Shown here in pieces: positions 1 to 57,352 of a stretch of 57,352 nucleotides of DNA. Source of the stretch: Actinomycetota bacterium (GTDB lineage: Bacteria; Actinomycetota; CADDZG01; JAHWKV01; JAOPZY01); contig JAOPZY010000259.1 in NCBI GenBank assembly GCA_025963875.1, forward strand, positions 1-57,352, written 5' to 3'. A program made the position numbers and the translations under genes. The notes beneath the pieces were generated by a model. That model made no database searches, had not been told where the DNA came from, and saw only the letters and a program-made list of their open reading frames with translations. Within the stretch, counting starts at the first letter, position 1. Every line of letters begins with the position of its first letter.

Positions 1-57
1 CCAGCTGGGTCAGCTGGGTCCAGCAATGATTGTCGTCGAAAAGCGAGACTGTAGCCC

Positions 58-801
58 GTGAGGCTCCATGACCCCGCCTCCGGCAGGCGGCCGCTCGCCG
101 GCATCCTGCTCGTGGCGTTGCTGCTCGTCGGCTGTTCACGGTCCGCCGCCGGCGCTCCCGCCAGCGCCAAGGCCGACGTCGAACGGGCCTACCTGGCGTG
201 GTGGAGCGCCCGGCAGGCCGCCTACCTCAAGCTGGACCCCTCTGCCCTCAAGGCGTACGCTACCCCGGCCGCGCTCGGGGCCGACGTCCAGCGCATGGCG
301 GACCTGCGGGCTGCGGGGCATCTCCTCCAGCTGTTGGCCGAGCACGGGATGCAGACCGTCGTCTACCGGGACGGGGCCACCGCCTCGGTCGACGACGTCT
401 GGGCCGACCACTCGGTCGAGCTCGACTCCAGCACGCTGTCGCCCATCCAGCCGGACCCCGACGTCACGGTGCACGACAGCACGACCCTGCGCCGGCGGGG
501 CGGACGCTGGGTGGTGGACGGGGTGTTCCGCTTCGGCTCCTCGCACGAGTTGCCGGGCGAGGCCGTGTCGTATGCCGCGGTCGCCGGCGGCAAGCCCCTA
601 CCGGACTTCTACCGCCAGCCGATCGAGGACGCCTACCGGAAGGCGAGCCGCCCGGCGGTCGAGCACAACGAGCGGGTGGCGATCGCGCAGGACAGCGTCG
701 CCTGGGTCTACGACACCACCGCCGACGGCTCGTCGGTGGCGCATACCGCCACGAGGCTCACGCAGACCTCGGGTGTCTGGAAAGGAGAAGCAAGCTCGTA
801 A
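58..801 (+). CDS. Hypothetical lipoprotein, probable NTF2-like fold
   Basis: Hydrophobic signal ending in lipobox LLVGC; NTF2-like terminal strand TTLRRRGGRWVV; GC-rich third codon positions. Confidence 0.65.
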   Translation: MRLHDPASGRRPLAGILLVALLLVGCSRSAAGAPASAKADVERAYLAWWSARQAAYLKLDPSALKAYATPAALGADVQRMADLRAAGHLLQLLAEHGMQTVVYRDGATASVDDVWADHSVELDSSTLSPIQPDPDVTVHDSTTLRRRGGRWVVDGVFRFGSSHELPGEAVSYAAVAGGKPLPDFYRQPIEDAYRKASRPAVEHNERVAIAQDSVAWVYDTTADGSSVAHTATRLTQTSGVWKGEASS

Positions 802-807
802 ATTGCC

Positions 808-1164
808 TCAGAGACCTGCCCTGATCCCGGACCAGGCCAGCTGCAGCCAGGACACGTGCGGCTTCTTCGATGCCGGCGAGGCGGGGCTGGTTGCCGGCTG
901 GGGGTGCACGATGATGTACGACGTCTCACCCGGCCTCACGTAGCCGAGCTGGTCGCGGGCGAGTTGTTCCACATGCTTGGGATCCTGCATCGCCTGGATG
1001 CGCGCCGTGAGCTGGGCTGCCTCGGCGTTGCCCGCCGCGAGGGCCGCCTCGTCGCTGCGGACCTGCTGGTGCTCCGCCCAGAGCTGGCGGGCCGGGCCCA
1101 GCGCCATCATCGCCAGCAGCAGCAGGATGATCCCGAGCAGCGTGCCGTGGAAGGTGAGCCGCAT
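808..1164 (-). CDS. ftsB: Septum formation initiator FtsB/DivIC
   Basis: N-terminal TM helix, coiled coil, motif VEQLARDQLGYVRPGE; directly downstream of eno. Confidence 0.9.
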   Translation of the reverse strand: MRLTFHGTLLGIILLLLAMMALGPARQLWAEHQQVRSDEAALAAGNAEAAQLTARIQAMQDPKHVEQLARDQLGYVRPGETSYIIVHPQPATSPASPASKKPHVSWLQLAWSGIRAGL

Positions 1165-1170
1165 CCCCGC

Positions 1171-2598
<1,428 letters not shown>

Positions 2599-2623
2599 TC
2601 ATCCCGCTTCACGAAAATGTGCA

Positions 2624-2884
2624 TCAGAGGTGGGACAGGATCAGCCACAGGAAGAGGAGCACAACGAAGCAGGCCCCGAGCACGACGCCCGCAATCGCCA
2701 GGCGGCTTGTCCTGGGGGCCGCCTCCGGCTGGTCAGGCGCGCCAGGCGGCGGCCACTGCGGTTGTGGCGCGGCGGGCGGGTCCCCAGACGGCTGCACAAA
2801 CGGCGGCCCCACCGGCGGCCACGGGGCGGCGGGCGGACCCGGCGGCGGCCACTCGCCAGGCAGGGGGACATCGTCACGTGCCAA
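2624..2884 (-). CDS. Small Pro-rich membrane protein (DUF4190-like)
   Basis: Pro-rich N-terminus followed by RTSRLAIAGVVLG and one TM helix; co-oriented between mazG and eno. Confidence 0.6.
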   Translation of the reverse strand: MARDDVPLPGEWPPPGPPAAPWPPVGPPFVQPSGDPPAAPQPQWPPPGAPDQPEAAPRTSRLAIAGVVLGACFVVLLFLWLILSHL

Positions 2885-2896
2885 GGCGGCAGGGCG

Positions 2897-3994
2897 CTAG
2901 TCGGAAGGTGGCGTCGGAAACTGCACGAGTCCATCGGGAGTCCCGCCGGTGTTGCCGGAGAGGTGCTGCGTCGCCGTCCGGCGAAGGGCCCCCTCGGGGT
3001 CGACACCTGCCAGCTGGGCGAGGGCGACGACCTCGAAGAGCAGGTCGCCGAAGGCAGCGTCGGCATCCGATCCTGTCGCAGAGGCCGCGGCGCCGGCCAG
3101 GGTGGACAGGTGCTGCACCGACGCCTCCCACCGTCTCCCGGCGCCCGAGATACGGCGCTGGACCTTGTGGGCGTACAGGAGGGCCGGCAGGTCCTTCGGG
3201 ATACCTTCGGCCCCCGTGGACCGGCCCTTCTGCTCGTGCTTCAACGCCTCCCAGTTGGCAACGACCTCGTCGGCCCCGCCCACCGTGACGTCGCCGAAGA
3301 TGTGGGGGTGGCGGTAGACGAGCTTGGCGATCAGCTCCTCGACCACGTCGCCGATCTCGAAGGCCCCGGCGTCGCTGGCGAGCTGGGCGTGGAAGACGAT
3401 CTGCAGCAGCAGGTCCCCGAGTTCCTCCTCGAGGTCCACCATGTCGTGGCGGTCGATGGCGTCGAGGACCTCGTAGGTCTCCTCGATCAGGTGGATCGCT
3501 AGGGACTGGTGGGTCTGGGCACGGTCCCAGGGGCAGCCGTCGGGGGAGCGCAGCCTCGCCATCACCGCCACCAGCCGCTCGAAGGCGATCGCGCCCCGCA
3601 GCGCCGCAGGGCCGGCGAAGGTCCCGGTCATGGGGTCGGCCGCCGGCAGACGCTCCACCTCGGTGACCGCGGGCTCGACGACCACCTCGATGCCCGCCGA
3701 AGCCGCCGCCCGCAGGATGGGGACCGCCTCGGGTGCCTCCAGGGGATGGCCCGCCACCGCATAGACGCAGGAGTCGGAGCGCTTCGCCCAGCGGATGACG
3801 GAAGCGGCGATGGCCTCGGGATCGGTCTCGGACACGCTCTCGAAGTTGAAGCCCCGAGCCAGGATGGTCTGGGCTGCCTCCTGGGCTGGGTCGCGGATCC
3901 GCAAGGGCTTGCCCGAGGCGAGCAGCTCCCAGGACCGCAGCGTGAGAAGCTCCGCCGCCCCCGGTCCCAGCCCGACCAGGTGCAGCCGGCTCAT
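2897..3994 (-). CDS. mazG: MazG nucleoside triphosphate pyrophosphohydrolase with N-terminal tetrapyrrole-methylase-like domain (YabN type)
   Basis: LVGLGPG at the N-terminus; GCPWDRAQTH, EETYE, EELGDLLLQ and RHPHIFG motifs. Confidence 0.93.
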   Translation of the reverse strand: MSRLHLVGLGPGAAELLTLRSWELLASGKPLRIRDPAQEAAQTILARGFNFESVSETDPEAIAASVIRWAKRSDSCVYAVAGHPLEAPEAVPILRAAASAGIEVVVEPAVTEVERLPAADPMTGTFAGPAALRGAIAFERLVAVMARLRSPDGCPWDRAQTHQSLAIHLIEETYEVLDAIDRHDMVDLEEELGDLLLQIVFHAQLASDAGAFEIGDVVEELIAKLVYRHPHIFGDVTVGGADEVVANWEALKHEQKGRSTGAEGIPKDLPALLYAHKVQRRISGAGRRWEASVQHLSTLAGAAASATGSDADAAFGDLLFEVVALAQLAGVDPEGALRRTATQHLSGNTGGTPDGLVQFPTPPSD

Positions 3995-5103
3995 GGGCCG
4001 CTGGTTCCGGTGCTGGGAACGGGGGAGGGGGCGGGTTCGGCGCCGGGAGGTGCCTCGACCGACTGGCTCGCGGCGTTGAACTGGCCGAACGAGGGGTTGA
4101 TCCTGATGCGGTTGCGGGCGACCGCCTGGTGGACCCAGGTGGTGAAGGCCTGCTGGCGGGGGGTCTGCTCGAGCTGGTTGTTGATCGTGGACGCCGCATC
4201 GGCCAGCGGCCTTCCCTTGGCGATCAGCTTGATGATGTGGTACCCGAACTGGCTCTGGACGGGCTGCGGTGTGACCTGGCCCGGCTGCAGGGCGAGGGCG
4301 GCCTGCTCGAACGGAGCCACCGCGCTGCCGGGCTGGACCCAGCCGAGGTCACCGCCCGCAGCCTTGGAGCCCGTGTCCGTCGAGTACTGCCGGGCGAGCT
4401 GGGCGAAGTCGTTGCCGGCGATCGCCCGCTCGTCGACCGACTTCGCAAGCTCGAGGTCGGCGGCGGTCGGCGTGCAGGCCCCCTGGGCGTCCGCATGGGA
4501 GCAGATGAGGATGTGGGCGACGTGGTACTCGGCGTCGAAGGTGGCCTTGTTCTGCTGGTAGTTGGCGGCGATCTGGTCGGGGGTGGCGTTGATGCCGTTG
4601 ATGACCTTGGCCTGGGCCCGCGTCACGATGAGGTTGAGCCGCTCGTAGCGGGTGAACTCGTCGAGGTTGAGCCCCTGCTGGGCCAGCGCCGTCTGGAGGG
4701 CCGCGGCGCCCCCGAGGCGCTGGCGGGTGTTGGCGAGGGCGGCCTGGACGTCGGCGTCCTTGACCGAAACACCGAGCCTCGCTGCTTCGTTCACGACCGC
4801 CTGCTGCTGGACCAGCTGGGTCAGGATCTGGCGCTTGGCATCGACCCGGTTCAGGTTCGACTTCGGACCCTTGAACAGGGCCGAGAACTCCGTCTGGGAG
4901 GCCACGACCTTGAGCTGCGTGACCACGGCCTCCTCGGTGATCTTCGCGCCACCGACCACCGCCGCCGTCGGCGCGAAGTAGCTGCCGAAGCCGCCGGCGC
5001 AGGCAGGCAGGAGCAGCACCATCGCTGCGGCGAGCAGCAGGAGGCGGCGACCGGAGGTCGTCCCCGGTGGGAGGGCGCGCCAGCGGCTGCGAGGGAGTCG
5101 CAT
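3991..5103 (-). CDS. SurA/PrsA-like parvulin peptidyl-prolyl isomerase (lipoprotein foldase)
   Basis: Lipobox-like LLPAC; SurA N-domain-like helices; rotamase motifs HIL, FAQLARQYS, GGDLG, FGYHIIK. Confidence 0.88.
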   Translation of the reverse strand: MRLPRSRWRALPPGTTSGRRLLLLAAAMVLLLPACAGGFGSYFAPTAAVVGGAKITEEAVVTQLKVVASQTEFSALFKGPKSNLNRVDAKRQILTQLVQQQAVVNEAARLGVSVKDADVQAALANTRQRLGGAAALQTALAQQGLNLDEFTRYERLNLIVTRAQAKVINGINATPDQIAANYQQNKATFDAEYHVAHILICSHADAQGACTPTAADLELAKSVDERAIAGNDFAQLARQYSTDTGSKAAGGDLGWVQPGSAVAPFEQAALALQPGQVTPQPVQSQFGYHIIKLIAKGRPLADAASTINNQLEQTPRQQAFTTWVHQAVARNRIRINPSFGQFNAASQSVEAPPGAEPAPSPVPSTGTSGP

Positions 5104-5105
5104 GC

Positions 5106-8100
5106 TCAGGGGAGGTTACCTACTTTCAGGAGGCCCCGCAGGGTGGCGAGCACCCAGGCGATGAGGTCCCTGCCCGGGGCGGGGATGATGAGCGTCCCGG
5201 TCACGGGCTTGTAGGTCGAGCCGGGGTGCAGCCGCGCGAGGCGGACCTCCTGGGAGTCCAGCAACGACGGCACCGGGCGGGCCTTCATCACGCCGTCGCG
5301 CACGCCCAGCTCGGTGATCCCGACCTCGGCCATGTAGGCCCGCAGCTCGGCGACCGCCAGCAGGTTCGCCGTCGGCTCCGGCGGGGCTCCGTAGCGGTCG
5401 GTCAGCTCCTCGCGGAGGGCCTCGACCTCGTCGGCGGACCGCACCTTCTCGATCTGACGGTAGGCCTCGATCCGCAGCGACTCCCTGGCGATGTACGACG
5501 GGGGGATGAAGGCGTCGACCGGCAGGTCGATCCGCACCTCGACCGGGGCGGCCACCGGCGTGCCGGCGAGTTCCTGCACCGCCTCGTTCATCATCTTCAC
5601 GTACAGGTCCAGGCCGACCGCGGCGATGTGGCCCGACTGCTCGGCCCCGACGAGGTTGCCCGCCCCGCGGATCTCCAGGTCCCGCAGGGCGATCTTGAAG
5701 CCGCTGCCGAGCTCCGTGAACTCCGACAGGGTCTTGAGGCGCTCGTGGGCCTCGTCGGTGAGCACGTCCTCGTCGGGATAGAAGAAGTAGGCGTAGGCAC
5801 GCTCCCGGGCACGGCCGACCCGGCCCCGGAGCTGGTAGAGCTGGGCCAGGCCGAGGCGGTCGGCCCGCTCGACGATCAGGGTGTTCATCGCCGGGATGTC
5901 CAGCCCGCTCTCGATGATCGTCGTGCAGACGAGCACGTCGGTCTTGCCGTCCCAGACGTCGATCATCACGCGCTCGAGCTCCGCCTCGCTCATCTGCCCG
6001 TGGGCCACCGCGACCCGGGCCTGCGGCACGAGGGCCTGGATCCGCCGGGCGGCGCCGTGGATCGAGCGGACCCGGTTGTGCACGTAGAAGACCTGCCCGT
6101 CCCGGGCCAGCTCCCGGCGGATGGCGGCGGTGACCATGCGCTGCTCGTGGGCGCCGACGTAGGTGAGCACCGGGCGGCGGTCCGCCGGCGGGGTGTCGAC
6201 GAGCGACAGGTCCCGGATACCGGTCAGGGCCATCTCGAGCGTGCGGGGGATCGGGGTCGCGGTCATGGCCAGGGCGTCGACGTTCGCCCGGATCTTCTTC
6301 AGCGCCTCCTTGTGCTTGACGCCGAAGCGCTGCTCCTCGTCGACGACCAGCAGCCCGAGGTCCGAGAACTTGATGTCGCGCTGCAGCAGGCGGTGGGTGC
6401 CGATGACGACGTCGATCTTGCCGCTCCCCACCCCCTCGACCACCTCGGCCTCCTCCTTGGCGTTCAGGAAGCGGGAGAGCTGAGCGACCCTCACCGGGAA
6501 GCCGGCGAAGCGGTCGCTGAAGGTCTGGGCGTGCTGCTGGGCGAGGATCGTCGTCGGCACGAGGACGGCGACCTGCTTGGAGTCCTGGACCGCCTTGAAG
6601 GCGGCCCGTACCGCGATCTCGGTCTTGCCGTAGCCGACGTCCCCGCAGATGAGCCGGTCCATCGGGACCGCCCGCTCCATGTCGGCCTTCACCTCTTCGA
6701 TCGCTCGGGCCTGGTCCGGGGTCTCGAGGTAGGGGAAGGCGTCCTCCAGCTCCCGCTGCCAGGGGGTGTCCGGCCCGAAGGCGTGGCCCTCGGCGGCCTT
6801 GCGCTTGGCATAGAGCACGACCAGCTCCTTGGCGATGTCCTGCACCGCCCGCCGCGCCCGTGACTTCTGCTTCTCCCAGTCGCCGCTGCCGAGCCGGTTG
6901 AGCCGGGGGGCTTCGCCTCCTGCGTACTTCGTGATGACGTCGAGCGATTCCACCGGCACGTACAGGCGGTCGTCGCCCGAGTACTCGATCAGCAGGTAGT
7001 CGCGGGAGATGCCGGACAGGGAGCGGGTGACCATCCCGAGGTAGCGCCCCACCCCGTTGGTCTCGTGGACCACGTAGTCCCCGACCGCGAGCTGCAGCAC
7101 CAGGGCCGTGGCCCGCGCGGCGGGGTCCGCGGACGGCGCGGCCACGGGGCGGCGCTTCCCGAAGAGGTCCGCCTCGCCGATGAGCGCCAGGACCGGCTTG
7201 CCGTCGAAGCGCAGCAGGAACCCGCGGTCCACCGACGCCGTCGAGATGGAGGCGTCGTCCACCTTGGCGGCGGCGGCGACCGGCAGGCCGAGGCCGGCCT
7301 GGGCGAGGATCTCCTTGGCGCGGTTGGCGGTCCGTCCTGCCGCAACCGTCACCGTGGCGCCTTCGGCCCGGTCGTTGCGGATGGTCTCGACGAGGCGCTC
7401 CGGTTGGCCGAGCGACTCGTCCCAACCGGTCACGTCGAGGTCGATGCCCTCCTCGGCCCGGGCGTAGGGCCAGAGCTCGATGACCTGCGCTCCGCCTGCC
7501 GCCTCCTCCCACGGGATGAACATGCTGGCGGACTCGGGGGAGGCCCACTCGGCGGCCTGGGCGAGGAAGTCCGAGGCCCGGTCGCGGCAGGACTTGGGAT
7601 CGGCGATGACGAGGGCGCCCGCAGCCGCGATGAGGCCTGCCGGGGGGTGGAGGGGGCCGCCCAGGGTGCCGAGCCACGCCTCCATGCCGGGGAAGGCGAT
7701 CCCGGCCGCCAGCCGCTCCAGGTCCGACTGCCGCCCCGCGCCCGGCCCTTGGGGGCTCAGGGAGGGATAGGCGTCGTCCTCGTCGTCGTCCTCCTGGAGC
7801 GCCAGCACCGGCTCCTCCTCGCCGGGCTCGTCCCTATGGCCGAGCAGGCGGCGGGCAGCCTCCATTGCCTGGGGGCCGAGCAGCAGCTCGCGGGCGGGGA
7901 GGATGTCGACCCCCGCGGCGTCGGCCAGGCTTCGCTGGCTGCCGATGGAGAAGGTCTTGAGCGACGTGATCTCGTCGCCGAAGAAGTCGGCCCGCACCGG
8001 GACGGCTCCCGGCGGGTACACGTCGAGGATGCCGCCGCGCACGGAGAACTCTCCCGCCCGCTCGACGAGGTAGTTTCGCTCGTAGCCGAGCGCGGCGAGG

Positions 8101-8573
8101 CGCCGCTCCAGGTCCTCGAGGTCGATCGTCGTGCCGGCTTCCAGGTGGAGCGACTCCGTGGGCGGGGCACCGACCTGCTGCAGGTAGGCGCGGACCGACG
8201 TGACGACGATGCGCAGCGGCGGGGTCCCCTCTGGCAGCGTCTCGGCTCCGCCCCCGGCCAGCTCCCACAGGATCCGGAGGCGCCGCCCCATGGTGTCGAG
8301 CGTCGGCGACATCGCCTCGCCCGGGAGCACCTCCCAGGCCGGGAAGACCTCGACCCGTCCCCCGGCCACCCAGGGACCGAGCGCGGTGGCGAAGGCCTCG
8401 GCGTCCCGGCTGCGGGGGAGCACGACCAGCAGGGGCGACACCCGCTCCGCCAGGCCGGCGACCGTGGCCGGGCGCGCGACATCGGGGAGACCGGCTTCGC
8501 CCTCGGACGCGATCGCATCGAGGACGTCGGAGCGGTCCCACAGTCTCAGGAGGTCGGAAAGTTCACCGGGCAT
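5106..8573 (-). CDS. mfd: Transcription-repair coupling factor
   Basis: RGGILD, CarD-like VVHETNGVG, GDVGYGKT, DEEQRFG, TATPIPRT, QLRGRVGR and a TRCF C-terminus. Confidence 0.98.
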   Translation of the reverse strand: MPGELSDLLRLWDRSDVLDAIASEGEAGLPDVARPATVAGLAERVSPLLVVLPRSRDAEAFATALGPWVAGGRVEVFPAWEVLPGEAMSPTLDTMGRRLRILWELAGGGAETLPEGTPPLRIVVTSVRAYLQQVGAPPTESLHLEAGTTIDLEDLERRLAALGYERNYLVERAGEFSVRGGILDVYPPGAVPVRADFFGDEITSLKTFSIGSQRSLADAAGVDILPARELLLGPQAMEAARRLLGHRDEPGEEEPVLALQEDDDEDDAYPSLSPQGPGAGRQSDLERLAAGIAFPGMEAWLGTLGGPLHPPAGLIAAAGALVIADPKSCRDRASDFLAQAAEWASPESASMFIPWEEAAGGAQVIELWPYARAEEGIDLDVTGWDESLGQPERLVETIRNDRAEGATVTVAAGRTANRAKEILAQAGLGLPVAAAAKVDDASISTASVDRGFLLRFDGKPVLALIGEADLFGKRRPVAAPSADPAARATALVLQLAVGDYVVHETNGVGRYLGMVTRSLSGISRDYLLIEYSGDDRLYVPVESLDVITKYAGGEAPRLNRLGSGDWEKQKSRARRAVQDIAKELVVLYAKRKAAEGHAFGPDTPWQRELEDAFPYLETPDQARAIEEVKADMERAVPMDRLICGDVGYGKTEIAVRAAFKAVQDSKQVAVLVPTTILAQQHAQTFSDRFAGFPVRVAQLSRFLNAKEEAEVVEGVGSGKIDVVIGTHRLLQRDIKFSDLGLLVVDEEQRFGVKHKEALKKIRANVDALAMTATPIPRTLEMALTGIRDLSLVDTPPADRRPVLTYVGAHEQRMVTAAIRRELARDGQVFYVHNRVRSIHGAARRIQALVPQARVAVAHGQMSEAELERVMIDVWDGKTDVLVCTTIIESGLDIPAMNTLIVERADRLGLAQLYQLRGRVGRARERAYAYFFYPDEDVLTDEAHERLKTLSEFTELGSGFKIALRDLEIRGAGNLVGAEQSGHIAAVGLDLYVKMMNEAVQELAGTPVAAPVEVRIDLPVDAFIPPSYIARESLRIEAYRQIEKVRSADEVEALREELTDRYGAPPEPTANLLAVAELRAYMAEVGITELGVRDGVMKARPVPSLLDSQEVRLARLHPGSTYKPVTGTLIIPAPGRDLIAWVLATLRGLLKVGNLP

Positions 8574-8634
8574 GTGCGCGAAAGAACGCCCGATCCTGTC
8601 TCGATCGGGCCTCTCTCAATGGTACCCGCTGCTT

Positions 8635-9477
8635 CTACGTGAACCGTTTCACGAACGCCAGCGCCGTGTCGGCAACCTCCCGCCAGCCGTGGTCGATCGT
8701 GAGTGCGTGCCCGCGGTTCGGGATCTCGACGATCTCGGTGACCCCCTCGTTGCGCTTTTGCCGCTTGTACGATGCATTCGCGATCGACCACGGCACCGTG
8801 TTGTCCTTCTCGCCGGAGATGATCAGCAGCGGCCCACGGTCGGGGTTCTTGGTCTTCACCTTGGCTTCGGTCCATGGATTGAGGTTCGCGGTGGCTGCCT
8901 GGAACAGCGGCGCCCCCGACGCCGGCACCGCATAGGTCTCGTACAGCTCCTTCGCCTCGTCTTCGCTCACCGCATTGGCAAACGCGAAGCGGAACTGCTC
9001 GTAGGTGAGCGGCACCGCATGGTTGCGGTTCGCCGGGTTGCCGAGGACCGGCCGTGAGGACTTCAGCGCGGAGATCGGGAGGGGCAGCACGCCGCGGAAG
9101 GGCGCCGGATCGACTGCCACCGTCGCCGCCGAGAGCCCGCGGCCGGCGATGATCTGGGCGAGCAGCCCCCCGAAGGAGTGCCCGATGACGGCCGGTTTCT
9201 TCGTGAGCTGGCGGATCACCTCCTCGAAGTGGTCGGCAACCTGGCCCACCGTCTTGTGGGCGAAGACCTCGGGATTCGCGTTGGCCTCCGCGACGGTGTC
9301 CGGGTCGTCCGGCCAGCCGGGGGTGAGCGCCGTGTAGCCGGCCTCCTCGAAGACGTCGGCCCAGCGGTCCCAGCTGCTCGGCAGCAGCCAGAGCCCGTGG
9401 ATGAACACGACCGGCGTGAGCCCGGTTGCATTTGCCTTCTCGATGGACTCGGTCTCGTGCTCGGTAACTGTGGCCAT
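8635..9477 (-). CDS. Alpha/beta hydrolase
   Basis: FIHGLW, nucleophile motif GHSFGG, EKD and RGH catalytic residues; ATG at 9477 with GGGGAGG RBS. Confidence 0.9.
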   Translation of the reverse strand: MATVTEHETESIEKANATGLTPVVFIHGLWLLPSSWDRWADVFEEAGYTALTPGWPDDPDTVAEANANPEVFAHKTVGQVADHFEEVIRQLTKKPAVIGHSFGGLLAQIIAGRGLSAATVAVDPAPFRGVLPLPISALKSSRPVLGNPANRNHAVPLTYEQFRFAFANAVSEDEAKELYETYAVPASGAPLFQAATANLNPWTEAKVKTKNPDRGPLLIISGEKDNTVPWSIANASYKRQKRNEGVTEIVEIPNRGHALTIDHGWREVADTALAFVKRFT

Positions 9478-9846
9478 GTGAGCCTCCCCCGTGCGTGCGA
9501 GCACGGCGGTTGCCGCACCCCGTTCGACTGTCCTGATGATGCCACCGCATGCCCGGGACTGGAAAGATCTCGCGAAGATCTCGTGTCGCGTGGGCAACTC
9601 CCGTGCCGAGAGGTTTGGCGTTTTTTCGTTCGCTACGAACAAATTTCCACCAAACTTCCCCCGGATTCTTCCGAGAAGCCGAACTCCCGGCCTCCACCTA
9701 CGGCGATGGCGGGCCGAGCCGTGGCAAGGCCACGGAGACGTCGAGGCCTCCGTTTGCCCGGCCCTGGGCGGACACCGTGCTTTCGTGGGCGGTCGCCACC
9801 GACTGCACGATCGCCAGGCCCAGGCCGAGACCAGGCCCGCCGGGGG

Positions 9847-10055
9847 TCGCGCTGGCGGGCGGGGTGGGCGGCCTCGCCCTGGGGGCCGGCGCGGTGGCGG
9901 TGGCGTCCGCCGTCGGCCATCAACCCACGGTGCTGCCCGCCGTAGCGGTGGTCGGGGTTCTCGTGACCGCGGCGATCGTCGGCACGGTCGCCGGTGCCTA
10001 TCCGGCCCTGCGGGCGGCCCGGCTGACGCCGACCGAGGCACTGCGCTCCGCCTGA
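9847..10055 (+). pseudogene. C-terminal remnant of an FtsX/MacB-type ABC transporter permease
   Basis: Reads ALAGGVGGLALG...GAYPALRAARLTPTEALRSA*, the typical permease end; no upstream permease body or plausible start. Confidence 0.7.
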
Positions 10056-10114
10056 GCCTTCCCCGAGACGGGTCTGCCCGGCCGCGGGAGGCGCCGTCTA
10101 TCATGGCGGGGCCT

Positions 10115-11470
10115 ATGGCGACGTCATCGCAGGGCCTCCCTGCCCCCAGGCTCCAGGGACCGCAGGCGATGGGGGCCGGCCTCGTCCACCGGGTGCGGGC
10201 CGCCGCCGCGACGACCCCCGGCCGGATGCGGCTCATCTCGCTGGGCGTCCTGGCGTGCGTGGCCCTGGCCTGGGCACTCGGGTTCTACGCCGTCTCCCAC
10301 CGCCAGCAGGGGATCCGTACCGTCGGCACGGAGGTTCAGCCCGTCGTCGTCGAGTCCCGCAGCATCCAGAGCCTGCTCTCGGGTGCCGACGCCAGCGCCG
10401 CCAACTCCTTCCTGGCGGGTGGCGTCGAGCCCGCGGACCAGCGTGCCCGCTACCTCACCAACACCAGGCAGGCCCAGGACGAGCTCGCCAAGGCCGCGGC
10501 GGGCGGCGGTGCGTCGGCCAAGGCCCAGGACGCCGTCAGGACCATCGCAGAGTCCAGCGCCACCTACGTGGGCCTCGTGGAGAGCGCCAGGGCCAACAAC
10601 CGCCAGGGATTCCCCGTCGGGGCGGGCTACCTCCGCCGGGCCACCGCCCTGCTGAACAACACCATCCTCCCGGCCGCCGACCGGCTGCACGAGGATTCGG
10701 TGCTCCGGCTCGACGCCGGGTACGCGGCGGCCGGCGGGATTGCCGCAACGGTCGGGGTCCTCGTTGCCGCCGTCGTGCTGTTCGTCGCGCTGGTCGCAGC
10801 CCAGGTCTTTCTCCGGAGGCGCACCAACCGCGTGCTCAACGTCGGCCTGGCGGCTGCCACCGGACTTTCGGTGCTGCTCATCGGCTGGACGCTGTTCTCG
10901 CTGGTGACCGAGGGCAGCCAGGTCGCCGCCGCCCGCGACCGGGCGGACGCGCTCAACCTGCTCGCCCAGGCACGGGTCACCGCCTTCCGGGCCAAGAGCG
11001 ACGAGAGCTTCGCACTCATCGCCCGCGGCAACGGCGCCGCCCAGTACAAGGCCTTCGACGACGCGGTGGCGGCCCTCGGCAGCCCCGACTCCGGGAAGGG
11101 CCTGCTCGCAGAGGCGGCCCGGCGGGCCGCCGCCGGCGACGAGCAGGCCTCGATGAACGGCGCGGTAGCGGCGTTCAAGTCCTATCTCGCCGCCCACGCC
11201 AATATCGCGAACCTCGACTCGAACGGCGCATCGCCGCAGGCCATCACCACGGCGCTCGCCGCCGGCCCCGGCACCGCCAACGGGGCCTTCGAGGCATTCG
11301 ACCAGGCAATCCAGCGGGTGTCGGTCCTCACCCAGCAGGAGTTCGACGGCCACATCCGCAGCGCTCGGGGCCACATCACCGGCCTGGCGATTGCGATCAG
11401 CCTCGCCTTCCTCCTCGTGGCGGTCCTCGTGCTCTACGGGTTCCAGCGGCGGATCGGGGAGTACCGGTGA
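10115..11470 (+). CDS. GlnX-like membrane sensor (several TM helices, two extracellular helical bundles)
   Basis: TTPGRMR start, LSGADASAANSFLAGGVEP, YVGLVESARANNRQGFPVGAGYLR, RRTNRVLNVGL and the ending RIGEYR; start could be 10103. Confidence 0.8.
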   Translation: MATSSQGLPAPRLQGPQAMGAGLVHRVRAAAATTPGRMRLISLGVLACVALAWALGFYAVSHRQQGIRTVGTEVQPVVVESRSIQSLLSGADASAANSFLAGGVEPADQRARYLTNTRQAQDELAKAAAGGGASAKAQDAVRTIAESSATYVGLVESARANNRQGFPVGAGYLRRATALLNNTILPAADRLHEDSVLRLDAGYAAAGGIAATVGVLVAAVVLFVALVAAQVFLRRRTNRVLNVGLAAATGLSVLLIGWTLFSLVTEGSQVAAARDRADALNLLAQARVTAFRAKSDESFALIARGNGAAQYKAFDDAVAALGSPDSGKGLLAEAARRAAAGDEQASMNGAVAAFKSYLAAHANIANLDSNGASPQAITTALAAGPGTANGAFEAFDQAIQRVSVLTQQEFDGHIRSARGHITGLAIAISLAFLLVAVLVLYGFQRRIGEYR

Positions 11471-12420
11471 GGCGGTGGACGGCGGGCCTGCTGGCAGTGC
11501 TCGCCGTGGCCCTCCTCGCCGGCTGCAGCGGGGCCACCCGGACCGCCGCCACCGCACCCCAGGCAGCGGTGGCCCAGGCGACGCCGTCGCCCCCTGCCCC
11601 AACGTGCGGCAACGTCGTCGCGAGCCTGCGGCCTCCGGCGGCGCTCCCGGCTCCCGGCCAGATGCCCGCCGGTTCGTACATGCGGACGATCCAGGACCGC
11701 GGCCGCCTCGTCGCCGGCGTCTCCCAGGACACGCTGCTGTTTGGCTTCCTCGACCCCTTCGACGGGCAGATCAAAGGCTTCGACATCGACGTCCTGCACC
11801 AGATCGCTCAGGCCATCTTCGGGGACCCCAACAAGATCGAGTACCGGGCCATGACGGGCGCCGAGCGGATCAGCAAGATCCGGGACGGTTCGGTCGACAT
11901 CGTCGGGCGCACCTTCACGATCACCTGCGACCGCCGCCAGCAGATCGACTTCTCGTCGGTCTACTTCGACGCCGGCGACAGAGTGCTGGTGAGGAGGGAC
12001 TCGACGGCCAAGGGCATCCAGGACCTCGGGGGCAAGAAGGTCTGCACCACCAACGGGAGCACCACCATCCCTCACCTCAACGCGGTGCCCTCGAAACCGG
12101 TCCCCGTCCTCCTGGCCGACTTCACGGACTGCCTTGTCGCCTTCCAGAACGGCGAGGTGGACGCCATTGCCACCGACGACGCCATCCTCGCCGGGCTGGC
12201 CAAGCAGGACCCCTACGCCAAGTTCGTCGGTGACCGGTTCTCGGACGAGCCCTACGGCCTCGGCCTGGCCCTGGGCCACCCGGAGTTCACGCGGTTCGTC
12301 AACGGGGTCCTCGACCAGATGCGGGCCAACGGCACGTGGGCCAACCTCTACCGCACATGGCTCGTGCCGAGCCTCAGCAACGCTGTCCCCGCCCCCCCGG
12401 CGGCCGCCTACAAGGACTGA
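11467..12420 (+). CDS. GlnH-like amino-acid ABC substrate-binding lipoprotein
   Basis: Lipobox LLAGC; GFDID, TITCDRRQQIDFS, TDDAILAG, EPYG; GTGA overlap with the glnX-like stop. Confidence 0.88.
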   Translation: MRRWTAGLLAVLAVALLAGCSGATRTAATAPQAAVAQATPSPPAPTCGNVVASLRPPAALPAPGQMPAGSYMRTIQDRGRLVAGVSQDTLLFGFLDPFDGQIKGFDIDVLHQIAQAIFGDPNKIEYRAMTGAERISKIRDGSVDIVGRTFTITCDRRQQIDFSSVYFDAGDRVLVRRDSTAKGIQDLGGKKVCTTNGSTTIPHLNAVPSKPVPVLLADFTDCLVAFQNGEVDAIATDDAILAGLAKQDPYAKFVGDRFSDEPYGLGLALGHPEFTRFVNGVLDQMRANGTWANLYRTWLVPSLSNAVPAPPAAAYKD

Positions 12421-12434
12421 GCCCGGCGGACGGC

Positions 12435-13226
12435 GTGCAGCACGCCATTCACGTCCCGACGGTCGGGGAGCTCGCCGATCCCCGGGTGCTCGCCGACCTG
12501 GCGGCGGACGCCGAGGAACACGGGTGGGACGGCGTCTTCCTCTGGGACCACCTGCTCCGCCCGGACACGGAGCCGCCGGAGGTGGCCGACACCTGGGTCG
12601 CCCTCGCCGCCATGGCGTCCGCCACCTCGATGATCCGCCTCGGTCCCATGGTGACGCCGCTTGTTCGCTACGGTCCCCAACGCCTGGCCCGTGCCAGCGT
12701 GGGCCTGGACCAGCTCTCGGCCGGCCGCCTCACGCTCGGCCTCGGTCTGGGCCACGATCGGTGGGGGGAGCTCCGCCGCTTCGGCGAGCCCACCGATCCC
12801 CGGGAGCGGGCCGATCTCCTGGACGAGGGAGTCGAGCTGCTGCTCGCGCTCTGGTCCGGCGAGGAGGTCCATCACCTGGGCCGCTACGTCGCCGGCGGCG
12901 TGCGATTCCTCCCCACGCCCGTGCAGCGGCCGCGGATCCCCCTGTGGTTCGCAGCCCGCGGGGACGCCCGGCGGCCCGTGCGCCGTGCAGCCCGCTACGA
13001 GGGCCTGTTCCCGGTGGACGTCAACCCGGACCAGCTCGCCAGGATGCTGGACATCGTGGCCGCCGAGCGGGGCAGCCTGGAGGGTTTCGATGTCGCCGTG
13101 TCGATCCCCCCCGGCGGCGACCCCGGACCCTACGCCGCCAGGGGGGCCACCTGGGTCCTCAGCGGATTCCAGCCGCACGACGCTCTGAAGGACTTGCAGT
13201 CCCGTGTGGAGGCCGGACCCGGCTGA
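12435..13226 (+). CDS. LLM-class flavin-dependent oxidoreductase
   Basis: AEEHGWDGVFLWDH, LDQLSAGRLTLGLGLG and PVQRPRIP motifs. Confidence 0.88.
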   Translation: MQHAIHVPTVGELADPRVLADLAADAEEHGWDGVFLWDHLLRPDTEPPEVADTWVALAAMASATSMIRLGPMVTPLVRYGPQRLARASVGLDQLSAGRLTLGLGLGHDRWGELRRFGEPTDPRERADLLDEGVELLLALWSGEEVHHLGRYVAGGVRFLPTPVQRPRIPLWFAARGDARRPVRRAARYEGLFPVDVNPDQLARMLDIVAAERGSLEGFDVAVSIPPGGDPGPYAARGATWVLSGFQPHDALKDLQSRVEAGPG

Positions 13227-13274
13227 CCCAGCCGCGGCCGGTTCCGTAGCCCACTTGACAGGCCGTTCCACTAC

Positions 13275-13319
13275 AGATTCCGTCGAAAAGACCGCCAAGC
13301 CGACTTTTTGACGGAATCT
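13275..13319. terminator. 16-bp inverted repeat between convergent genes, possible bidirectional terminator
   Basis: AGATTCCGTCGAAAAG-N13-CTTTTTGACGGAATCT with one G.U pair. Confidence 0.55.
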
Positions 13320-13345
13320 ACTTCGGAGATGCTCGAGTCAGTCGC

Positions 13346-14131
13346 TCAGGCCTTCCGTAGCGTCAGGGTGGTCCAGGCCCCCATGTGGATGCGGTCGCCG
13401 TCCGACACGGGGACCGCCCTGTTGGTGTCGATGGGATCGGTGCTGTCGTTGAGGAACGTCCCATTGGCCGACCCGGGGTCGATGAGCGTCCACCCGCCCT
13501 CCGGGCTGCCGACCAGCACTGCGTGCATGTGCGACACGCCCGGGTCCTCCGGCGCTCCCGAGAGGTCGATCTCCGGGTTGATCCCCCGGGACGTGCTCCG
13601 CCGGCCGATCACCGCCCGCAGCGTCGTGAGGGAGAAGACACGGTCGGGGTACACGGCGGGGAACGGGATCTCCTCGGCCTGCATGCGGTCGTAGTAGTCG
13701 CGGTCGGCCACGACGATCGCCTGCCAGGTGGGTGCGGCGAAGGCTCGTCCCGATGCGACGGCCGGCGTCGAGAACGGCGACGATGATGGTGCCGCCCCGG
13801 GCGCGGGCGAAGCCGCCTCGACGGGTGAGGCGGCCGCTGCGGCCTCGGGGGGTGCCGAGGCTCCCACCGGGGCCGGTGCAGGGCTCGAGGCGCCCGGAGC
13901 CCCGAGCGCCATGTCGTAGCCGCAGACCTCGCAGAATTTGTCGCCCTCGGCGTTGGGAGCGCCGCAGGCCGGGCACGCCTTGGTCGGTCCCGGCGCAGCC
14001 TCCGACGCAGCAGGGGCGCCGGCAGGCGCGGGTGCGGCGGCGGTGGGGTCGCCCCCGATCTTGGCGCCGCACTGGTCGCAGTAGTCGGCGGTGTCCGACA
14101 GGTGCCCGTTGGGACAGATCGCCTCGGCCAT
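13346..14131 (-). CDS. Double zinc-ribbon + FHA domain protein
   Basis: CPNGH..CDQC and CPAC..CEVC ribbons; FHA motifs IGRRS, VSHMH, SANGT; TGATG coupling to the vWA gene. Confidence 0.9.
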   Translation of the reverse strand: MAEAICPNGHLSDTADYCDQCGAKIGGDPTAAAPAPAGAPAASEAAPGPTKACPACGAPNAEGDKFCEVCGYDMALGAPGASSPAPAPVGASAPPEAAAAASPVEAASPAPGAAPSSSPFSTPAVASGRAFAAPTWQAIVVADRDYYDRMQAEEIPFPAVYPDRVFSLTTLRAVIGRRSTSRGINPEIDLSGAPEDPGVSHMHAVLVGSPEGGWTLIDPGSANGTFLNDSTDPIDTNRAVPVSDGDRIHMGAWTTLTLRKA

Positions 14132-15417
14132 CAGTGTGTCACCCGTACGGTCTTGGTCGACCGCGTGTCGAGGGTCATCTCGTCTTCGTCGGCGACCTTG
14201 GATTTCATCCTGACCTTGCCCGTCGCCGGATCCTCGACGTCCACCACCTTGGCGAGCAGCTTCGCAGTTTCGGTGTTTCCTGACTGTGCCGCAAGCTGGA
14301 CCGCCCGTCCCAGCTTCGTCGTTGCCGTCTCCATGTCCCCCTGCTTCCTGGCTTCGAGGCCCTCTGCGATGGCGTCGGCCAGCTCGGCCTGGCCCGTGTA
14401 GTGCGCGACCTGCTTGTTGATCTTCGTGGAGAGAGCGGAGTCGTCGGTCCAGACCGCCTTGACGAGGGCCTGGCCCGCCACCTGCCCGTTGACCACCAGC
14501 GACACTCTGGCGGCGAGCATCTCGTCGCCCACGTTCCCGGCGTTCACGCTGACGGCGAAGTGATAGTCCCGCGACTCGTCGCCCCAAGCGCCGGTCGGGT
14601 AGTCCCCCGACAGCGGGTTGATGGTCACGCGCCGGTCGGTGAGGTCGAGGAGGTCGGGGGCCACCTGCTTCACGAAGCTGATGCTCGCACCCTGCGGCGT
14701 CCACAGCCGGATCTTGACGTCGGCGAGGGACTTGCCCATCGCCTGGGCCATCATGGTCTCGAAGTCGGCGGCGAGGCCGGCCGGATCCGCCACGATATCG
14801 ACGGTGCCGAGCAGGACTGTGGCGATCTTCCGCAGTTCCGACACCACCCAGTCCGTGCCGACCCCACGGCAGTCGCACTGGAAGATCCCCTTGGCGCCTT
14901 GGATGGCGGCGTCGAGCGTCTCCGGCGACTCGTGCTCATCCTTGCCGTCGGTGAGCAGGATGACGTGCTTGATGCCCGGCTCGTTGGCCACGATGCTCGT
15001 GATGAGTTGCAGCCACGAGCCGATCGCGGTGCCGCCGCTGGCCTCCAGCCGGCCGGCGGCTTGCTGGGCCTGGGCGCGGGTTTCGTTCGACGATGTGGCG
15101 AGGCCCCCGGTGCGCGGGTAGACGACGTGGGCGGTGTTGTCGCCGGAGATGACGGCGAAGCGCACGCCGTCCTTGATGGCCGCGACGGCTGCGGCGGTGG
15201 CTTCCCGGGCGGCCCGGATCTTGGAGCCCCCCATCGATCCGGAGGTGTCGACGACGATCACCTCGACGCTGCCGGCGGTCGAGGCGGCGCCAGGCCCGGC
15301 GGCGAAGCCACCCGCCGCGCTCGCCCCCGAGGCCGTGATCGTGACGACGGCGTTGACCTCCCTGGCCCCCTCGGGGAGGTACTCGTTCTGAAAGCACTCC
15401 AGGTGGAAGTCAGCCAT
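14131..15417 (-). CDS. von Willebrand factor A domain protein
   Basis: MIDAS motif DTSGSM, GGT and LLTDG; ATG at 15417 overlaps the PP2C end. Confidence 0.92.
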   Translation of the reverse strand: MADFHLECFQNEYLPEGAREVNAVVTITASGASAAGGFAAGPGAASTAGSVEVIVVDTSGSMGGSKIRAAREATAAAVAAIKDGVRFAVISGDNTAHVVYPRTGGLATSSNETRAQAQQAAGRLEASGGTAIGSWLQLITSIVANEPGIKHVILLTDGKDEHESPETLDAAIQGAKGIFQCDCRGVGTDWVVSELRKIATVLLGTVDIVADPAGLAADFETMMAQAMGKSLADVKIRLWTPQGASISFVKQVAPDLLDLTDRRVTINPLSGDYPTGAWGDESRDYHFAVSVNAGNVGDEMLAARVSLVVNGQVAGQALVKAVWTDDSALSTKINKQVAHYTGQAELADAIAEGLEARKQGDMETATTKLGRAVQLAAQSGNTETAKLLAKVVDVEDPATGKVRMKSKVADEDEMTLDTRSTKTVRVTH

Positions 15418-16513
15418 GGTCGTTCGCCTCGCTCTCATTGCTCTCGGTCTCAACAGGCGTCTCGGTCTCAACAGGCTCAACAGGCCCGGTCGGGGTTTCG
15501 CTCGGCGGCTCGGCGGGGGGAGCCGACGGCACCTCCGCCCAGGTGGGCGCTCCGAGGGCCTTGATGGCGACCGTGATGTTGTCGTGGCCCCCTGCTTCGA
15601 GCGCGGCGTCCACCAGGCGCCGTGCCGTCTCCAGCACCCCCTCGCCGGGCGGGCCGGCCGCCACCAGCTCCCGAAGGGCCTCGGGGGCCTCGTAGTAGTT
15701 CCAGAGCCCGTCCGAGCAGACCAGCAGGATGCCGGGTCCCGGTGCCGTCACGACCTCGATGTGCGGCGTGACCTCGGGAGCGTCGGTACCGAGCCAGTGC
15801 GTGATGGTGTGCGCGTCCTTCCGTCCGTAGGCCTCCTCCGGGGTCGCCCCCGCTGCGATGGCAGCCTCGGCCAGTGAGTCGTCGTAGCTGAGCTGCCGGC
15901 AGGCCTGCGGCGACGCCGCATCGATCCAGTACGCCCGGCTGTCGCCGACGTTGGCCGTCACCAGCTGGTCTCCGATCACCACGACGGCGACGACGGTGGT
16001 CGACGGTGCCTGGGTGTAACCGCCCGGCTCCTCGACCGGGGCGTTGCACACCGCCGCCTGGGCCGCCGCCACGGCACCGGCAAGGACCGAGACAGCCTCC
16101 TCGTGCCCCGACAGGCCCGCCACCACCGCGTCCGCCACGGCCTCCGCCGCTGCGGCCGAGGCCTGGTCGGGATTGGCGGTCGTCGAGACCCCGTCGCAGA
16201 CGACGAGCACCGAGAACGCCTCGGTGGCACGGATCGCGCCGGCATCCTCGTTGCGGTGGTGGCGCAGTCCCTTGTCGGACACCAGCGCCATGCCGCCCTC
16301 CTCGACCTCGATGTGGTCGGTGGGGCGCGGCAGCCGGTTGCCGCAGCGGGTGCAGTACCCGTCGGCGTCGGCCTGGTCCGCCGGGGCGCCGCACTTCGGG
16401 CAGGTGCCCTCCTGCGGGGGTGGCGCGTGCAGCCGCGTCCCGCAGCTCTCGCAGAAGTCGTCCTCCTCGGCGACGGCTTCGCCGCACGAGGGGCACAGGG
16501 TGGCAGTCGTCAT
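15410..16513 (-). CDS. PP2C-family Ser/Thr phosphatase with N-terminal double zinc ribbon
   Basis: CPSC..CESC and CPKC..CTRC; RNED, VCDG, NVGDSRAY, CSDGLW, GHDNIT; ATGA overlap with the kinase. Confidence 0.92.
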   Translation of the reverse strand: MTTATLCPSCGEAVAEEDDFCESCGTRLHAPPPQEGTCPKCGAPADQADADGYCTRCGNRLPRPTDHIEVEEGGMALVSDKGLRHHRNEDAGAIRATEAFSVLVVCDGVSTTANPDQASAAAAEAVADAVVAGLSGHEEAVSVLAGAVAAAQAAVCNAPVEEPGGYTQAPSTTVVAVVVIGDQLVTANVGDSRAYWIDAASPQACRQLSYDDSLAEAAIAAGATPEEAYGRKDAHTITHWLGTDAPEVTPHIEVVTAPGPGILLVCSDGLWNYYEAPEALRELVAAGPPGEGVLETARRLVDAALEAGGHDNITVAIKALGAPTWAEVPSAPPAEPPSETPTGPVEPVETETPVETESNESEANDHG

Positions 16514-18732
16514 GTGAGCGTGAGAGGGCGGTACTCGTTGGCCTTGTCGATGAGGGCGATCTTCTCCGCCCGGGTGGCAGCGTAGCGGGCCAGCTCCCTG
16601 CATGTCTTCTCCAGGCCCTTGCGGATGTCCCGCTCGTCGAGCGCGGCGCCGCCGATGCGGGTCGTCCCGTCGGGCGGGATGTGGCCCGCGGTCAGCATGG
16701 CGAGCGCCGACGCCAGGATCTCCCGGGTCAGCCCGAACCGGATCTCGGCGTCGACCTGGAGCTGCTCGATGGTCTGCGACGCGGCGACGAGATCGGCGAG
16801 CGACGGGCTGGTCCCGTTCACCTCGGTCGCCAGCACCCGGCAGAGGGTCACCTGCGCCCGGGCATGGGCGCTGGAGGTGGCCGGGACGCCCTGGAGGGCC
16901 ACCGCCGCGCCCGCCCGGTCTCCGGTCCGCATGCGGCAGCGGGCCAGACCGAAGGCGGCGCTTGCCGACGTGGGGTCGGTGAGTGCCACCCGGGCGTAGT
17001 AGCCACCGGCGCGAGCGGGATCCCCTTTCAGCTCGAGGCCGCACGCCAGCGCCAGCTTCGGCGCCAGCTCCCCGGGGAGCTCGCTGTAGACCTCGTCGAG
17101 CTCGTTCACCGCGGCGTCCAGATACCCGCTCGCCAGGGCCCGGATGCCCCGCCACCAGTGGATCCGCCAGTCGCTCGGGTCCTCTTTCGTCAGGCGGTCG
17201 AGGGTCCGGTCGGCGAGGTCGTAGTCGCCACCGACCACGTGGGCCTGCGCCAGGCGGAAGCCGATCTCCGGGGTGAACGGTGCCCGCTCGAGGGCTGCGA
17301 CCACCTGCTCGGGCGTCGCCCCCGAGAGGCTCGCCAGGAGCGCCGCCTGGGGGTCGGCCGGGTCGACTGCCGGAACGGGCAGCGACTTCCAGTCCGCAGC
17401 GTCGGGGTTGGTGATGAGCTCGGGGCTGAACAGCTTCGAAGGGGTGGGCTGGGCGGCGCCGCCGTCGAGGGCGACGACCTCCCGGAGCACGCCGAGGAGC
17501 TGCTCCCGCATCGTCTCGGCGGACGCGAATCGCATGTCCGGGTCGGGTTGGGTGCTCCTCAGCAGGAAGCGGTGGAATGACTCGTAGCGGCCGAAGATCG
17601 GCACGTCGGTGGCGGGCGGCAGCGCGGTGGCGTAGCGCTTGGGGTCCTGGAAGCCCCGGAAGTCGAAGGAGAGGACGGCCAGCGTCCTGCCGACGGTGTA
17701 GAGGTCGGAGGCGATCGATGCTCCGAGCTCGGCGACCTCGGGCGCCTGGTAGCCGATGGTGCCGTAGAGGGCGCTCATGTTGTCGTCCAGGCGCCGCACG
17801 CCGCCGAGGTCGATGACCTTCATCTGCTCCTCGGTCTGGATGGCGTTCTCCGGCTTGAAGTCGCAGAAGAGCAGGTCCTTGCTGTGCAGGAACCCGAGGG
17901 CCGGGAGGATCTCGAGCATGAAGGCGATGGCCTGGGCAACCGGGACCGGCCCGCCGGTCACGTCGGTGTACTGCTTGCGGACCTCCTTCAGCGACTGGCC
18001 TCCGACGTACTCCATGACGATGTAGCCCAGGCCGCCGTGCTCGACGAAGTTGTAGATCTTGACGATGTTCGGGTGCTCCACCTCCGCAAGGAACCGCCGC
18101 TCGGCGATGGCCGCCTCCATCGCATCGGCGTCGCCGGCGTCGAGGAGGCCCTTCAGCACCACCCAGCGGTCGGAGACGTTGTGGTCCTTGGCGAGGTAGA
18201 TCCAGCCGAGGCCTCCGTGGGCGATGCAGCCGACCACCTGGTACTGGTGGGCCACGAGCTCGCCGGGCTTCAGCTTCGGCGTGAAGGAGTAGGCGGTGCC
18301 GCAGTGGGGGCAGAACCCCTCCGCCCTCGCCGTCTTGCCGGGCTTGGAGCGGCCGACCGGCTTCCCGCAGTGGCCGCAGTAGCGCTTGGATTCCTCGACC
18401 TCCGGGTTGGCGAGGATGACGCTGGTCGGGTCCTTCGAGGGCACGGGCGGCACCTCGACGAGCCCGGCCCCGAGGTTGCCCCGGCGGGTCCTGCCCGAAC
18501 CGGTGCGCCGGGACGTCCCGCCCGAGGTGGTGCCCCGGGTGGCCTGGCTGGCCCGTGCCGACGGGGACTGCCCCGCCGACGGACTCCGTCCTGCCGACGG
18601 GGACTGCCCAACGGCGGGCGGCTGCAGGGACTGCGGCGCGGCGGCCATCGCCCCCTTCTCGGGGGCCATGCCGCAGACGTTGCAGTAGCCGTCCTCGATC
18701 GTGCCGGTGCAGCCGGGCCGCTGGCAGTCCAT
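16510..18732 (-). CDS. pknG: PknG-type Ser/Thr kinase (extra N-terminal Zn finger, rubredoxin domain, kinase, TPR)
   Basis: YCGHC..FCPHC rubredoxin; IAHGGLGWIYLA, VVLKG, DFKPEN, IDLG; C-terminal LPGELAPKLALA and LIDKANEYRP. Confidence 0.85.
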   Translation of the reverse strand: MDCQRPGCTGTIEDGYCNVCGMAPEKGAMAAAPQSLQPPAVGQSPSAGRSPSAGQSPSARASQATRGTTSGGTSRRTGSGRTRRGNLGAGLVEVPPVPSKDPTSVILANPEVEESKRYCGHCGKPVGRSKPGKTARAEGFCPHCGTAYSFTPKLKPGELVAHQYQVVGCIAHGGLGWIYLAKDHNVSDRWVVLKGLLDAGDADAMEAAIAERRFLAEVEHPNIVKIYNFVEHGGLGYIVMEYVGGQSLKEVRKQYTDVTGGPVPVAQAIAFMLEILPALGFLHSKDLLFCDFKPENAIQTEEQMKVIDLGGVRRLDDNMSALYGTIGYQAPEVAELGASIASDLYTVGRTLAVLSFDFRGFQDPKRYATALPPATDVPIFGRYESFHRFLLRSTQPDPDMRFASAETMREQLLGVLREVVALDGGAAQPTPSKLFSPELITNPDAADWKSLPVPAVDPADPQAALLASLSGATPEQVVAALERAPFTPEIGFRLAQAHVVGGDYDLADRTLDRLTKEDPSDWRIHWWRGIRALASGYLDAAVNELDEVYSELPGELAPKLALACGLELKGDPARAGGYYARVALTDPTSASAAFGLARCRMRTGDRAGAAVALQGVPATSSAHARAQVTLCRVLATEVNGTSPSLADLVAASQTIEQLQVDAEIRFGLTREILASALAMLTAGHIPPDGTTRIGGAALDERDIRKGLEKTCRELARYAATRAEKIALIDKANEYRPLTLT
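18557..18610 (-). repeat. Three 18-bp in-frame repeats encoding G(Q/R)SPSA in the kinase N-terminal linker
   Basis: Protein reads GQSPSAGRSPSAGQSPSA. Confidence 0.7.
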
Positions 18733-18744
18733 GGCTCTCCTTCC

Positions 18745-19959
18745 CTATGCCCGGTCGGGTGGCCCGGCGGGTCGGGCCCGGCTCAGACCCTGCTGGTACT
18801 CCCGGACCGCCGCCTCGGCTCCGGCGACGTCGCAGGGAGCGGTGAACAGCAGTTCCTTGGCCCGCTCGTAGACCGGGGTGAGCTGCTCGTCCTCGGCGAG
18901 GCCGATGGCGAGGGCTTTGGCGTGGTAGGCGTCGAGGCGGCCCCGCAGCTCGTTGCGGGCGTCCAGCGGGTCCTTCACCGACCCCAGCGCTTTCGTGGCC
19001 TCGTCCCGCAGCGCAGCCGTCTGCTGGTCGAGCTGGCCGAGCAGCCGCCGCGCGTCCTGCCAGTTGCCGTGACCCACCGAGGTGATGCTCTCCAGGTTCG
19101 TCCTCAGAAAGGTGAGGCGCGCCGCCAGGGCTGCGGCATCGACCGTGCCGTTGGCGACGCCAAGGATCTTCTGCGACGCCTCGGCCTCGGCGGTGCGGGC
19201 CTGGTCGATCAGCATGCCGATGGCTCCGAGCGCCTGCGCTGCGGCGGTGAGCTGGCCCGCCAGCTCGCCGCGGGCGCCCACCGCGGCACGGAGCACCTCC
19301 CTGGCGGACTCCACCTGCCGTGCGACGGCGTCGACGTTCGTCAGGTCGGCGGCGAGGGGGTCGGCATGGACCTGGGAGCGCAGCGAGGTGATCAGGCTGC
19401 GGGTTTGGGCGATGTCAGCGGGCGGCTTGATCCCGCTCTGGCCGGCGGTCTGGACGAGGCCGGTGAGCGTCGCATCGAGCGTGTCGAGCCGGGGGAGCGC
19501 CGTCCAGGCGGCGCCCACCCGGTCCACGACCGATGCGATGTCCCGGTACATGGTCGCCATGGCGGACTGCAACCAGGCGATGGAGGTCTTCTGAACGGGG
19601 GTCCCAGCCAGCGTCCGGGAGCCCGGCTGCCCCGGGTCCGGCGGCAGCGCAACGGAGTCACTGAGGAGCTGGCCGGTCAGTTCCTCGAGCTGTTCGACTT
19701 TGAGCCGGGGCCGGGTACCGCGGAGGGCCACGATCTCGGCGACCTTGTCCTTGAGGGCGCCGTAGTAGCCCCACAGCAGCGGGATGTCGGGCGACACGGC
19801 GTTCCATCCTGCGGCCGTCCGGCCCGAGAGCTTTGCCGAGGCCAACAGCTTCAGAGTGATGTCGCCGTCGAGGGCGGCCAGGCTGGAGCCCGTCGAGTCG
19901 ATCTCAGCCCCGAGGCTTGCGATCCGCGCATCGATGTCGTCGAGGGTGAGTACGCGCAT
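18745..19959 (-). CDS. Alpha-helical hypothetical protein heading the kinase operon
   Basis: 404-aa Ala/Leu-rich ORF ending RNELRGRLDAYHAKA..LFTAPCD..VREYQ; 12 nt from the kinase start. Confidence 0.8.
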   Translation of the reverse strand: MRVLTLDDIDARIASLGAEIDSTGSSLAALDGDITLKLLASAKLSGRTAAGWNAVSPDIPLLWGYYGALKDKVAEIVALRGTRPRLKVEQLEELTGQLLSDSVALPPDPGQPGSRTLAGTPVQKTSIAWLQSAMATMYRDIASVVDRVGAAWTALPRLDTLDATLTGLVQTAGQSGIKPPADIAQTRSLITSLRSQVHADPLAADLTNVDAVARQVESAREVLRAAVGARGELAGQLTAAAQALGAIGMLIDQARTAEAEASQKILGVANGTVDAAALAARLTFLRTNLESITSVGHGNWQDARRLLGQLDQQTAALRDEATKALGSVKDPLDARNELRGRLDAYHAKALAIGLAEDEQLTPVYERAKELLFTAPCDVAGAEAAVREYQQGLSRARPAGPPDRA

Positions 19960-20005
19960 ATCGGTCCAGGATACGTCCGGGCCGCCCGGCCGTCCGAAGG
20001 GTTTC

Positions 20006-20590
20006 TTACTTCTCCGCTCGGGTGTTGTGGCGGTTCATCGCCCGGTCCAGGCCCTCGTGGATGATCGACAGGGCTGCGTCGCCCGCCTCCTCCTCGGCCA
20101 GGCGGAGCGCCTCGGCGTCGCCCTTCGGGAGCCGGTCCAGGACCCAGTTGACGGTCTCGCCGGTGTGGCCCGGCTTCCCGACGCCGATCCGCACCCGGTA
20201 GAAGTCCTTGGTTCCGAGCGACCCGACGATCGAGTCCAGGCCGTGGTGGCCCGCCGTACCGCCGCCCTTCTTCAGCCGCAACTGGCCCACCGGCAGGTCG
20301 AGCTCGTCGTGGACGACGATGAGGTGGTCGGGGTCGATCTTGTGCCACCGGGCCAGCGGCGCCACCGCCTGGCCGCTGTCGTTCATGAACGTCGTCGGGA
20401 AGGCGAGCTTGAGCGGCACGCCGTCGGTGCGGGCCTCCCCCACGAGCGCCCGGAACTTCGAGCGGCTCAGCCGGGTTCCCAGCCGGCCCGCAAGGGACTC
20501 CACGGCGCGGGCACCGGCATTGTGGCGGCTGTGCTCGTACTCCCGGCCGGGGTTGCCGAGCCCGACCACGAGCCATGCGGTGTCGGTCAT
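20006..20590 (-). CDS. pth: Peptidyl-tRNA hydrolase
   Basis: LVVGLGNPG, RHNAG, MNDSG, HDELDL and GHHGL motifs. Confidence 0.97.
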   Translation of the reverse strand: MTDTAWLVVGLGNPGREYEHSRHNAGARAVESLAGRLGTRLSRSKFRALVGEARTDGVPLKLAFPTTFMNDSGQAVAPLARWHKIDPDHLIVVHDELDLPVGQLRLKKGGGTAGHHGLDSIVGSLGTKDFYRVRIGVGKPGHTGETVNWVLDRLPKGDAEALRLAEEEAGDAALSIIHEGLDRAMNRHNTRAEK

Positions 20591-20623
20591 GAGGGCTGCT
20601 TGGTGTACTGCTGCGTGGCTGGG

Positions 20624-21247
20624 CTAGCCCTCGGCGGAAGCTTCGCCTTCTCCGGCTGCCTCGCCGCCCTCACCCTCCGCGCCGCCCCGGGCTGCCTGCG
20701 GCTCCACGACCGAGAGGATGATCTCCTCGGGCTCCGAGACGATGTCGACACCCTGAGGGGGCGTGATGTCGGCCACCCGGAGATGGTCCCCGATGCCGAG
20801 ACTGCTGATGTCGGCCTCGATGCTCGACGGGATGTCGGTGGGCAGGGCTTCGACGCGCAGTTCCCACAGGTGGTGCTCGATGACGCCGCCCTCCCGGACG
20901 CCACGGCTCTCGCCGGTGATCTGGAGGGGGACCTCGGCGTGGGTCTTCACGTCACGGGCGGTGTTGACGAAGTCGACGTGCAGCAGGTTGCCCCGCACCG
21001 GGTGGCGCTGGACCTCCCGCACCATGGTCAGGTAGCGGCGGCCGCCCTCGACCTCGAGGTTGACGAGCACGTTGGCCCCGGCCTCCGTGTGCAGGGCGTG
21101 GCCGATCAGCTTGGAATCGACCGCCAAGGGCGTGGGGACGATGCCGCGGCCGTAGAGGATCGCCGGGACGCGACCCGCCATGCGGGCCTGCCGGGCCGGT
21201 CCCTTGCCGGTGGCTGAGCGCGGCTGAGCGCGCAGTGTGACTTCCAT
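20624..21247 (-). CDS. rplY: 50S ribosomal protein L25/Ctc
   Basis: GKGPARQAR, VPAILYG, HVDF; lies between prs and pth. Confidence 0.96.
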   Translation of the reverse strand: MEVTLRAQPRSATGKGPARQARMAGRVPAILYGRGIVPTPLAVDSKLIGHALHTEAGANVLVNLEVEGGRRYLTMVREVQRHPVRGNLLHVDFVNTARDVKTHAEVPLQITGESRGVREGGVIEHHLWELRVEALPTDIPSSIEADISSLGIGDHLRVADITPPQGVDIVSEPEEIILSVVEPQAARGGAEGEGGEAAGEGEASAEG

Positions 21248-21262
21248 GAGGGCCAGAGTATC

Positions 21263-22312
21263 TCAGATGCTGGGGGCCGGCGCCTCGTGGTCTTTCTTTT
21301 TTCTCTTCGGCCCCCGCTTGCGGATCTCCGGCGGGATCGCCTCCTGGTTCTCGCCCTGGAAGATCTCCGACACCGACTCGTCCTGGAAGACGGCCGCGAT
21401 GGTCGAGGCGACGATCGGGGCGATGGACACGACCTTGATCTTGTCCGGCAGCGGCGAGGGCAGGGGCATGGAGTTCGTGACGATGACCTCCGAGAGGGCG
21501 GAGTCGGCGATCCGCTGGATGGCGTCGCCGGAGAACACCGCGTGCGTGGCTGCCGCGAGGACCTCGCTGGCGCCCTGGCGGATGAGGTGCTTGACGGCCG
21601 AGATCAGCGTCCCGCCGGTGTCGATCATGTCGTCGACGACGAGGCAGCGCTTGCCGGCGACGTCGCCGACCACGTCGAGGACCTCCGCTGCGGCGGCCCC
21701 CTTCCCCTCCTGCATCCGCCGCTTGCGCATGAGGGCCAGGGGGGCGTCGAGGTGCAGCGAGTACTTCTCCGCCACCCGGACACGGCCGGCGTCGGGGGCG
21801 ACCACCACGATGTTGTCCCGGTGGTGCTCCTCCACGTACTCGGCCAGGATCGGCAGCGCGGTCAGGTGGTCGACGGGGATGTCGAAGAAGCCCTGGATCT
21901 GCCCGGAGTGCAGGTCCACCGACAGCACCCTGTCGGCCCCCGCCACCTGCAGCAGGTCGGCGATGAGCCGGGCCGAGATGGGCTCCCGGGCGAGGCTCTT
22001 GCGGTCCTGGCGCGCGTAGCCGAAGAACGGGATGACGGCATTGATGCGCTTGGCGCTCGCCCGCTTGAGGGCGTCGATCATGAGGAGCTGCTCCATGATC
22101 ATGTCGTTGACGGGGGCGCTGTGGGTCTGGATGACGAAGGCGTCGGTGCCCCGGGCCGACTCGTGGAACCGGACGTAGATCTCGCCCGAGGCGAAGCGGC
22201 TGATGGTGACCTCCCCCAGCGCCATGCCCAGGTGGTCGGCGATCTCCTGGGCCAGCGGCAGGTTGGAGGTCCCCGAATAGATGCTTGCCCGCTTCTTGAT
22301 GCCGATCTCCAT
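21263..22312 (-). CDS. prs: Ribose-phosphate pyrophosphokinase
   Basis: FASGE, YARQDRK, DLHSGQIQGFF, PDAG and DDMIDTGGT motifs. Confidence 0.97.
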   Translation of the reverse strand: MEIGIKKRASIYSGTSNLPLAQEIADHLGMALGEVTISRFASGEIYVRFHESARGTDAFVIQTHSAPVNDMIMEQLLMIDALKRASAKRINAVIPFFGYARQDRKSLAREPISARLIADLLQVAGADRVLSVDLHSGQIQGFFDIPVDHLTALPILAEYVEEHHRDNIVVVAPDAGRVRVAEKYSLHLDAPLALMRKRRMQEGKGAAAAEVLDVVGDVAGKRCLVVDDMIDTGGTLISAVKHLIRQGASEVLAAATHAVFSGDAIQRIADSALSEVIVTNSMPLPSPLPDKIKVVSIAPIVASTIAAVFQDESVSEIFQGENQEAIPPEIRKRGPKRKKKDHEAPAPSI

Positions 22313-22382
22313 ACCACCCCCTTGCATTCCGGCTGTGAAGAGCCTTCCCCCGGCTCCCTTCTTCTTGCGGTAGAGCGACGGC

Positions 22383-23786
22383 TCAGTGTCCCCCGGTCTC
22401 ACCCTTGTTGAGCTTGGCCTTGCGCTTGCGGATGGGCCGGGCCGGCGCCCCGACCACGACGGTGGAGGGCTCCACATCCTTCGTGACCACCGATCCGGCC
22501 CCCGTGATGGCGTTCTCGTGCACGACCACAGGGGCCACCAGCATCGTGTCGGACCCCAGGAGGACCCCGTTGCCGATGCGGGTCTTCGACTTGACGCCGG
22601 CCTCGCCATCGTAGTTGCACGTGATCGATCCGGCCCCGATGTTGACGCCGTCGCCGATCTCGGCGTCGCCCATGTAGGAGAGGTGCGGGACCTTCGACCC
22701 TTCCCCGACGGTGGTCGACTTCATCTCGACGAACGATCCAGCCTTCGACCTGGCCTTGAGCCGGGTCCCGGGCCGCAGCGAGGTGAAGGGGCCGACCTGC
22801 GCCCCGGAGCCGACCTCCACCGACTTGAGCACGGCGAAGCTCACGTCCGCGCCGTCGTCGATGGTCGAGTCGACGATGCGGGCCGAGGGCCCGATCACGC
22901 AGTCGCTGCCGATGCGGGTGGATCCCTCCAGGAACGTCAGGGGGCGGACGAGCGTGTCGGGGCCGACCTCGACCCCCATGTCGACGTAGGTCGCCGCGGG
23001 GTCCTCGATGGTGACGCCGGCGGCCATCAGCTCGTCCAGCTTCCGTGCCCTGAGGATCCGGGCCACTTCGGCGAGTTGCTTGCGGTCGTTGACCCCGAGC
23101 ACCTCTGAGGCGTTGCCGAGCAACGTCTCCACCCGGGCGCCGTCCGCCGCCAGCAGGGGCACGACGTCGGGCAGGTAGTACTCACCCTGGGCGTTGTCGG
23201 TCGTGACCTTGGCGAGGGCATCGAAGAGCGGCTCGCGCTCGAAGCACCAGACGACGGTGGCGACCTCCCGCACGGCAGCTTCGTCGGGCGTCGCATCGGC
23301 CTGCTCGACGATGCGGAGACCATCCTGGGAGCGGATGATCCTGCCGTAACCGGTGGGGTCGTCCATGAGGGCGGTAAGCAGCGTCACTGTCGCCCCCGAG
23401 TTCCGGTGCTTGTCCACCAGCGCTGCCAGGGTCCGGGACGTGATGAGCGGTGAGTCCCCCGACAGGATGACCACCTGGCCGTCGAAGCCGGCGAGCGCCT
23501 CCTCCGCCACGGCGACGGCGTCTCCCGTTCCCCGGGGGACCGGCTGCTCGGCGAAGACGGCGTCCGGGCGGCGTGCCCGTACCACCTCGCTGACCTGGTC
23601 CTTGCCGTGCCCCACCACGACGACGAGCCGGCCGAGGCCCTCGAGGCCTATCGCAGCTCGCAGCACGTGGCCGATGAGGGGCTCGCCGGCGGCGTGATGG
23701 AGGACTTTGGGCGTGGACGCGGACCGGAAGCGTTTGCCGAATCCCGCGGCAAGCACGACGACGGCGAGGCTATTTGGCGGCGGCAC
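22383..23786 (-). CDS. glmU: Bifunctional UDP-GlcNAc pyrophosphorylase / GlcN-1-P acetyltransferase
   Basis: LAAGFGKR, PKVLH, GYGRI, EYYL, HLSYMGDA and hexapeptide repeats. Confidence 0.97.
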   Translation of the reverse strand: MPPPNSLAVVVLAAGFGKRFRSASTPKVLHHAAGEPLIGHVLRAAIGLEGLGRLVVVVGHGKDQVSEVVRARRPDAVFAEQPVPRGTGDAVAVAEEALAGFDGQVVILSGDSPLITSRTLAALVDKHRNSGATVTLLTALMDDPTGYGRIIRSQDGLRIVEQADATPDEAAVREVATVVWCFEREPLFDALAKVTTDNAQGEYYLPDVVPLLAADGARVETLLGNASEVLGVNDRKQLAEVARILRARKLDELMAAGVTIEDPAATYVDMGVEVGPDTLVRPLTFLEGSTRIGSDCVIGPSARIVDSTIDDGADVSFAVLKSVEVGSGAQVGPFTSLRPGTRLKARSKAGSFVEMKSTTVGEGSKVPHLSYMGDAEIGDGVNIGAGSITCNYDGEAGVKSKTRIGNGVLLGSDTMLVAPVVVHENAITGAGSVVTKDVEPSTVVVGAPARPIRKRKAKLNKGETGGH

Positions 23787-23838
23787 CGCCCTAGCTTACG
23801 GGAATCTGGGCGGGGCCCAGACCTCCCAAGGATGGGTG

Positions 23839-23910
23839 CTCCGGGACCGCGGCTCGAACGCGGATTTCAGGATCCAAAGTCCTGAGTCCTACCTTTTGGA
23901 CGATCCCGGA
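23839..23910 (-). tRNA. tRNA-Gln (anticodon TTG), CCA not encoded
   Basis: 72-nt cloverleaf: TCCGGGA/TCCCGGA acceptor, GTCC/GGAC D arm, CAGGA-CTTTGGA-TCCTG anticodon arm, CCGCG-TTCGAGC-CGCGG T arm. Confidence 0.96.
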
Positions 23911-23928
23911 AAAGGTAACAATACTGAC

Positions 23929-24819
23929 CTACCTTGTGTCAAGCGCTCCAATAGTTACACGAGAGGGGGAGATTGGGTCCGGCAGAGTGGCGACGATGCC
24001 TTCGAACCATCCGGCGATCTGGCGACCGAGTTCCGTGCTTCTTTTGACCCGTACGACCAGGCACCCATTGTAAGTGCCGCCGACGTTCTTCCGCACCGTC
24101 GTAGGGTTGTGGCGCTTGAGGCTCGTCCGCATGAACTGGCTTGGCACAACGCCCACTACTTCCGCCCAGAACGCCACAGCAGCATCCACATCTGCCGACT
24201 CGTGGATCGACACTCTGAACGAGCACCGTTCGAGCCCGATACCCAGGAGTTGCAACCAGGCCAGGAACAGCCGAATCATTCCGGCGTCCGAGTTGACGAA
24301 CAACACACTCGGGCTCCTTGACCAAGGCTTGCCCTTGGTCCCCTCGGCCCAGTAAGCGACCACGCCGGCGACGAACAACTCTGATTCGGCGAGCTCCTGA
24401 ATTTGACCTGCGGCAGCCTTGCTGGTGTGCTCCTGACGGGCCTTCCGCCTGCCACGCAGGGCCTCGATTGTGCGCGCCCGGCCGGCGACCTTGCGCTGCT
24501 CGATCGCGATCCGGTGCTCCTCGGTCAGGGGTACGTCCTTCAGCCACTGGGACAGCGTGCTCGTGGGCACCCCTACGACCTGCTGGATCTCCGAGTACGA
24601 GTGCCCCTCTCGCCGCATCGCCTCCGCCACGGCACGGACGCCGTCCTTGGCGGTGGGCCGCTTCGTCCAGGCAGGTGCGGGGACGCCGCGCAGCCACTCG
24701 CTCAAGGTCTGTCCGCCGGTTTTCATCCCCAAGGCCTGGGCGATCTGGGACCTTGTGTGCCCCTCCAGTCGGAGCTGGATGGCCTGCGCTTTCCGGGGAT
24801 CCGTCTCCCTACGCTCCAT
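23929..24819 (-). CDS. Double-HTH protein with a C-terminal LAGLIDADG-like domain
   Basis: Two HTH units (RSQIAQALG..TLSEWL; SYSEIQQVVGVPTSTLSQWL) followed by LFVAGVVAYWAEG, FVNSD and GC motifs. Confidence 0.65.
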   Translation of the reverse strand: MERRETDPRKAQAIQLRLEGHTRSQIAQALGMKTGGQTLSEWLRGVPAPAWTKRPTAKDGVRAVAEAMRREGHSYSEIQQVVGVPTSTLSQWLKDVPLTEEHRIAIEQRKVAGRARTIEALRGRRKARQEHTSKAAAGQIQELAESELFVAGVVAYWAEGTKGKPWSRSPSVLFVNSDAGMIRLFLAWLQLLGIGLERCSFRVSIHESADVDAAVAFWAEVVGVVPSQFMRTSLKRHNPTTVRKNVGGTYNGCLVVRVKRSTELGRQIAGWFEGIVATLPDPISPSRVTIGALDTR

Positions 24820-24893
24820 GCCTTCGAGGATACGGAGGGGTACCGACAGAAAACGGCCCGTTTTGGGCGGCCAACGAAATTATCGGGTGATCC

Positions 24894-26135
24894 TCATCGC
24901 TCCCTCTGCGGGCGTGCCTGCAGTGGCGGCGTGAACGTGACGGGCAACGCCTCCAGACCTCGGAGGAAGACGTTGTCAGCCCACTGCACCGGGCCCGCCA
25001 GCTCGACGCCCTCAAGCCGCCGAATCAGCGACGAGATCGCGATCTCGGCCTCTAACAGGGCCAGCGGGGCACCGAGGCAGAAGTGGACGCCGCCACCGAA
25101 CGACAGAGGCCGGACGCCGGGGCGCGCAACGTCGAGCCTGTCCGGATCCTCGAAGCGAGCCGGGTCCCGGTTCGCCGCCCCCAGCAGCAGCAGCATCTTC
25201 TCCCCGGCGGCGATCTCGACGCCGCCGACCTCCACGGGTTCCCGTGCGACGCGCCGGTTTGCCTGGACGGGGGAGTCGTACCGGAGCAGCTCCAGGACGG
25301 CGTTGGGCAGGAGATCCCGCCGCGTTCGCAGCTTCTCGAGCTCCTCCGGGTGGCGGAGCAGGGCGAGGAACCCGTTGCCGATCAGGTTGCGGGTGGTTTC
25401 GAACCCGGCGAACAGGAGCAGGTTGGCAGTCGAGACCAGTTCCCGCTCTCTCAGCAGTTCACCAGACTGGGCGGCCTGGAGCGTGGAAAGGATGCCTGCT
25501 CCGTCCCCGCCGGCCTGACCCAGCTTCGTCCGCATGTAGGACGTGATCTCCCTGATGGCCAATTCCGTTTGGCCCAACGTCTCCGGCGTGAGGACGTCGT
25601 CGAAGGCGTGCCCGACGGCGCGTGCCCACCGCCCGGTCTGCTCATGGTCGTCGACGGAGAGCCCCATCAGCTCGCTGATCACCGCCACGGGCAGAGGCAG
25701 CGCCAGGTCGGCGATCACCTCCATGGCGCCACCGCCCAGCACCTTGTCGAGGAGGCCGTCGACGATCGTCTGCACCCGCGCCCGCAGCAACCGGATGCCC
25801 GGGGGGTGGAAGGCCTTGCCGACCAGGCCGCGCAGGCGTGCGTGGTCGGCCCCGTCCTGGTGCATCATCCACGTGCAGAGCTCGGCAGCGATCGGGCTCG
25901 ACCACCCGCCCCATGCGGCGACCATGCCGTCATCGGGCCGGAGCCCGCGGCTGCAACGGGCATCCCGTTGCACAAGGTCGATGTCCTCGTAGCGGGTCAG
26001 GACCCAGAAGCCCCGGGGGCTCCGATGCACCGGGTCGGTGGCCCGCAGCGATGCGTACAGCGGGTAGGGGTCGCTCCGGTAGCCCGGATCGGACGCGTCG
26101 TACAGCAACCGTTCAGCCGCCCGTGCGGAGGCCAT
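24894..26135 (-). CDS. Cytochrome P450
   Basis: I-helix AGFETT, ExxR (ELLR), AANRDP and heme motif FGGGVHFCLG; GAGGAGG RBS. Confidence 0.96.
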   Translation of the reverse strand: MASARAAERLLYDASDPGYRSDPYPLYASLRATDPVHRSPRGFWVLTRYEDIDLVQRDARCSRGLRPDDGMVAAWGGWSSPIAAELCTWMMHQDGADHARLRGLVGKAFHPPGIRLLRARVQTIVDGLLDKVLGGGAMEVIADLALPLPVAVISELMGLSVDDHEQTGRWARAVGHAFDDVLTPETLGQTELAIREITSYMRTKLGQAGGDGAGILSTLQAAQSGELLRERELVSTANLLLFAGFETTRNLIGNGFLALLRHPEELEKLRTRRDLLPNAVLELLRYDSPVQANRRVAREPVEVGGVEIAAGEKMLLLLGAANRDPARFEDPDRLDVARPGVRPLSFGGGVHFCLGAPLALLEAEIAISSLIRRLEGVELAGPVQWADNVFLRGLEALPVTFTPPLQARPQRER

Positions 26136-27237
26136 GTTCCCTCCTCGAACGCTGGGCGCCCTCAACCAACGGTCGTTGCCCGAGGATCAACCTTATGGCG
26201 ACACCTGCCGTGGGAGGGAGGACGCCGACGTTGTCGTAGCCGGCTGCCCGGAGCATGTCCGCCGCCTGGTCCGGAAGGAGGCGCCCGCTGCCGAACAGGT
26301 GCGCCATCAGCCGCAGGACCGCCGGCTGCAGGCCGTCGCCGTCGTCGGTCATCGATCCGGCCAGGGCCCATCCGTCGGGCCGGAGCGCGGTGTGCACCCG
26401 CTCGAGACCCCGCGCTGCGACGTCGGGCGGAAGGAACATCACCGGTACCCATGCGAGATCGAATTGCTGGTCGTCGCCGAGATCCTCCACCCGCTGCGGA
26501 CGGAGCTCGATGCGGCCTTCGAGTCCCGCCTCCGCTACGTTGCGTCGAGCGAGCTCCAGTGGGGTGGCGTAGGGGTCGATCCCGACGACCCTGAGGTCGG
26601 GGAAGTGGCGGCACATCTCGATGGCCAGCCTGCCCACACCCGTCCCCACATCGAGCAAGCGGGCACCGGGGCTCCGCAGGCGGGCCTCGAGCCCCTCCAG
26701 CATCGGGACGAGCCTGGTTACGAGCATCCCCACCGGCTCTGCGGAGCGCATCCCCTGGGCCTCCAGCAGTTCGGGGTCCGAATACTGCTCCCAGCCCCCC
26801 AGCGGCACACTGCCGTGGTGGGACTGCTCGACGAGGTGGGCGCTCTGCAGCATCGTGGACCGCAGGTCACCGATCAGGAACTCCTTGGCCCTCCCGCTCG
26901 CGAATCCCACGGCACCGGGTGAGCACACGTAGCCGTTGCCCGCCGTCTCTGCCAGTCCGAGCTCGACGGCGACGTCGAGCAGCGATTTCACGAGCGCCTC
27001 GTCGGCCCCGGTACGGTCGGCGATCTGGCCGGGTGTCTGGGGCATCGACAGCTCCTCGAGGATCCCGAGCTGGAGGGCGGAGCACAGCGCCGAGCATGCG
27101 TACACGGACGTCGTCAGGTCGAGGATCGCCTGCCGGGCCTGCTGGCGGGCGGCAGGGGAGCCCGGCGATCCCGCGGCGGGAGGCGATGTCCCCTGGAGGT
27201 TGGTCCGCTCCCCATCCGCCGTCTCCACGGGTGTCAT
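26113..27237 (-). CDS. Class I SAM-dependent methyltransferase with N-terminal dimerisation/wHTH domain
   Basis: ALQLGILEEL wHTH; LLDVGTGVG, VVGID, FDLAW motifs. Confidence 0.9.
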   Translation of the reverse strand: MTPVETADGERTNLQGTSPPAAGSPGSPAARQQARQAILDLTTSVYACSALCSALQLGILEELSMPQTPGQIADRTGADEALVKSLLDVAVELGLAETAGNGYVCSPGAVGFASGRAKEFLIGDLRSTMLQSAHLVEQSHHGSVPLGGWEQYSDPELLEAQGMRSAEPVGMLVTRLVPMLEGLEARLRSPGARLLDVGTGVGRLAIEMCRHFPDLRVVGIDPYATPLELARRNVAEAGLEGRIELRPQRVEDLGDDQQFDLAWVPVMFLPPDVAARGLERVHTALRPDGWALAGSMTDDGDGLQPAVLRLMAHLFGSGRLLPDQAADMLRAAGYDNVGVLPPTAGVAIRLILGQRPLVEGAQRSRREHGLRTGG

Positions 27238-27282
27238 CGTCGCACTCCCCTGGTCTCTGGGCTCGCCGGTATCGCGCCTGAC

Positions 27283-27711
27283 CTACGCCGCCGCCGGAAC
27301 CGCGACCGCCCCGATCTGCTGGAGCATCGAGAGCTGGTCCCAGTAGAAGTCGGCGGTCGCTACGAGCCCGTCCTTCCCGAACCGGAAGATGACGCAGACC
27401 GCCAGCGAGAGCGGGCGTCCACTGGCGGGTATCGGTCCCAACGGACCGTTGTGCGTGCCGGTGGCCAGTTCCTGAAGAACGACAGTGTCGCCGCCGTCAA
27501 TCGTGCTCTGGGGCTCCGCCGTGAGGTCGGGGAACGCTTCCCGGAGGGCGGACTTGAAGGTCTTGATGCCCTCCCTTCCGAGGAAGGTCATGCCGCGGGC
27601 CCGATCGACGGTCACCGCGTCCTGGCTGAACAGGGCCCCCATGGCGTCGAGGTCGCCGCGGTTGTGTGCTGCCCAGAACTCCCCCACCCTCTCCACGTTG
27701 CTTGTGCTCAT
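27283..27711 (-). CDS. SnoaL-like ester cyclase / NTF2 family protein
   Basis: AHNRGDLD, AFPDL, GTHNGP and YWDQLSMLQQIG motifs; GAGGAGG RBS before the ATG at 27711. Confidence 0.9.
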   Translation of the reverse strand: MSTSNVERVGEFWAAHNRGDLDAMGALFSQDAVTVDRARGMTFLGREGIKTFKSALREAFPDLTAEPQSTIDGGDTVVLQELATGTHNGPLGPIPASGRPLSLAVCVIFRFGKDGLVATADFYWDQLSMLQQIGAVAVPAAA

Positions 27712-27751
27712 CCCAGCCTCCTCGTCTCGTAGATGCAGCGTCTGCATCGCA

Positions 27752-27784
27752 CGGTATGGGTCAGAGGTTGCGATTTGATTGCGG
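27752..27784 (-). promoter_or_regulatory. Putative SARP-activated promoter: two CGCAA repeats 11 bp apart upstream of a TACCGT -10
   Basis: Minus strand CCGCAATcaaaTCGCAACctctgacccaTACCGT, in the gap between snoaL-like and the SARP gene. Confidence 0.45.
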
Positions 27785-27839
27785 CCCGGGCGGGGCCTCG
27801 TCAGGATGGTGGGGACGGCATGTCTGGGGGACTTGGCCG

Positions 27840-30800
27840 ATGGGCGTTGAGATCCGGTTGCTGGGCCGGTTTTCGGCACGCCGCGACGGCCGGGAGATCC
27901 CCCCGGGCGCCTTCGGTGGTCGTCTCGCCCGGACCCTGCTGCGGATCCTCATCAGCCGCCGGGGCGCCTTCGTCACCCGGGAGTACCTCACCGAGGCGCT
28001 CTGGCCGAAGGCGCAGCCGGCGGATCCGGTCATGAACGTGAACGTCCTCGTCCAGCGGGCACGGAGCGCGCTCGGCGACCAGGGTCTGATCGTGACCGGA
28101 CCAGGCGGCTACTCCTTCGCCGGAGCCGGCGGCTGCGTCATCGATGCCGAGGTGTTCCTCGCGGCGGTGGGCCGGGGACGGGCGCTGCACGCAGCCGGCG
28201 ACCACCCGGCGGCCTTGCAGGAGTTCCGCTTGGCGCTGGAGGTGTGGGCCGGCGAGCCACTGGCCGAGGACACGTACGAGGAATGGGCCCAGGAGTTCCG
28301 GACGATGCTGCTGCGGGCACGCCTGGACGCGCTCGAAGGGGCGGCAGCCCTCGCCCTGGCGACCGGCGACGCGGCGCAAGCCGTGGCCTGCTCCGAGCTT
28401 GCCGTCGTGCAGGAGCCGCTCCGGGAGGCCGCCCACCTCCTGCTCGCCACGACCCTCGCAGCTTCGGGGGATCCGGCGGCAGCCCTCGCCGCCCTCGACC
28501 GCCTGCGGCGGCGCCTCGCAGACGAACTGGGCCTCGACCCCTCAGAGGAGGCGGACCGGCTTCAGCTGCGGATCCTCCGTGGGGAGCCGGTGGTGACCAC
28601 CGCGCCGGCTCCTCCGGTCGCCGCACGGTCCACCTTCGGGCAGCTGCCCTTTCTGGGTCGCGAGCACGAGGTGGCGGAGATCCTCGCCAGGCTGGCCGAT
28701 CCGTTTCCGGGGCCGATCCTCGTCCTCGGCCCCCCGGGCGCCGGGAAGTCCCGGCTCATCGCCGAGGTCGGCGCCCGATCGCGGCGCCCCGTCGTTGCGG
28801 CCCGCGGCTTCCGCACCCAGCAGGAAGAGCCGTGGGGGCTGGCGAGGGACCTGATCACTGAGGTGCTCTCCCTCGATGCGAGCGTTGTCGAGGCCGTCTC
28901 CCCCCGGGCTGCCCAGGCCCTGGCCGACGTCGTGCCCCTTGTGGCGGATCTCCGCGAGGTGGGATCGGGCGCCGTCGATCCCGAGAGCCGCCGGTCACTC
29001 GCCCGTGAGGGGGCCATCCGGATCTTCGAGGCCATCGCCGCCAAGGCGCCCTTGGTGGTCGTGGACGATGTGCAATGGGCGGATGCCACCAGCCTGGCCC
29101 TGCTGGAGGTGGTAGCCCGGCGAGTACCGCGGATCGGTCTGGTGATCGCCTCCCGCTCGGGCGAGGCTTCCGTGGGCGGTAGTGCTGCCACGTTTCTCGG
29201 AGAGCTTGCGCGAGCCGGAGGCGACGTCCTGACCGTCACGGTCGGCCCCCTGCCTCGCCCGGCGGTTGTGGAACTCGTGGGGGAGGGCTATCTCGCCGAG
29301 GTGATCCTCCGGGAGACGGAGGGCACCCCACTGGCGATCGCTGAGGTCCTGCAGGCGCTCGTCCGCCGCGGCCTTGTCGAGGCCGATGGGCCGGCACGCT
29401 GGCGGGTCCGGCAGGCGGGGGCGGCGGAGGTCCGGAGCGCTGCGCACGCCGGGCAGCGGCGGGCTATCGAGGTGCGGGTCGGCCTGCAGACTGCCAGGGA
29501 GGGCCGCACGCTTTCCCTGCTCGCCCTTCTCGGACGTGAGGCTCCGGCCCGGCTGCTTGCGGCAGCTTCGGGCCGGGACGACGAGGGTGCCGTCCTCGAC
29601 GACCTGGACGCCCTGGCCGGGGCCGGGTTGGTGCGGCTGGGGGAGCGAGGCTGGGCGATGCACCACGACGTCATCGGTGAGGTCGTGATCGAGGGGCTGG
29701 AGTCCTCGCACCGGGGACGCCTGCACGGGATGCTCGCGAAGGCCCTGGATGCCGACGGAGCCGAGCCGGCCGAGGTCGCCGGCCACCTGGTTGGAGCCGG
29801 TGATCCCGACGCGGCCGCCGACGCGTTCGCCGACGCAGCCCGGCGGGGCCTCGAACGGTTTGCCAACGACGAGGCCGAGAAGCTCTCGACCGCCGGCCTG
29901 GAACTGGCGCCGCGCACCGAGCTGCGCCGGGCGCTCCTCGAGATCCGAGCCGAGGCCAGGGGGCGGCGGGGGGACACCGCGCCGGCCCGTGACGACCTGC
30001 GTTGCGCACTGGAGACGGGGGGCGCCGACCGGTCCCGCATCCTGACCTCGATGGCGATGCTGACGTCTGGCACCGAGGACTACGTCCTTGCGAGCGAACT
30101 GGTCGAGCTTGCGCTCGGAGAGGCTGGACGGGACCCGGCCGCTCGAGCCCGGGCCCTCACGGCCGGGGCAAGGCTCGACCTGAACCTGCAGCGCCCCAAG
30201 CGGGCGGCGGCGCGTGCCGGCGAAGCGCTGGCCCTGTTCGAGGAGGTGGGCGACCCCGACGGCGTGGCGGACATCCTCGAGATCCGGTGCATCATCGCCA
30301 TCCAGCTCGCCCAGTTCGGGGAGGCGCTGACGCTGCTGGGCCGGGCGACCCGGCTGTTCCAGGACGCCGGCCGGCTGATGCGGATCGGTAGGTGCCGCTC
30401 GAACTGGGCGTCGCGCTGGCAACGACGGGGCAGCCCGATGAAGGTCTGACGATGATCGAGGAGGCCCTCGAGCTGGAGCGATCCCTCGGTCACCCCGCGG
30501 GAGAGGCGTACAGCCTGTGGGCTCGCAGCGATGCCCTCCTGCGCCGGGGCCGGGTGCAGCAGGCCAGGGAGAGCGCGGAGGAGGCACTGGCAGTCGCCCG
30601 CCGGATCGGCCACCGGGAATGGTCGGCGCTGGCTCTGAAGGGACTGGGGGACGCGTACCTTGCCGCCGGGGACCTCGACGCGGCAGCGGCGACCTACGAG
30701 GAGTGCCTGGCTCTGGCGAGCTCCATGCCGATCCTCCAGAGCTGGGCACAGGCCGGTGTTGCCTCCGTGCACCTGGCGCGGGGAGACCTCGAAGCAGCCC

Positions 30801-31000
30801 GGACCGCTGCCGCGGCGGCACTGCGGGTCGGCACGCCGCTGACGCAGCTGCAGGCCCGACGGGTGTGGGCCGAGATCGCCGTCGCGGGCGGGGACTCCGA
30901 TGCAAGCTCGATCGTCGGCGCCGCCCTGCGCCACGCGGAGGGGGCCGGCGACGTGCTCATTGTCCAGCGCCTCACGGGGCTGCTGACCTTCGTGGCCTGA
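27840..31000 (+). pseudogene. AfsR/SARP-family regulator (wHTH-BTAD-AAA ATPase-TPR), frameshifted near 30390
   Basis: IRLLGRF, EALWP, EPLRE, LADELGLDPS, Walker A GPPGAGKS, VVDDVQWAD; the TPR region continues in another frame (30392-31000). Confidence 0.8.
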
Positions 31001-31033
31001 TCTGCCGGGGACCCCGGCAGACCGACCCCAACC

Positions 31034-31948
31034 TCAGCGCTGGACAGCCAGCACCTCCGCCCCCGCCTCGGCGCTGGCCACGATCTCCACCCGGGCGAAG
31101 ACCTCCTCCGCCCGCCGGGCCACCTCCTCCGCGTGGGCCTCGTTGCGGCACAGGCCCGCGATCGTCGGCCCGCTGCCGCTCAGGACGGCCCCCACGGCCC
31201 CGACGGCCCGCATGGCGTGCTTGTGTCCGGACAACCCAGGGGCCAGGTCGAAGGCCGCAGCTTCCAGGTCGTTGCGGAGCGACTTGGCGATCACCTTGGG
31301 GTGGCCGCCGACCAGCGCCTTGGCGAGCTGGATGGGACGCTCCGGCCTGCCCGGGGGGGCAGGCGAGATCTCGTCGAACCGCTGGTACACCTCGGCGGCG
31401 CCGAGGGGGAAATCCGAGATGCCGAGCACCCACCAGAGGCGGTGCGGGCACGCCATCGGGGTCACCAGGTTGCCCGTCCCCTGGACCAGCGCGGTGCCGC
31501 CCCGCAGGCAGAAGGTCACGTCGGAGCCGAGCCGGCGGCCCATGGCCTCGAGGCGGTCGCGGGTCAACTGGCCACCGCTCACGGCGTCCGCGCCGAGCAG
31601 TGCCGCAGCGGCGTCGGCGCTCCCCCCGGCGAGGCCCGCCGCCAGCGGGATCGACTTCGTCACCTCGGCAGCGAACGGCCCTGCCCCCTCGACCTCGCCC
31701 GCGTACATCGCCAGCGCCTGCTCCACGAGGTCCGGCGGCACGGGCAGGTCGCCCACGAAGCCCGGTCCCGCCGCGAAAGCGACGGGAATCGGATCCGCCG
31801 CCGTCGAGGCGTGGCGGACGACCAACGTGTCCGAGAGGTCGACCGACTGCATCACGGACGACAGCTCGTGGTAACCGTCGTCGCGGCGCTGCCCGACTGC
31901 CAGATAGAGGTTGATCTTCGCTCGTGCGACGACCTCGACCTCGGTCAC
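31034..31948 (-). CDS. ispE: 4-diphosphocytidyl-2-C-methyl-D-erythritol kinase
   Basis: AKINLYL, DGYH, IPLAAGLAGGSADAAA, LGSDV and SGSGPT motifs. Confidence 0.97.
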   Translation of the reverse strand: MTEVEVVARAKINLYLAVGQRRDDGYHELSSVMQSVDLSDTLVVRHASTAADPIPVAFAAGPGFVGDLPVPPDLVEQALAMYAGEVEGAGPFAAEVTKSIPLAAGLAGGSADAAAALLGADAVSGGQLTRDRLEAMGRRLGSDVTFCLRGGTALVQGTGNLVTPMACPHRLWWVLGISDFPLGAAEVYQRFDEISPAPPGRPERPIQLAKALVGGHPKVIAKSLRNDLEAAAFDLAPGLSGHKHAMRAVGAVGAVLSGSGPTIAGLCRNEAHAEEVARRAEEVFARVEIVASAEAGAEVLAVQR

Positions 31949-32817
31949 TGCAGCTCCCCCGAGGCGCCCCTCAAGGCGCCGGACAAAGCCTCGGTCAGGC
32001 GGGCGAACTCCTCCAGACCGAAGGTCTCCGCCCTCGCCCCCGGGTCGAGCCCGGCGGCAGCCACCGCCCGCTCCACCTCTTCGGTTGCCAGGCCGAGCAC
32101 CGAGGCGAGGGAGTTGCGGACAGTCTTGCGCCGCTGCCCGAACGCGGCGTGCACCACCCGCATCAGCGACGCAGGCTCGACGGCGACCGGCGGGGGCCGG
32201 CGCGTGAGCCGGATCAGGACCGACTCGACGGTGGGCGCGGGCCAGAAGACAGTTGGCGGGATCCGTCCCAGCAGGCGGGCCGTGGAGTGGTAGGCGACCA
32301 GCACGCTGACGGCGCCGTAGGCCTTCGACCCGGGCGGGGCGATCAGCCGCTCACCGACCTCCCGCTGGACCATCACGACGAAGTCGCAGATCTCGGGACA
32401 CCCCGTCAGCATGCCGGCCAGCAGCGGCGTGGCGATGTTGTACGGGAGGTTCGCGACGAGGCGGTGCTCGCGCCCCCCGAGCAGCGGGCCCAGGTCCATC
32501 GCCATCGCATCCCCGGCCACGACCTCCACGTTGGGAAGGTCCCCCACGACCTCCTCCAGGGCGGGCAGAAGGTGCCGGTCGATCTCGATGGCCGTCACCG
32601 ACGCGGCCCGCTCCGCCAGCGCCACGGTGAGGGCCCCGACGCCGGCCCCCACCTCCAGCACCCGGTCGCCCGCCGAGATCTCGGCCAGCCGCACGATGCG
32701 GCGGATGGTGTTGGGGTCGACGACGAAGTTCTGGCCCAGGGCCTTCGAGGGCCGGAAGCCGTGGCGGCGCGCCAGGTCCCGGATCTGGGTGGCGGTGAGC
32801 AGGGTTGCGGCGGGCAC
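31945..32817 (-). CDS. rsmA: 16S rRNA adenine dimethyltransferase KsgA
   Basis: KALGQNF, LEVGAGVG, EID, ANLPYNI, MVQREV and FGQRRKT motifs. Confidence 0.97.
   Translation of the reverse strand: MPAATLLTATQIRDLARRHGFRPSKALGQNFVVDPNTIRRIVRLAEISAGDRVLEVGAGVGALTVALAERAASVTAIEIDRHLLPALEEVVGDLPNVEVVAGDAMAMDLGPLLGGREHRLVANLPYNIATPLLAGMLTGCPEICDFVVMVQREVGERLIAPPGSKAYGAVSVLVAYHSTARLLGRIPPTVFWPAPTVESVLIRLTRRPPPVAVEPASLMRVVHAAFGQRRKTVRNSLASVLGLATEEVERAVAAAGLDPGARAETFGLEEFARLTEALSGALRGASGELQ
31961..31982 (+). repeat. 22-bp REP-like palindrome, copy 1 (inside the 3' end of rsmA)
   Basis: GAGGCGCCCCTCAAGGCGCCGG; identical or near-identical copies at 36424, 36457, 40834 and 40867. Confidence 0.8.
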
Positions 32818-32930
32818 GGCCCCACGATACCGGGGGCACGTCATGAGCAAAATGGTGAGGTGAGGCCGAGGATAGTCCTCGTTCGCGCGCCTGCGCGCGA
32901 AACAGAACTAACCCCGGAGCGGCCGAGCGC

Positions 32931-33938
32931 TCACCACTCCAGCTGGACGGGGATGATGCCCGTTCCAAGGCCACCGATCTGGGCGAAGGCGGTGGGGGAG
33001 AGGTCGATGATGCGGTCGGCGCCGGCATACGGCCCGCGGTCCCGGATGACGACGTTGACCGAGCGCCCGTTGGCGGTGTTCGTGACCTTGACCACCGTCC
33101 CGAACGGGAGCGTCGTGCTGGCGCTCGTCAGGCCCCCGATGTTGTACCAGGTGGCCATCCCCGATGCCGATCCGCCCTGACACCCGCAGGACGGCTGGTG
33201 GGTCCCGATGAGCCGGATCTCGTCGCGCGGCTGGCGCACGACCTGGGTGGTGGCGAGGACGGTGCTGACGAGCTTGCCGTCCTGGAACGTCTTGCGGAAC
33301 ACCTTCTGGGTGAGCCCGTTGGCGCCGGTCTGGGTGGTCGACTCCACCCCGAGCTCCACCTTGTCGGAGCGCTTCGTCGTCTGCCGGAAGGGGACGTCGA
33401 TGTTCTGGCGCTCGATCGTCTGGGTGATCCGCACGATCCTCACCACGGCGACGCCGGGCAGGGGGGCGGCGAGCGAGGGCGTCACCTTGTCGAGCGTGCT
33501 GATCCGCAGGCCCATCTGCACGAGCAGGGTGCCCACCGTCGGGGCCGTGGACGACCGGGTGTCGGACTGCCCGTCGTGGAGGACCATCACGGTGACCGAG
33601 ACGGTGGGCCCGGCGGTCACCGTGCCGTCGGGAGAGGACGTGGGGGCCACGGGCTGCGTGTCGGTCAGGGTGACGCCGGCGGATCCTGCTGCGGCCTGGA
33701 CAGCCTCCGCAGGGGCTGCAGGGGCTGCCGACGCCTGATCCGGAGCGCGTTGATTCGCACCGACGGTGCCCCCCATTCGAACCAGGGCAGCGGATGCGGC
33801 GGGAGCAGAATTGGCCGTGCTCCAAGCCGGTCCTCTGTCGGCGAGGGTCACCCTGCCCTCGGCGCCCAGGTAAGCGGCTGATCCGGCGGCCAACGACAGG
33901 GTGAGAAGTAGCCTGATAGCTCCCCTCACGAGCGGCAC
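32931..33938 (-). CDS. Secreted DUF348/G5 protein with C-terminal RlpA-like double-psi beta-barrel (RpfB/YabE positional homologue)
   Basis: TVGTLL..DKVTP ubiquitin-like unit, G5 domain (VPF..GANG..IGT), then ATWY, LPFGT, RDRGPY, IIDLS. Confidence 0.85.
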   Translation of the reverse strand: MPLVRGAIRLLLTLSLAAGSAAYLGAEGRVTLADRGPAWSTANSAPAASAALVRMGGTVGANQRAPDQASAAPAAPAEAVQAAAGSAGVTLTDTQPVAPTSSPDGTVTAGPTVSVTVMVLHDGQSDTRSSTAPTVGTLLVQMGLRISTLDKVTPSLAAPLPGVAVVRIVRITQTIERQNIDVPFRQTTKRSDKVELGVESTTQTGANGLTQKVFRKTFQDGKLVSTVLATTQVVRQPRDEIRLIGTHQPSCGCQGGSASGMATWYNIGGLTSASTTLPFGTVVKVTNTANGRSVNVVIRDRGPYAGADRIIDLSPTAFAQIGGLGTGIIPVQLEW

Positions 33939-34017
33939 CGTACAGGGAACAGATTGGGAAAATCAACCCGTTCAAACAGTACGAACTTAGCGCTCGGCCG
34001 TAACTACCGCGGAGTAC

Positions 34018-34830
34018 TTACACCGCCCGGAGAGCTAAACCCAGACCAAATATCGAGGCGGCATTTGCGGAGGTAACGGAAGCGATTTCCTCCATCGAGA
34101 CCCCGATGGCCGCGGCCACTGCAGCCCCCACCGCAGGCACAAATGCGGGCTCATTTGGCTTCCCCCGGTGCGGGACCGGCGCCAGGTACGGGGCGTCGGT
34201 CTCGACGAGCAACCGGTCCAGCGGCACGACGGCGCAGGCGTCACGAAGGTCCTGGGCATTTTTGTAAGAAATATTGCCGGCGAACGACACGTAGCCCCCG
34301 AGTTCCAGGCAGCGGGCCGCGTCGGCAGGCCCGCCGGAGAAGCAGTGGAAGACGAGGCGCTCCGGCGCTCCGGCCTCCTCCAGGATGCCGAAGACGTCCC
34401 GGTGGGCGTCCCGCATGTGGATCACGACGGGGACACCGAGGCGCCGGGCGAGGGCAAGCTGGCGGCGGAAGGCCTCCTGCTGGACGTCGCGCGGCGACAG
34501 GTCCCGGAAGTAGTCCAGGCCGATCTCGCCGATGGCGACGACCTTGGGCTCCGAGGCCAGCGCCTCGAGCTCGTCGAGGGCCTCCCCGGTCAGGGTCGTT
34601 GCGTCGTGGGGGTGCACGCCGACCGCCGCCCAGACGCCCTCGTGGGCCGCCGCGATGCCCGCCGCCGCCCTGCTCGTTGCCAGGTCGGTGCCGATGGTCA
34701 CCATCCGTTCGACCCCCGCCGCCCGTGCCCGCCCGATCACGGCCTGCAGGACGGCCTCCTCCCCCCCGCCCACGTCGTCGAGATGACAGTGGGCGTCAAC
34801 CCAGTCCAGCCCGGGCTCGCCGTCCGTCAC
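34018..34830 (-). CDS. tatD: TatD-family hydrolase
   Basis: DAHCH, GVHPH, IGEIGLDY, HCFSG, ETDAPYL and RGKPNEP motifs. Confidence 0.95.
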   Translation of the reverse strand: MTDGEPGLDWVDAHCHLDDVGGGEEAVLQAVIGRARAAGVERMVTIGTDLATSRAAAGIAAAHEGVWAAVGVHPHDATTLTGEALDELEALASEPKVVAIGEIGLDYFRDLSPRDVQQEAFRRQLALARRLGVPVVIHMRDAHRDVFGILEEAGAPERLVFHCFSGGPADAARCLELGGYVSFAGNISYKNAQDLRDACAVVPLDRLLVETDAPYLAPVPHRGKPNEPAFVPAVGAAVAAAIGVSMEEIASVTSANAASIFGLGLALRAV

Positions 34831-36371
34831 CCCTGGGCCTCCAGGCGGGGGAACACCGCCTCCCCCCGCTCGACCTTGGTGCCGGCCGCCAGGTCGCCCC
34901 AGGCGAGGGCAACGGGGAGCGGGCGGGTCTCCACACCGGGCAGACCCAGCTGGGCCCTGATCCGCCGCGACGCCGCGGGCATCGCCGGCGAGAACAGCAC
35001 CGACAGCTGCCGGATCGCCTCGGTGGCCGAGTACAGCACGGTGGCAAGGCGCTGCCGTGCCTCCGGAGACGGGTCCTTGGCCAGCTTCCACGGCGCCGCC
35101 TCGTTGATGTACAGGTTGGTGGCCCGGGCAAGGGACATCACCGCTTCCAGCGCCCCCGCCGGGTCGAGCGCCTCCACGCCGCGGTCGAGCCCCGCGGCAG
35201 CCTCGGCCGCCTTCTGCCCCAGCAAGACCTCGGCCTCCGTCGCCTCGCCAGGGACCGGCACGACGCCGTCGAAGTAGCTCGTCACCATCGCCAGCGTGCG
35301 GCTCACCAGGTTGCCGAGGTCGTTGGCGAGATCGGCGTTGTAGCGGGCCAGCATCGCCTCGTACGAGAAGGCGCCGTCCTGCCCGAACGTCCCGTCCCGC
35401 AGGAAGTGGTAGCGGTAGCCGTCGGAACCGAACTCGTCCAGCAGCGTGTGGGGCGAGATCCCGGTCAGGTTGGTCTTCGACATCTTCTTGCCGCCCACCG
35501 TGAGGTAGCCGTGGGCGAACACGTGCCGGGGAAGCGGCAGGCCGGCGGCCATCAGCAAGGCGGGCCAGATGACCGCGTGCTGGCGCAGGATGTCCTTGCC
35601 GATGATGTGGTAGTCCGCCGGCCACGTCCGCTCGAAGCGCTCCTGGTCCGAGCCGAACCCCACCGCGGTGATGTAATTCTGCAGGGCGTCCACCCACACG
35701 TACATCACGTGCGCCGGATCCCAGGGGATCGGCACGCCCCAGCCGAACGACGTCCTCGACATCGACAGGTCCTGGAGCCCGGCCCGCACGAAGGCGAGGA
35801 CCTCGTTGCGGCGGCTCTCCGGCGCGACGAAGTCGGGCTGCGTCTCGTAGAGCTCGATCAACCGGTCCTGGTAGGCGGACAACCGGAAGAAGTAGTTGTG
35901 CTCCTTCAGCATCACCACCGGCGTCTCGTGGATCGGGCAGAGGCCGTCGACGATCTCGGACGGCTGGTAGAAGCTCTCGCAGGCCACGCAGTACGGCCCC
36001 TCGTACTCGCCGAGGTAGACGTCGCCCTGGTCGTAGAGCTGTTGCGCCAGCTTCTGCACCGGGGCGGTGTGGCGCTCCTCGGTGGTGCGGATGAAATCGT
36101 CGTAGGAGATCTCGAGCCGTTCCCAGACCTCCTTCCAGCGGGGTACCACGTGGTCGGCCCAGGCCTGCGGCTCGAGCCCGGCGGCGGCGGCCGCGAGGGC
36201 CACCTTCTCGCCGTGCTCGTCGGTTCCTGTGAGGAAATGGACCCTCTCACCGCGGAGGCGGTGGTAGCGGGCCAGGAAATCCGCGGCCACGGTGGTGTAG
36301 GCGTGCCCGATGTGGGGAACATCGTTGACGTAGTAGATCGGAGTGGTGAGATAGAACGTGTCTTTTGACAT
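34827..36371 (-). CDS. metG: Methionyl-tRNA synthetase (short form)
   Basis: TTPIYY, HIGH, GTDEHG, YVWVDAL, GKDIL, KMSKT and LANDLGNL motifs. Confidence 0.98.
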   Translation of the reverse strand: MSKDTFYLTTPIYYVNDVPHIGHAYTTVAADFLARYHRLRGERVHFLTGTDEHGEKVALAAAAAGLEPQAWADHVVPRWKEVWERLEISYDDFIRTTEERHTAPVQKLAQQLYDQGDVYLGEYEGPYCVACESFYQPSEIVDGLCPIHETPVVMLKEHNYFFRLSAYQDRLIELYETQPDFVAPESRRNEVLAFVRAGLQDLSMSRTSFGWGVPIPWDPAHVMYVWVDALQNYITAVGFGSDQERFERTWPADYHIIGKDILRQHAVIWPALLMAAGLPLPRHVFAHGYLTVGGKKMSKTNLTGISPHTLLDEFGSDGYRYHFLRDGTFGQDGAFSYEAMLARYNADLANDLGNLVSRTLAMVTSYFDGVVPVPGEATEAEVLLGQKAAEAAAGLDRGVEALDPAGALEAVMSLARATNLYINEAAPWKLAKDPSPEARQRLATVLYSATEAIRQLSVLFSPAMPAASRRIRAQLGLPGVETRPLPVALAWGDLAAGTKVERGEAVFPRLEAQG

Positions 36372-36423
36372 GGTGTCCAGCTGGAGGGGGTAGACGAGTG
36401 GGGGACACGAATAGTATCGCCCC

Positions 36424-36482
36424 GAGGCGCCCCTCAAGGCGCCGGGTAGAAACACGGGGGCGCCCCTCAAGGCGCCGGGTAG
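36424..36482 (+). repeat. Two tandem copies (33-bp period) of the REP-like palindrome in the metG/abrB divergent intergenic region
   Basis: GGCGCCCCTCAAGGCGCCGGGTAG at 36426 and 36459. Confidence 0.85.
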
Positions 36483-36554
36483 CAACTCGGGTCGGCCCGC
36501 CCGCCGGGAGGGTCAATCTTGCCTGAGCCAAGCGTCCCGGCGATGGGTTCGGGG

Positions 36555-36836
36555 ATGAGAGCCACTGGTATGGCCCGCAAGGTCGACGACCTGGGTCGGG
36601 TCGTGGTCCCCGCCGAGATGCGCAAGTCCTTCGGCATCCGGGAAGGCGACTACCTCGACATCTCCGTTGAGGACGACCGCATCATCCTCGTCAAGCGCCA
36701 GGATGCCTGCGTGTTCTGCCGCTCGTCGGAGGACCTGAAGGATTTCCGGGGCCGGATGGTCTGCGCCGGCTGCATCGGGGAGCTCAGCGGTGCGCCCGAG
36801 TTGCGCCCGTGGGAGATGTTCACCGAGGAAACCTGA
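36555..36836 (+). CDS. abrB: AbrB-family transition-state regulator with C-terminal CxxC..CxxC
   Basis: MRATGMARKVDDLGRVVVPAEMRKSFGI swapped-hairpin signature; CVFC and CAGC; divergent from metG. Confidence 0.85.
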   Translation: MRATGMARKVDDLGRVVVPAEMRKSFGIREGDYLDISVEDDRIILVKRQDACVFCRSSEDLKDFRGRMVCAGCIGELSGAPELRPWEMFTEET

Positions 36837-36839
36837 GCC

Positions 36840-37661
36840 TCAAGCTTCTTCCAGCAGCGCCTCGTACACGTCGCGCCGGAGCACCCCGTGGGCAGAGGCC
36901 GCCTCCCTGGCCGCTGCGCCTTTCGGCTGCCCGCTGTCGTGCAGCTCCCTGGCCATCGCCACCGCCGCCGTGAGGCTGCCCCCCGCGCTGGGCAGGCCCT
37001 CGACGACGATGACCACCTCCCCCTTGACCTCATCGCCCTGCAACTCTGCGATCAGCTCGGGCAGCGTCGCCCGGAGCACCTCCTCGTGCACCTTGGTCAG
37101 CTCCCGCGCAACGGCGGCCCGGCGGGGGCCGAAGATGTCGAGCATCGCCTCCAGCGCCGCAGCCACCCGTCCGGGGGCCTCGAAGAACACCAGGGTCCGG
37201 TCGTCCTGAGCAATGGCCTCCAGGCGGCGGCGCCGCTCCCCGGGCTTGCGGGACAGGAAGCCCTCGAAGGCGAACCGGGCCGGGGGCAGGCCCGAGACGA
37301 CGAGGGCGGCCAGCACGGCCGAGGGGCCGGGTACGACCTCGACCGCAATCCCTTCCTCGATACACGCTCGCACCAGGTGCCATCCGGGGTCCGAGACCGA
37401 CGGCATGCCCGCGTCGGTGACCAGCGCGATGCGCTGGCCGCGCCGGAGGCGCTCGACCAGCTCGGGGGTGCGGGCCGCCTCGTTCGCCTCGTGGTACGAG
37501 ACCAGGTGGGCGTGGATGCCGTAGTGGGTGAGCAGCTTGCGGGTCCGGCGTGTGTCCTCGGCGGCGACGGCGTCCACCTCGGCGAGGGTGCGTAGCAGGC
37601 GCAGCGTCACGTCCTCGAGGTTGCCGATCGGGGTGGCACAGACGAAGAGGCGGCCTTCCAT
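36840..37661 (-). CDS. rsmI: 16S rRNA C1402 2'-O-methyltransferase
   Basis: ATPIGNLED, AEDTR, DAGMPSVSDPG, FEGFL and RELTKVHEE motifs. Confidence 0.97.
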   Translation of the reverse strand: MEGRLFVCATPIGNLEDVTLRLLRTLAEVDAVAAEDTRRTRKLLTHYGIHAHLVSYHEANEAARTPELVERLRRGQRIALVTDAGMPSVSDPGWHLVRACIEEGIAVEVVPGPSAVLAALVVSGLPPARFAFEGFLSRKPGERRRRLEAIAQDDRTLVFFEAPGRVAAALEAMLDIFGPRRAAVARELTKVHEEVLRATLPELIAELQGDEVKGEVVIVVEGLPSAGGSLTAAVAMARELHDSGQPKGAAAREAASAHGVLRRDVYEALLEEA

Positions 37662-37670
37662 CGTGGAGCC

Positions 37671-38006
37671 TTACGTGCCCGTCCGGATGAGGGTCGTCCC
37701 GGGGGCGAGGCCGAGCCGGGACGCCTCCCCCGCCTGGAGTTCCAGGATGTAGCGGGCACGCAGCACGATGGGGCCGACGCGTCCCGGCGGCATCGTCGCC
37801 ACCCGGATGACGGAGCCCTTCGACGACAGGTAGATGGTGTCGATCGCGAAGCGCATGCCGATGGTGTGCACCATGCTCGTGCGCAGCAGGAGGCCGGTGC
37901 CTGGGGGCAGCCCCCGCTGTCCCAGCAGCCCCTGCAGGTTGCCGAGCAGGCCCTTCGCCTCGATGAGCGCGATGCAGATGGTGCCCTCCGGATCGACGAG
38001 TTCCAT
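37671..38006 (-). CDS. DUF192 family protein
   Basis: GLLG..GLLL..VHTIGMRFAIDTIYL..YILELQAG pattern. Confidence 0.8.
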   Translation of the reverse strand: MELVDPEGTICIALIEAKGLLGNLQGLLGQRGLPPGTGLLLRTSMVHTIGMRFAIDTIYLSSKGSVIRVATMPPGRVGPIVLRARYILELQAGEASRLGLAPGTTLIRTGT

Positions 38007-38106
38007 AGGGCCCTTTCTGTCGCTGTGAGCCACTCCGACGCCGCCGTTTTGGGTCGCCTGTGGCCCTGCCCGGGACCGGCGCCGGCGGCCAAACGTACCA
38101 CCGCAG

Positions 38107-39906
38107 GTGTCTATACTCGGTCCGGGGGCAGTCGTCGTCAGCGAGCCGTTCGTCAGAAGGGACCCTCAGTCGACCGAGCGAGTTGAAATACAGGAGGGGC
38201 TCCCAGCTCCAGCGCCGCCCCCCTACGTCGAAGACCTGCCCTCCCGTCCTCCCGAGCCCCTCTCCTGGACGGGGCTGGACTGGCTGCTGGTCATGGCCGT
38301 CACCACGTTCGGTGCCGTGCTGCGCTTCGCCCGGCTTGCCTACCCCAATGCCCTGGTCTTCGACGAGGTCTACTACGCCAAGGACGCCTGCCTGTACCTC
38401 GCCAAGGGGATGAGGTTCTGCGGCACCCCCGCCGCCACGGAACAGTCCTTCGTCCATCCTCCGCTGGGCAAGTGGATCATCGCGGTGGGGATCAGGGTCT
38501 TCGGCTTCAACTCCTTCGGCTGGCGCTTCATGGCGGCCGTCTTCGGCACCGCAATGATCCCGATCGCGTTCCTCATCGGCAGGAAGCTGTTCGGCAGATG
38601 GGGCGGGGTGGTCACGGGCCTGCTGGTCGCCACGGACTTCCTGCTCATCGTGCAGAGCCGGGCGGCGATGCTCGATATCTTCCTCGCCTTCTTCGTCGTG
38701 CTGGGGTTCCTCTTTGTGGTCCTGGAGCGCGAGCGGGTGGCGCGGATGCGCTACAGGGGTGGCGGCGGCCTCGACCTGCGATGGCGCCTGGCGGCCGGCG
38801 CGTCGTTCGGCGCCGCCGCCTCGGTGAAATGGTCGGGCGCCTACGCGTTCGCGGCGGGCGGCTTCCTGGTGGTCTTCTGGACCGTGGGCACCGCACTGGC
38901 GATGCGACGAGCGGAGGCCCCCGGGCAACGTCCCAGGGCGCCCGGGCCCCTGACGGAGCTGAACTTCACCATCATCGCGATGGCCTTCCCGTTCGTGGCC
39001 GTCTACCTGCTCAGCTACTCGGTCTGGTTCTACGACCACCACTTCTCATTCAGCCAGTTCCAGGGGCTGCAGAGCTCGATGCTGCAGTACCACCTGCACC
39101 TCACCCAGAAGCACACCTACGCCTCGCCGGCGTGGAAATGGCCGCTGCTGTGGCGCCCCGTGGCGTACTACTTCACCGGCGGGGCCAAGGCCACCCACAT
39201 CCTGGCCGTGGGCAACCCGGCCACGTGGTGGCCCGCCCTGGCCGCCGGGGTCTGGATGGCCGTGCAGGCCTTCCGCTACCCCCATACCGCCGAGGGCAGG
39301 CGCATCGCCGGGCAGGGCGGCCCGGTCCGGACGCTGTCGCTGCGGGGAGGCTTCCCGGACTTCTCGCCTGCGCCGCCACGCCGCTCCTCCCGGTGGTCGT
39401 ATCTCTACGGGGTGCTCTGGGCGCCGGCGACCCTGGTGATCCTGGCGTGGTTGGTGCAGTACCTGCCCTGGGCGAACTTCTCCCGGCCGCAGTTCTTCTT
39501 CTACATGGCGCCCATCGTGCCGTTCATGATGCTGGCTCTGGCGGCGATGCTGCGGGACATTGTCAGGGGCTACCTGCGGGAATCGGCGCTGATGGCCTCC
39601 TGCCTTGGGGCGGCGCTGCTCGCCCTGGCGGCGTTGCTGCTGTTCGTGCACCCGTTCGGGTTCGGCGTGGACCTGGCCGGCCAGCGGCGCATCGTGGAGG
39701 TTGCCGGGGTCCCCATCCTGGTGCTCGGGCTCGCCCTGGCGCTGGGCTACTCGGAGGCGACGGCGATCTACCGGAAGGCGCTCGTGGGGGTCTACCTGGC
39801 CCTGGCCTGCGGCGTGGTGCTGTACTACTTCTATCCCGTGATCGCCGCCTGGGCCATCCCGTTCACCCAGTGGCAGCACCGGATGCTGTTCCCAACCTGG
39901 ATCTGA
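38107..39906 (+). CDS. pmt: Protein O-mannosyltransferase-like GT-C glycosyltransferase
   Basis: VFDEVYY, VHPPLGKW, FGWR, SRAAMLD, KWSG, HTYAS..W.WP, GNP, WLVQYLPW; start uncertain. Confidence 0.85.
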   Translation: MSILGPGAVVVSEPFVRRDPQSTERVEIQEGLPAPAPPPYVEDLPSRPPEPLSWTGLDWLLVMAVTTFGAVLRFARLAYPNALVFDEVYYAKDACLYLAKGMRFCGTPAATEQSFVHPPLGKWIIAVGIRVFGFNSFGWRFMAAVFGTAMIPIAFLIGRKLFGRWGGVVTGLLVATDFLLIVQSRAAMLDIFLAFFVVLGFLFVVLERERVARMRYRGGGGLDLRWRLAAGASFGAAASVKWSGAYAFAAGGFLVVFWTVGTALAMRRAEAPGQRPRAPGPLTELNFTIIAMAFPFVAVYLLSYSVWFYDHHFSFSQFQGLQSSMLQYHLHLTQKHTYASPAWKWPLLWRPVAYYFTGGAKATHILAVGNPATWWPALAAGVWMAVQAFRYPHTAEGRRIAGQGGPVRTLSLRGGFPDFSPAPPRRSSRWSYLYGVLWAPATLVILAWLVQYLPWANFSRPQFFFYMAPIVPFMMLALAAMLRDIVRGYLRESALMASCLGAALLALAALLLFVHPFGFGVDLAGQRRIVEVAGVPILVLGLALALGYSEATAIYRKALVGVYLALACGVVLYYFYPVIAAWAIPFTQWQHRMLFPTWI

Positions 39907-39920
39907 GGCCCTCTCGTCTC

Positions 39921-40229
39921 TTACGCCAGGGGAGGCGGCGGGGGAGTGTCGACGGGGGCCGGCGCCGGGACCGGGGGGGCCGGCGCAACGGGGGCCGGGG
40001 CCGCGTCGACGGGCTGGGCGACCGCCTGAGCCGGGGCAGGAGGCGGAACGGCGGCCGGCGTCGAGGAGGTCTGGGGCTCGTCGTCGGTGAGGTGGTTGAG
40101 CGCCCCTTTGAACTCCCGGATCCCCTTGCCCAGCGACTTGCCGATGTCCGGCAGCCGCTTCGGGCCGAAGATCAGGAGGGCCCCGATGAGGACGAGAATG
40201 ATGTGGCCTGGGCTGAAGAAATCCACCAT
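39921..40229 (-). CDS. tatA: Twin-arginine translocase TatA/E subunit
   Basis: TM helix then LIFGPKRLPDIGKSLGKGIREFK; Pro-rich tail. Confidence 0.93.
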   Translation of the reverse strand: MVDFFSPGHIILVLIGALLIFGPKRLPDIGKSLGKGIREFKGALNHLTDDEPQTSSTPAAVPPPAPAQAVAQPVDAAPAPVAPAPPVPAPAPVDTPPPPPLA

Positions 40230-40307
40230 GAGACCGTCTCCTTCTAGGCTCTTTGCAGGGGTCGAGGACGCTCGACTTACCTTAGCACCGGCCAGCGCCT
40301 AATCGGC

Positions 40308-40763
40308 TCAGCGCTTGCGGGCGTACTTGCCGGTGAGCTGCGTCTGGCCCAGGACCTTGCCCGACAGGGCATAGGGGAGGTCGTCGCGGGGGCTGGCGCC
40401 CTCGGCGAGGCCGCTCGGCTCGCCGAGGGCGAGCAGGGTGAAGATGAAGCGGTGCGCCTTGCCGATCGGGGGGCACGGGCCCGACCAGTCGGTCCGGCCG
40501 TAGTCGTTCTTGCCACCGAGGGAGCCAGCGGGGGCCTTCCCCTCCTCGAGGCCGTCGAGCTCGGGGCTGATGCCGAACAGTATCCACTGCACCAGCGTGC
40601 CGCCCGGGGCGTCCGGGTCCTCGAAGAGCAGGGCGAGCTCGACGGTGCCCTCGGGCACCTCGGTCCAGGTGAGCGGCGGCGAGATGTTGTCCCCGTCGCA
40701 TGTGTGCTGGACGGGCATGAAGGCGTTGTTGGCGAATGCGGGGCTCGTCAGCGTGAATGCCAT
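40308..40763 (-). CDS. YbhB/YbcL Raf-kinase-inhibitor-like (PEBP) protein
   Basis: LTSPAF, SPPLTW, DPDAP, GPCPP and HRF motifs. Confidence 0.92.
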   Translation of the reverse strand: MAFTLTSPAFANNAFMPVQHTCDGDNISPPLTWTEVPEGTVELALLFEDPDAPGGTLVQWILFGISPELDGLEEGKAPAGSLGGKNDYGRTDWSGPCPPIGKAHRFIFTLLALGEPSGLAEGASPRDDLPYALSGKVLGQTQLTGKYARKR

Positions 40764-40798
40764 GGTGGCCCCGATGCTACCAGTCCTGTGGAATAAGC

Positions 40799-40826
40799 CA
40801 CGGAGGCCGGTTGCCCGGCCTCCGTG
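40799..40826 (-). terminator. Perfect 12-bp hairpin downstream of the protoglobin gene
   Basis: CACGGAGGCCGG-TTGC-CCGGCCTCCGTG, followed on the minus strand by GCTTATT. Confidence 0.55.
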
Positions 40827-40829
40827 TTG

Positions 40830-40895
40830 TGACCCCGCGCCTTGAGGGGCGCCTCCATGTTTTGACCCGGCGCCTTGAGGGGCGCCTCCATGTTT
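40830..40895 (-). repeat. Two tandem copies (33-bp period) of the REP-like palindrome, reverse orientation
   Basis: TGACCC(C/G)GCGCCTTGAGGGGCGCCTCCATGTTT at 40830 and 40863. Confidence 0.85.
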
Positions 40896-41003
40896 GTCCG
40901 TTCACCTGCTTGCCAGTCCGGTCTCCCGCCCGGCCTGGGTTCACCGGAGGTAGCCAGCCCCCGAATCGCGGTCAAGCCTGCCGTCGGAGCCGCTGGGTTG
41001 GGC

Positions 41004-42119
41004 TCACACCGTCAGATAGGGGTCGATGAGGATCCCGAGCTGGAGGGCGAGCATCTGCATCCATGCCTTGCCCACGATCGCCAGGTTTGCGGGGTCGCCC
41101 AGCTCCCCGAACGTGGCCTCCCCGGAGGGGGCCAGGGCGATGGTGTTCAGGGCGGTCATCACCCGCATCTGCACCCAGCCCATCAGGGCGATGGTGAGCT
41201 GCGCGGGGATCTCGAGGTTGGGGTGGTCGCCGGCGTTCCTCACGTGGGAGTTGGCCACCTTCCGCATGTACTCGCCGAAGTTGCCCTGGGTCTCGTAGGG
41301 GTCCTTGGATGTGCGGGTCCACCATCCCGTCAGGGTCGACTTGCGCTTGGCCAGGTGGTCGGCGTCCTGGAAGTAGCCGGCGGACTCAGGCCTGCTGAGC
41401 AGGTACGTGTAGGCGAGCGAGATCACGCCGGTGCCCGCCGGCTCCAGGAGAGCGCCGGTCTCGCCGAGGATGCGCCCCTCGGACATCCCGAATCCGGCCA
41501 GGTCGGCATAGGGATGGAGCTCGGCGTTGTGCCCCCTGCTGTAGTCCCGGGGACCGCTCGGCGAGCCCAGGACCGGCTCGAGCATGATGCCGAGCTGGAG
41601 CATCATCTCGTCCATCCAGACCCCGCCGACGCCGGACAGCGTGATCGTGTCGCTCACATCAGCGAGGTAGGCGAGGATCTCGCCCTCGAGCCAGGCAATC
41701 AGCCCGATCAGCATCTGGGGAGGCAGCGGGACGGTCATCCCAGGGAATGTCGTCCCGCCTCCGACGTGGGTCAGGCCCCGGATGTAGTCGGCGAAGTCCT
41801 CGTCGAACGGCCCGGTCGAGCTGCGGGTGAGCCAGTCCTCGACGACCTCCTTGTCCACGGTCGCCCCGGTCACGCCGAGGCGGGGCAGCCGGGTGGTGAT
41901 GTAGCCGGAGACGGCGTCGGCCATCGCCTTGGTGAACACCCCGAGGTCGCTGCCCAGGTACCGCAGCATTGCCGCCTCGGCGCCTCCGAAGTTGGCGAAG
42001 TCGGCGAGCGGGTTGAAGCCGGGGGTGACGAGGGGCTCTTCACCGAGCGCCAGGTCGATCGTCTTTTCTTCCGTCTCGTCCGGAATCATCCTCGTCTTGG
42101 AACGCTGTGCCACGTGCAT
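41004..42119 (-). CDS. Tandem two-domain protoglobin-like protein
   Basis: Internal duplication (LADFANFG/YADLAGFG; WLTRS/WWTRT; VWMDEMMLQLGIMLEP/AWMQMLALQLGILIDPY); proximal-His-like VANSHVR; GAAGGAGG RBS. Confidence 0.75.
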   Translation of the reverse strand: MHVAQRSKTRMIPDETEEKTIDLALGEEPLVTPGFNPLADFANFGGAEAAMLRYLGSDLGVFTKAMADAVSGYITTRLPRLGVTGATVDKEVVEDWLTRSSTGPFDEDFADYIRGLTHVGGGTTFPGMTVPLPPQMLIGLIAWLEGEILAYLADVSDTITLSGVGGVWMDEMMLQLGIMLEPVLGSPSGPRDYSRGHNAELHPYADLAGFGMSEGRILGETGALLEPAGTGVISLAYTYLLSRPESAGYFQDADHLAKRKSTLTGWWTRTSKDPYETQGNFGEYMRKVANSHVRNAGDHPNLEIPAQLTIALMGWVQMRVMTALNTIALAPSGEATFGELGDPANLAIVGKAWMQMLALQLGILIDPYLTV

Positions 42120-42269
42120 CCCTCCTTCTCGGGTTCTTCTCGGGTTGGGGTCGGGCTCGTGTCCGGTCGTCGGGAATTTCCAGGAATTACATCGCGCCGA
42201 ACGTGAGCAGGTATCTGGGGGGTGGGCCGGGAACTGTTGTGGTTTCGATGCCGCGAGTAGTTTTAGCGC

Positions 42270-42467
42270 CCGCTCACCAGAGGAGTCCGGGCCGGTTCTG
42301 CGTTCGCAGCATGTACCCCATATGCCCCATGGAAACCTCCCCTCAGGCCCTTCAGGGCCGTTGTGCTGGGGCCGGCACCGCAGTAAGCTTGAGGCAGTCG
42401 GGGCTACCCTGCGGGGTCGGCCTAGATTGCGAAGGGTCCGTCTGGCCGGGCGGACCCTTCTCCTTTT
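42270..42467 (+). ncRNA. Candidate structured small RNA (rod-like, 6S/Ms1-like architecture)
   Basis: 42284-42301 pairs with 42411-42428 (17 of 18 positions, five G.U); inner helices 42324-28/42400-04 and 42341-47/42388-94; upstream TAGTTT -10; downstream terminator. Confidence 0.55.
42431..42467 (+). terminator. Intrinsic terminator
   Basis: GAAGGGTCCG..CGGACCCTTC 10-bp perfect stem followed by TCCTTTT; no plus-strand gene upstream. Confidence 0.7.
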
Positions 42468-42760
42468 CCGGTCGTCTCGTTCGTCGGGTGGTCAATTACC
42501 TCTCGCCCACTATAGGCAATGGTGATTACGGTTCGGTTACCGGCCCGTAAAAACTCCTGTCGTTTTTGGGCGCTTCCTGACGCTTCTCTCCTCCTTTCGG
42601 ATCCTCGCTTCGTACTGGGCGCACCCCTCGAACCACCCACCCCGCCCACGTAGTCCTTTTCGGTGCCTGTGCACCTCCCGGTGTGGTGCGTACGCGGCAT
42701 GCGCCGCGCCCGGTGGGGGCCGATGTAGTAGCTGAGAGCAACCGAGGGTCCTGGTCCCAG

Positions 42761-42859
42761 GGCCTCTCGACAAAGGCAAACCCGGGGTGACCCGGGGACG
42801 CAAAGTCATGGACCTCCCGCCCACCTTCGCGGCAGGCCGCCAGACCGCCGAAGGAGGCC
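42761..42859 (+). promoter_or_regulatory. c-di-GMP-I (GEMM-I) riboswitch 1
   Basis: GGCAAACCCGGG-GTGA-CCCGGGGACGCAAAG P2 with GNRA loop; P3 GTCATGG..CCAGAC; P1 GGCCTC/GAGGCC covers the RBS. Confidence 0.9.
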
Positions 42860-42863
42860 ACCC

Positions 42864-43631
42864 GTGAAGCGCGCCCGGACCGTTCGTAGCCTCATGATCG
42901 CCGGCACGATGGGAGCGGTTGCGCTCCAGAGCGTCATCCCCGCCTCCGCAGCCAACGCCGGCGCCGAGTCGTGCTTCGTCTCGGCGATCAACGCCGCCCG
43001 CTCCTCGGCGGGCGTCGCGCCGGTCGGCGCCAACGGCGACCTCCTCGGGGTTGCCCGGGTCTGGTCAGGCACCATGGCGAGCGCCGGCCACATCTTCCAC
43101 AACCCCGCCATCGCGGACCTCGCCCCGTCCAACTGGGAGTCCCTCGGCGAGAACGTCGGCGTCGGCCCGACGTGTGCCAAAATCGCCCAGGCGTTCATGA
43201 ACTCGCCCGAGCACCGCAGGAACATCCTCGACCCGTCCTACTCATCGGTGGGCCTCGGCGTCGTCGACGCCCCCGGTGGCGTGATGTACGTCACGGAGGA
43301 CTTCATGGGCACCGGCGGCGCCCCTGCGCACGTCGCCCCCGCCCCCGCCCCGGTCAAGGCCGCCCCGGCCCCCGCCCCCGTCAAAGCACCCCCCGCCCCG
43401 GCCCCAGTAAAGGCCGCCCCCGCCCCAGCCTCCATCGCCGTCCCCAAGCCGGCCCCGCAGCCCACCCCAGCGCCGGCCCCCGCGCTTGTCGTGCCCACCG
43501 CCATGCCGATCGTGGACCGGACCCTCATCGTCCGGGGCGACCTGACCCCCCACGACGCCCCGGCCGCCGGCCTTCACGGGGGCGTCCTCGGTGGCGTCGT
43601 CAAGGCCCTCGGTGCCTTCTTCGCCAAGTAA
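42864..43631 (+). CDS. Secreted CAP (SCP/PR-1) domain protein with Pro/Ala-rich tail
   Basis: Signal peptide; INAAR, HIFHN, GENVG, FMNSPEHRRNIL, YVTEDF. Confidence 0.92.
   Translation: MKRARTVRSLMIAGTMGAVALQSVIPASAANAGAESCFVSAINAARSSAGVAPVGANGDLLGVARVWSGTMASAGHIFHNPAIADLAPSNWESLGENVGVGPTCAKIAQAFMNSPEHRRNILDPSYSSVGLGVVDAPGGVMYVTEDFMGTGGAPAHVAPAPAPVKAAPAPAPVKAPPAPAPVKAAPAPASIAVPKPAPQPTPAPAPALVVPTAMPIVDRTLIVRGDLTPHDAPAAGLHGGVLGGVVKALGAFFAK
43335..43428 (+). repeat. In-frame 27-bp tandem repeats encoding (A/P)PAPAPVKA x3
   Basis: Protein reads APAPAPVKAAPAPAPVKAPPAPAPVKAAPAP. Confidence 0.8.
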
Positions 43632-43667
43632 CCCATCTCCTCACTCTCCTTTGCAGCCGGGAGCTCT

Positions 43668-43702
43668 CGGCCGGGCGGCGGACTCCGCCTGCCCGGCCGT
43701 TT
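43668..43702 (+). terminator. Probable terminator between the two CAP cassettes
   Basis: CGGCCGGGCGGCGG-ACT-CCGCCTGCCCGGCCG followed by TTT. Confidence 0.55.
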
Positions 43703-43835
43703 GCACGTGCCGCTGGGCGTCGCATCCCCCAACGGGGGTCCTCCTCCGGCCGCCGTTTTGATACCGGCGGGCCATGGAGCCCCCGGGTTGCAGTGCCGAT
43801 GTACTGGGTGAAGCACCCGAGGGTCCTGATCCCAG

Positions 43836-43934
43836 GGCCTCTGCGAAAAAGGCAAACCCGGGGCGACCCGGGGACGCAAAGTCATGGACCTCCCGCCCAG
43901 CTCGCGGAAGGCTGCCAGACCGCCAAAGGAGGCC
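43836..43934 (+). promoter_or_regulatory. c-di-GMP-I (GEMM-I) riboswitch 2
   Basis: GGCAAACCCGGG-GCGA-CCCGGGGACGCAAAGTCATGGACCT..AGGCTGCCAGACCGCC; P1 GGCCTC/GAGGCC covers the RBS. Confidence 0.88.
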
Positions 43935-43937
43935 AGC

Positions 43938-44762
43938 TTGAAGCACCCCCGGGCAGTCCGGAGCCTGATGATCGCCGGCACCATGGCGGCGGTTGCGCTG
44001 CACAACCTCCTCCCCGCCTCGGCATCCCCCGCCGACGAGGAGTCCTGCTTCGCCTCGGCCATCAACTCCGCCCGGACCGCGGCGGGCGTCGCCCCCCTCT
44101 CCATCCAGGGCGACCTGCTCCGGATCTCCCGGGTCTGGTCGCAGACCATGGCGACGGCGGGCCACATCTTCCACAACACCAACATCGTGAACCTCGTCCC
44201 GTCCAACTGGCAGACAGTCGGCGAGAACGTCGGCGTGGGCCCCACCTGCGACTCCATCGCCCAGGCATTCATGAACTCGCCGGAGCACAAGAAAAACATC
44301 CTCGACCCGGCGTTCACGACGGTGGGCGTCGGCGTGGTCGACTCCTCGGATGGCACCGTCTGGGTCACCGAGGACTTCATGGGGACGGGTGCCGCCCTCC
44401 CCGCCCCGGTCGTGGCAAGGCCGACGCCCCCCAAGGTCACCGTCCCGGAGCCAAAGGTGACGACCCCGGCCCCAAAAACCGTCCTGGTCGCTCCGTCCCC
44501 GCACCACACAGAGCCGGCACCCCCCGCAAAGCCCAGGCTGTCCGTCCCCGCCCTCGCCCCGTCGCCAAGCCACGTCACGGTCGTTGAGAAGCCCACCCCC
44601 CGGCCCTCGGCGACGCCGATCCCCCTCGCCACGCCGATCCTCGACCAGATCGTGACGATCCCCGGCGACAAGGTCCCCGGCGCCGCTCCCACCGCCGGCC
44701 CCGCCCATCCCAGCCGCGGCGTCTTCTCCGCCATCGGTTCCTTCTTCTCTCACCTCCTTTAG
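43938..44762 (+). CDS. Secreted CAP domain protein, paralogue with Pro/Thr-rich tail
   Basis: TTG start aligned with the GTG of the first paralogue, after AAGGAGG; INSAR, HIFHN, GENVG, FMNSPEHKKNIL. Confidence 0.9.
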   Translation: MKHPRAVRSLMIAGTMAAVALHNLLPASASPADEESCFASAINSARTAAGVAPLSIQGDLLRISRVWSQTMATAGHIFHNTNIVNLVPSNWQTVGENVGVGPTCDSIAQAFMNSPEHKKNILDPAFTTVGVGVVDSSDGTVWVTEDFMGTGAALPAPVVARPTPPKVTVPEPKVTTPAPKTVLVAPSPHHTEPAPPAKPRLSVPALAPSPSHVTVVEKPTPRPSATPIPLATPILDQIVTIPGDKVPGAAPTAGPAHPSRGVFSAIGSFFSHLL

Positions 44763-44870
44763 GTCCGGGATCCTCCCGTCTAGGTCCTGATCCTCCGTCC
44801 CCACGGGCCCCCCAAGCCCAGGGGGAGGCGAGGCGTGCGCTGCTCGGGCGTGGTGTGCTCAAATGCCGTC

Positions 44871-45674
44871 ATGCCCGAGCGGTGGCGCGTCGAGCCGGGG
44901 AAGCCGGTGAGGCTGGAGAGCATCGATCCCTCCTCGACGCCCGGGGCGCCGGGGGGCAAGGCCGAGACGGTGGCCACGCTGCCCGCCTTCCATGAGCGGC
45001 TCGCCGCCCTGCAGGAGCGCCTGTGGGCGGAGCACCGCCGGTCGCTGCTGGTGGTGCTCCAGGCCCTCGACGCCGGCGGCAAGGACGGCACCGTCCGCCA
45101 CGTCTTCCGGGGCGTCAACCCCCAGGGGACGACGGTCACGTCCTTCAAGGTGCCGGTGGGCGAGGAGGTGGAGCACGACTTCCTCTGGCGGGTCCACCGG
45201 GCGGCGCCCGCCACCGGCGAGATCGGTATCTTCAACCGCTCGCACTACGAGGACGTCCTTGCCGTCCGGGTGCTGGGCCTCGCGCCGGAGAAGGTGTGGA
45301 AGGCCCGCTACGACCTGATCAATGCCTTCGAGCAGACCCTCCACCATGGCGGGACCACCATCGTCAAGATCTACCTGCACATCTCCAAGGAGGAGCAGCG
45401 CCGCCGTCTGCAGGCCCGCCTCGACGACCCCGACAAGCGCTGGAAGTTCTCCGCCGCGGATCTCGAGGCCCTCCGGCACTGGGACGAGTACCGGGAGGCC
45501 TACGAGGATGCGCTCGTGAAGACCTCGACCGCGATCGCGCCCTGGTACGTCATCCCCGCCGACCGCAAGTGGTACCGCAACTGGGTCGTCAGCCGGATCC
45601 TCGTCAAGACCCTGCGCAGGATGGACCCCCGGTATCCCCAGCCGATGGAGCACCTCCCGGCCACGATCGAATAG
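44871..45674 (+). CDS. ppk2: Polyphosphate kinase 2 family protein
   Basis: LQALDAGGKDG, HDFLWR, FNRSHYEDVL, KRWKF and PWYVIPADRKW motifs. Confidence 0.93.
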   Translation: MPERWRVEPGKPVRLESIDPSSTPGAPGGKAETVATLPAFHERLAALQERLWAEHRRSLLVVLQALDAGGKDGTVRHVFRGVNPQGTTVTSFKVPVGEEVEHDFLWRVHRAAPATGEIGIFNRSHYEDVLAVRVLGLAPEKVWKARYDLINAFEQTLHHGGTTIVKIYLHISKEEQRRRLQARLDDPDKRWKFSAADLEALRHWDEYREAYEDALVKTSTAIAPWYVIPADRKWYRNWVVSRILVKTLRRMDPRYPQPMEHLPATIE

Positions 45675-45798
45675 GGCGATCGTGTGCGCCCCGAACACTA
45701 CGCGACTGCGTGAGGGTGACCTCCCCGCAGCGGCGCTAGGGTAGGGGGCAGAGCGGCGAGGCGGTCCCGCCGCGCTCCAAAGTCAGCGGGAGGCGCCC

Positions 45799-47076
45799 AT
45801 GGTGGAGAAGTCGACGGTCGACAAGAAGCAGCCGGAGCTCTACCCCAAGCTGAAGCGGGTCGACCCCAGGATCCTGAAGCGCGCGAGCCGGATGACCCCC
45901 GATGTCGAGGCCGCCGACCGGGCCCGCCTGGACGCGCTGGCAGAGGTCGGACCGGGCCAGGCAGTCCTCAGCATCTACGTCAACCTCGACCCCAGCCAGT
46001 TCCCCACGCCCCACCAACGCCAGTCGGAGGTCGTCTCCCTCGCGGACCAGGCGGCGAACCGGGTCGAGGAGGTGGAGGACGAGCACGACCGCAAGGAGCT
46101 CCGCAAGGACGTCCAGAAGGTCCGGTCGTGGCTGCTCGAGCACTCCGAGTGGGACGACGGCGCCCGGGGCGTCGCCATCTTCGTCTCCAACCGCCGGGAC
46201 CTCTTCGAGATCCTGAAGCTGGCCGTGCCGGTGGCGTCGCTCGTCGCCGTCGAGGAGACCCCCTACGTCGAGCCCCTGACCGCGCTGGCCCCCCGCCCGG
46301 CTGTCTGCGTGGCGCTCATCGACCGGGCGAGGACGAGGATCTTCTGCGGGGACGAGGACGGGCTGGAGGAGGTCATCCACGAGCGGGACGACGACGTCCC
46401 GGGCCGCCACGACCAGGGCGGCTGGTCACAGGGCCGCTACCAGCACCACGTCGAGGACCACGTCGACCGCCACCTCAACGACGTCGCCGCCGAGCTCCTC
46501 GAGCTCTACAAGGAGGGTCGGGTCGAGCGCCTGGTGATCGGGTCCACCGAGGAGATGCTGCCGAGGATCCTCGACCACCTCCACGCCTATCTCCGGGAGC
46601 GCTTCGCCGGGCGGATCGACGTCGACGTCAACACCGCCAACGCGGACGAGGTACGGCACCTGGTCGCCCCCATCCTGGAGGAGGAGGACCGGCGGAGGGA
46701 GGCCGAGCTCTTCGAGCGCCTCCGCCGCGAGCTGGCGGTCGGGGGCAGGGCCGCCTACGGTCTCGAGGGCACCCTGGCGGCGTTGAACGAGGCAAGGGTG
46801 GAGGTGCTGTTTGCCAAGCCGGACCTGGTGGAGCCCGGTGTCTTCTGCCCCAAGTGCGGATGGCTCGGCGTACCGCCCCAGCCCGGGGGCAGAAATCCTC
46901 TCGCTGAGGCCGCCGGTCCGGAGTGCCCGTTGGATGGGGAAGCGCTCGAGCACACGGACAACATCGTGGAGAAGGCCGTGGAGCGGGCGATCCAGCTGTC
47001 GGCGGAGGTCTGGATGCCCAGGTTCCAGGACGACCTCGACCGGCTCGGCGGTATCGCAGCACTTCTGCGCTTCTAG
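45799..47076 (+). CDS. Bacterial archaeo-eukaryotic release factor (baeRF / Vms1-like) protein
   Basis: VLSIYVNLDP, GVAIF, catalytic-loop-like GRHDQGGWSQGRYQ, C-terminal CPKC..CP and GGIAALLRF eRF1 domain-3 ending. Confidence 0.82.
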   Translation: MVEKSTVDKKQPELYPKLKRVDPRILKRASRMTPDVEAADRARLDALAEVGPGQAVLSIYVNLDPSQFPTPHQRQSEVVSLADQAANRVEEVEDEHDRKELRKDVQKVRSWLLEHSEWDDGARGVAIFVSNRRDLFEILKLAVPVASLVAVEETPYVEPLTALAPRPAVCVALIDRARTRIFCGDEDGLEEVIHERDDDVPGRHDQGGWSQGRYQHHVEDHVDRHLNDVAAELLELYKEGRVERLVIGSTEEMLPRILDHLHAYLRERFAGRIDVDVNTANADEVRHLVAPILEEEDRRREAELFERLRRELAVGGRAAYGLEGTLAALNEARVEVLFAKPDLVEPGVFCPKCGWLGVPPQPGGRNPLAEAAGPECPLDGEALEHTDNIVEKAVERAIQLSAEVWMPRFQDDLDRLGGIAALLRF

Positions 47077-47168
47077 ATAGGCGGTTGTGCTTCTAGACAA
47101 ATAGTCAAATCGGTGCAGATCTAGGCACCCGGATCGACATCGCGGCTCAGGTTGATCAATATTGCCCG

Positions 47169-48353
47169 GTGCTTCGTAACAGGTCACTGCGGCTCTGGCG
47201 CGCTGCCATCGTCGGTTCCACTCTGTTGCTGGTACTCACCGTCGGGTTCGTCGTCGCCTCCAGCGCCCTGAAGCTCCCCGCCAAGGCGAGCGCCCCGACC
47301 GCCGCGAGGAAGCAGGCGGTCGCAACGGCAGCGCTCGCAGCTGCCAACTCGGCGGCGGCGTTCACCCCGCCTCCACCTGCTCCGCCGCCACAACCTCTGC
47401 CCCCACCGCCCCCACCACCGCCGGCTCCCCGGACGACGGCTGCCGGCACGGTGTGGCTCTGCCGGCCCGGCCTGGCCGACAACCCGTGCACCCCGGACCT
47501 CAACGCGACCGCGGTGGCCGCCAACGGAACCAGGACGCCCTTCAGCATCCACCCCGACGACGGCTCGAGGTTCGACTGCTTCTACGCCTACCCGACCGTC
47601 AGCCTGCAGGGCGGCGACAACGCCAACCTGGCCGTCGAGCAGCCGGAGATCAACATCGCCATCGAGCAGGCCGCCCGCTTCTCCCAGGTCTGCCACGTGT
47701 GGGCACCGATCTACCGCCAGCGCCCGAAGGTCGGGGTCTCCTCCGACGTCAACGCCGCCGCCGACGTGGCCTACGAGAGCCTGCTGTCGGCCTGGAAGGA
47801 CTACATGGCGAACTTCAACCACGGCAGGCCCATCGTCATCGTCGGCCACTCCCAGGGGGCGATCATGCTCCAGCGCCTCATCGAGACGCAGATCGACCGG
47901 AACCCCGCGCTGCGCAGACAGGTGGTCTCGGCGATCCTTCCCGGCAGCAATACCGGCGGCTTCGCCAACCTGCCCGCGTGCCGGTCGCAGAAGCAGACCG
48001 GCTGCACCATCGCCTATTCGTCCTACTACGAGCAGCCGCCGGACGACGCCATCTTCGGCCGGCTCGGTGGGATGTGCACCAACCCCGCCAACCTGGGCGG
48101 CGGAGCGGGGACCCTCGACCCCTTCCTGCGCGTCAACAACGCCTGGGTGACCTACCCCGGCCTCTACTCGGCCAGCTGCGTGAGCGCCGGTGGCGCCACC
48201 TGGCTCCAGGTCAACGCCGCCCCCGGCGACCCCCGGCCGCGCATGGCCGAGGCCCTCGGGCCCGCCTGGGGCCTGCACGAGCACGGGGACATCGACCTGG
48301 CGTTGGGCAACCTCATCCAGGACGTCGCCACCGAGGAGTCGGCGTTCCCCTGA
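47169..48353 (+). CDS. Secreted DUF3089-type alpha/beta hydrolase
   Basis: Signal plus poly-Pro linker; WLCRPG, DCFYAYPTV, APIYRQ, GHSQG, CTNP and WGLH motifs. Confidence 0.85.
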   Translation: MLRNRSLRLWRAAIVGSTLLLVLTVGFVVASSALKLPAKASAPTAARKQAVATAALAAANSAAAFTPPPPAPPPQPLPPPPPPPPAPRTTAAGTVWLCRPGLADNPCTPDLNATAVAANGTRTPFSIHPDDGSRFDCFYAYPTVSLQGGDNANLAVEQPEINIAIEQAARFSQVCHVWAPIYRQRPKVGVSSDVNAAADVAYESLLSAWKDYMANFNHGRPIVIVGHSQGAIMLQRLIETQIDRNPALRRQVVSAILPGSNTGGFANLPACRSQKQTGCTIAYSSYYEQPPDDAIFGRLGGMCTNPANLGGGAGTLDPFLRVNNAWVTYPGLYSASCVSAGGATWLQVNAAPGDPRPRMAEALGPAWGLHEHGDIDLALGNLIQDVATEESAFP

Positions 48354-48367
48354 GCCTCAGTGGTGCC

Positions 48368-48757
48368 TCAGTGGTGGTGGACCGGCGCCTCGCTGTCCCG
48401 GATGTCGACGATGCACCCCCCGGCGATCCGGAACAGTTGGTAGTTCCTGCTCGTCCCGCCGCCGGGCCGGGTCACGTCGAGGGTGAGCACGACGCTGTCC
48501 GGCTCGACCGCTGCCTCGACGACGCTCGCCCGGAACCCCCGGGCATGCAGGCCGCCGTATCAGGCCAGGACGTCGTCCCGGCTGTGGCAGGTCTGCGGGG
48601 TGTCCTCCTCGCCGCCCCAGCGCACGTCCGGGGCGAGGAGGTTGCCCAGGCTCTCGAGGTCCCGGGCCTCCAGGGCGCTCGTCAGGCGCCGTGCGATGGC
48701 CTGCGCGCCCTGCTGTCCTCGCCCATGCGGCACCTCCCGAGCCCCATTGTCCCCCAT
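48368..48757 (-). pseudogene. NTF2/SnoaL-like protein interrupted by an in-frame TGA at 48560-48562
   Basis: Reads LLAPDVRWGG..CHSRDDVLA*YGGLHARGFRASVVE..YQLFRIAGGCIVDIRD in a single frame. Confidence 0.75.
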
Positions 48758-48780
48758 CGCGCCCCGTCCCAGGCGCAACG

Positions 48781-49062
48781 TCAGGGAGGCCGTCGCCGGG
48801 TGCGCCGGCGTGGCTGCTCCTCGGCGACGAAGACCTCCCGCACATAGCCCTCCTCCAGCAGTTCGTCGGCACCGGCGTCGGCCACCATGCCCGCGGTGAC
48901 GATGCGCCGTTCCTCGCTGCCTTTGATCACCAGCAGCACGTCGGGCGACTCCCGGCAGATGGCGCGGCAGCGGGCGCAGTCACAGACCCACATGCCCCAA
49001 CACAGACGCCCGGTTTCGTGCGCCAGCCCGTAGTCGGGCAGCTCCTCCTCGTTGCTCTCCAT
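48781..49062 (-). CDS. Small hypothetical protein with a CxCxxC cluster
   Basis: ATG preceded by GGAGGG; WVCDCARCRAIC; GC-rich third codon positions. Confidence 0.55.
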   Translation of the reverse strand: MESNEEELPDYGLAHETGRLCWGMWVCDCARCRAICRESPDVLLVIKGSEERRIVTAGMVADAGADELLEEGYVREVFVAEEQPRRRTRRRPP

Positions 49063-49362
49063 CGGCCGCCCTCCACTCACCTTGGGGACCATGATAGCGA
49101 TGGGTACCGACAAAAAAGAGCCTAAAATTGCGTATCGCAACATTATCGTGCGCTAAGAGGCGTCCTTTGGCTCCTCGCTATTTCCTGAGGGTGACGGCCA
49201 GGTTGAGCTTGCCGGCGATGAGGTAGGTCATGATTGGGACGCTGGCTCGAGTGCGCTGCGAGGAGGATATGAGGGCCACGTTTCTGGCGAACGTCGTCGA
49301 AGGGTGGGCGCCATTACCGACTGGGCACAGCTCGATCCCAAGCCCCTGCGAGCACTGGCGGA

Positions 49363-50079
49363 GTGGCTGGCTCCGGATTCCGCCGAGACCGCCGGGGACC
49401 TGTGGCAGGTGTTGCTGACGAGGCGCCCTTGCGGGACTCGGTCGCCATGGGAGCAGCGTCACTGCTGACGAAGCACCACGGCCAGGGGCAAGGGGGCGCT
49501 CTCGTCACGCCCCTGCTGTTGTGCACCTGCCGGCGGTCGGAGCTCTGCACGGGTGCCCTCATCAAGGACGTCGTCGATGAAGGCGTGCTCTCCAAAGAGG
49601 ACCGCGACCGCCTCGCGGCGGCTGTTCCTCTCGGGTGACACCATTCGGTTTCGCAAGTTGACGGGCCGGGGAACCACGCAGCTCCGAGTGCATGCCCCAT
49701 TGCATCGATGGCGGCTGGCCACCTCCTCGGCCGGGGGTCAGAGGGCTTCTCCTCCCTAATCGATCGGGCTCGTTCGTCGAAGGCTGCTAAGGCTGCTGCG
49801 ATGGTCAATGGCATGCTGGACTCGATCGCCGCTCTGGACCCTGGCGAGGCCGCGGCCCTGCTCGACCTCGGACGCGTATGGCCGCTTGGGTCCGTCCGGC
49901 GTCATGCGCTCGAGATCCTTGCGGCGCAAGGCGATGTCCATGAAGCGGCCCGGCTGGCGGCCAGCGATCCCGACGCCAAGGTGCGGCACTGGAGGCCGCG
50001 GGGCCGTACCTCGCCTGCCACCGATCCCGTGAAGGATGAGGGCCTCCAGGACAGCCTGTTCGACGGCGGGCTTGGGTGA
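49363..50079 (+). pseudogene. Fragmented hypothetical gene with a HEAT-like C-terminus
   Basis: Plausible protein sequence is spread over 49363-49638, 49553-49759 and 49708-50079 in different frames; ends SVRRHALEIL..ASDPDAKVR. Confidence 0.45.
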
Positions 50080-50122
50080 GCCGTAGGCCGTCGACGGACC
50101 GTTCGGGTGGACGGCTTCCGTC

Positions 50123-51037
50123 TCACCTGACGCCCACCTCCGTCATAACTGACTGGAACTCGGGGCTGAAACGAAACTCGACCCCGCTACCGCCGCAGAC
50201 CGCCACCTCCTGGAAGCGATCCTGTTTCACCCAGTACACGTTCGGTGACAATGGCCCCGGCGCCGATACGGTTCCCTTCCAGGCGAACGTGGCCAGGTTG
50301 ATGAGGGTTGGAAGCACCGAGTCATCACGGATGACGTGCACCCCAACTTCGTGCCGGTTCGGGATGGCGGCAAGGACTCCGTGCGGCATGCCGGCATCGG
50401 GGTGGAGCACATCGACAAGCCGGTCCAGGGTGAGGATCCGGCTGGAGGTGTAGGACGAATTGCCCCTCAGCACCAGGAACCGGCCACCCTCCGGTGATTC
50501 CATGAGCTCCCGGTGCTCCACGGGGAGGATGCGCAGGTTGCCGAGGCCCGCCTCCCGCAGCACGTCGACGCCCCCGAAGCGCTCCACGTCTTCTTTCCGG
50601 AACCAGAAAGACATCCGGCGCCGGTGCAGGGCTATCAGCTCAACGATGCCGGGGGCGACCTCCCGGGCGTAGGGATACCAGCTCGGATCGGGAAGGCTGT
50701 CGGCCGCAAAGAGCCGGAGGTACGTGTGACGGAGAACCTCCTTGCGGGACATCCCCTTGAAGAAGTCCTGCGTGGGGTCGATGCGCCCCAGCCGGGCATG
50801 GTCCTCGATGATCCGGGGCCACATCCGCTGGGGATGCTTGTGGCAGTCGGCAGCGAGATTCCAGAACCCGATCATGCAACCGTTGTCGCCCTCGGCGTGG
50901 TCCGGGAACATCGTGATCTCACGCCCCTGCCTCGCCCACGCGTCCTTGACGAGATCCCGGAAAAGTGTCGCCTCCGTCACCGACAGGAATGGGAGGGCCT
51001 CGTCGTACCCCTCGGGTTGATACTGCTGTTTCGCCAT
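50123..51037 (-). CDS. Hypothetical protein
   Basis: 304-aa ORF with AAAGGAAGG RBS and normal composition (PYAREVAPG, GPLSPNVYW). Confidence 0.75.
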   Translation of the reverse strand: MAKQQYQPEGYDEALPFLSVTEATLFRDLVKDAWARQGREITMFPDHAEGDNGCMIGFWNLAADCHKHPQRMWPRIIEDHARLGRIDPTQDFFKGMSRKEVLRHTYLRLFAADSLPDPSWYPYAREVAPGIVELIALHRRRMSFWFRKEDVERFGGVDVLREAGLGNLRILPVEHRELMESPEGGRFLVLRGNSSYTSSRILTLDRLVDVLHPDAGMPHGVLAAIPNRHEVGVHVIRDDSVLPTLINLATFAWKGTVSAPGPLSPNVYWVKQDRFQEVAVCGGSGVEFRFSPEFQSVMTEVGVR

Positions 51038-51067
51038 GGCCTTCCTTTCATGAGAACGATGTGTAAC

Positions 51068-51090
51068 ACTCTAAAACATATCTTTAGAGT
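51068..51090. promoter_or_regulatory. AT-rich perfect inverted repeat, probable operator
   Basis: ACTCTAAA-N7-TTTAGAGT, 30 bp upstream of the ATG at 51037. Confidence 0.55.
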
Positions 51091-51366
51091 CCACAAGAGG
51101 CTGGGACGACCAACTGGGGTTAGGGAGGTGTGACGCTGTGCGATCGGTTCGGGCTGGCTCAGGTCCGGGCGAGGCACCCTTGCGTAGACACCCGAGCGGT
51201 TCCGGACATGCCGCTGCCAATCGACGCCAGATGGTCAGTTCCGGGCCCTCGGCGGAGTGGGGGCGTGGTGGGCGGCGACTGCTTGCTCTATCCGCGACCG
51301 CGGTCAAGGGCGGTCCGTGGAGCCGGAGGGCGACCTGGGACAGACTCACGGCATCATGGGGGGGAG

Positions 51367-52164
51367 ATGACGTCCGAAGCTCATGCCTGGCTGCTCTTCC
51401 GCCCCGGGAGGCCCGACGCTCTCGTTCGGCTCTTCTGCCTCCCGTACGCAGGCGGCGGCTCCTCCGCCTATCGAGATTGGCAGGCTGGCTTCCCCCCGGA
51501 GATCGAGGTATGCCCTGTTCAGCTCCCTGGCCGGGAGAACCGGTTCTTGGAACCTCCGGCGACCAGCATGCCGATCCTTGTGCGGGATCTCGCCAATGGG
51601 CTCGGCCCCTTCCTCGACCGGCCCTTTGCTCTCTTCGGCCACAGCCTCGGCGCGCTGGTGGTGTTCGAGCTGTGCCACGAGCTTCGCTCGATGGGTCAAC
51701 CCGTCGCCCGTCACCTCTTCGTCTCGGCTCATCGGGCCCCTCACCTCCCGGACCGCCGGCCTCCCATCCACCACCTCCCCGACGACGCGTTCGTAGCGGA
51801 GCTGCAACGCCTGAACGGTACGCCGGAGGAAGTGCTGGGGAACAGCGAGCTCATGGAGCTCGTCCTTCCGACGCTGCGCGCCGACTTCACCATCAGCGAG
51901 ACCTATCGCTGGACGTGGCGCCCCCCGCTGGACTGCCCTATCACCGTGTTCGGGGGCAGGAACGATTCCGAGACGACTCCTGCCGAGCTGGAGGCCTGGA
52001 GGACCCACACGCTGGGAGCCCTACGGGTGGAGTTGCTCCCCGGCGACCACTTCTTCCTCCACGACTCGAGGAGCCAGCTTCAGGCAGCGATCCTCCGACA
52101 GTTGATGGCCCCACGGCTCGACGGGCATGAGCCGACAACCCTGCCTCGTCCTGACCATCGATAG
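51367..52164 (+). CDS. Type II thioesterase
   Basis: LFCLPYAGGG, QLPGRE, GHSLG, LRADF and GDHFF motifs. Confidence 0.93.
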   Translation: MTSEAHAWLLFRPGRPDALVRLFCLPYAGGGSSAYRDWQAGFPPEIEVCPVQLPGRENRFLEPPATSMPILVRDLANGLGPFLDRPFALFGHSLGALVVFELCHELRSMGQPVARHLFVSAHRAPHLPDRRPPIHHLPDDAFVAELQRLNGTPEEVLGNSELMELVLPTLRADFTISETYRWTWRPPLDCPITVFGGRNDSETTPAELEAWRTHTLGALRVELLPGDHFFLHDSRSQLQAAILRQLMAPRLDGHEPTTLPRPDHR

Positions 52165-52275
52165 CCTCGGCATCAACGTGATAAGCCTGTCCCCGGCCAG
52201 ATCGCCCGAGCTCGGTCCGACCCATCGGGCGACGACGTCGCTTGCGAGGCTGCCGTGTCGGATGCTGGTGGAGGG

Positions 52276-52803
52276 ATGCAGGCACCCGAGCCGCCACTGA
52301 GCGACGGCGTTGTGCACCTCCGTTTGTGGGGCCCGGCCGATGTACCCGCGATCGTCGCTGCTTGCCAGGACCCCGAGATCCCACGCTGGACGCGGGTGCC
52401 TGACGCTTTCACCGAGAAGGATGCCACCGAGTGGGTCGCCACGCACGAGCCCAAGATGCGGGCGGGGGAGGAGCTCTCCCTCGCGGTCGTTGCGCCGGCC
52501 GGCGAGGTCCTGGGAGCCATTGCGTTGCACATCCGTCACCAGGGTGTGGGCGAGATCGGGTATTGGGTGGCCCCCTGGGCGCGGCGGCGCCGGGTGGCCA
52601 CCCGGGCGCTCGTGCTGCTGTCGAGTTGGGCGCTGGCGACGCTGCCGCTGTCCCGCCTCCAGGTCACGGCCGACCCCGGCAACCTCGCGTCCCAGGGGGT
52701 GGCGGAGCGAGCCGGTTTTCGTCGAGAGGGCCTGGTGCCGGCCTACGCGGAAATCAAGGGCCGGCGTGTGGACCGCATCATGTACAGCCAGCTTGCAGGG
52801 TGA
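52276..52803 (+). CDS. RimJ/RimL-type GNAT acetyltransferase
   Basis: DPEIPRWT, EIGYWV, NLASQGVAERAGFRREG motifs. Confidence 0.9.
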   Translation: MQAPEPPLSDGVVHLRLWGPADVPAIVAACQDPEIPRWTRVPDAFTEKDATEWVATHEPKMRAGEELSLAVVAPAGEVLGAIALHIRHQGVGEIGYWVAPWARRRRVATRALVLLSSWALATLPLSRLQVTADPGNLASQGVAERAGFRREGLVPAYAEIKGRRVDRIMYSQLAG

Positions 52804-52934
52804 CGCCGGGATGCCCGGGGCTGGTGCACTGTGCCTGCTTCCTGCAGTTGCCCCTTTGGGCAGCCCTCGGGCGCAAAATCTGCCCGTTCTCCTCTCCCGC
52901 GGGAGCCTGCCTGCCTCTAACGTGGAGGGAGTGG

Positions 52935-53990
52935 ATGTCAGAAACGCCCTGCGCGACGTTGGCTGATCGCACCCAAGGGACCCACCGACCTCGGCGCCCG
53001 AACGGTCTGGGGATCATGAAGCCCAAGGCCGTCCCCGGCGCCGTCCGGCTCGACGTCCTGGACATCCCGACGGTGCGGTTCCTCCAGCGGACGGCAGGCA
53101 ACGCCAGCGTTGCCAGCCTGCTCGCGAGCGTGGGGGCGACCCGGTACCCCAACGTGCAACGGTTGCCCGAGGACGCATTCGGGCTGGCCGGCAAGTACTC
53201 GCGCAAGGTCTACGGGAGCTTTGACCAACTGAACGCCGACAAGTACACCTTCTCGGCCGGGGAGTGGCGGAGCATCGTGGACGCCTACAACCGCAGGTCG
53301 ACCGGGGGTGTCCGGCTCCGATACGTCTACGACGAACAGGCGAAGGCGAGGGAGTCGGGCGGGCCCCCGCCGGTCACCGGTCTTGCAGGCAGTGAGAGGG
53401 AATCGCTTGCCGGCATCCAGCGCGAGCTGCAGAAGCACCCAACCTACCTGGCGCTGGTGAAGGACTTGGAGGCCCGCGTCGGTGCGAGCAGCTCGGCGGA
53501 GTTCTACCGTGGAGCGCACATCATCCTCCGGGACGAGGGGGAGATGTACCAGCATCTCGTCAGGACCTATGGCGACTTGATGAAACCGCGCTATACAACG
53601 AAGAGTCAGACGTCCCACTACACCGCGGGAGCCGGGTACGACGTCTCTCTCGAGGAGAGCACCCCCCAGCAAGGCATCGACCTTCCGTCCCCGCTGACCG
53701 GTCACATCCTCTTCGGCCTCGTCCCGCCGATGACCGGGAAGAAGGAGGACCCGAACACCGGCCACACATTCATCCAGACGGAAGGGTCCGGCTTCCAGAC
53801 TCTGTACACGAAGTACGTCGGCCACACCAGCGGCTTCTTCGTGAACTTCCTGTGGGGCCTGCAGACTGGCATGATCGGCACCAGTGTCGCCAGCGAGAAG
53901 ACGGGGAAGGCGCTGGTGGAAGAGTCCACCCCCTCAACAACGCCGAAGACCGGCGGCAAGAGTTTCCTGGACTACCTCGGGTTCTGGTAG
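52935..53990 (+). CDS. Hypothetical protein with an LQRxxGN N-terminal motif (putative eCIS-type effector)
   Basis: ATG preceded by GGAGGGAG; LQRTAGNASVASLL followed by VQR and an unrecognised ~270-aa domain. Confidence 0.6.
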   Translation: MSETPCATLADRTQGTHRPRRPNGLGIMKPKAVPGAVRLDVLDIPTVRFLQRTAGNASVASLLASVGATRYPNVQRLPEDAFGLAGKYSRKVYGSFDQLNADKYTFSAGEWRSIVDAYNRRSTGGVRLRYVYDEQAKARESGGPPPVTGLAGSERESLAGIQRELQKHPTYLALVKDLEARVGASSSAEFYRGAHIILRDEGEMYQHLVRTYGDLMKPRYTTKSQTSHYTAGAGYDVSLEESTPQQGIDLPSPLTGHILFGLVPPMTGKKEDPNTGHTFIQTEGSGFQTLYTKYVGHTSGFFVNFLWGLQTGMIGTSVASEKTGKALVEESTPSTTPKTGGKSFLDYLGFW

Positions 53991-54240
53991 GCCACCCGCA
54001 AGGCGTCGGCGAACCGAGACCTGGGGCCGACCGGTGGCTCTGTCCGTGATGACACGAGGAAAGCACTCCCCATGAGTGGCCTGACGGTTGCTTCGTAACC
54101 CCGGGAGACCGATTCTGCGTCACCGTAAGGTCGGTCAAGGTGACCCAGAACGCAGGTCGCGACGATCGAGTGTGGCAGAGCAGCAAAACGCGCCGGGGTG
54201 ATCGCCGGCAGGGTCGCTCACTGACGATCGGCAGCAAGCC

Positions 54241-54693
54241 GTGACCAGAGGCATCTGGGTGAAAGGCCCACCGCATCCAAAGGGCCGGATCCCCGAAACG
54301 CACCGAGACTTGCTGCGCCAGCGCCTCGAACGCCACGTCGAGCAGCATTGGTCCAGGGATTGCGGGGGCATCCTGGTGCGGTTTCGCGGGCCGTATGCCC
54401 ACGTCGACGCGCTCCCCGCCGAGCGGGACGAGCCGGAGGGGCTCGAGGGTGACGAGCCGGGAGAGCTCGAGCCAACTCCCCTTCAACTCTGCCGCCTCGG
54501 ATACCTGGGAAGCAAAGACCGCTGGGCCTTCGCCTTCTACAAGTGCAGCGACGAGTCCTACGAGCCCTCGATCCTGCCGTCAGGACAGTTCTCGGGCGAG
54601 CCGGGGAGGCATTCGACTGCGCCGCGGCTGTCTATCTCGCCGGAGGATTCTGACGCCCTCGTTTGTCTCGGCGCACCCGGAGTATCTCCTTGA
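54241..54693 (+). pseudogene. Small hypothetical protein with an apparent frameshift near 54605
   Basis: VRFRGPYAHVD, LCRLGYLG..WAFAFY..YEPS; the natural-looking ending EAFDCAAAVYL is in another frame. Confidence 0.55.
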
Positions 54694-54786
54694 CGGGCAC
54701 TCGCCCGCACGACGGTCGATCTCGCCGAGAAGTCTGCCCGCCGGGCCGGCGAGCCGTCCGAGCCGGCCGGCCGGGCAGGCCCGGGA

Positions 54787-55047
54787 ATATCCCCGGAGGC
54801 CTTCAACGCCTGGGTACGGACGTGGCCGGATGAGGCGGTGCCCGAGCTGGAGGGCATGACGCCCCGCTAGGCCGCCCAGGATGCTCGTGGCCGTATCCCG
54901 GTCGAGGCCCACCTCCGCGAACTCGAACACCAGGCTGTTGCCAACCGGGCCCGGGGCCTCAGGGATGTCGATGTCGCGGAACTGCGGTCGGTCCTGGGGA
55001 TGAGCGCGGACACACGGCCAGAACTGGGCGCGAACCGCCCGACCTGA
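54787..55047 (+). pseudogene. C-terminal remnant of a SEC-C-associated (MbcA/ParS-like) domain with an in-frame TAG at 54868
   Basis: Translates WPDEAVPELEGMTPR*AAQDARGRIPVEAHLRELE..DVAELRSVLGM. Confidence 0.6.
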
Positions 55048-55112
55048 GGAGCCCCGACCTCCACTGCCGACGTTGCGTCCCGCTCTGTGCGGGCGGCCGG
55101 TGATTCGGTTCC

Positions 55113-55748
55113 TTACCCCGAGTCCTCGGTCGCTGCAGGGTTGGTCAGCTGCCGTCGCAACCGGCGGGCACGATCCATTCCCAGCTCACGCAGCCGCGGA
55201 TCGATGCTGGGGATGGGGGCGAGGGCGGGGATCCTGGCCGCCAGGCGATCTTCGTACGCTCTCCGCTCGTCGGTCATGGCTGGGATCACGGCGCCGCGGT
55301 TCTCCCTCGAGCCACGGCGGACTCCGGGGGCCTTGCGGCGCTTGCCCGCGGTTCCCCCGGCGATTCCCGAGGGCGAGTCTTCGTGTACGGAAGGACCGTA
55401 CCGGTCTTCCAGCGGCTCCAGGCAGTAGATGTCGGGCTGCCCGTCAAAGAGCTTCGACTCGATGCTGAGGAGGCCCGCCTCGACGAGTTCCTGGAGATAC
55501 CGGTATGCCTGGCCGGGGCTTCTGCCGAGGATCCTGGCGATGTCGTCGGTGGTCAGGGCTGCGTCGGGGCCGGACCAGGCGTGCTGCTTGACGATCAGGT
55601 AGGTGAATCGGACGGCAATGTCGAGGTCGGTGTCCTCGATGACGGCATCCATCCGGGCGTACCCACGGGCGTCCAGGGGGCTCCGGAACTGAAACCGGGC
55701 TCCGGCGTCGTTGCGGGTGAGGCCGTCGTGGATCGCCTGTGCGCACAT
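55113..55748 (-). CDS. Winged-HTH protein resembling phage/plasmid replication-initiator N-termini
   Basis: VIEDTDL..FTYLIVKQHAW..TTDDIARILGRS..AYRYLQELVEAGLL..PDIY. Confidence 0.65.
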   Translation of the reverse strand: MCAQAIHDGLTRNDAGARFQFRSPLDARGYARMDAVIEDTDLDIAVRFTYLIVKQHAWSGPDAALTTDDIARILGRSPGQAYRYLQELVEAGLLSIESKLFDGQPDIYCLEPLEDRYGPSVHEDSPSGIAGGTAGKRRKAPGVRRGSRENRGAVIPAMTDERRAYEDRLAARIPALAPIPSIDPRLRELGMDRARRLRRQLTNPAATEDSG

Positions 55749-56003
55749 GCTTGCCCAACCTCCTTCGATCACCCAAACCCGACGTTCAGCGAGTTACACG
55801 ACTGTGATTCGAAGCCTTGGCCAGACAATACCCCTCTCTAGTCGCCTGGTCACGTTGGGCTGCCGGAGCAACGCCGGAATCGACCTGTGGCCGCGAAGGA
55901 TTCTCCCCACTCCGGCAATACATGGCCATTTCTGTCAGCCTCACCCGTTATGATCACTGATCTACATACTTGTAACGTGATGAGCGATCAGGAGGTGATC
56001 GGA

Positions 56004-57352
56004 ATGAGCAGGAAGCAGCAGAGACGGAGGAGACGGCCAGGTGCGCGGCTGCACAGGGGGAAAGCCGGGACCCAGCGGATGGGCGACGACTTCGCGCTGT
56101 GGGGCGTCCACCTCCTGATGCATGTGTTGGCCTCGGAGGCATACTCCATGGACGAGGCAGCCGAGTTGGTGGTCGAATTCCCGACCACCTTCCCGCCCCT
56201 CATGGTGCCCGTGGTCGTCGGGCAGTCCTGTCTCCGGCGCGTCGTGGACATCGCGGCGGCGGCGCTGAGGCGGGCTCCGGCGAGCCGCAACGCACTCGCG
56301 TTCGCCGCACAGGTGGCCACCGCGGAAGGGGACCACACCAGGGCGAGTCTGTTGATGGAGGAGGCCTGGTCGGCGGGGGAGCCCGACTCGGGTCTTCGGC
56401 AGACCCGGGCGGCCGTCCTGGTCGCCGCAGGAGGCGTGGCCGGCGCCATACCGGAAGTCGATGCCCTGTGCGTTGACTATCCCGACTACTTCGTTCCGCA
56501 GGCGCTGCGAGCGGAGACCCTGACGCTGCTGCAGCGGCGGGTCGCCGGCCCGGCCGACGGGGCCTGCACCTGCGGCTCGGGCCTGCCCTTCGCGGGCTGC
56601 TGCCGAGGGACCGAGCTGGACGCGCTCCGCCGGTTCGAGGATCGGACCGATCTCGAGGACCTCATCAGGAAGCTCCACGCGCACCTTGCAGGCCTCGATG
56701 GCTTTCTATCGGTTGCCGGGGAGGAGTGGCTGCGGGCCCACCGCCAGTGGTGGGGAGGCGACTACTCGCTCTCGGAGTCGGATCTTGTTCTCAGTGCCCT
56801 CTGGGGTGCTGAGGTGATCGTCCCCGCTCCTGGTACCGCGGCCCGGTGGGCGGTTTCGGCTGGCCAACGCACCCTCCTCGAGGACTTCGCCGGTCTGCCC
56901 GAGGTCCGTGAGCGCCACGGCAAGCTGATGGACGCATGGGTGCGGTCTGCCCGGTTCGGCACGTGGCAGGTCGATCCCGACCAGCGAGGACCCGGCCTCA
57001 TACTCAGCGACCTGCTCACGGGTCTGAAGATCTACGCTGCCGTGGAGCCCCACGTGCGTGACGACATCGCAGATCCATGGAGTGTGCTCGTCGGAACGAT
57101 GGTGCCCGATGGTGGTATCTGGCGATCTCTTCCCGGTCTGGTGGTCCTCAGCCCGGCCGAAGCCGACATCCTGGTGGGCCGGGTGCACAAGCTTGCCAGC
57201 GTCCTGGTGGAGTGCGGACCCGGCGATGCGGCTCGGCCCAGCTTCGAGGTCATCCCGCCGAGCATGCTGCCCGGGATGGGTCCTCCACCACCTCCCGAGG
57301 TTGCCAGGGTGATGGTGGACACCGCCAACGGCATGCTTCCGGAGCTGCTGGC
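56004..57352 (+). CDS. SEC-C motif protein, truncated by the window end (absent from the ORF track)
   Basis: AGGAGGTG RBS, ATG at 56004, open to the end; CTCGSGLPFAGCC near 56565 and downstream FGTWQV..LSDLLTG. Confidence 0.8.
   Translation, partial: MSRKQQRRRRRPGARLHRGKAGTQRMGDDFALWGVHLLMHVLASEAYSMDEAAELVVEFPTTFPPLMVPVVVGQSCLRRVVDIAAAALRRAPASRNALAFAAQVATAEGDHTRASLLMEEAWSAGEPDSGLRQTRAAVLVAAGGVAGAIPEVDALCVDYPDYFVPQALRAETLTLLQRRVAGPADGACTCGSGLPFAGCCRGTELDALRRFEDRTDLEDLIRKLHAHLAGLDGFLSVAGEEWLRAHRQWWGGDYSLSESDLVLSALWGAEVIVPAPGTAARWAVSAGQRTLLEDFAGLPEVRERHGKLMDAWVRSARFGTWQVDPDQRGPGLILSDLLTGLKIYAAVEPHVRDDIADPWSVLVGTMVPDGGIWRSLPGLVVLSPAEADILVGRVHKLASVLVECGPGDAARPSFEVIPPSMLPGMGPPPPPEVARVMVDTANGMLPELL

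Follow-up and report, generated by a model that had tools for sequence, protein, structure and literature searches.

c-di-GMP-I-class aptamers with a predicted translational OFF platform precede two genes of an uncultured soil actinomycetote that encode secreted CAP-domain proteins

The closest described system is the c-di-GMP-I riboswitch (GEMM-I, RF01051), of which Vc2 of Vibrio cholerae is built from two stem-loops and a closing helix, P1, with a GNRA-type tetraloop and an inter-helix pair of a C and a G. A c-di-GMP-I-GGC variant forms a separate Rfam family (RF03167), and "GGC," as reportedly used by Weinberg and colleagues in 2017, is said to name the three pocket letters of this variant. 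Translational OFF riboswitches in which the Shine-Dalgarno (SD) sequence is sequestered by the closing helix are a general design of several classes. Two papers describe what the G, A, and C ligand-contact nucleotides do in Vc2 (PMC4744006; PMC5888326), and a third gives a rule by which an A in place of a G at one site separates binders of cGAMP from binders of c-di-GMP and counts 347 doublets and 12 triplets of tandem c-di-GMP-I riboswitches (PMC9481103). Literature searches for a link between c-di-GMP riboswitches and CAP proteins returned no relevant paper.

The DNA analyzed here (the window) is a contig of 57,352 nucleotides (JAOPZY010000259.1) from an Actinomycetota bacterium, in which two CAP genes are each preceded by a leader of ∼125 nt. 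Each gene is probably under its own translational OFF c-di-GMP-I riboswitch, with the two switches independent of each other. The features on which this reading is built are the following:

42719..42731, + strand: beginning of the conserved cassette 1 leader, GCCGATGTAGTAG, with a putative -10 TGTAGT placed by cassette similarity
42744..42766, + strand: hairpin H0 of cassette 1 (candidate anti-P1/anti-sequestor), GAGGGTCCTG-GTCC-CAGGGCCTC, loop GUCC
42761..42766, + strand: anti-SD strand GGCCUC of cassette 1, common to the H0 3' arm and the extended-P1 5' strand
42766..42853, + strand: c-di-GMP-I-clan aptamer 1, RF03167 65.0 bits, E 3.9e-13 (cut-off 59)
42853..42859, + strand: SD GGAGG (42853-42857) in the extended P1 3' strand GAGGCC (42854-42859), cassette 1
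42864..43631, + strand: CAP gene 1, GTG start, 255 aa, Pfam PF00188
43668..43699, + strand: GC-rich hairpin 3' of the CAP gene 1 stop, then GUUUG, a possible terminator between the units
43795..43807, + strand: beginning of the conserved cassette 2 leader, GCCGATGTACTGG, with a putative -10 placed by cassette similarity
43819..43841, + strand: hairpin H0 of cassette 2 (candidate anti-P1/anti-sequestor), GAGGGTCCTG-ATCC-CAGGGCCTC, loop AUCC
43842..43928, + strand: c-di-GMP-I-clan aptamer 2, RF03167 60.5 bits, E 7.5e-12 (cut-off 59)
43928..43934, + strand: SD GGAGG (43928-43932) in the extended P1 3' strand GAGGCC (43929-43934), cassette 2
43938..44762, + strand: CAP gene 2, TTG start, 274 aa, Pfam PF00188

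Judged by sequence, the two elements are duplicated cassettes of putative promoter, leader, and gene, split by a whole gene and the GC-rich hairpin. Identity between the cassettes is 89% from the leader start to the start codon vs. 52% in the 100 nt upstream, and the opening 450 nt of the two coding regions are 78% identical. The motif CCGATGTA(G/C)T stands at an equal distance in family and metagenome relatives, a sigma-70 consensus scan found no promoter, and the listed sequencing runs covering the region 42600-44100 comprise 20 DNA runs from 17 studies and no RNA run. Contigs from four soil runs over this region carried no information on starts or ends. The hairpin between the units folds at -38.3 kcal/mol (z -2.58) and falls short of the T-run that the terminator scan requires. 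A tandem riboswitch within one leader was ruled out, as a whole gene and this hairpin lie between the aptamers; a whole promoter-leader-gene unit would have been duplicated, and its two copies would act independently.

Both downstream genes encode CAP proteins, as the initial annotation had stated, with PF00188 matches of 54.3 bits (E 2.9e-14) for the product of gene 1 and 58.4 bits (E 1.6e-15) for that of gene 2 (cut-off 21.1). A signal peptide is found in both proteins, and in alignment with relatives the first is laid out as a signal peptide, the CAP domain, a Pro/Ala-rich linker, and a short hydrophobic C-terminal tail. The program-made list of open reading frames opens CAP gene 2 at ATG 43884, inside aptamer 2; from TTG 43938, the second protein aligns with the first from residue 1 (53% identity overall), and two metagenome orthologues, L183 and L187, keep the TTG start. 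A sequence search of solved structures with the CAP proteins gave no match at E <= 0.01.

Run over the whole window with gathering thresholds, cmscan returned three matches in total, two of them at the CAP leaders. The initial annotation had proposed two c-di-GMP-I aptamers of family RF01051, with G, A, and C at the equivalents of Vc2 G20, A47, and C92, and the matches above the cut-offs of both Rfam families agree with it in all but the top-scoring family: RF01051 itself scores 58 bits at 42765-42852 and 59.1 bits at 43841-43927, well above its cut-off of 35 (covariance model), and the highest-ranking family for both copies is the GGC variant RF03167. In the alignments to the consensus of both models, the pocket G is at 42775 and 43851 (within AAAG-G-CAAACC), the pocket A at 42802 and 43878 (within GACGC-A-AAG), and the pocket C at 42848 and 43923 (in G-C ahead of the P1 3' strand), in consensus columns that we take to be those of the Vc2 numbering. 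The consensus cores differ at the middle pocket site, GACGCAAAg in RF01051 vs. GACGCGAAg in RF03167, and both aptamers read GACGCAAAG there, with the A of the parent class as in RF01051. The GGC-variant identity was therefore dropped for both aptamers; since the parent-class A stands exactly where the two cores differ, the G/A/C reading stands and the ligand to expect is c-di-GMP, and since the distinguishing G of the variant is absent, c-di-GMP rather than another ligand stays as the prediction. A GNRA-type tetraloop caps the first stem-loop in both copies (GUGA in aptamer 1, GCGA in the other), and each copy has the would-be partners of the inter-helix pair, the C of GAC and the G of the CG/UG bulge, in the model alignment, which also places one non-standard pair, a C-A mismatch, in the inner P1 of aptamer 2. 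Among 20 relatives, 97.5% of the cells in the aptamer helices are paired (matched by 0/500 shuffles), and in the alignment fitted to the model helices 2-5 are 100% paired and four pairs are changed on both sides, three in the first stem and one in the second.

The SD had been placed by the initial annotation inside the P1 3' strand, 3-4 nt before the start codon, and the sequence confirms this: AAGGAGGCC lies at 42851-42859, 4 nt ahead of GTG 42864, and at 43926-43934, 3 nt ahead of TTG 43938. GGAGG directly follows each aptamer on its 3' side, with the start codon 6 nt (cassette 1) or 5 nt (cassette 2) after the SD. In cassette 1, GGCCUC at 42761-42766 is perfectly complementary to GAGGCC at 42854-42859, as is GGCCUC at 43836-43841 to GAGGCC at 43929-43934 in cassette 2. 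These strands suggest a leader that shuts translation off. With no ligand, the 5'-proximal H0 would fold and hold the anti-SD GGCCUC in its 3' arm, CAGGGCCUC, so that the SD would be free and the secreted CAP protein could be made. Binding of c-di-GMP would stabilize the closing helix P1 of the aptamer, which would grow outward through GGCCUC:GAGGCC, drawing the strand out of H0 and burying the SD just ahead of the start codon, so that initiation would be blocked.

The hairpin predicted upstream of each aptamer and overlapping the P1 5' strand is present in both leaders, in identical alignment columns, and covaries in relatives. In cassette 1, with GAGGGUCCUG as its 5' arm, it folds at -17.4 kcal/mol (z -3.46), a value equalled by 0/200 shuffles. 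A MAFFT alignment of the leaders put the hairpin arms out of register, so model-based alignments were used instead; in these, which are fitted to the hairpin and hence tilted in its favor, 92.4% of cells are paired and 8/9 pairs are changed on both sides among 20 sequences, and 95.5% and 7/9 among the 15 that remain when five rows without an evident hairpin are set aside (slid controls, 25-59% paired). H0 is accordingly supported by comparison as a candidate alternative to the extended P1, the two being mutually exclusive. It is unlikely that the aptamers are OFF switches with H0 standing outside the switch, as a constitutive 5'-terminal stem-loop or as promoter/operator DNA, and with any regulation left to the short inner P1 alone. 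Such a stem-loop could, for example, shield the mRNA from 5'-end-dependent decay, as H0 lies within ∼10 nt of the presumed transcript start; the H0 of cassette 2 on its own (-13.6 kcal/mol, z -1.47, equalled by 19/200 shuffles) is indistinguishable from shuffles, CAP leaders L176 and L181 and the leaders of G002 are without H0 and would have whatever function they have without it, and covariation speaks for the formation of the hairpin, not for its alternation with P1. However, the H0 3' arm is the only SD complement in the leader and directly abuts P1, and the two metagenome leaders that lack H0 (L176 and L181) also lack CCUC, so that the anti-SD is missing where the hairpin is missing. In addition, the 5' arm resembles the SD region (GAGGG/GAAGG vs. 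GGAGG), which would be expected of a competitor and needless for a stabilizer, and leaders of unrelated genes have, in other sequences and far more often than shuffles predict, a hairpin whose 3' arm likewise overlaps the anti-SD and P1.

For the translational OFF switch, the two states can be compared in constrained ensembles, in which H0 and P1-extended forms differ by just 4.5 and 1.7 kcal/mol in the two leaders, a gap small enough that ligand binding could plausibly choose the state. In cassette 1, three SD bases out of five have a predicted unpaired probability of ∼0.9 when H0 is formed, and four out of five have one of ∼0 when P1 is extended. When the H0 5' arm is left out, the MFE structure closes the GGCCUC/GAGGCC helix in both cassettes, and in copy 2 with the aptamer helices forced, the P1-extended form is favored even without a ligand term. 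The inner four pairs of the extension (CCUC:GAGG) are kept in 14-17 of the 16-19 sequences with letters there, and the outer two are broken in 6-7/17 relatives; no pair of the extension is changed on both sides, and the observed pairing is reached by 33/500 shuffles. As the SD is under ribosome constraint anyway, the support for the P1 extension comes from the conservation of its partner, and since the pairing is conserved without covariation, the OFF direction is read from the anatomy of the leader. A mainly transcriptional switch (by Rho-dependent termination, or by RNA decay once ribosomes are lost), or an ON switch in which P1 frees the start region, appears improbable. The class does have both ON and OFF members according to PMC4744006 and PMC11218506, and the unconstrained MFE folds of both leaders fail to recover the aptamer and place the SD and start codon in helices with other leader segments, as in copy 1, where the P2 loop CUUCGCGG pairs with CCGUGAAG. 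This alternative pairing is not kept in copy 2, however, and the whole-leader MFE folds, of no significant stability (z -1.44 and -0.83), were excluded as evidence for either state. The terminator scan found no intrinsic terminator in the 10-11 nt between aptamer and start codon, the SD itself lies within the helix that the ligand would stabilize, and effects of Rho or decay would be secondary to the same OFF decision. That the aptamers bind the ligand of RF03167 "GGC" variants, or 3',3'-cGAMP, is highly improbable: RF03167 does outscore RF01051 in both copies (65 vs. 58 and 60.5 vs. 59.1 bits), and of the two differences from the leaders seen in soil-run contigs of four runs (G>A at 43843 and at 42775) the second puts an A at the equivalent of the pocket G, in a single related 174-nt contig of depth 4.2 with five further differences that represents another locus, but the parent-class A at the variant site is also present in 36/36 order-level aptamers among those listed, the site that discriminates c-di-GMP from cGAMP by the rule in PMC9481103 carries a G, and this genome has 18 GGDEF-domain matches.

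The arrangement extends to relatives of the window. A search with nothing but the aptamer core gave 16 metagenome loci, and all 16 have GGAGG directly 3' of the aptamer and a CAP gene downstream. The alignment of family f1 with these metagenome loci comprises 18 distinct leaders, and in every one GGAGG follows the aptamer (one as GGAGA). Among the listed order-level loci, a CAP gene follows the aptamer in 12/36, in three families. The initial annotation had called the class best known from Firmicutes and Proteobacteria; in this lineage it is not exotic, with c-di-GMP-I-type aptamers in 99/113 genomes of the class, ∼290 hits at class level, and up to seven per genome. A strict platform test, calling for a hairpin with 5 bp or more that abuts P1 and has a 3' arm complementary to the SD, was passed by 15/22 f1 and metagenome leaders (shuffle expectation 0.4) and by 16/22 leaders of family f4, which lie ahead of unrelated genes (shuffle expectation 0.3), the latter count being biased upward since the loci were ranked by a hairpin-containing model. 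A fixed-window duplex test, too crude for short hairpins and kept as a negative-leaning control beside the strict criterion, had more than 95% of shuffles beaten by 19/60 leaders for anti-SD:SD and by 9/60 for mimic:anti-SD, with p = 0.053/0.033 and 0.10/0.11 for the copies in the window. A broad scan of genome contigs placed 1 of the first 80 loci listed ahead of a CAP gene, with a pattern so general that these loci were mostly from Chloroflexota, Planctomycetota, and Acidimicrobiales and had other platforms. The candidate three-strand design (SD mimic, anti-SD, and SD) recurs ahead of unrelated genes across the class. In family f2, variant aptamers precede two proteins of ∼200 aa that belong to no Pfam family.

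The two CAP leaders are a new and well-supported case of a switch type already known, and they most likely block translation at high c-di-GMP. Specialists will find little surprising in the mechanism, since the riboswitch class and OFF control by SD sequestration are both textbook material. The locus offers a clean, readable, and comparatively supported translational c-di-GMP-I platform, whose short strands lend themselves to direct mutational analysis. It also ties a c-di-GMP-I aptamer tightly to a secreted bacterial CAP-domain protein, and this second-messenger input would be a usable handle on CAP function; the CAP proteins would be made at low c-di-GMP, and they may belong to a low-c-di-GMP lifestyle. 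In addition, Rfam clan competition files these canonical G/A/C aptamers under the GGC variant, which calls for caution in automatic ligand annotation. A wider and tentative reading, somewhat short of probable, is that in this uncultured soil class of Actinomycetota c-di-GMP acts largely via riboswitches and reuses one portable three-strand module (SD mimic, anti-SD, and SD fused to P1), whose oldest and most faithful clients in one order would be envelope-tethered CAP proteins made only at low c-di-GMP. If true, bacterial CAP proteins would for the first time have a defined regulatory input, and this would indicate a role for them at the cell surface of non-sessile or growth-phase cells.

Compared with the known systems, the two leaders share with Vc2 and the c-di-GMP-I class the two stem-loops and P1, the GNRA-type tetraloop, the G/A/C contacts, and the inter-helix C and G. 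They differ from Vc2 in their host, an uncultured soil actinomycetote, in their clients, secreted CAP-domain proteins, and in a platform that would be purely translational and made of three strands (SD mimic, anti-SD, and SD), the middle one being common to P1. With the c-di-GMP-I-GGC variant they share the top Rfam family and an overall sequence near its consensus, probably due to seed sequences from related bacteria, whereas the consensus G of the variant in GACGC-G-AAg is an A in both copies, as in RF01051. As in tandem c-di-GMP-I riboswitches, two aptamers of the same class lie close together, in the window ∼1.1 kb apart, but here each aptamer has a promoter-like region, a platform, and a gene of its own, and the arrangement of the two aptamers gives by itself no reason to expect a cooperative or "digital" response. 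The leaders are most like the SD-sequestering translational OFF riboswitches, with an SD located in or beside the 3' strand of P1 and a candidate anti-sequestor upstream that would compete for the anti-SD strand, and by general knowledge they show no essential difference from that design.

The twin leaders that the initial annotation read as c-di-GMP-I riboswitches with a translational OFF platform ahead of CAP genes hold up in both observation and reading: they appear to be canonical members of that class ahead of paralogous secreted CAP proteins, and their translational platform is readable, its OFF direction being predicted from sequence. Scanned in full with cmscan at Rfam gathering thresholds, the window yields three matches (the tool left out two more from the clan, with lower scores):

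42766-42853, aptamer 1, RF03167 (c-di-GMP-I-GGC), 65.0 bits, E 3.9e-13
43842-43928, aptamer 2, RF03167 (c-di-GMP-I-GGC), 60.5 bits, E 7.5e-12
23839-23910, minus strand, an unrelated tRNA gene and the only other Rfam match of the window, 56.7 bits

A direct search with RF01051 (c-di-GMP-I), the check proposed with the original reading, accounts for the two omitted matches: it hits both aptamers, at 58 bits and 59.1 bits (cut-off 35). The consensus cores of the two models differ at one position (GACGCGAAg in RF03167, GACGCAAAg in RF01051), and both window copies carry GACGCAAAG at that core. We take this site to be the equivalent of A47 in Vc2, the type aptamer from Vibrio cholerae, with the G ahead of GCAAACC as the G20 equivalent and the C just 5' of the 3' strand of the closing helix (P1) as the C92 equivalent; "GGC" in the name of RF03167 presumably denotes these three pocket letters. 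The earlier call of G, A and C at the pocket sites was right, the core letters and the G and C sites agreeing in both copies. G20, A47 and C92 of Vc2 are reported to be ligand contacts (PMC4744006, PMC5888326), and c-AMP-GMP binders to be marked by a change at the G-contacting position (PMC9481103). Because the G, A and C letters are as in the parent class, the aptamers are filed under c-di-GMP-I, though the variant model RF03167 scores slightly higher, an edge probably due to seed sequences from related bacteria. One 174-nt soil contig (run X2) has A at the G20-equivalent site (window 42775), the letter reported for c-AMP-GMP binders; with a depth of 4.2 and five other differences it is evidently another locus, and it is too weak to interpret.

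The two leaders belong to cassettes of identical build arranged head-to-tail at 42719-44762, each comprising, in order, a short conserved stretch from GCCGATGTA, a 23-nt hairpin (H0; 42744-42766 and 43819-43841), an aptamer of ~87 nt, GGAGG, a start codon and a gene (255 and 274 codons). Similarity between the copies sets in abruptly at GCCGATGTA (42719 and 43795): the preceding 100 nt are 52% identical, the leader from that point as far as the start codon 89%, and the first 450 bases of coding sequence 78%, where 108 of 150 third codon positions agree. Past the stop codon of gene 1 comes a GC-rich hairpin with GUUUG behind it, which fails the T-run rule of the terminator scan. We infer that each cassette would be a separate transcription unit starting a few bases 5' of H0, with TGTAGT and TGTACT as possible candidate -10 elements; a sigma-70 scan found no promoter. 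The arrangement is one of two cassettes, not a tandem switch. No riboswitch link was found for the neighbouring genes:

40308-40763, minus strand, PEBP-family protein
41004-42119, minus strand, divergent neighbour of cassette 1, protein of 371 aa with a C-terminal protoglobin domain (PF11563)
44835-45674, plus strand, PPK2 polyphosphate kinase
45799-47076, plus strand, bacterial eRF1-like protein (baeRF family 10)

The intergenic region ahead of cassette 1 (window 42120-42743) is 744 nt in total and includes, at 42431-42460 on the plus strand, a strong terminator-like hairpin of 13 pairs with a T-rich tail and no convincing gene upstream.

The expression platform can be read from three strands. 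GGAGG lies at 42853-42857 in copy 1, 6 nt 5' of GTG 42864, and at 43928-43932 in copy 2, 5 nt 5' of TTG 43938, and the overlapping GAGGCC (42854-42859; 43929-43934) is exactly complementary to GGCCUC (42761-42766; 43836-43841), which adjoins the inner P1 pairs on their 5' side, so that P1 could be extended by six pairs across the Shine-Dalgarno (SD) sequence. As GGCCUC is also the end of the H0 3' arm, the two helices would be mutually exclusive. When the H0 5' arm is left out, the predicted MFE structure closes GGCCUC/GAGGCC in both copies, and with the aptamer helices forced, the H0 and extended-P1 ensembles are 4.5 (copy 1) and 1.7 kcal/mol (copy 2) apart, energies that show the closeness of the two states and nothing more. 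For the SD of copy 1, the H0 state leaves three of its five bases ~0.9 unpaired, and the P1 state leaves four of five ~0 unpaired. Unconstrained folds of these GC-rich leaders did not recover the aptamer, and their stability was not significant.

Comparative evidence bears differently on the two helices. A covariance model was built from both window copies and two metagenome orthologues, four leaders that are nearly identical, and served to align 20 leaders of family and metagenome-contig origin. In H0, 92.4% of cells are paired, two-sided changes are seen somewhere at 8 of 9 pairs and slid partners reach 25-59%; 0 of 500 shuffles attain the observed pairing, a count that is not a probability, the alignments being fitted to the structure and the sequences related. 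After removal of five leaders without an evident hairpin that had been forced into the alignment (L018, L020, L023, L176 and L181), the remaining 15 rows give 95.5% of cells paired and two-sided changes at 7 of 9 pairs (10 cells), again with 0/500 shuffles and slid partners at 25-59%. Different H0 stems occur in at least three lineages, including the variants GAAGGCCCUG...CAGGGCCUC and GAGGGCUC...GAGCCUC from public family and metagenome sequences. The extended P1 has 78.5% of cells paired (slid controls 23-58%), no pair changed on both sides, and 33 of 500 shuffles reaching the observed pairing; its inner four pairs, CCUC:GAGG, are kept in 14-17 of the 16-19 sequences with letters there, and the outer two fail in 6-7 of 17. 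Conservation and position, not covariation, thus speak for this predicted helix. The case for SD pairing is helped by the metagenome CAP leaders L176 and L181, which lack H0 and CCUC alike, and by one group of relatives (L028 type) in which the pairing spans nine base pairs and reaches the start codon.

The same design was sought among 69 distinct leaders. A leader counted if it had a hairpin with 5 or more contiguous pairs that ended no more than 9 nt from the junction and whose 3' arm contained 4 nt or more of Watson-Crick complement to the SD region; 12 leaders with no SD and start codon close behind the aptamer were dropped, leaving 57. The design was found in 15 of 22 leaders from the window's own family (f1) and metagenomes (0.4 expected from shuffles), in none of 13 from families f2 and f3 (0.1 expected), and in 16 of 22 from family f4 (0.3 expected), a share biased upward since f4 loci are top hits of the hairpin-containing model. 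Downstream of the f4 leaders are unrelated genes, among them ones for response regulators and various secreted proteins; many f4 loci belong to genomes flagged as unpublished. A coarser test with fixed windows gave a much weaker result, with 19/60 and 9/60 leaders beating 95% of shuffles.

Both cassette products match Pfam CAP (PF00188; E 2.9e-14 and 1.6e-15), share 53% identity and consist of a typical signal peptide (MKRARTVRSLMIAGTMGAVALQSVIPASA...), the CAP domain, a Pro/Ala-rich linker and a short hydrophobic C-terminal tail; neither has a sequence match among solved structures at E 0.01 or better. In a mechanical ORF list, gene 2 begins at ATG 43884, within the aptamer; TTG 43938 is the likely start because it aligns with gene 1 and is conserved in the metagenome orthologues. 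Past the linker, both C-termini (43537-43631; 44650-44762) carry the conserved segment PI(V/L)D...GD...G(V/L)...(L/I)G(A/S)FF, at the place of which distant riboswitch-linked CAP relatives have a clear membrane helix instead of the short tail, which suggests that the proteins may be tethered to the cell envelope.

RF01051 matches occur in 5 of 6 genomes of the family, and RF03167 matches at E 1e-5 or better in 21 of 27 genomes of the order (8 above its cut-off; unpublished G026 and G019 included). In the class, 99 of 113 genomes, many of them unpublished, reach E 0.001 or better against the leader-built, hairpin-containing model, a single genome carrying as many as 7 matches. That model scores 168 and 147 bits on the window copies and 112, 94, 91 and 86 bits elsewhere in f1, with no hit above 69.5 bits outside it; the full leader therefore appears to be a family-level feature. 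A CAP gene follows the aptamer at all 16 metagenome loci identified from the aptamer core alone, at 12 of the 36 loci from the order (in genomes of three families, the spacer being longer at some loci), at only 1 of 25 class-level loci examined and at only 1 of 80 loci from a general pattern scan. Within the window genome (G000), which has 18 GGDEF-domain matches, an aptamer precedes 2 of 6 CAP-domain matches, only the two window genes. The window DNA is also found in soil metagenomes.

Several other aptamers were seen in this genome and its relatives. The third c-di-GMP-I aptamer of the genome (L004, G000:C10:22051-22134, minus strand; RF01051 56.4 bits, long spacer) lies ahead of a small ORF, beyond which is a 798-aa protein with a GGDEF-domain match and a C-terminal half that by eye resembles EAL; such an arrangement could feed back on c-di-GMP turnover. 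Contig C215 ends in an aptamer (G000:C215:8523-8598) that has the same sequence as the partial one opening contig C76 (G000:C76:1-57), so the contigs overlap and the genome has four distinct aptamers, not five; the gene behind it opens with signal-peptide-like MRITTPIRALIAAGS. An altered-core subgroup, comprising L031-L041 and L049 (order-level, f2, including the unpublished genome G019) and L021 (G002, f1), has GCAAGCAAAG in place of GGGACGCAAAG and AU in place of AG in the second-stem bulge, which may represent a paired change of an otherwise invariant inter-helix C-G pair; the f2 members precede proteins of ~200 aa, and the two that were searched have no Pfam family. At L020 (G002:C10:27395-27492), an intact CAP-type aptamer and GGAGG are followed by ATG AAG ACC TGA, an immediate in-frame stop, with the look of a CAP signal peptide retained in another frame; either pseudogenisation or a sequencing error may account for this.

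Outside the Actinomycetota, loci L051-L129 in public MAGs of Anaerolineae and other Chloroflexota have aptamers with the window's second-stem sequence (AAAGUCAUGG...GCCAGACCGCCGAA), and behind the P1 3' strand come its complement and a U-run, a platform predicted to be of the terminator type, unlike the translational one of the window. Set against canonical c-di-GMP-I riboswitches, what is modestly new is the association with CAP genes and, in an uncultured class of Actinomycetota, the stereotyped three-strand module.
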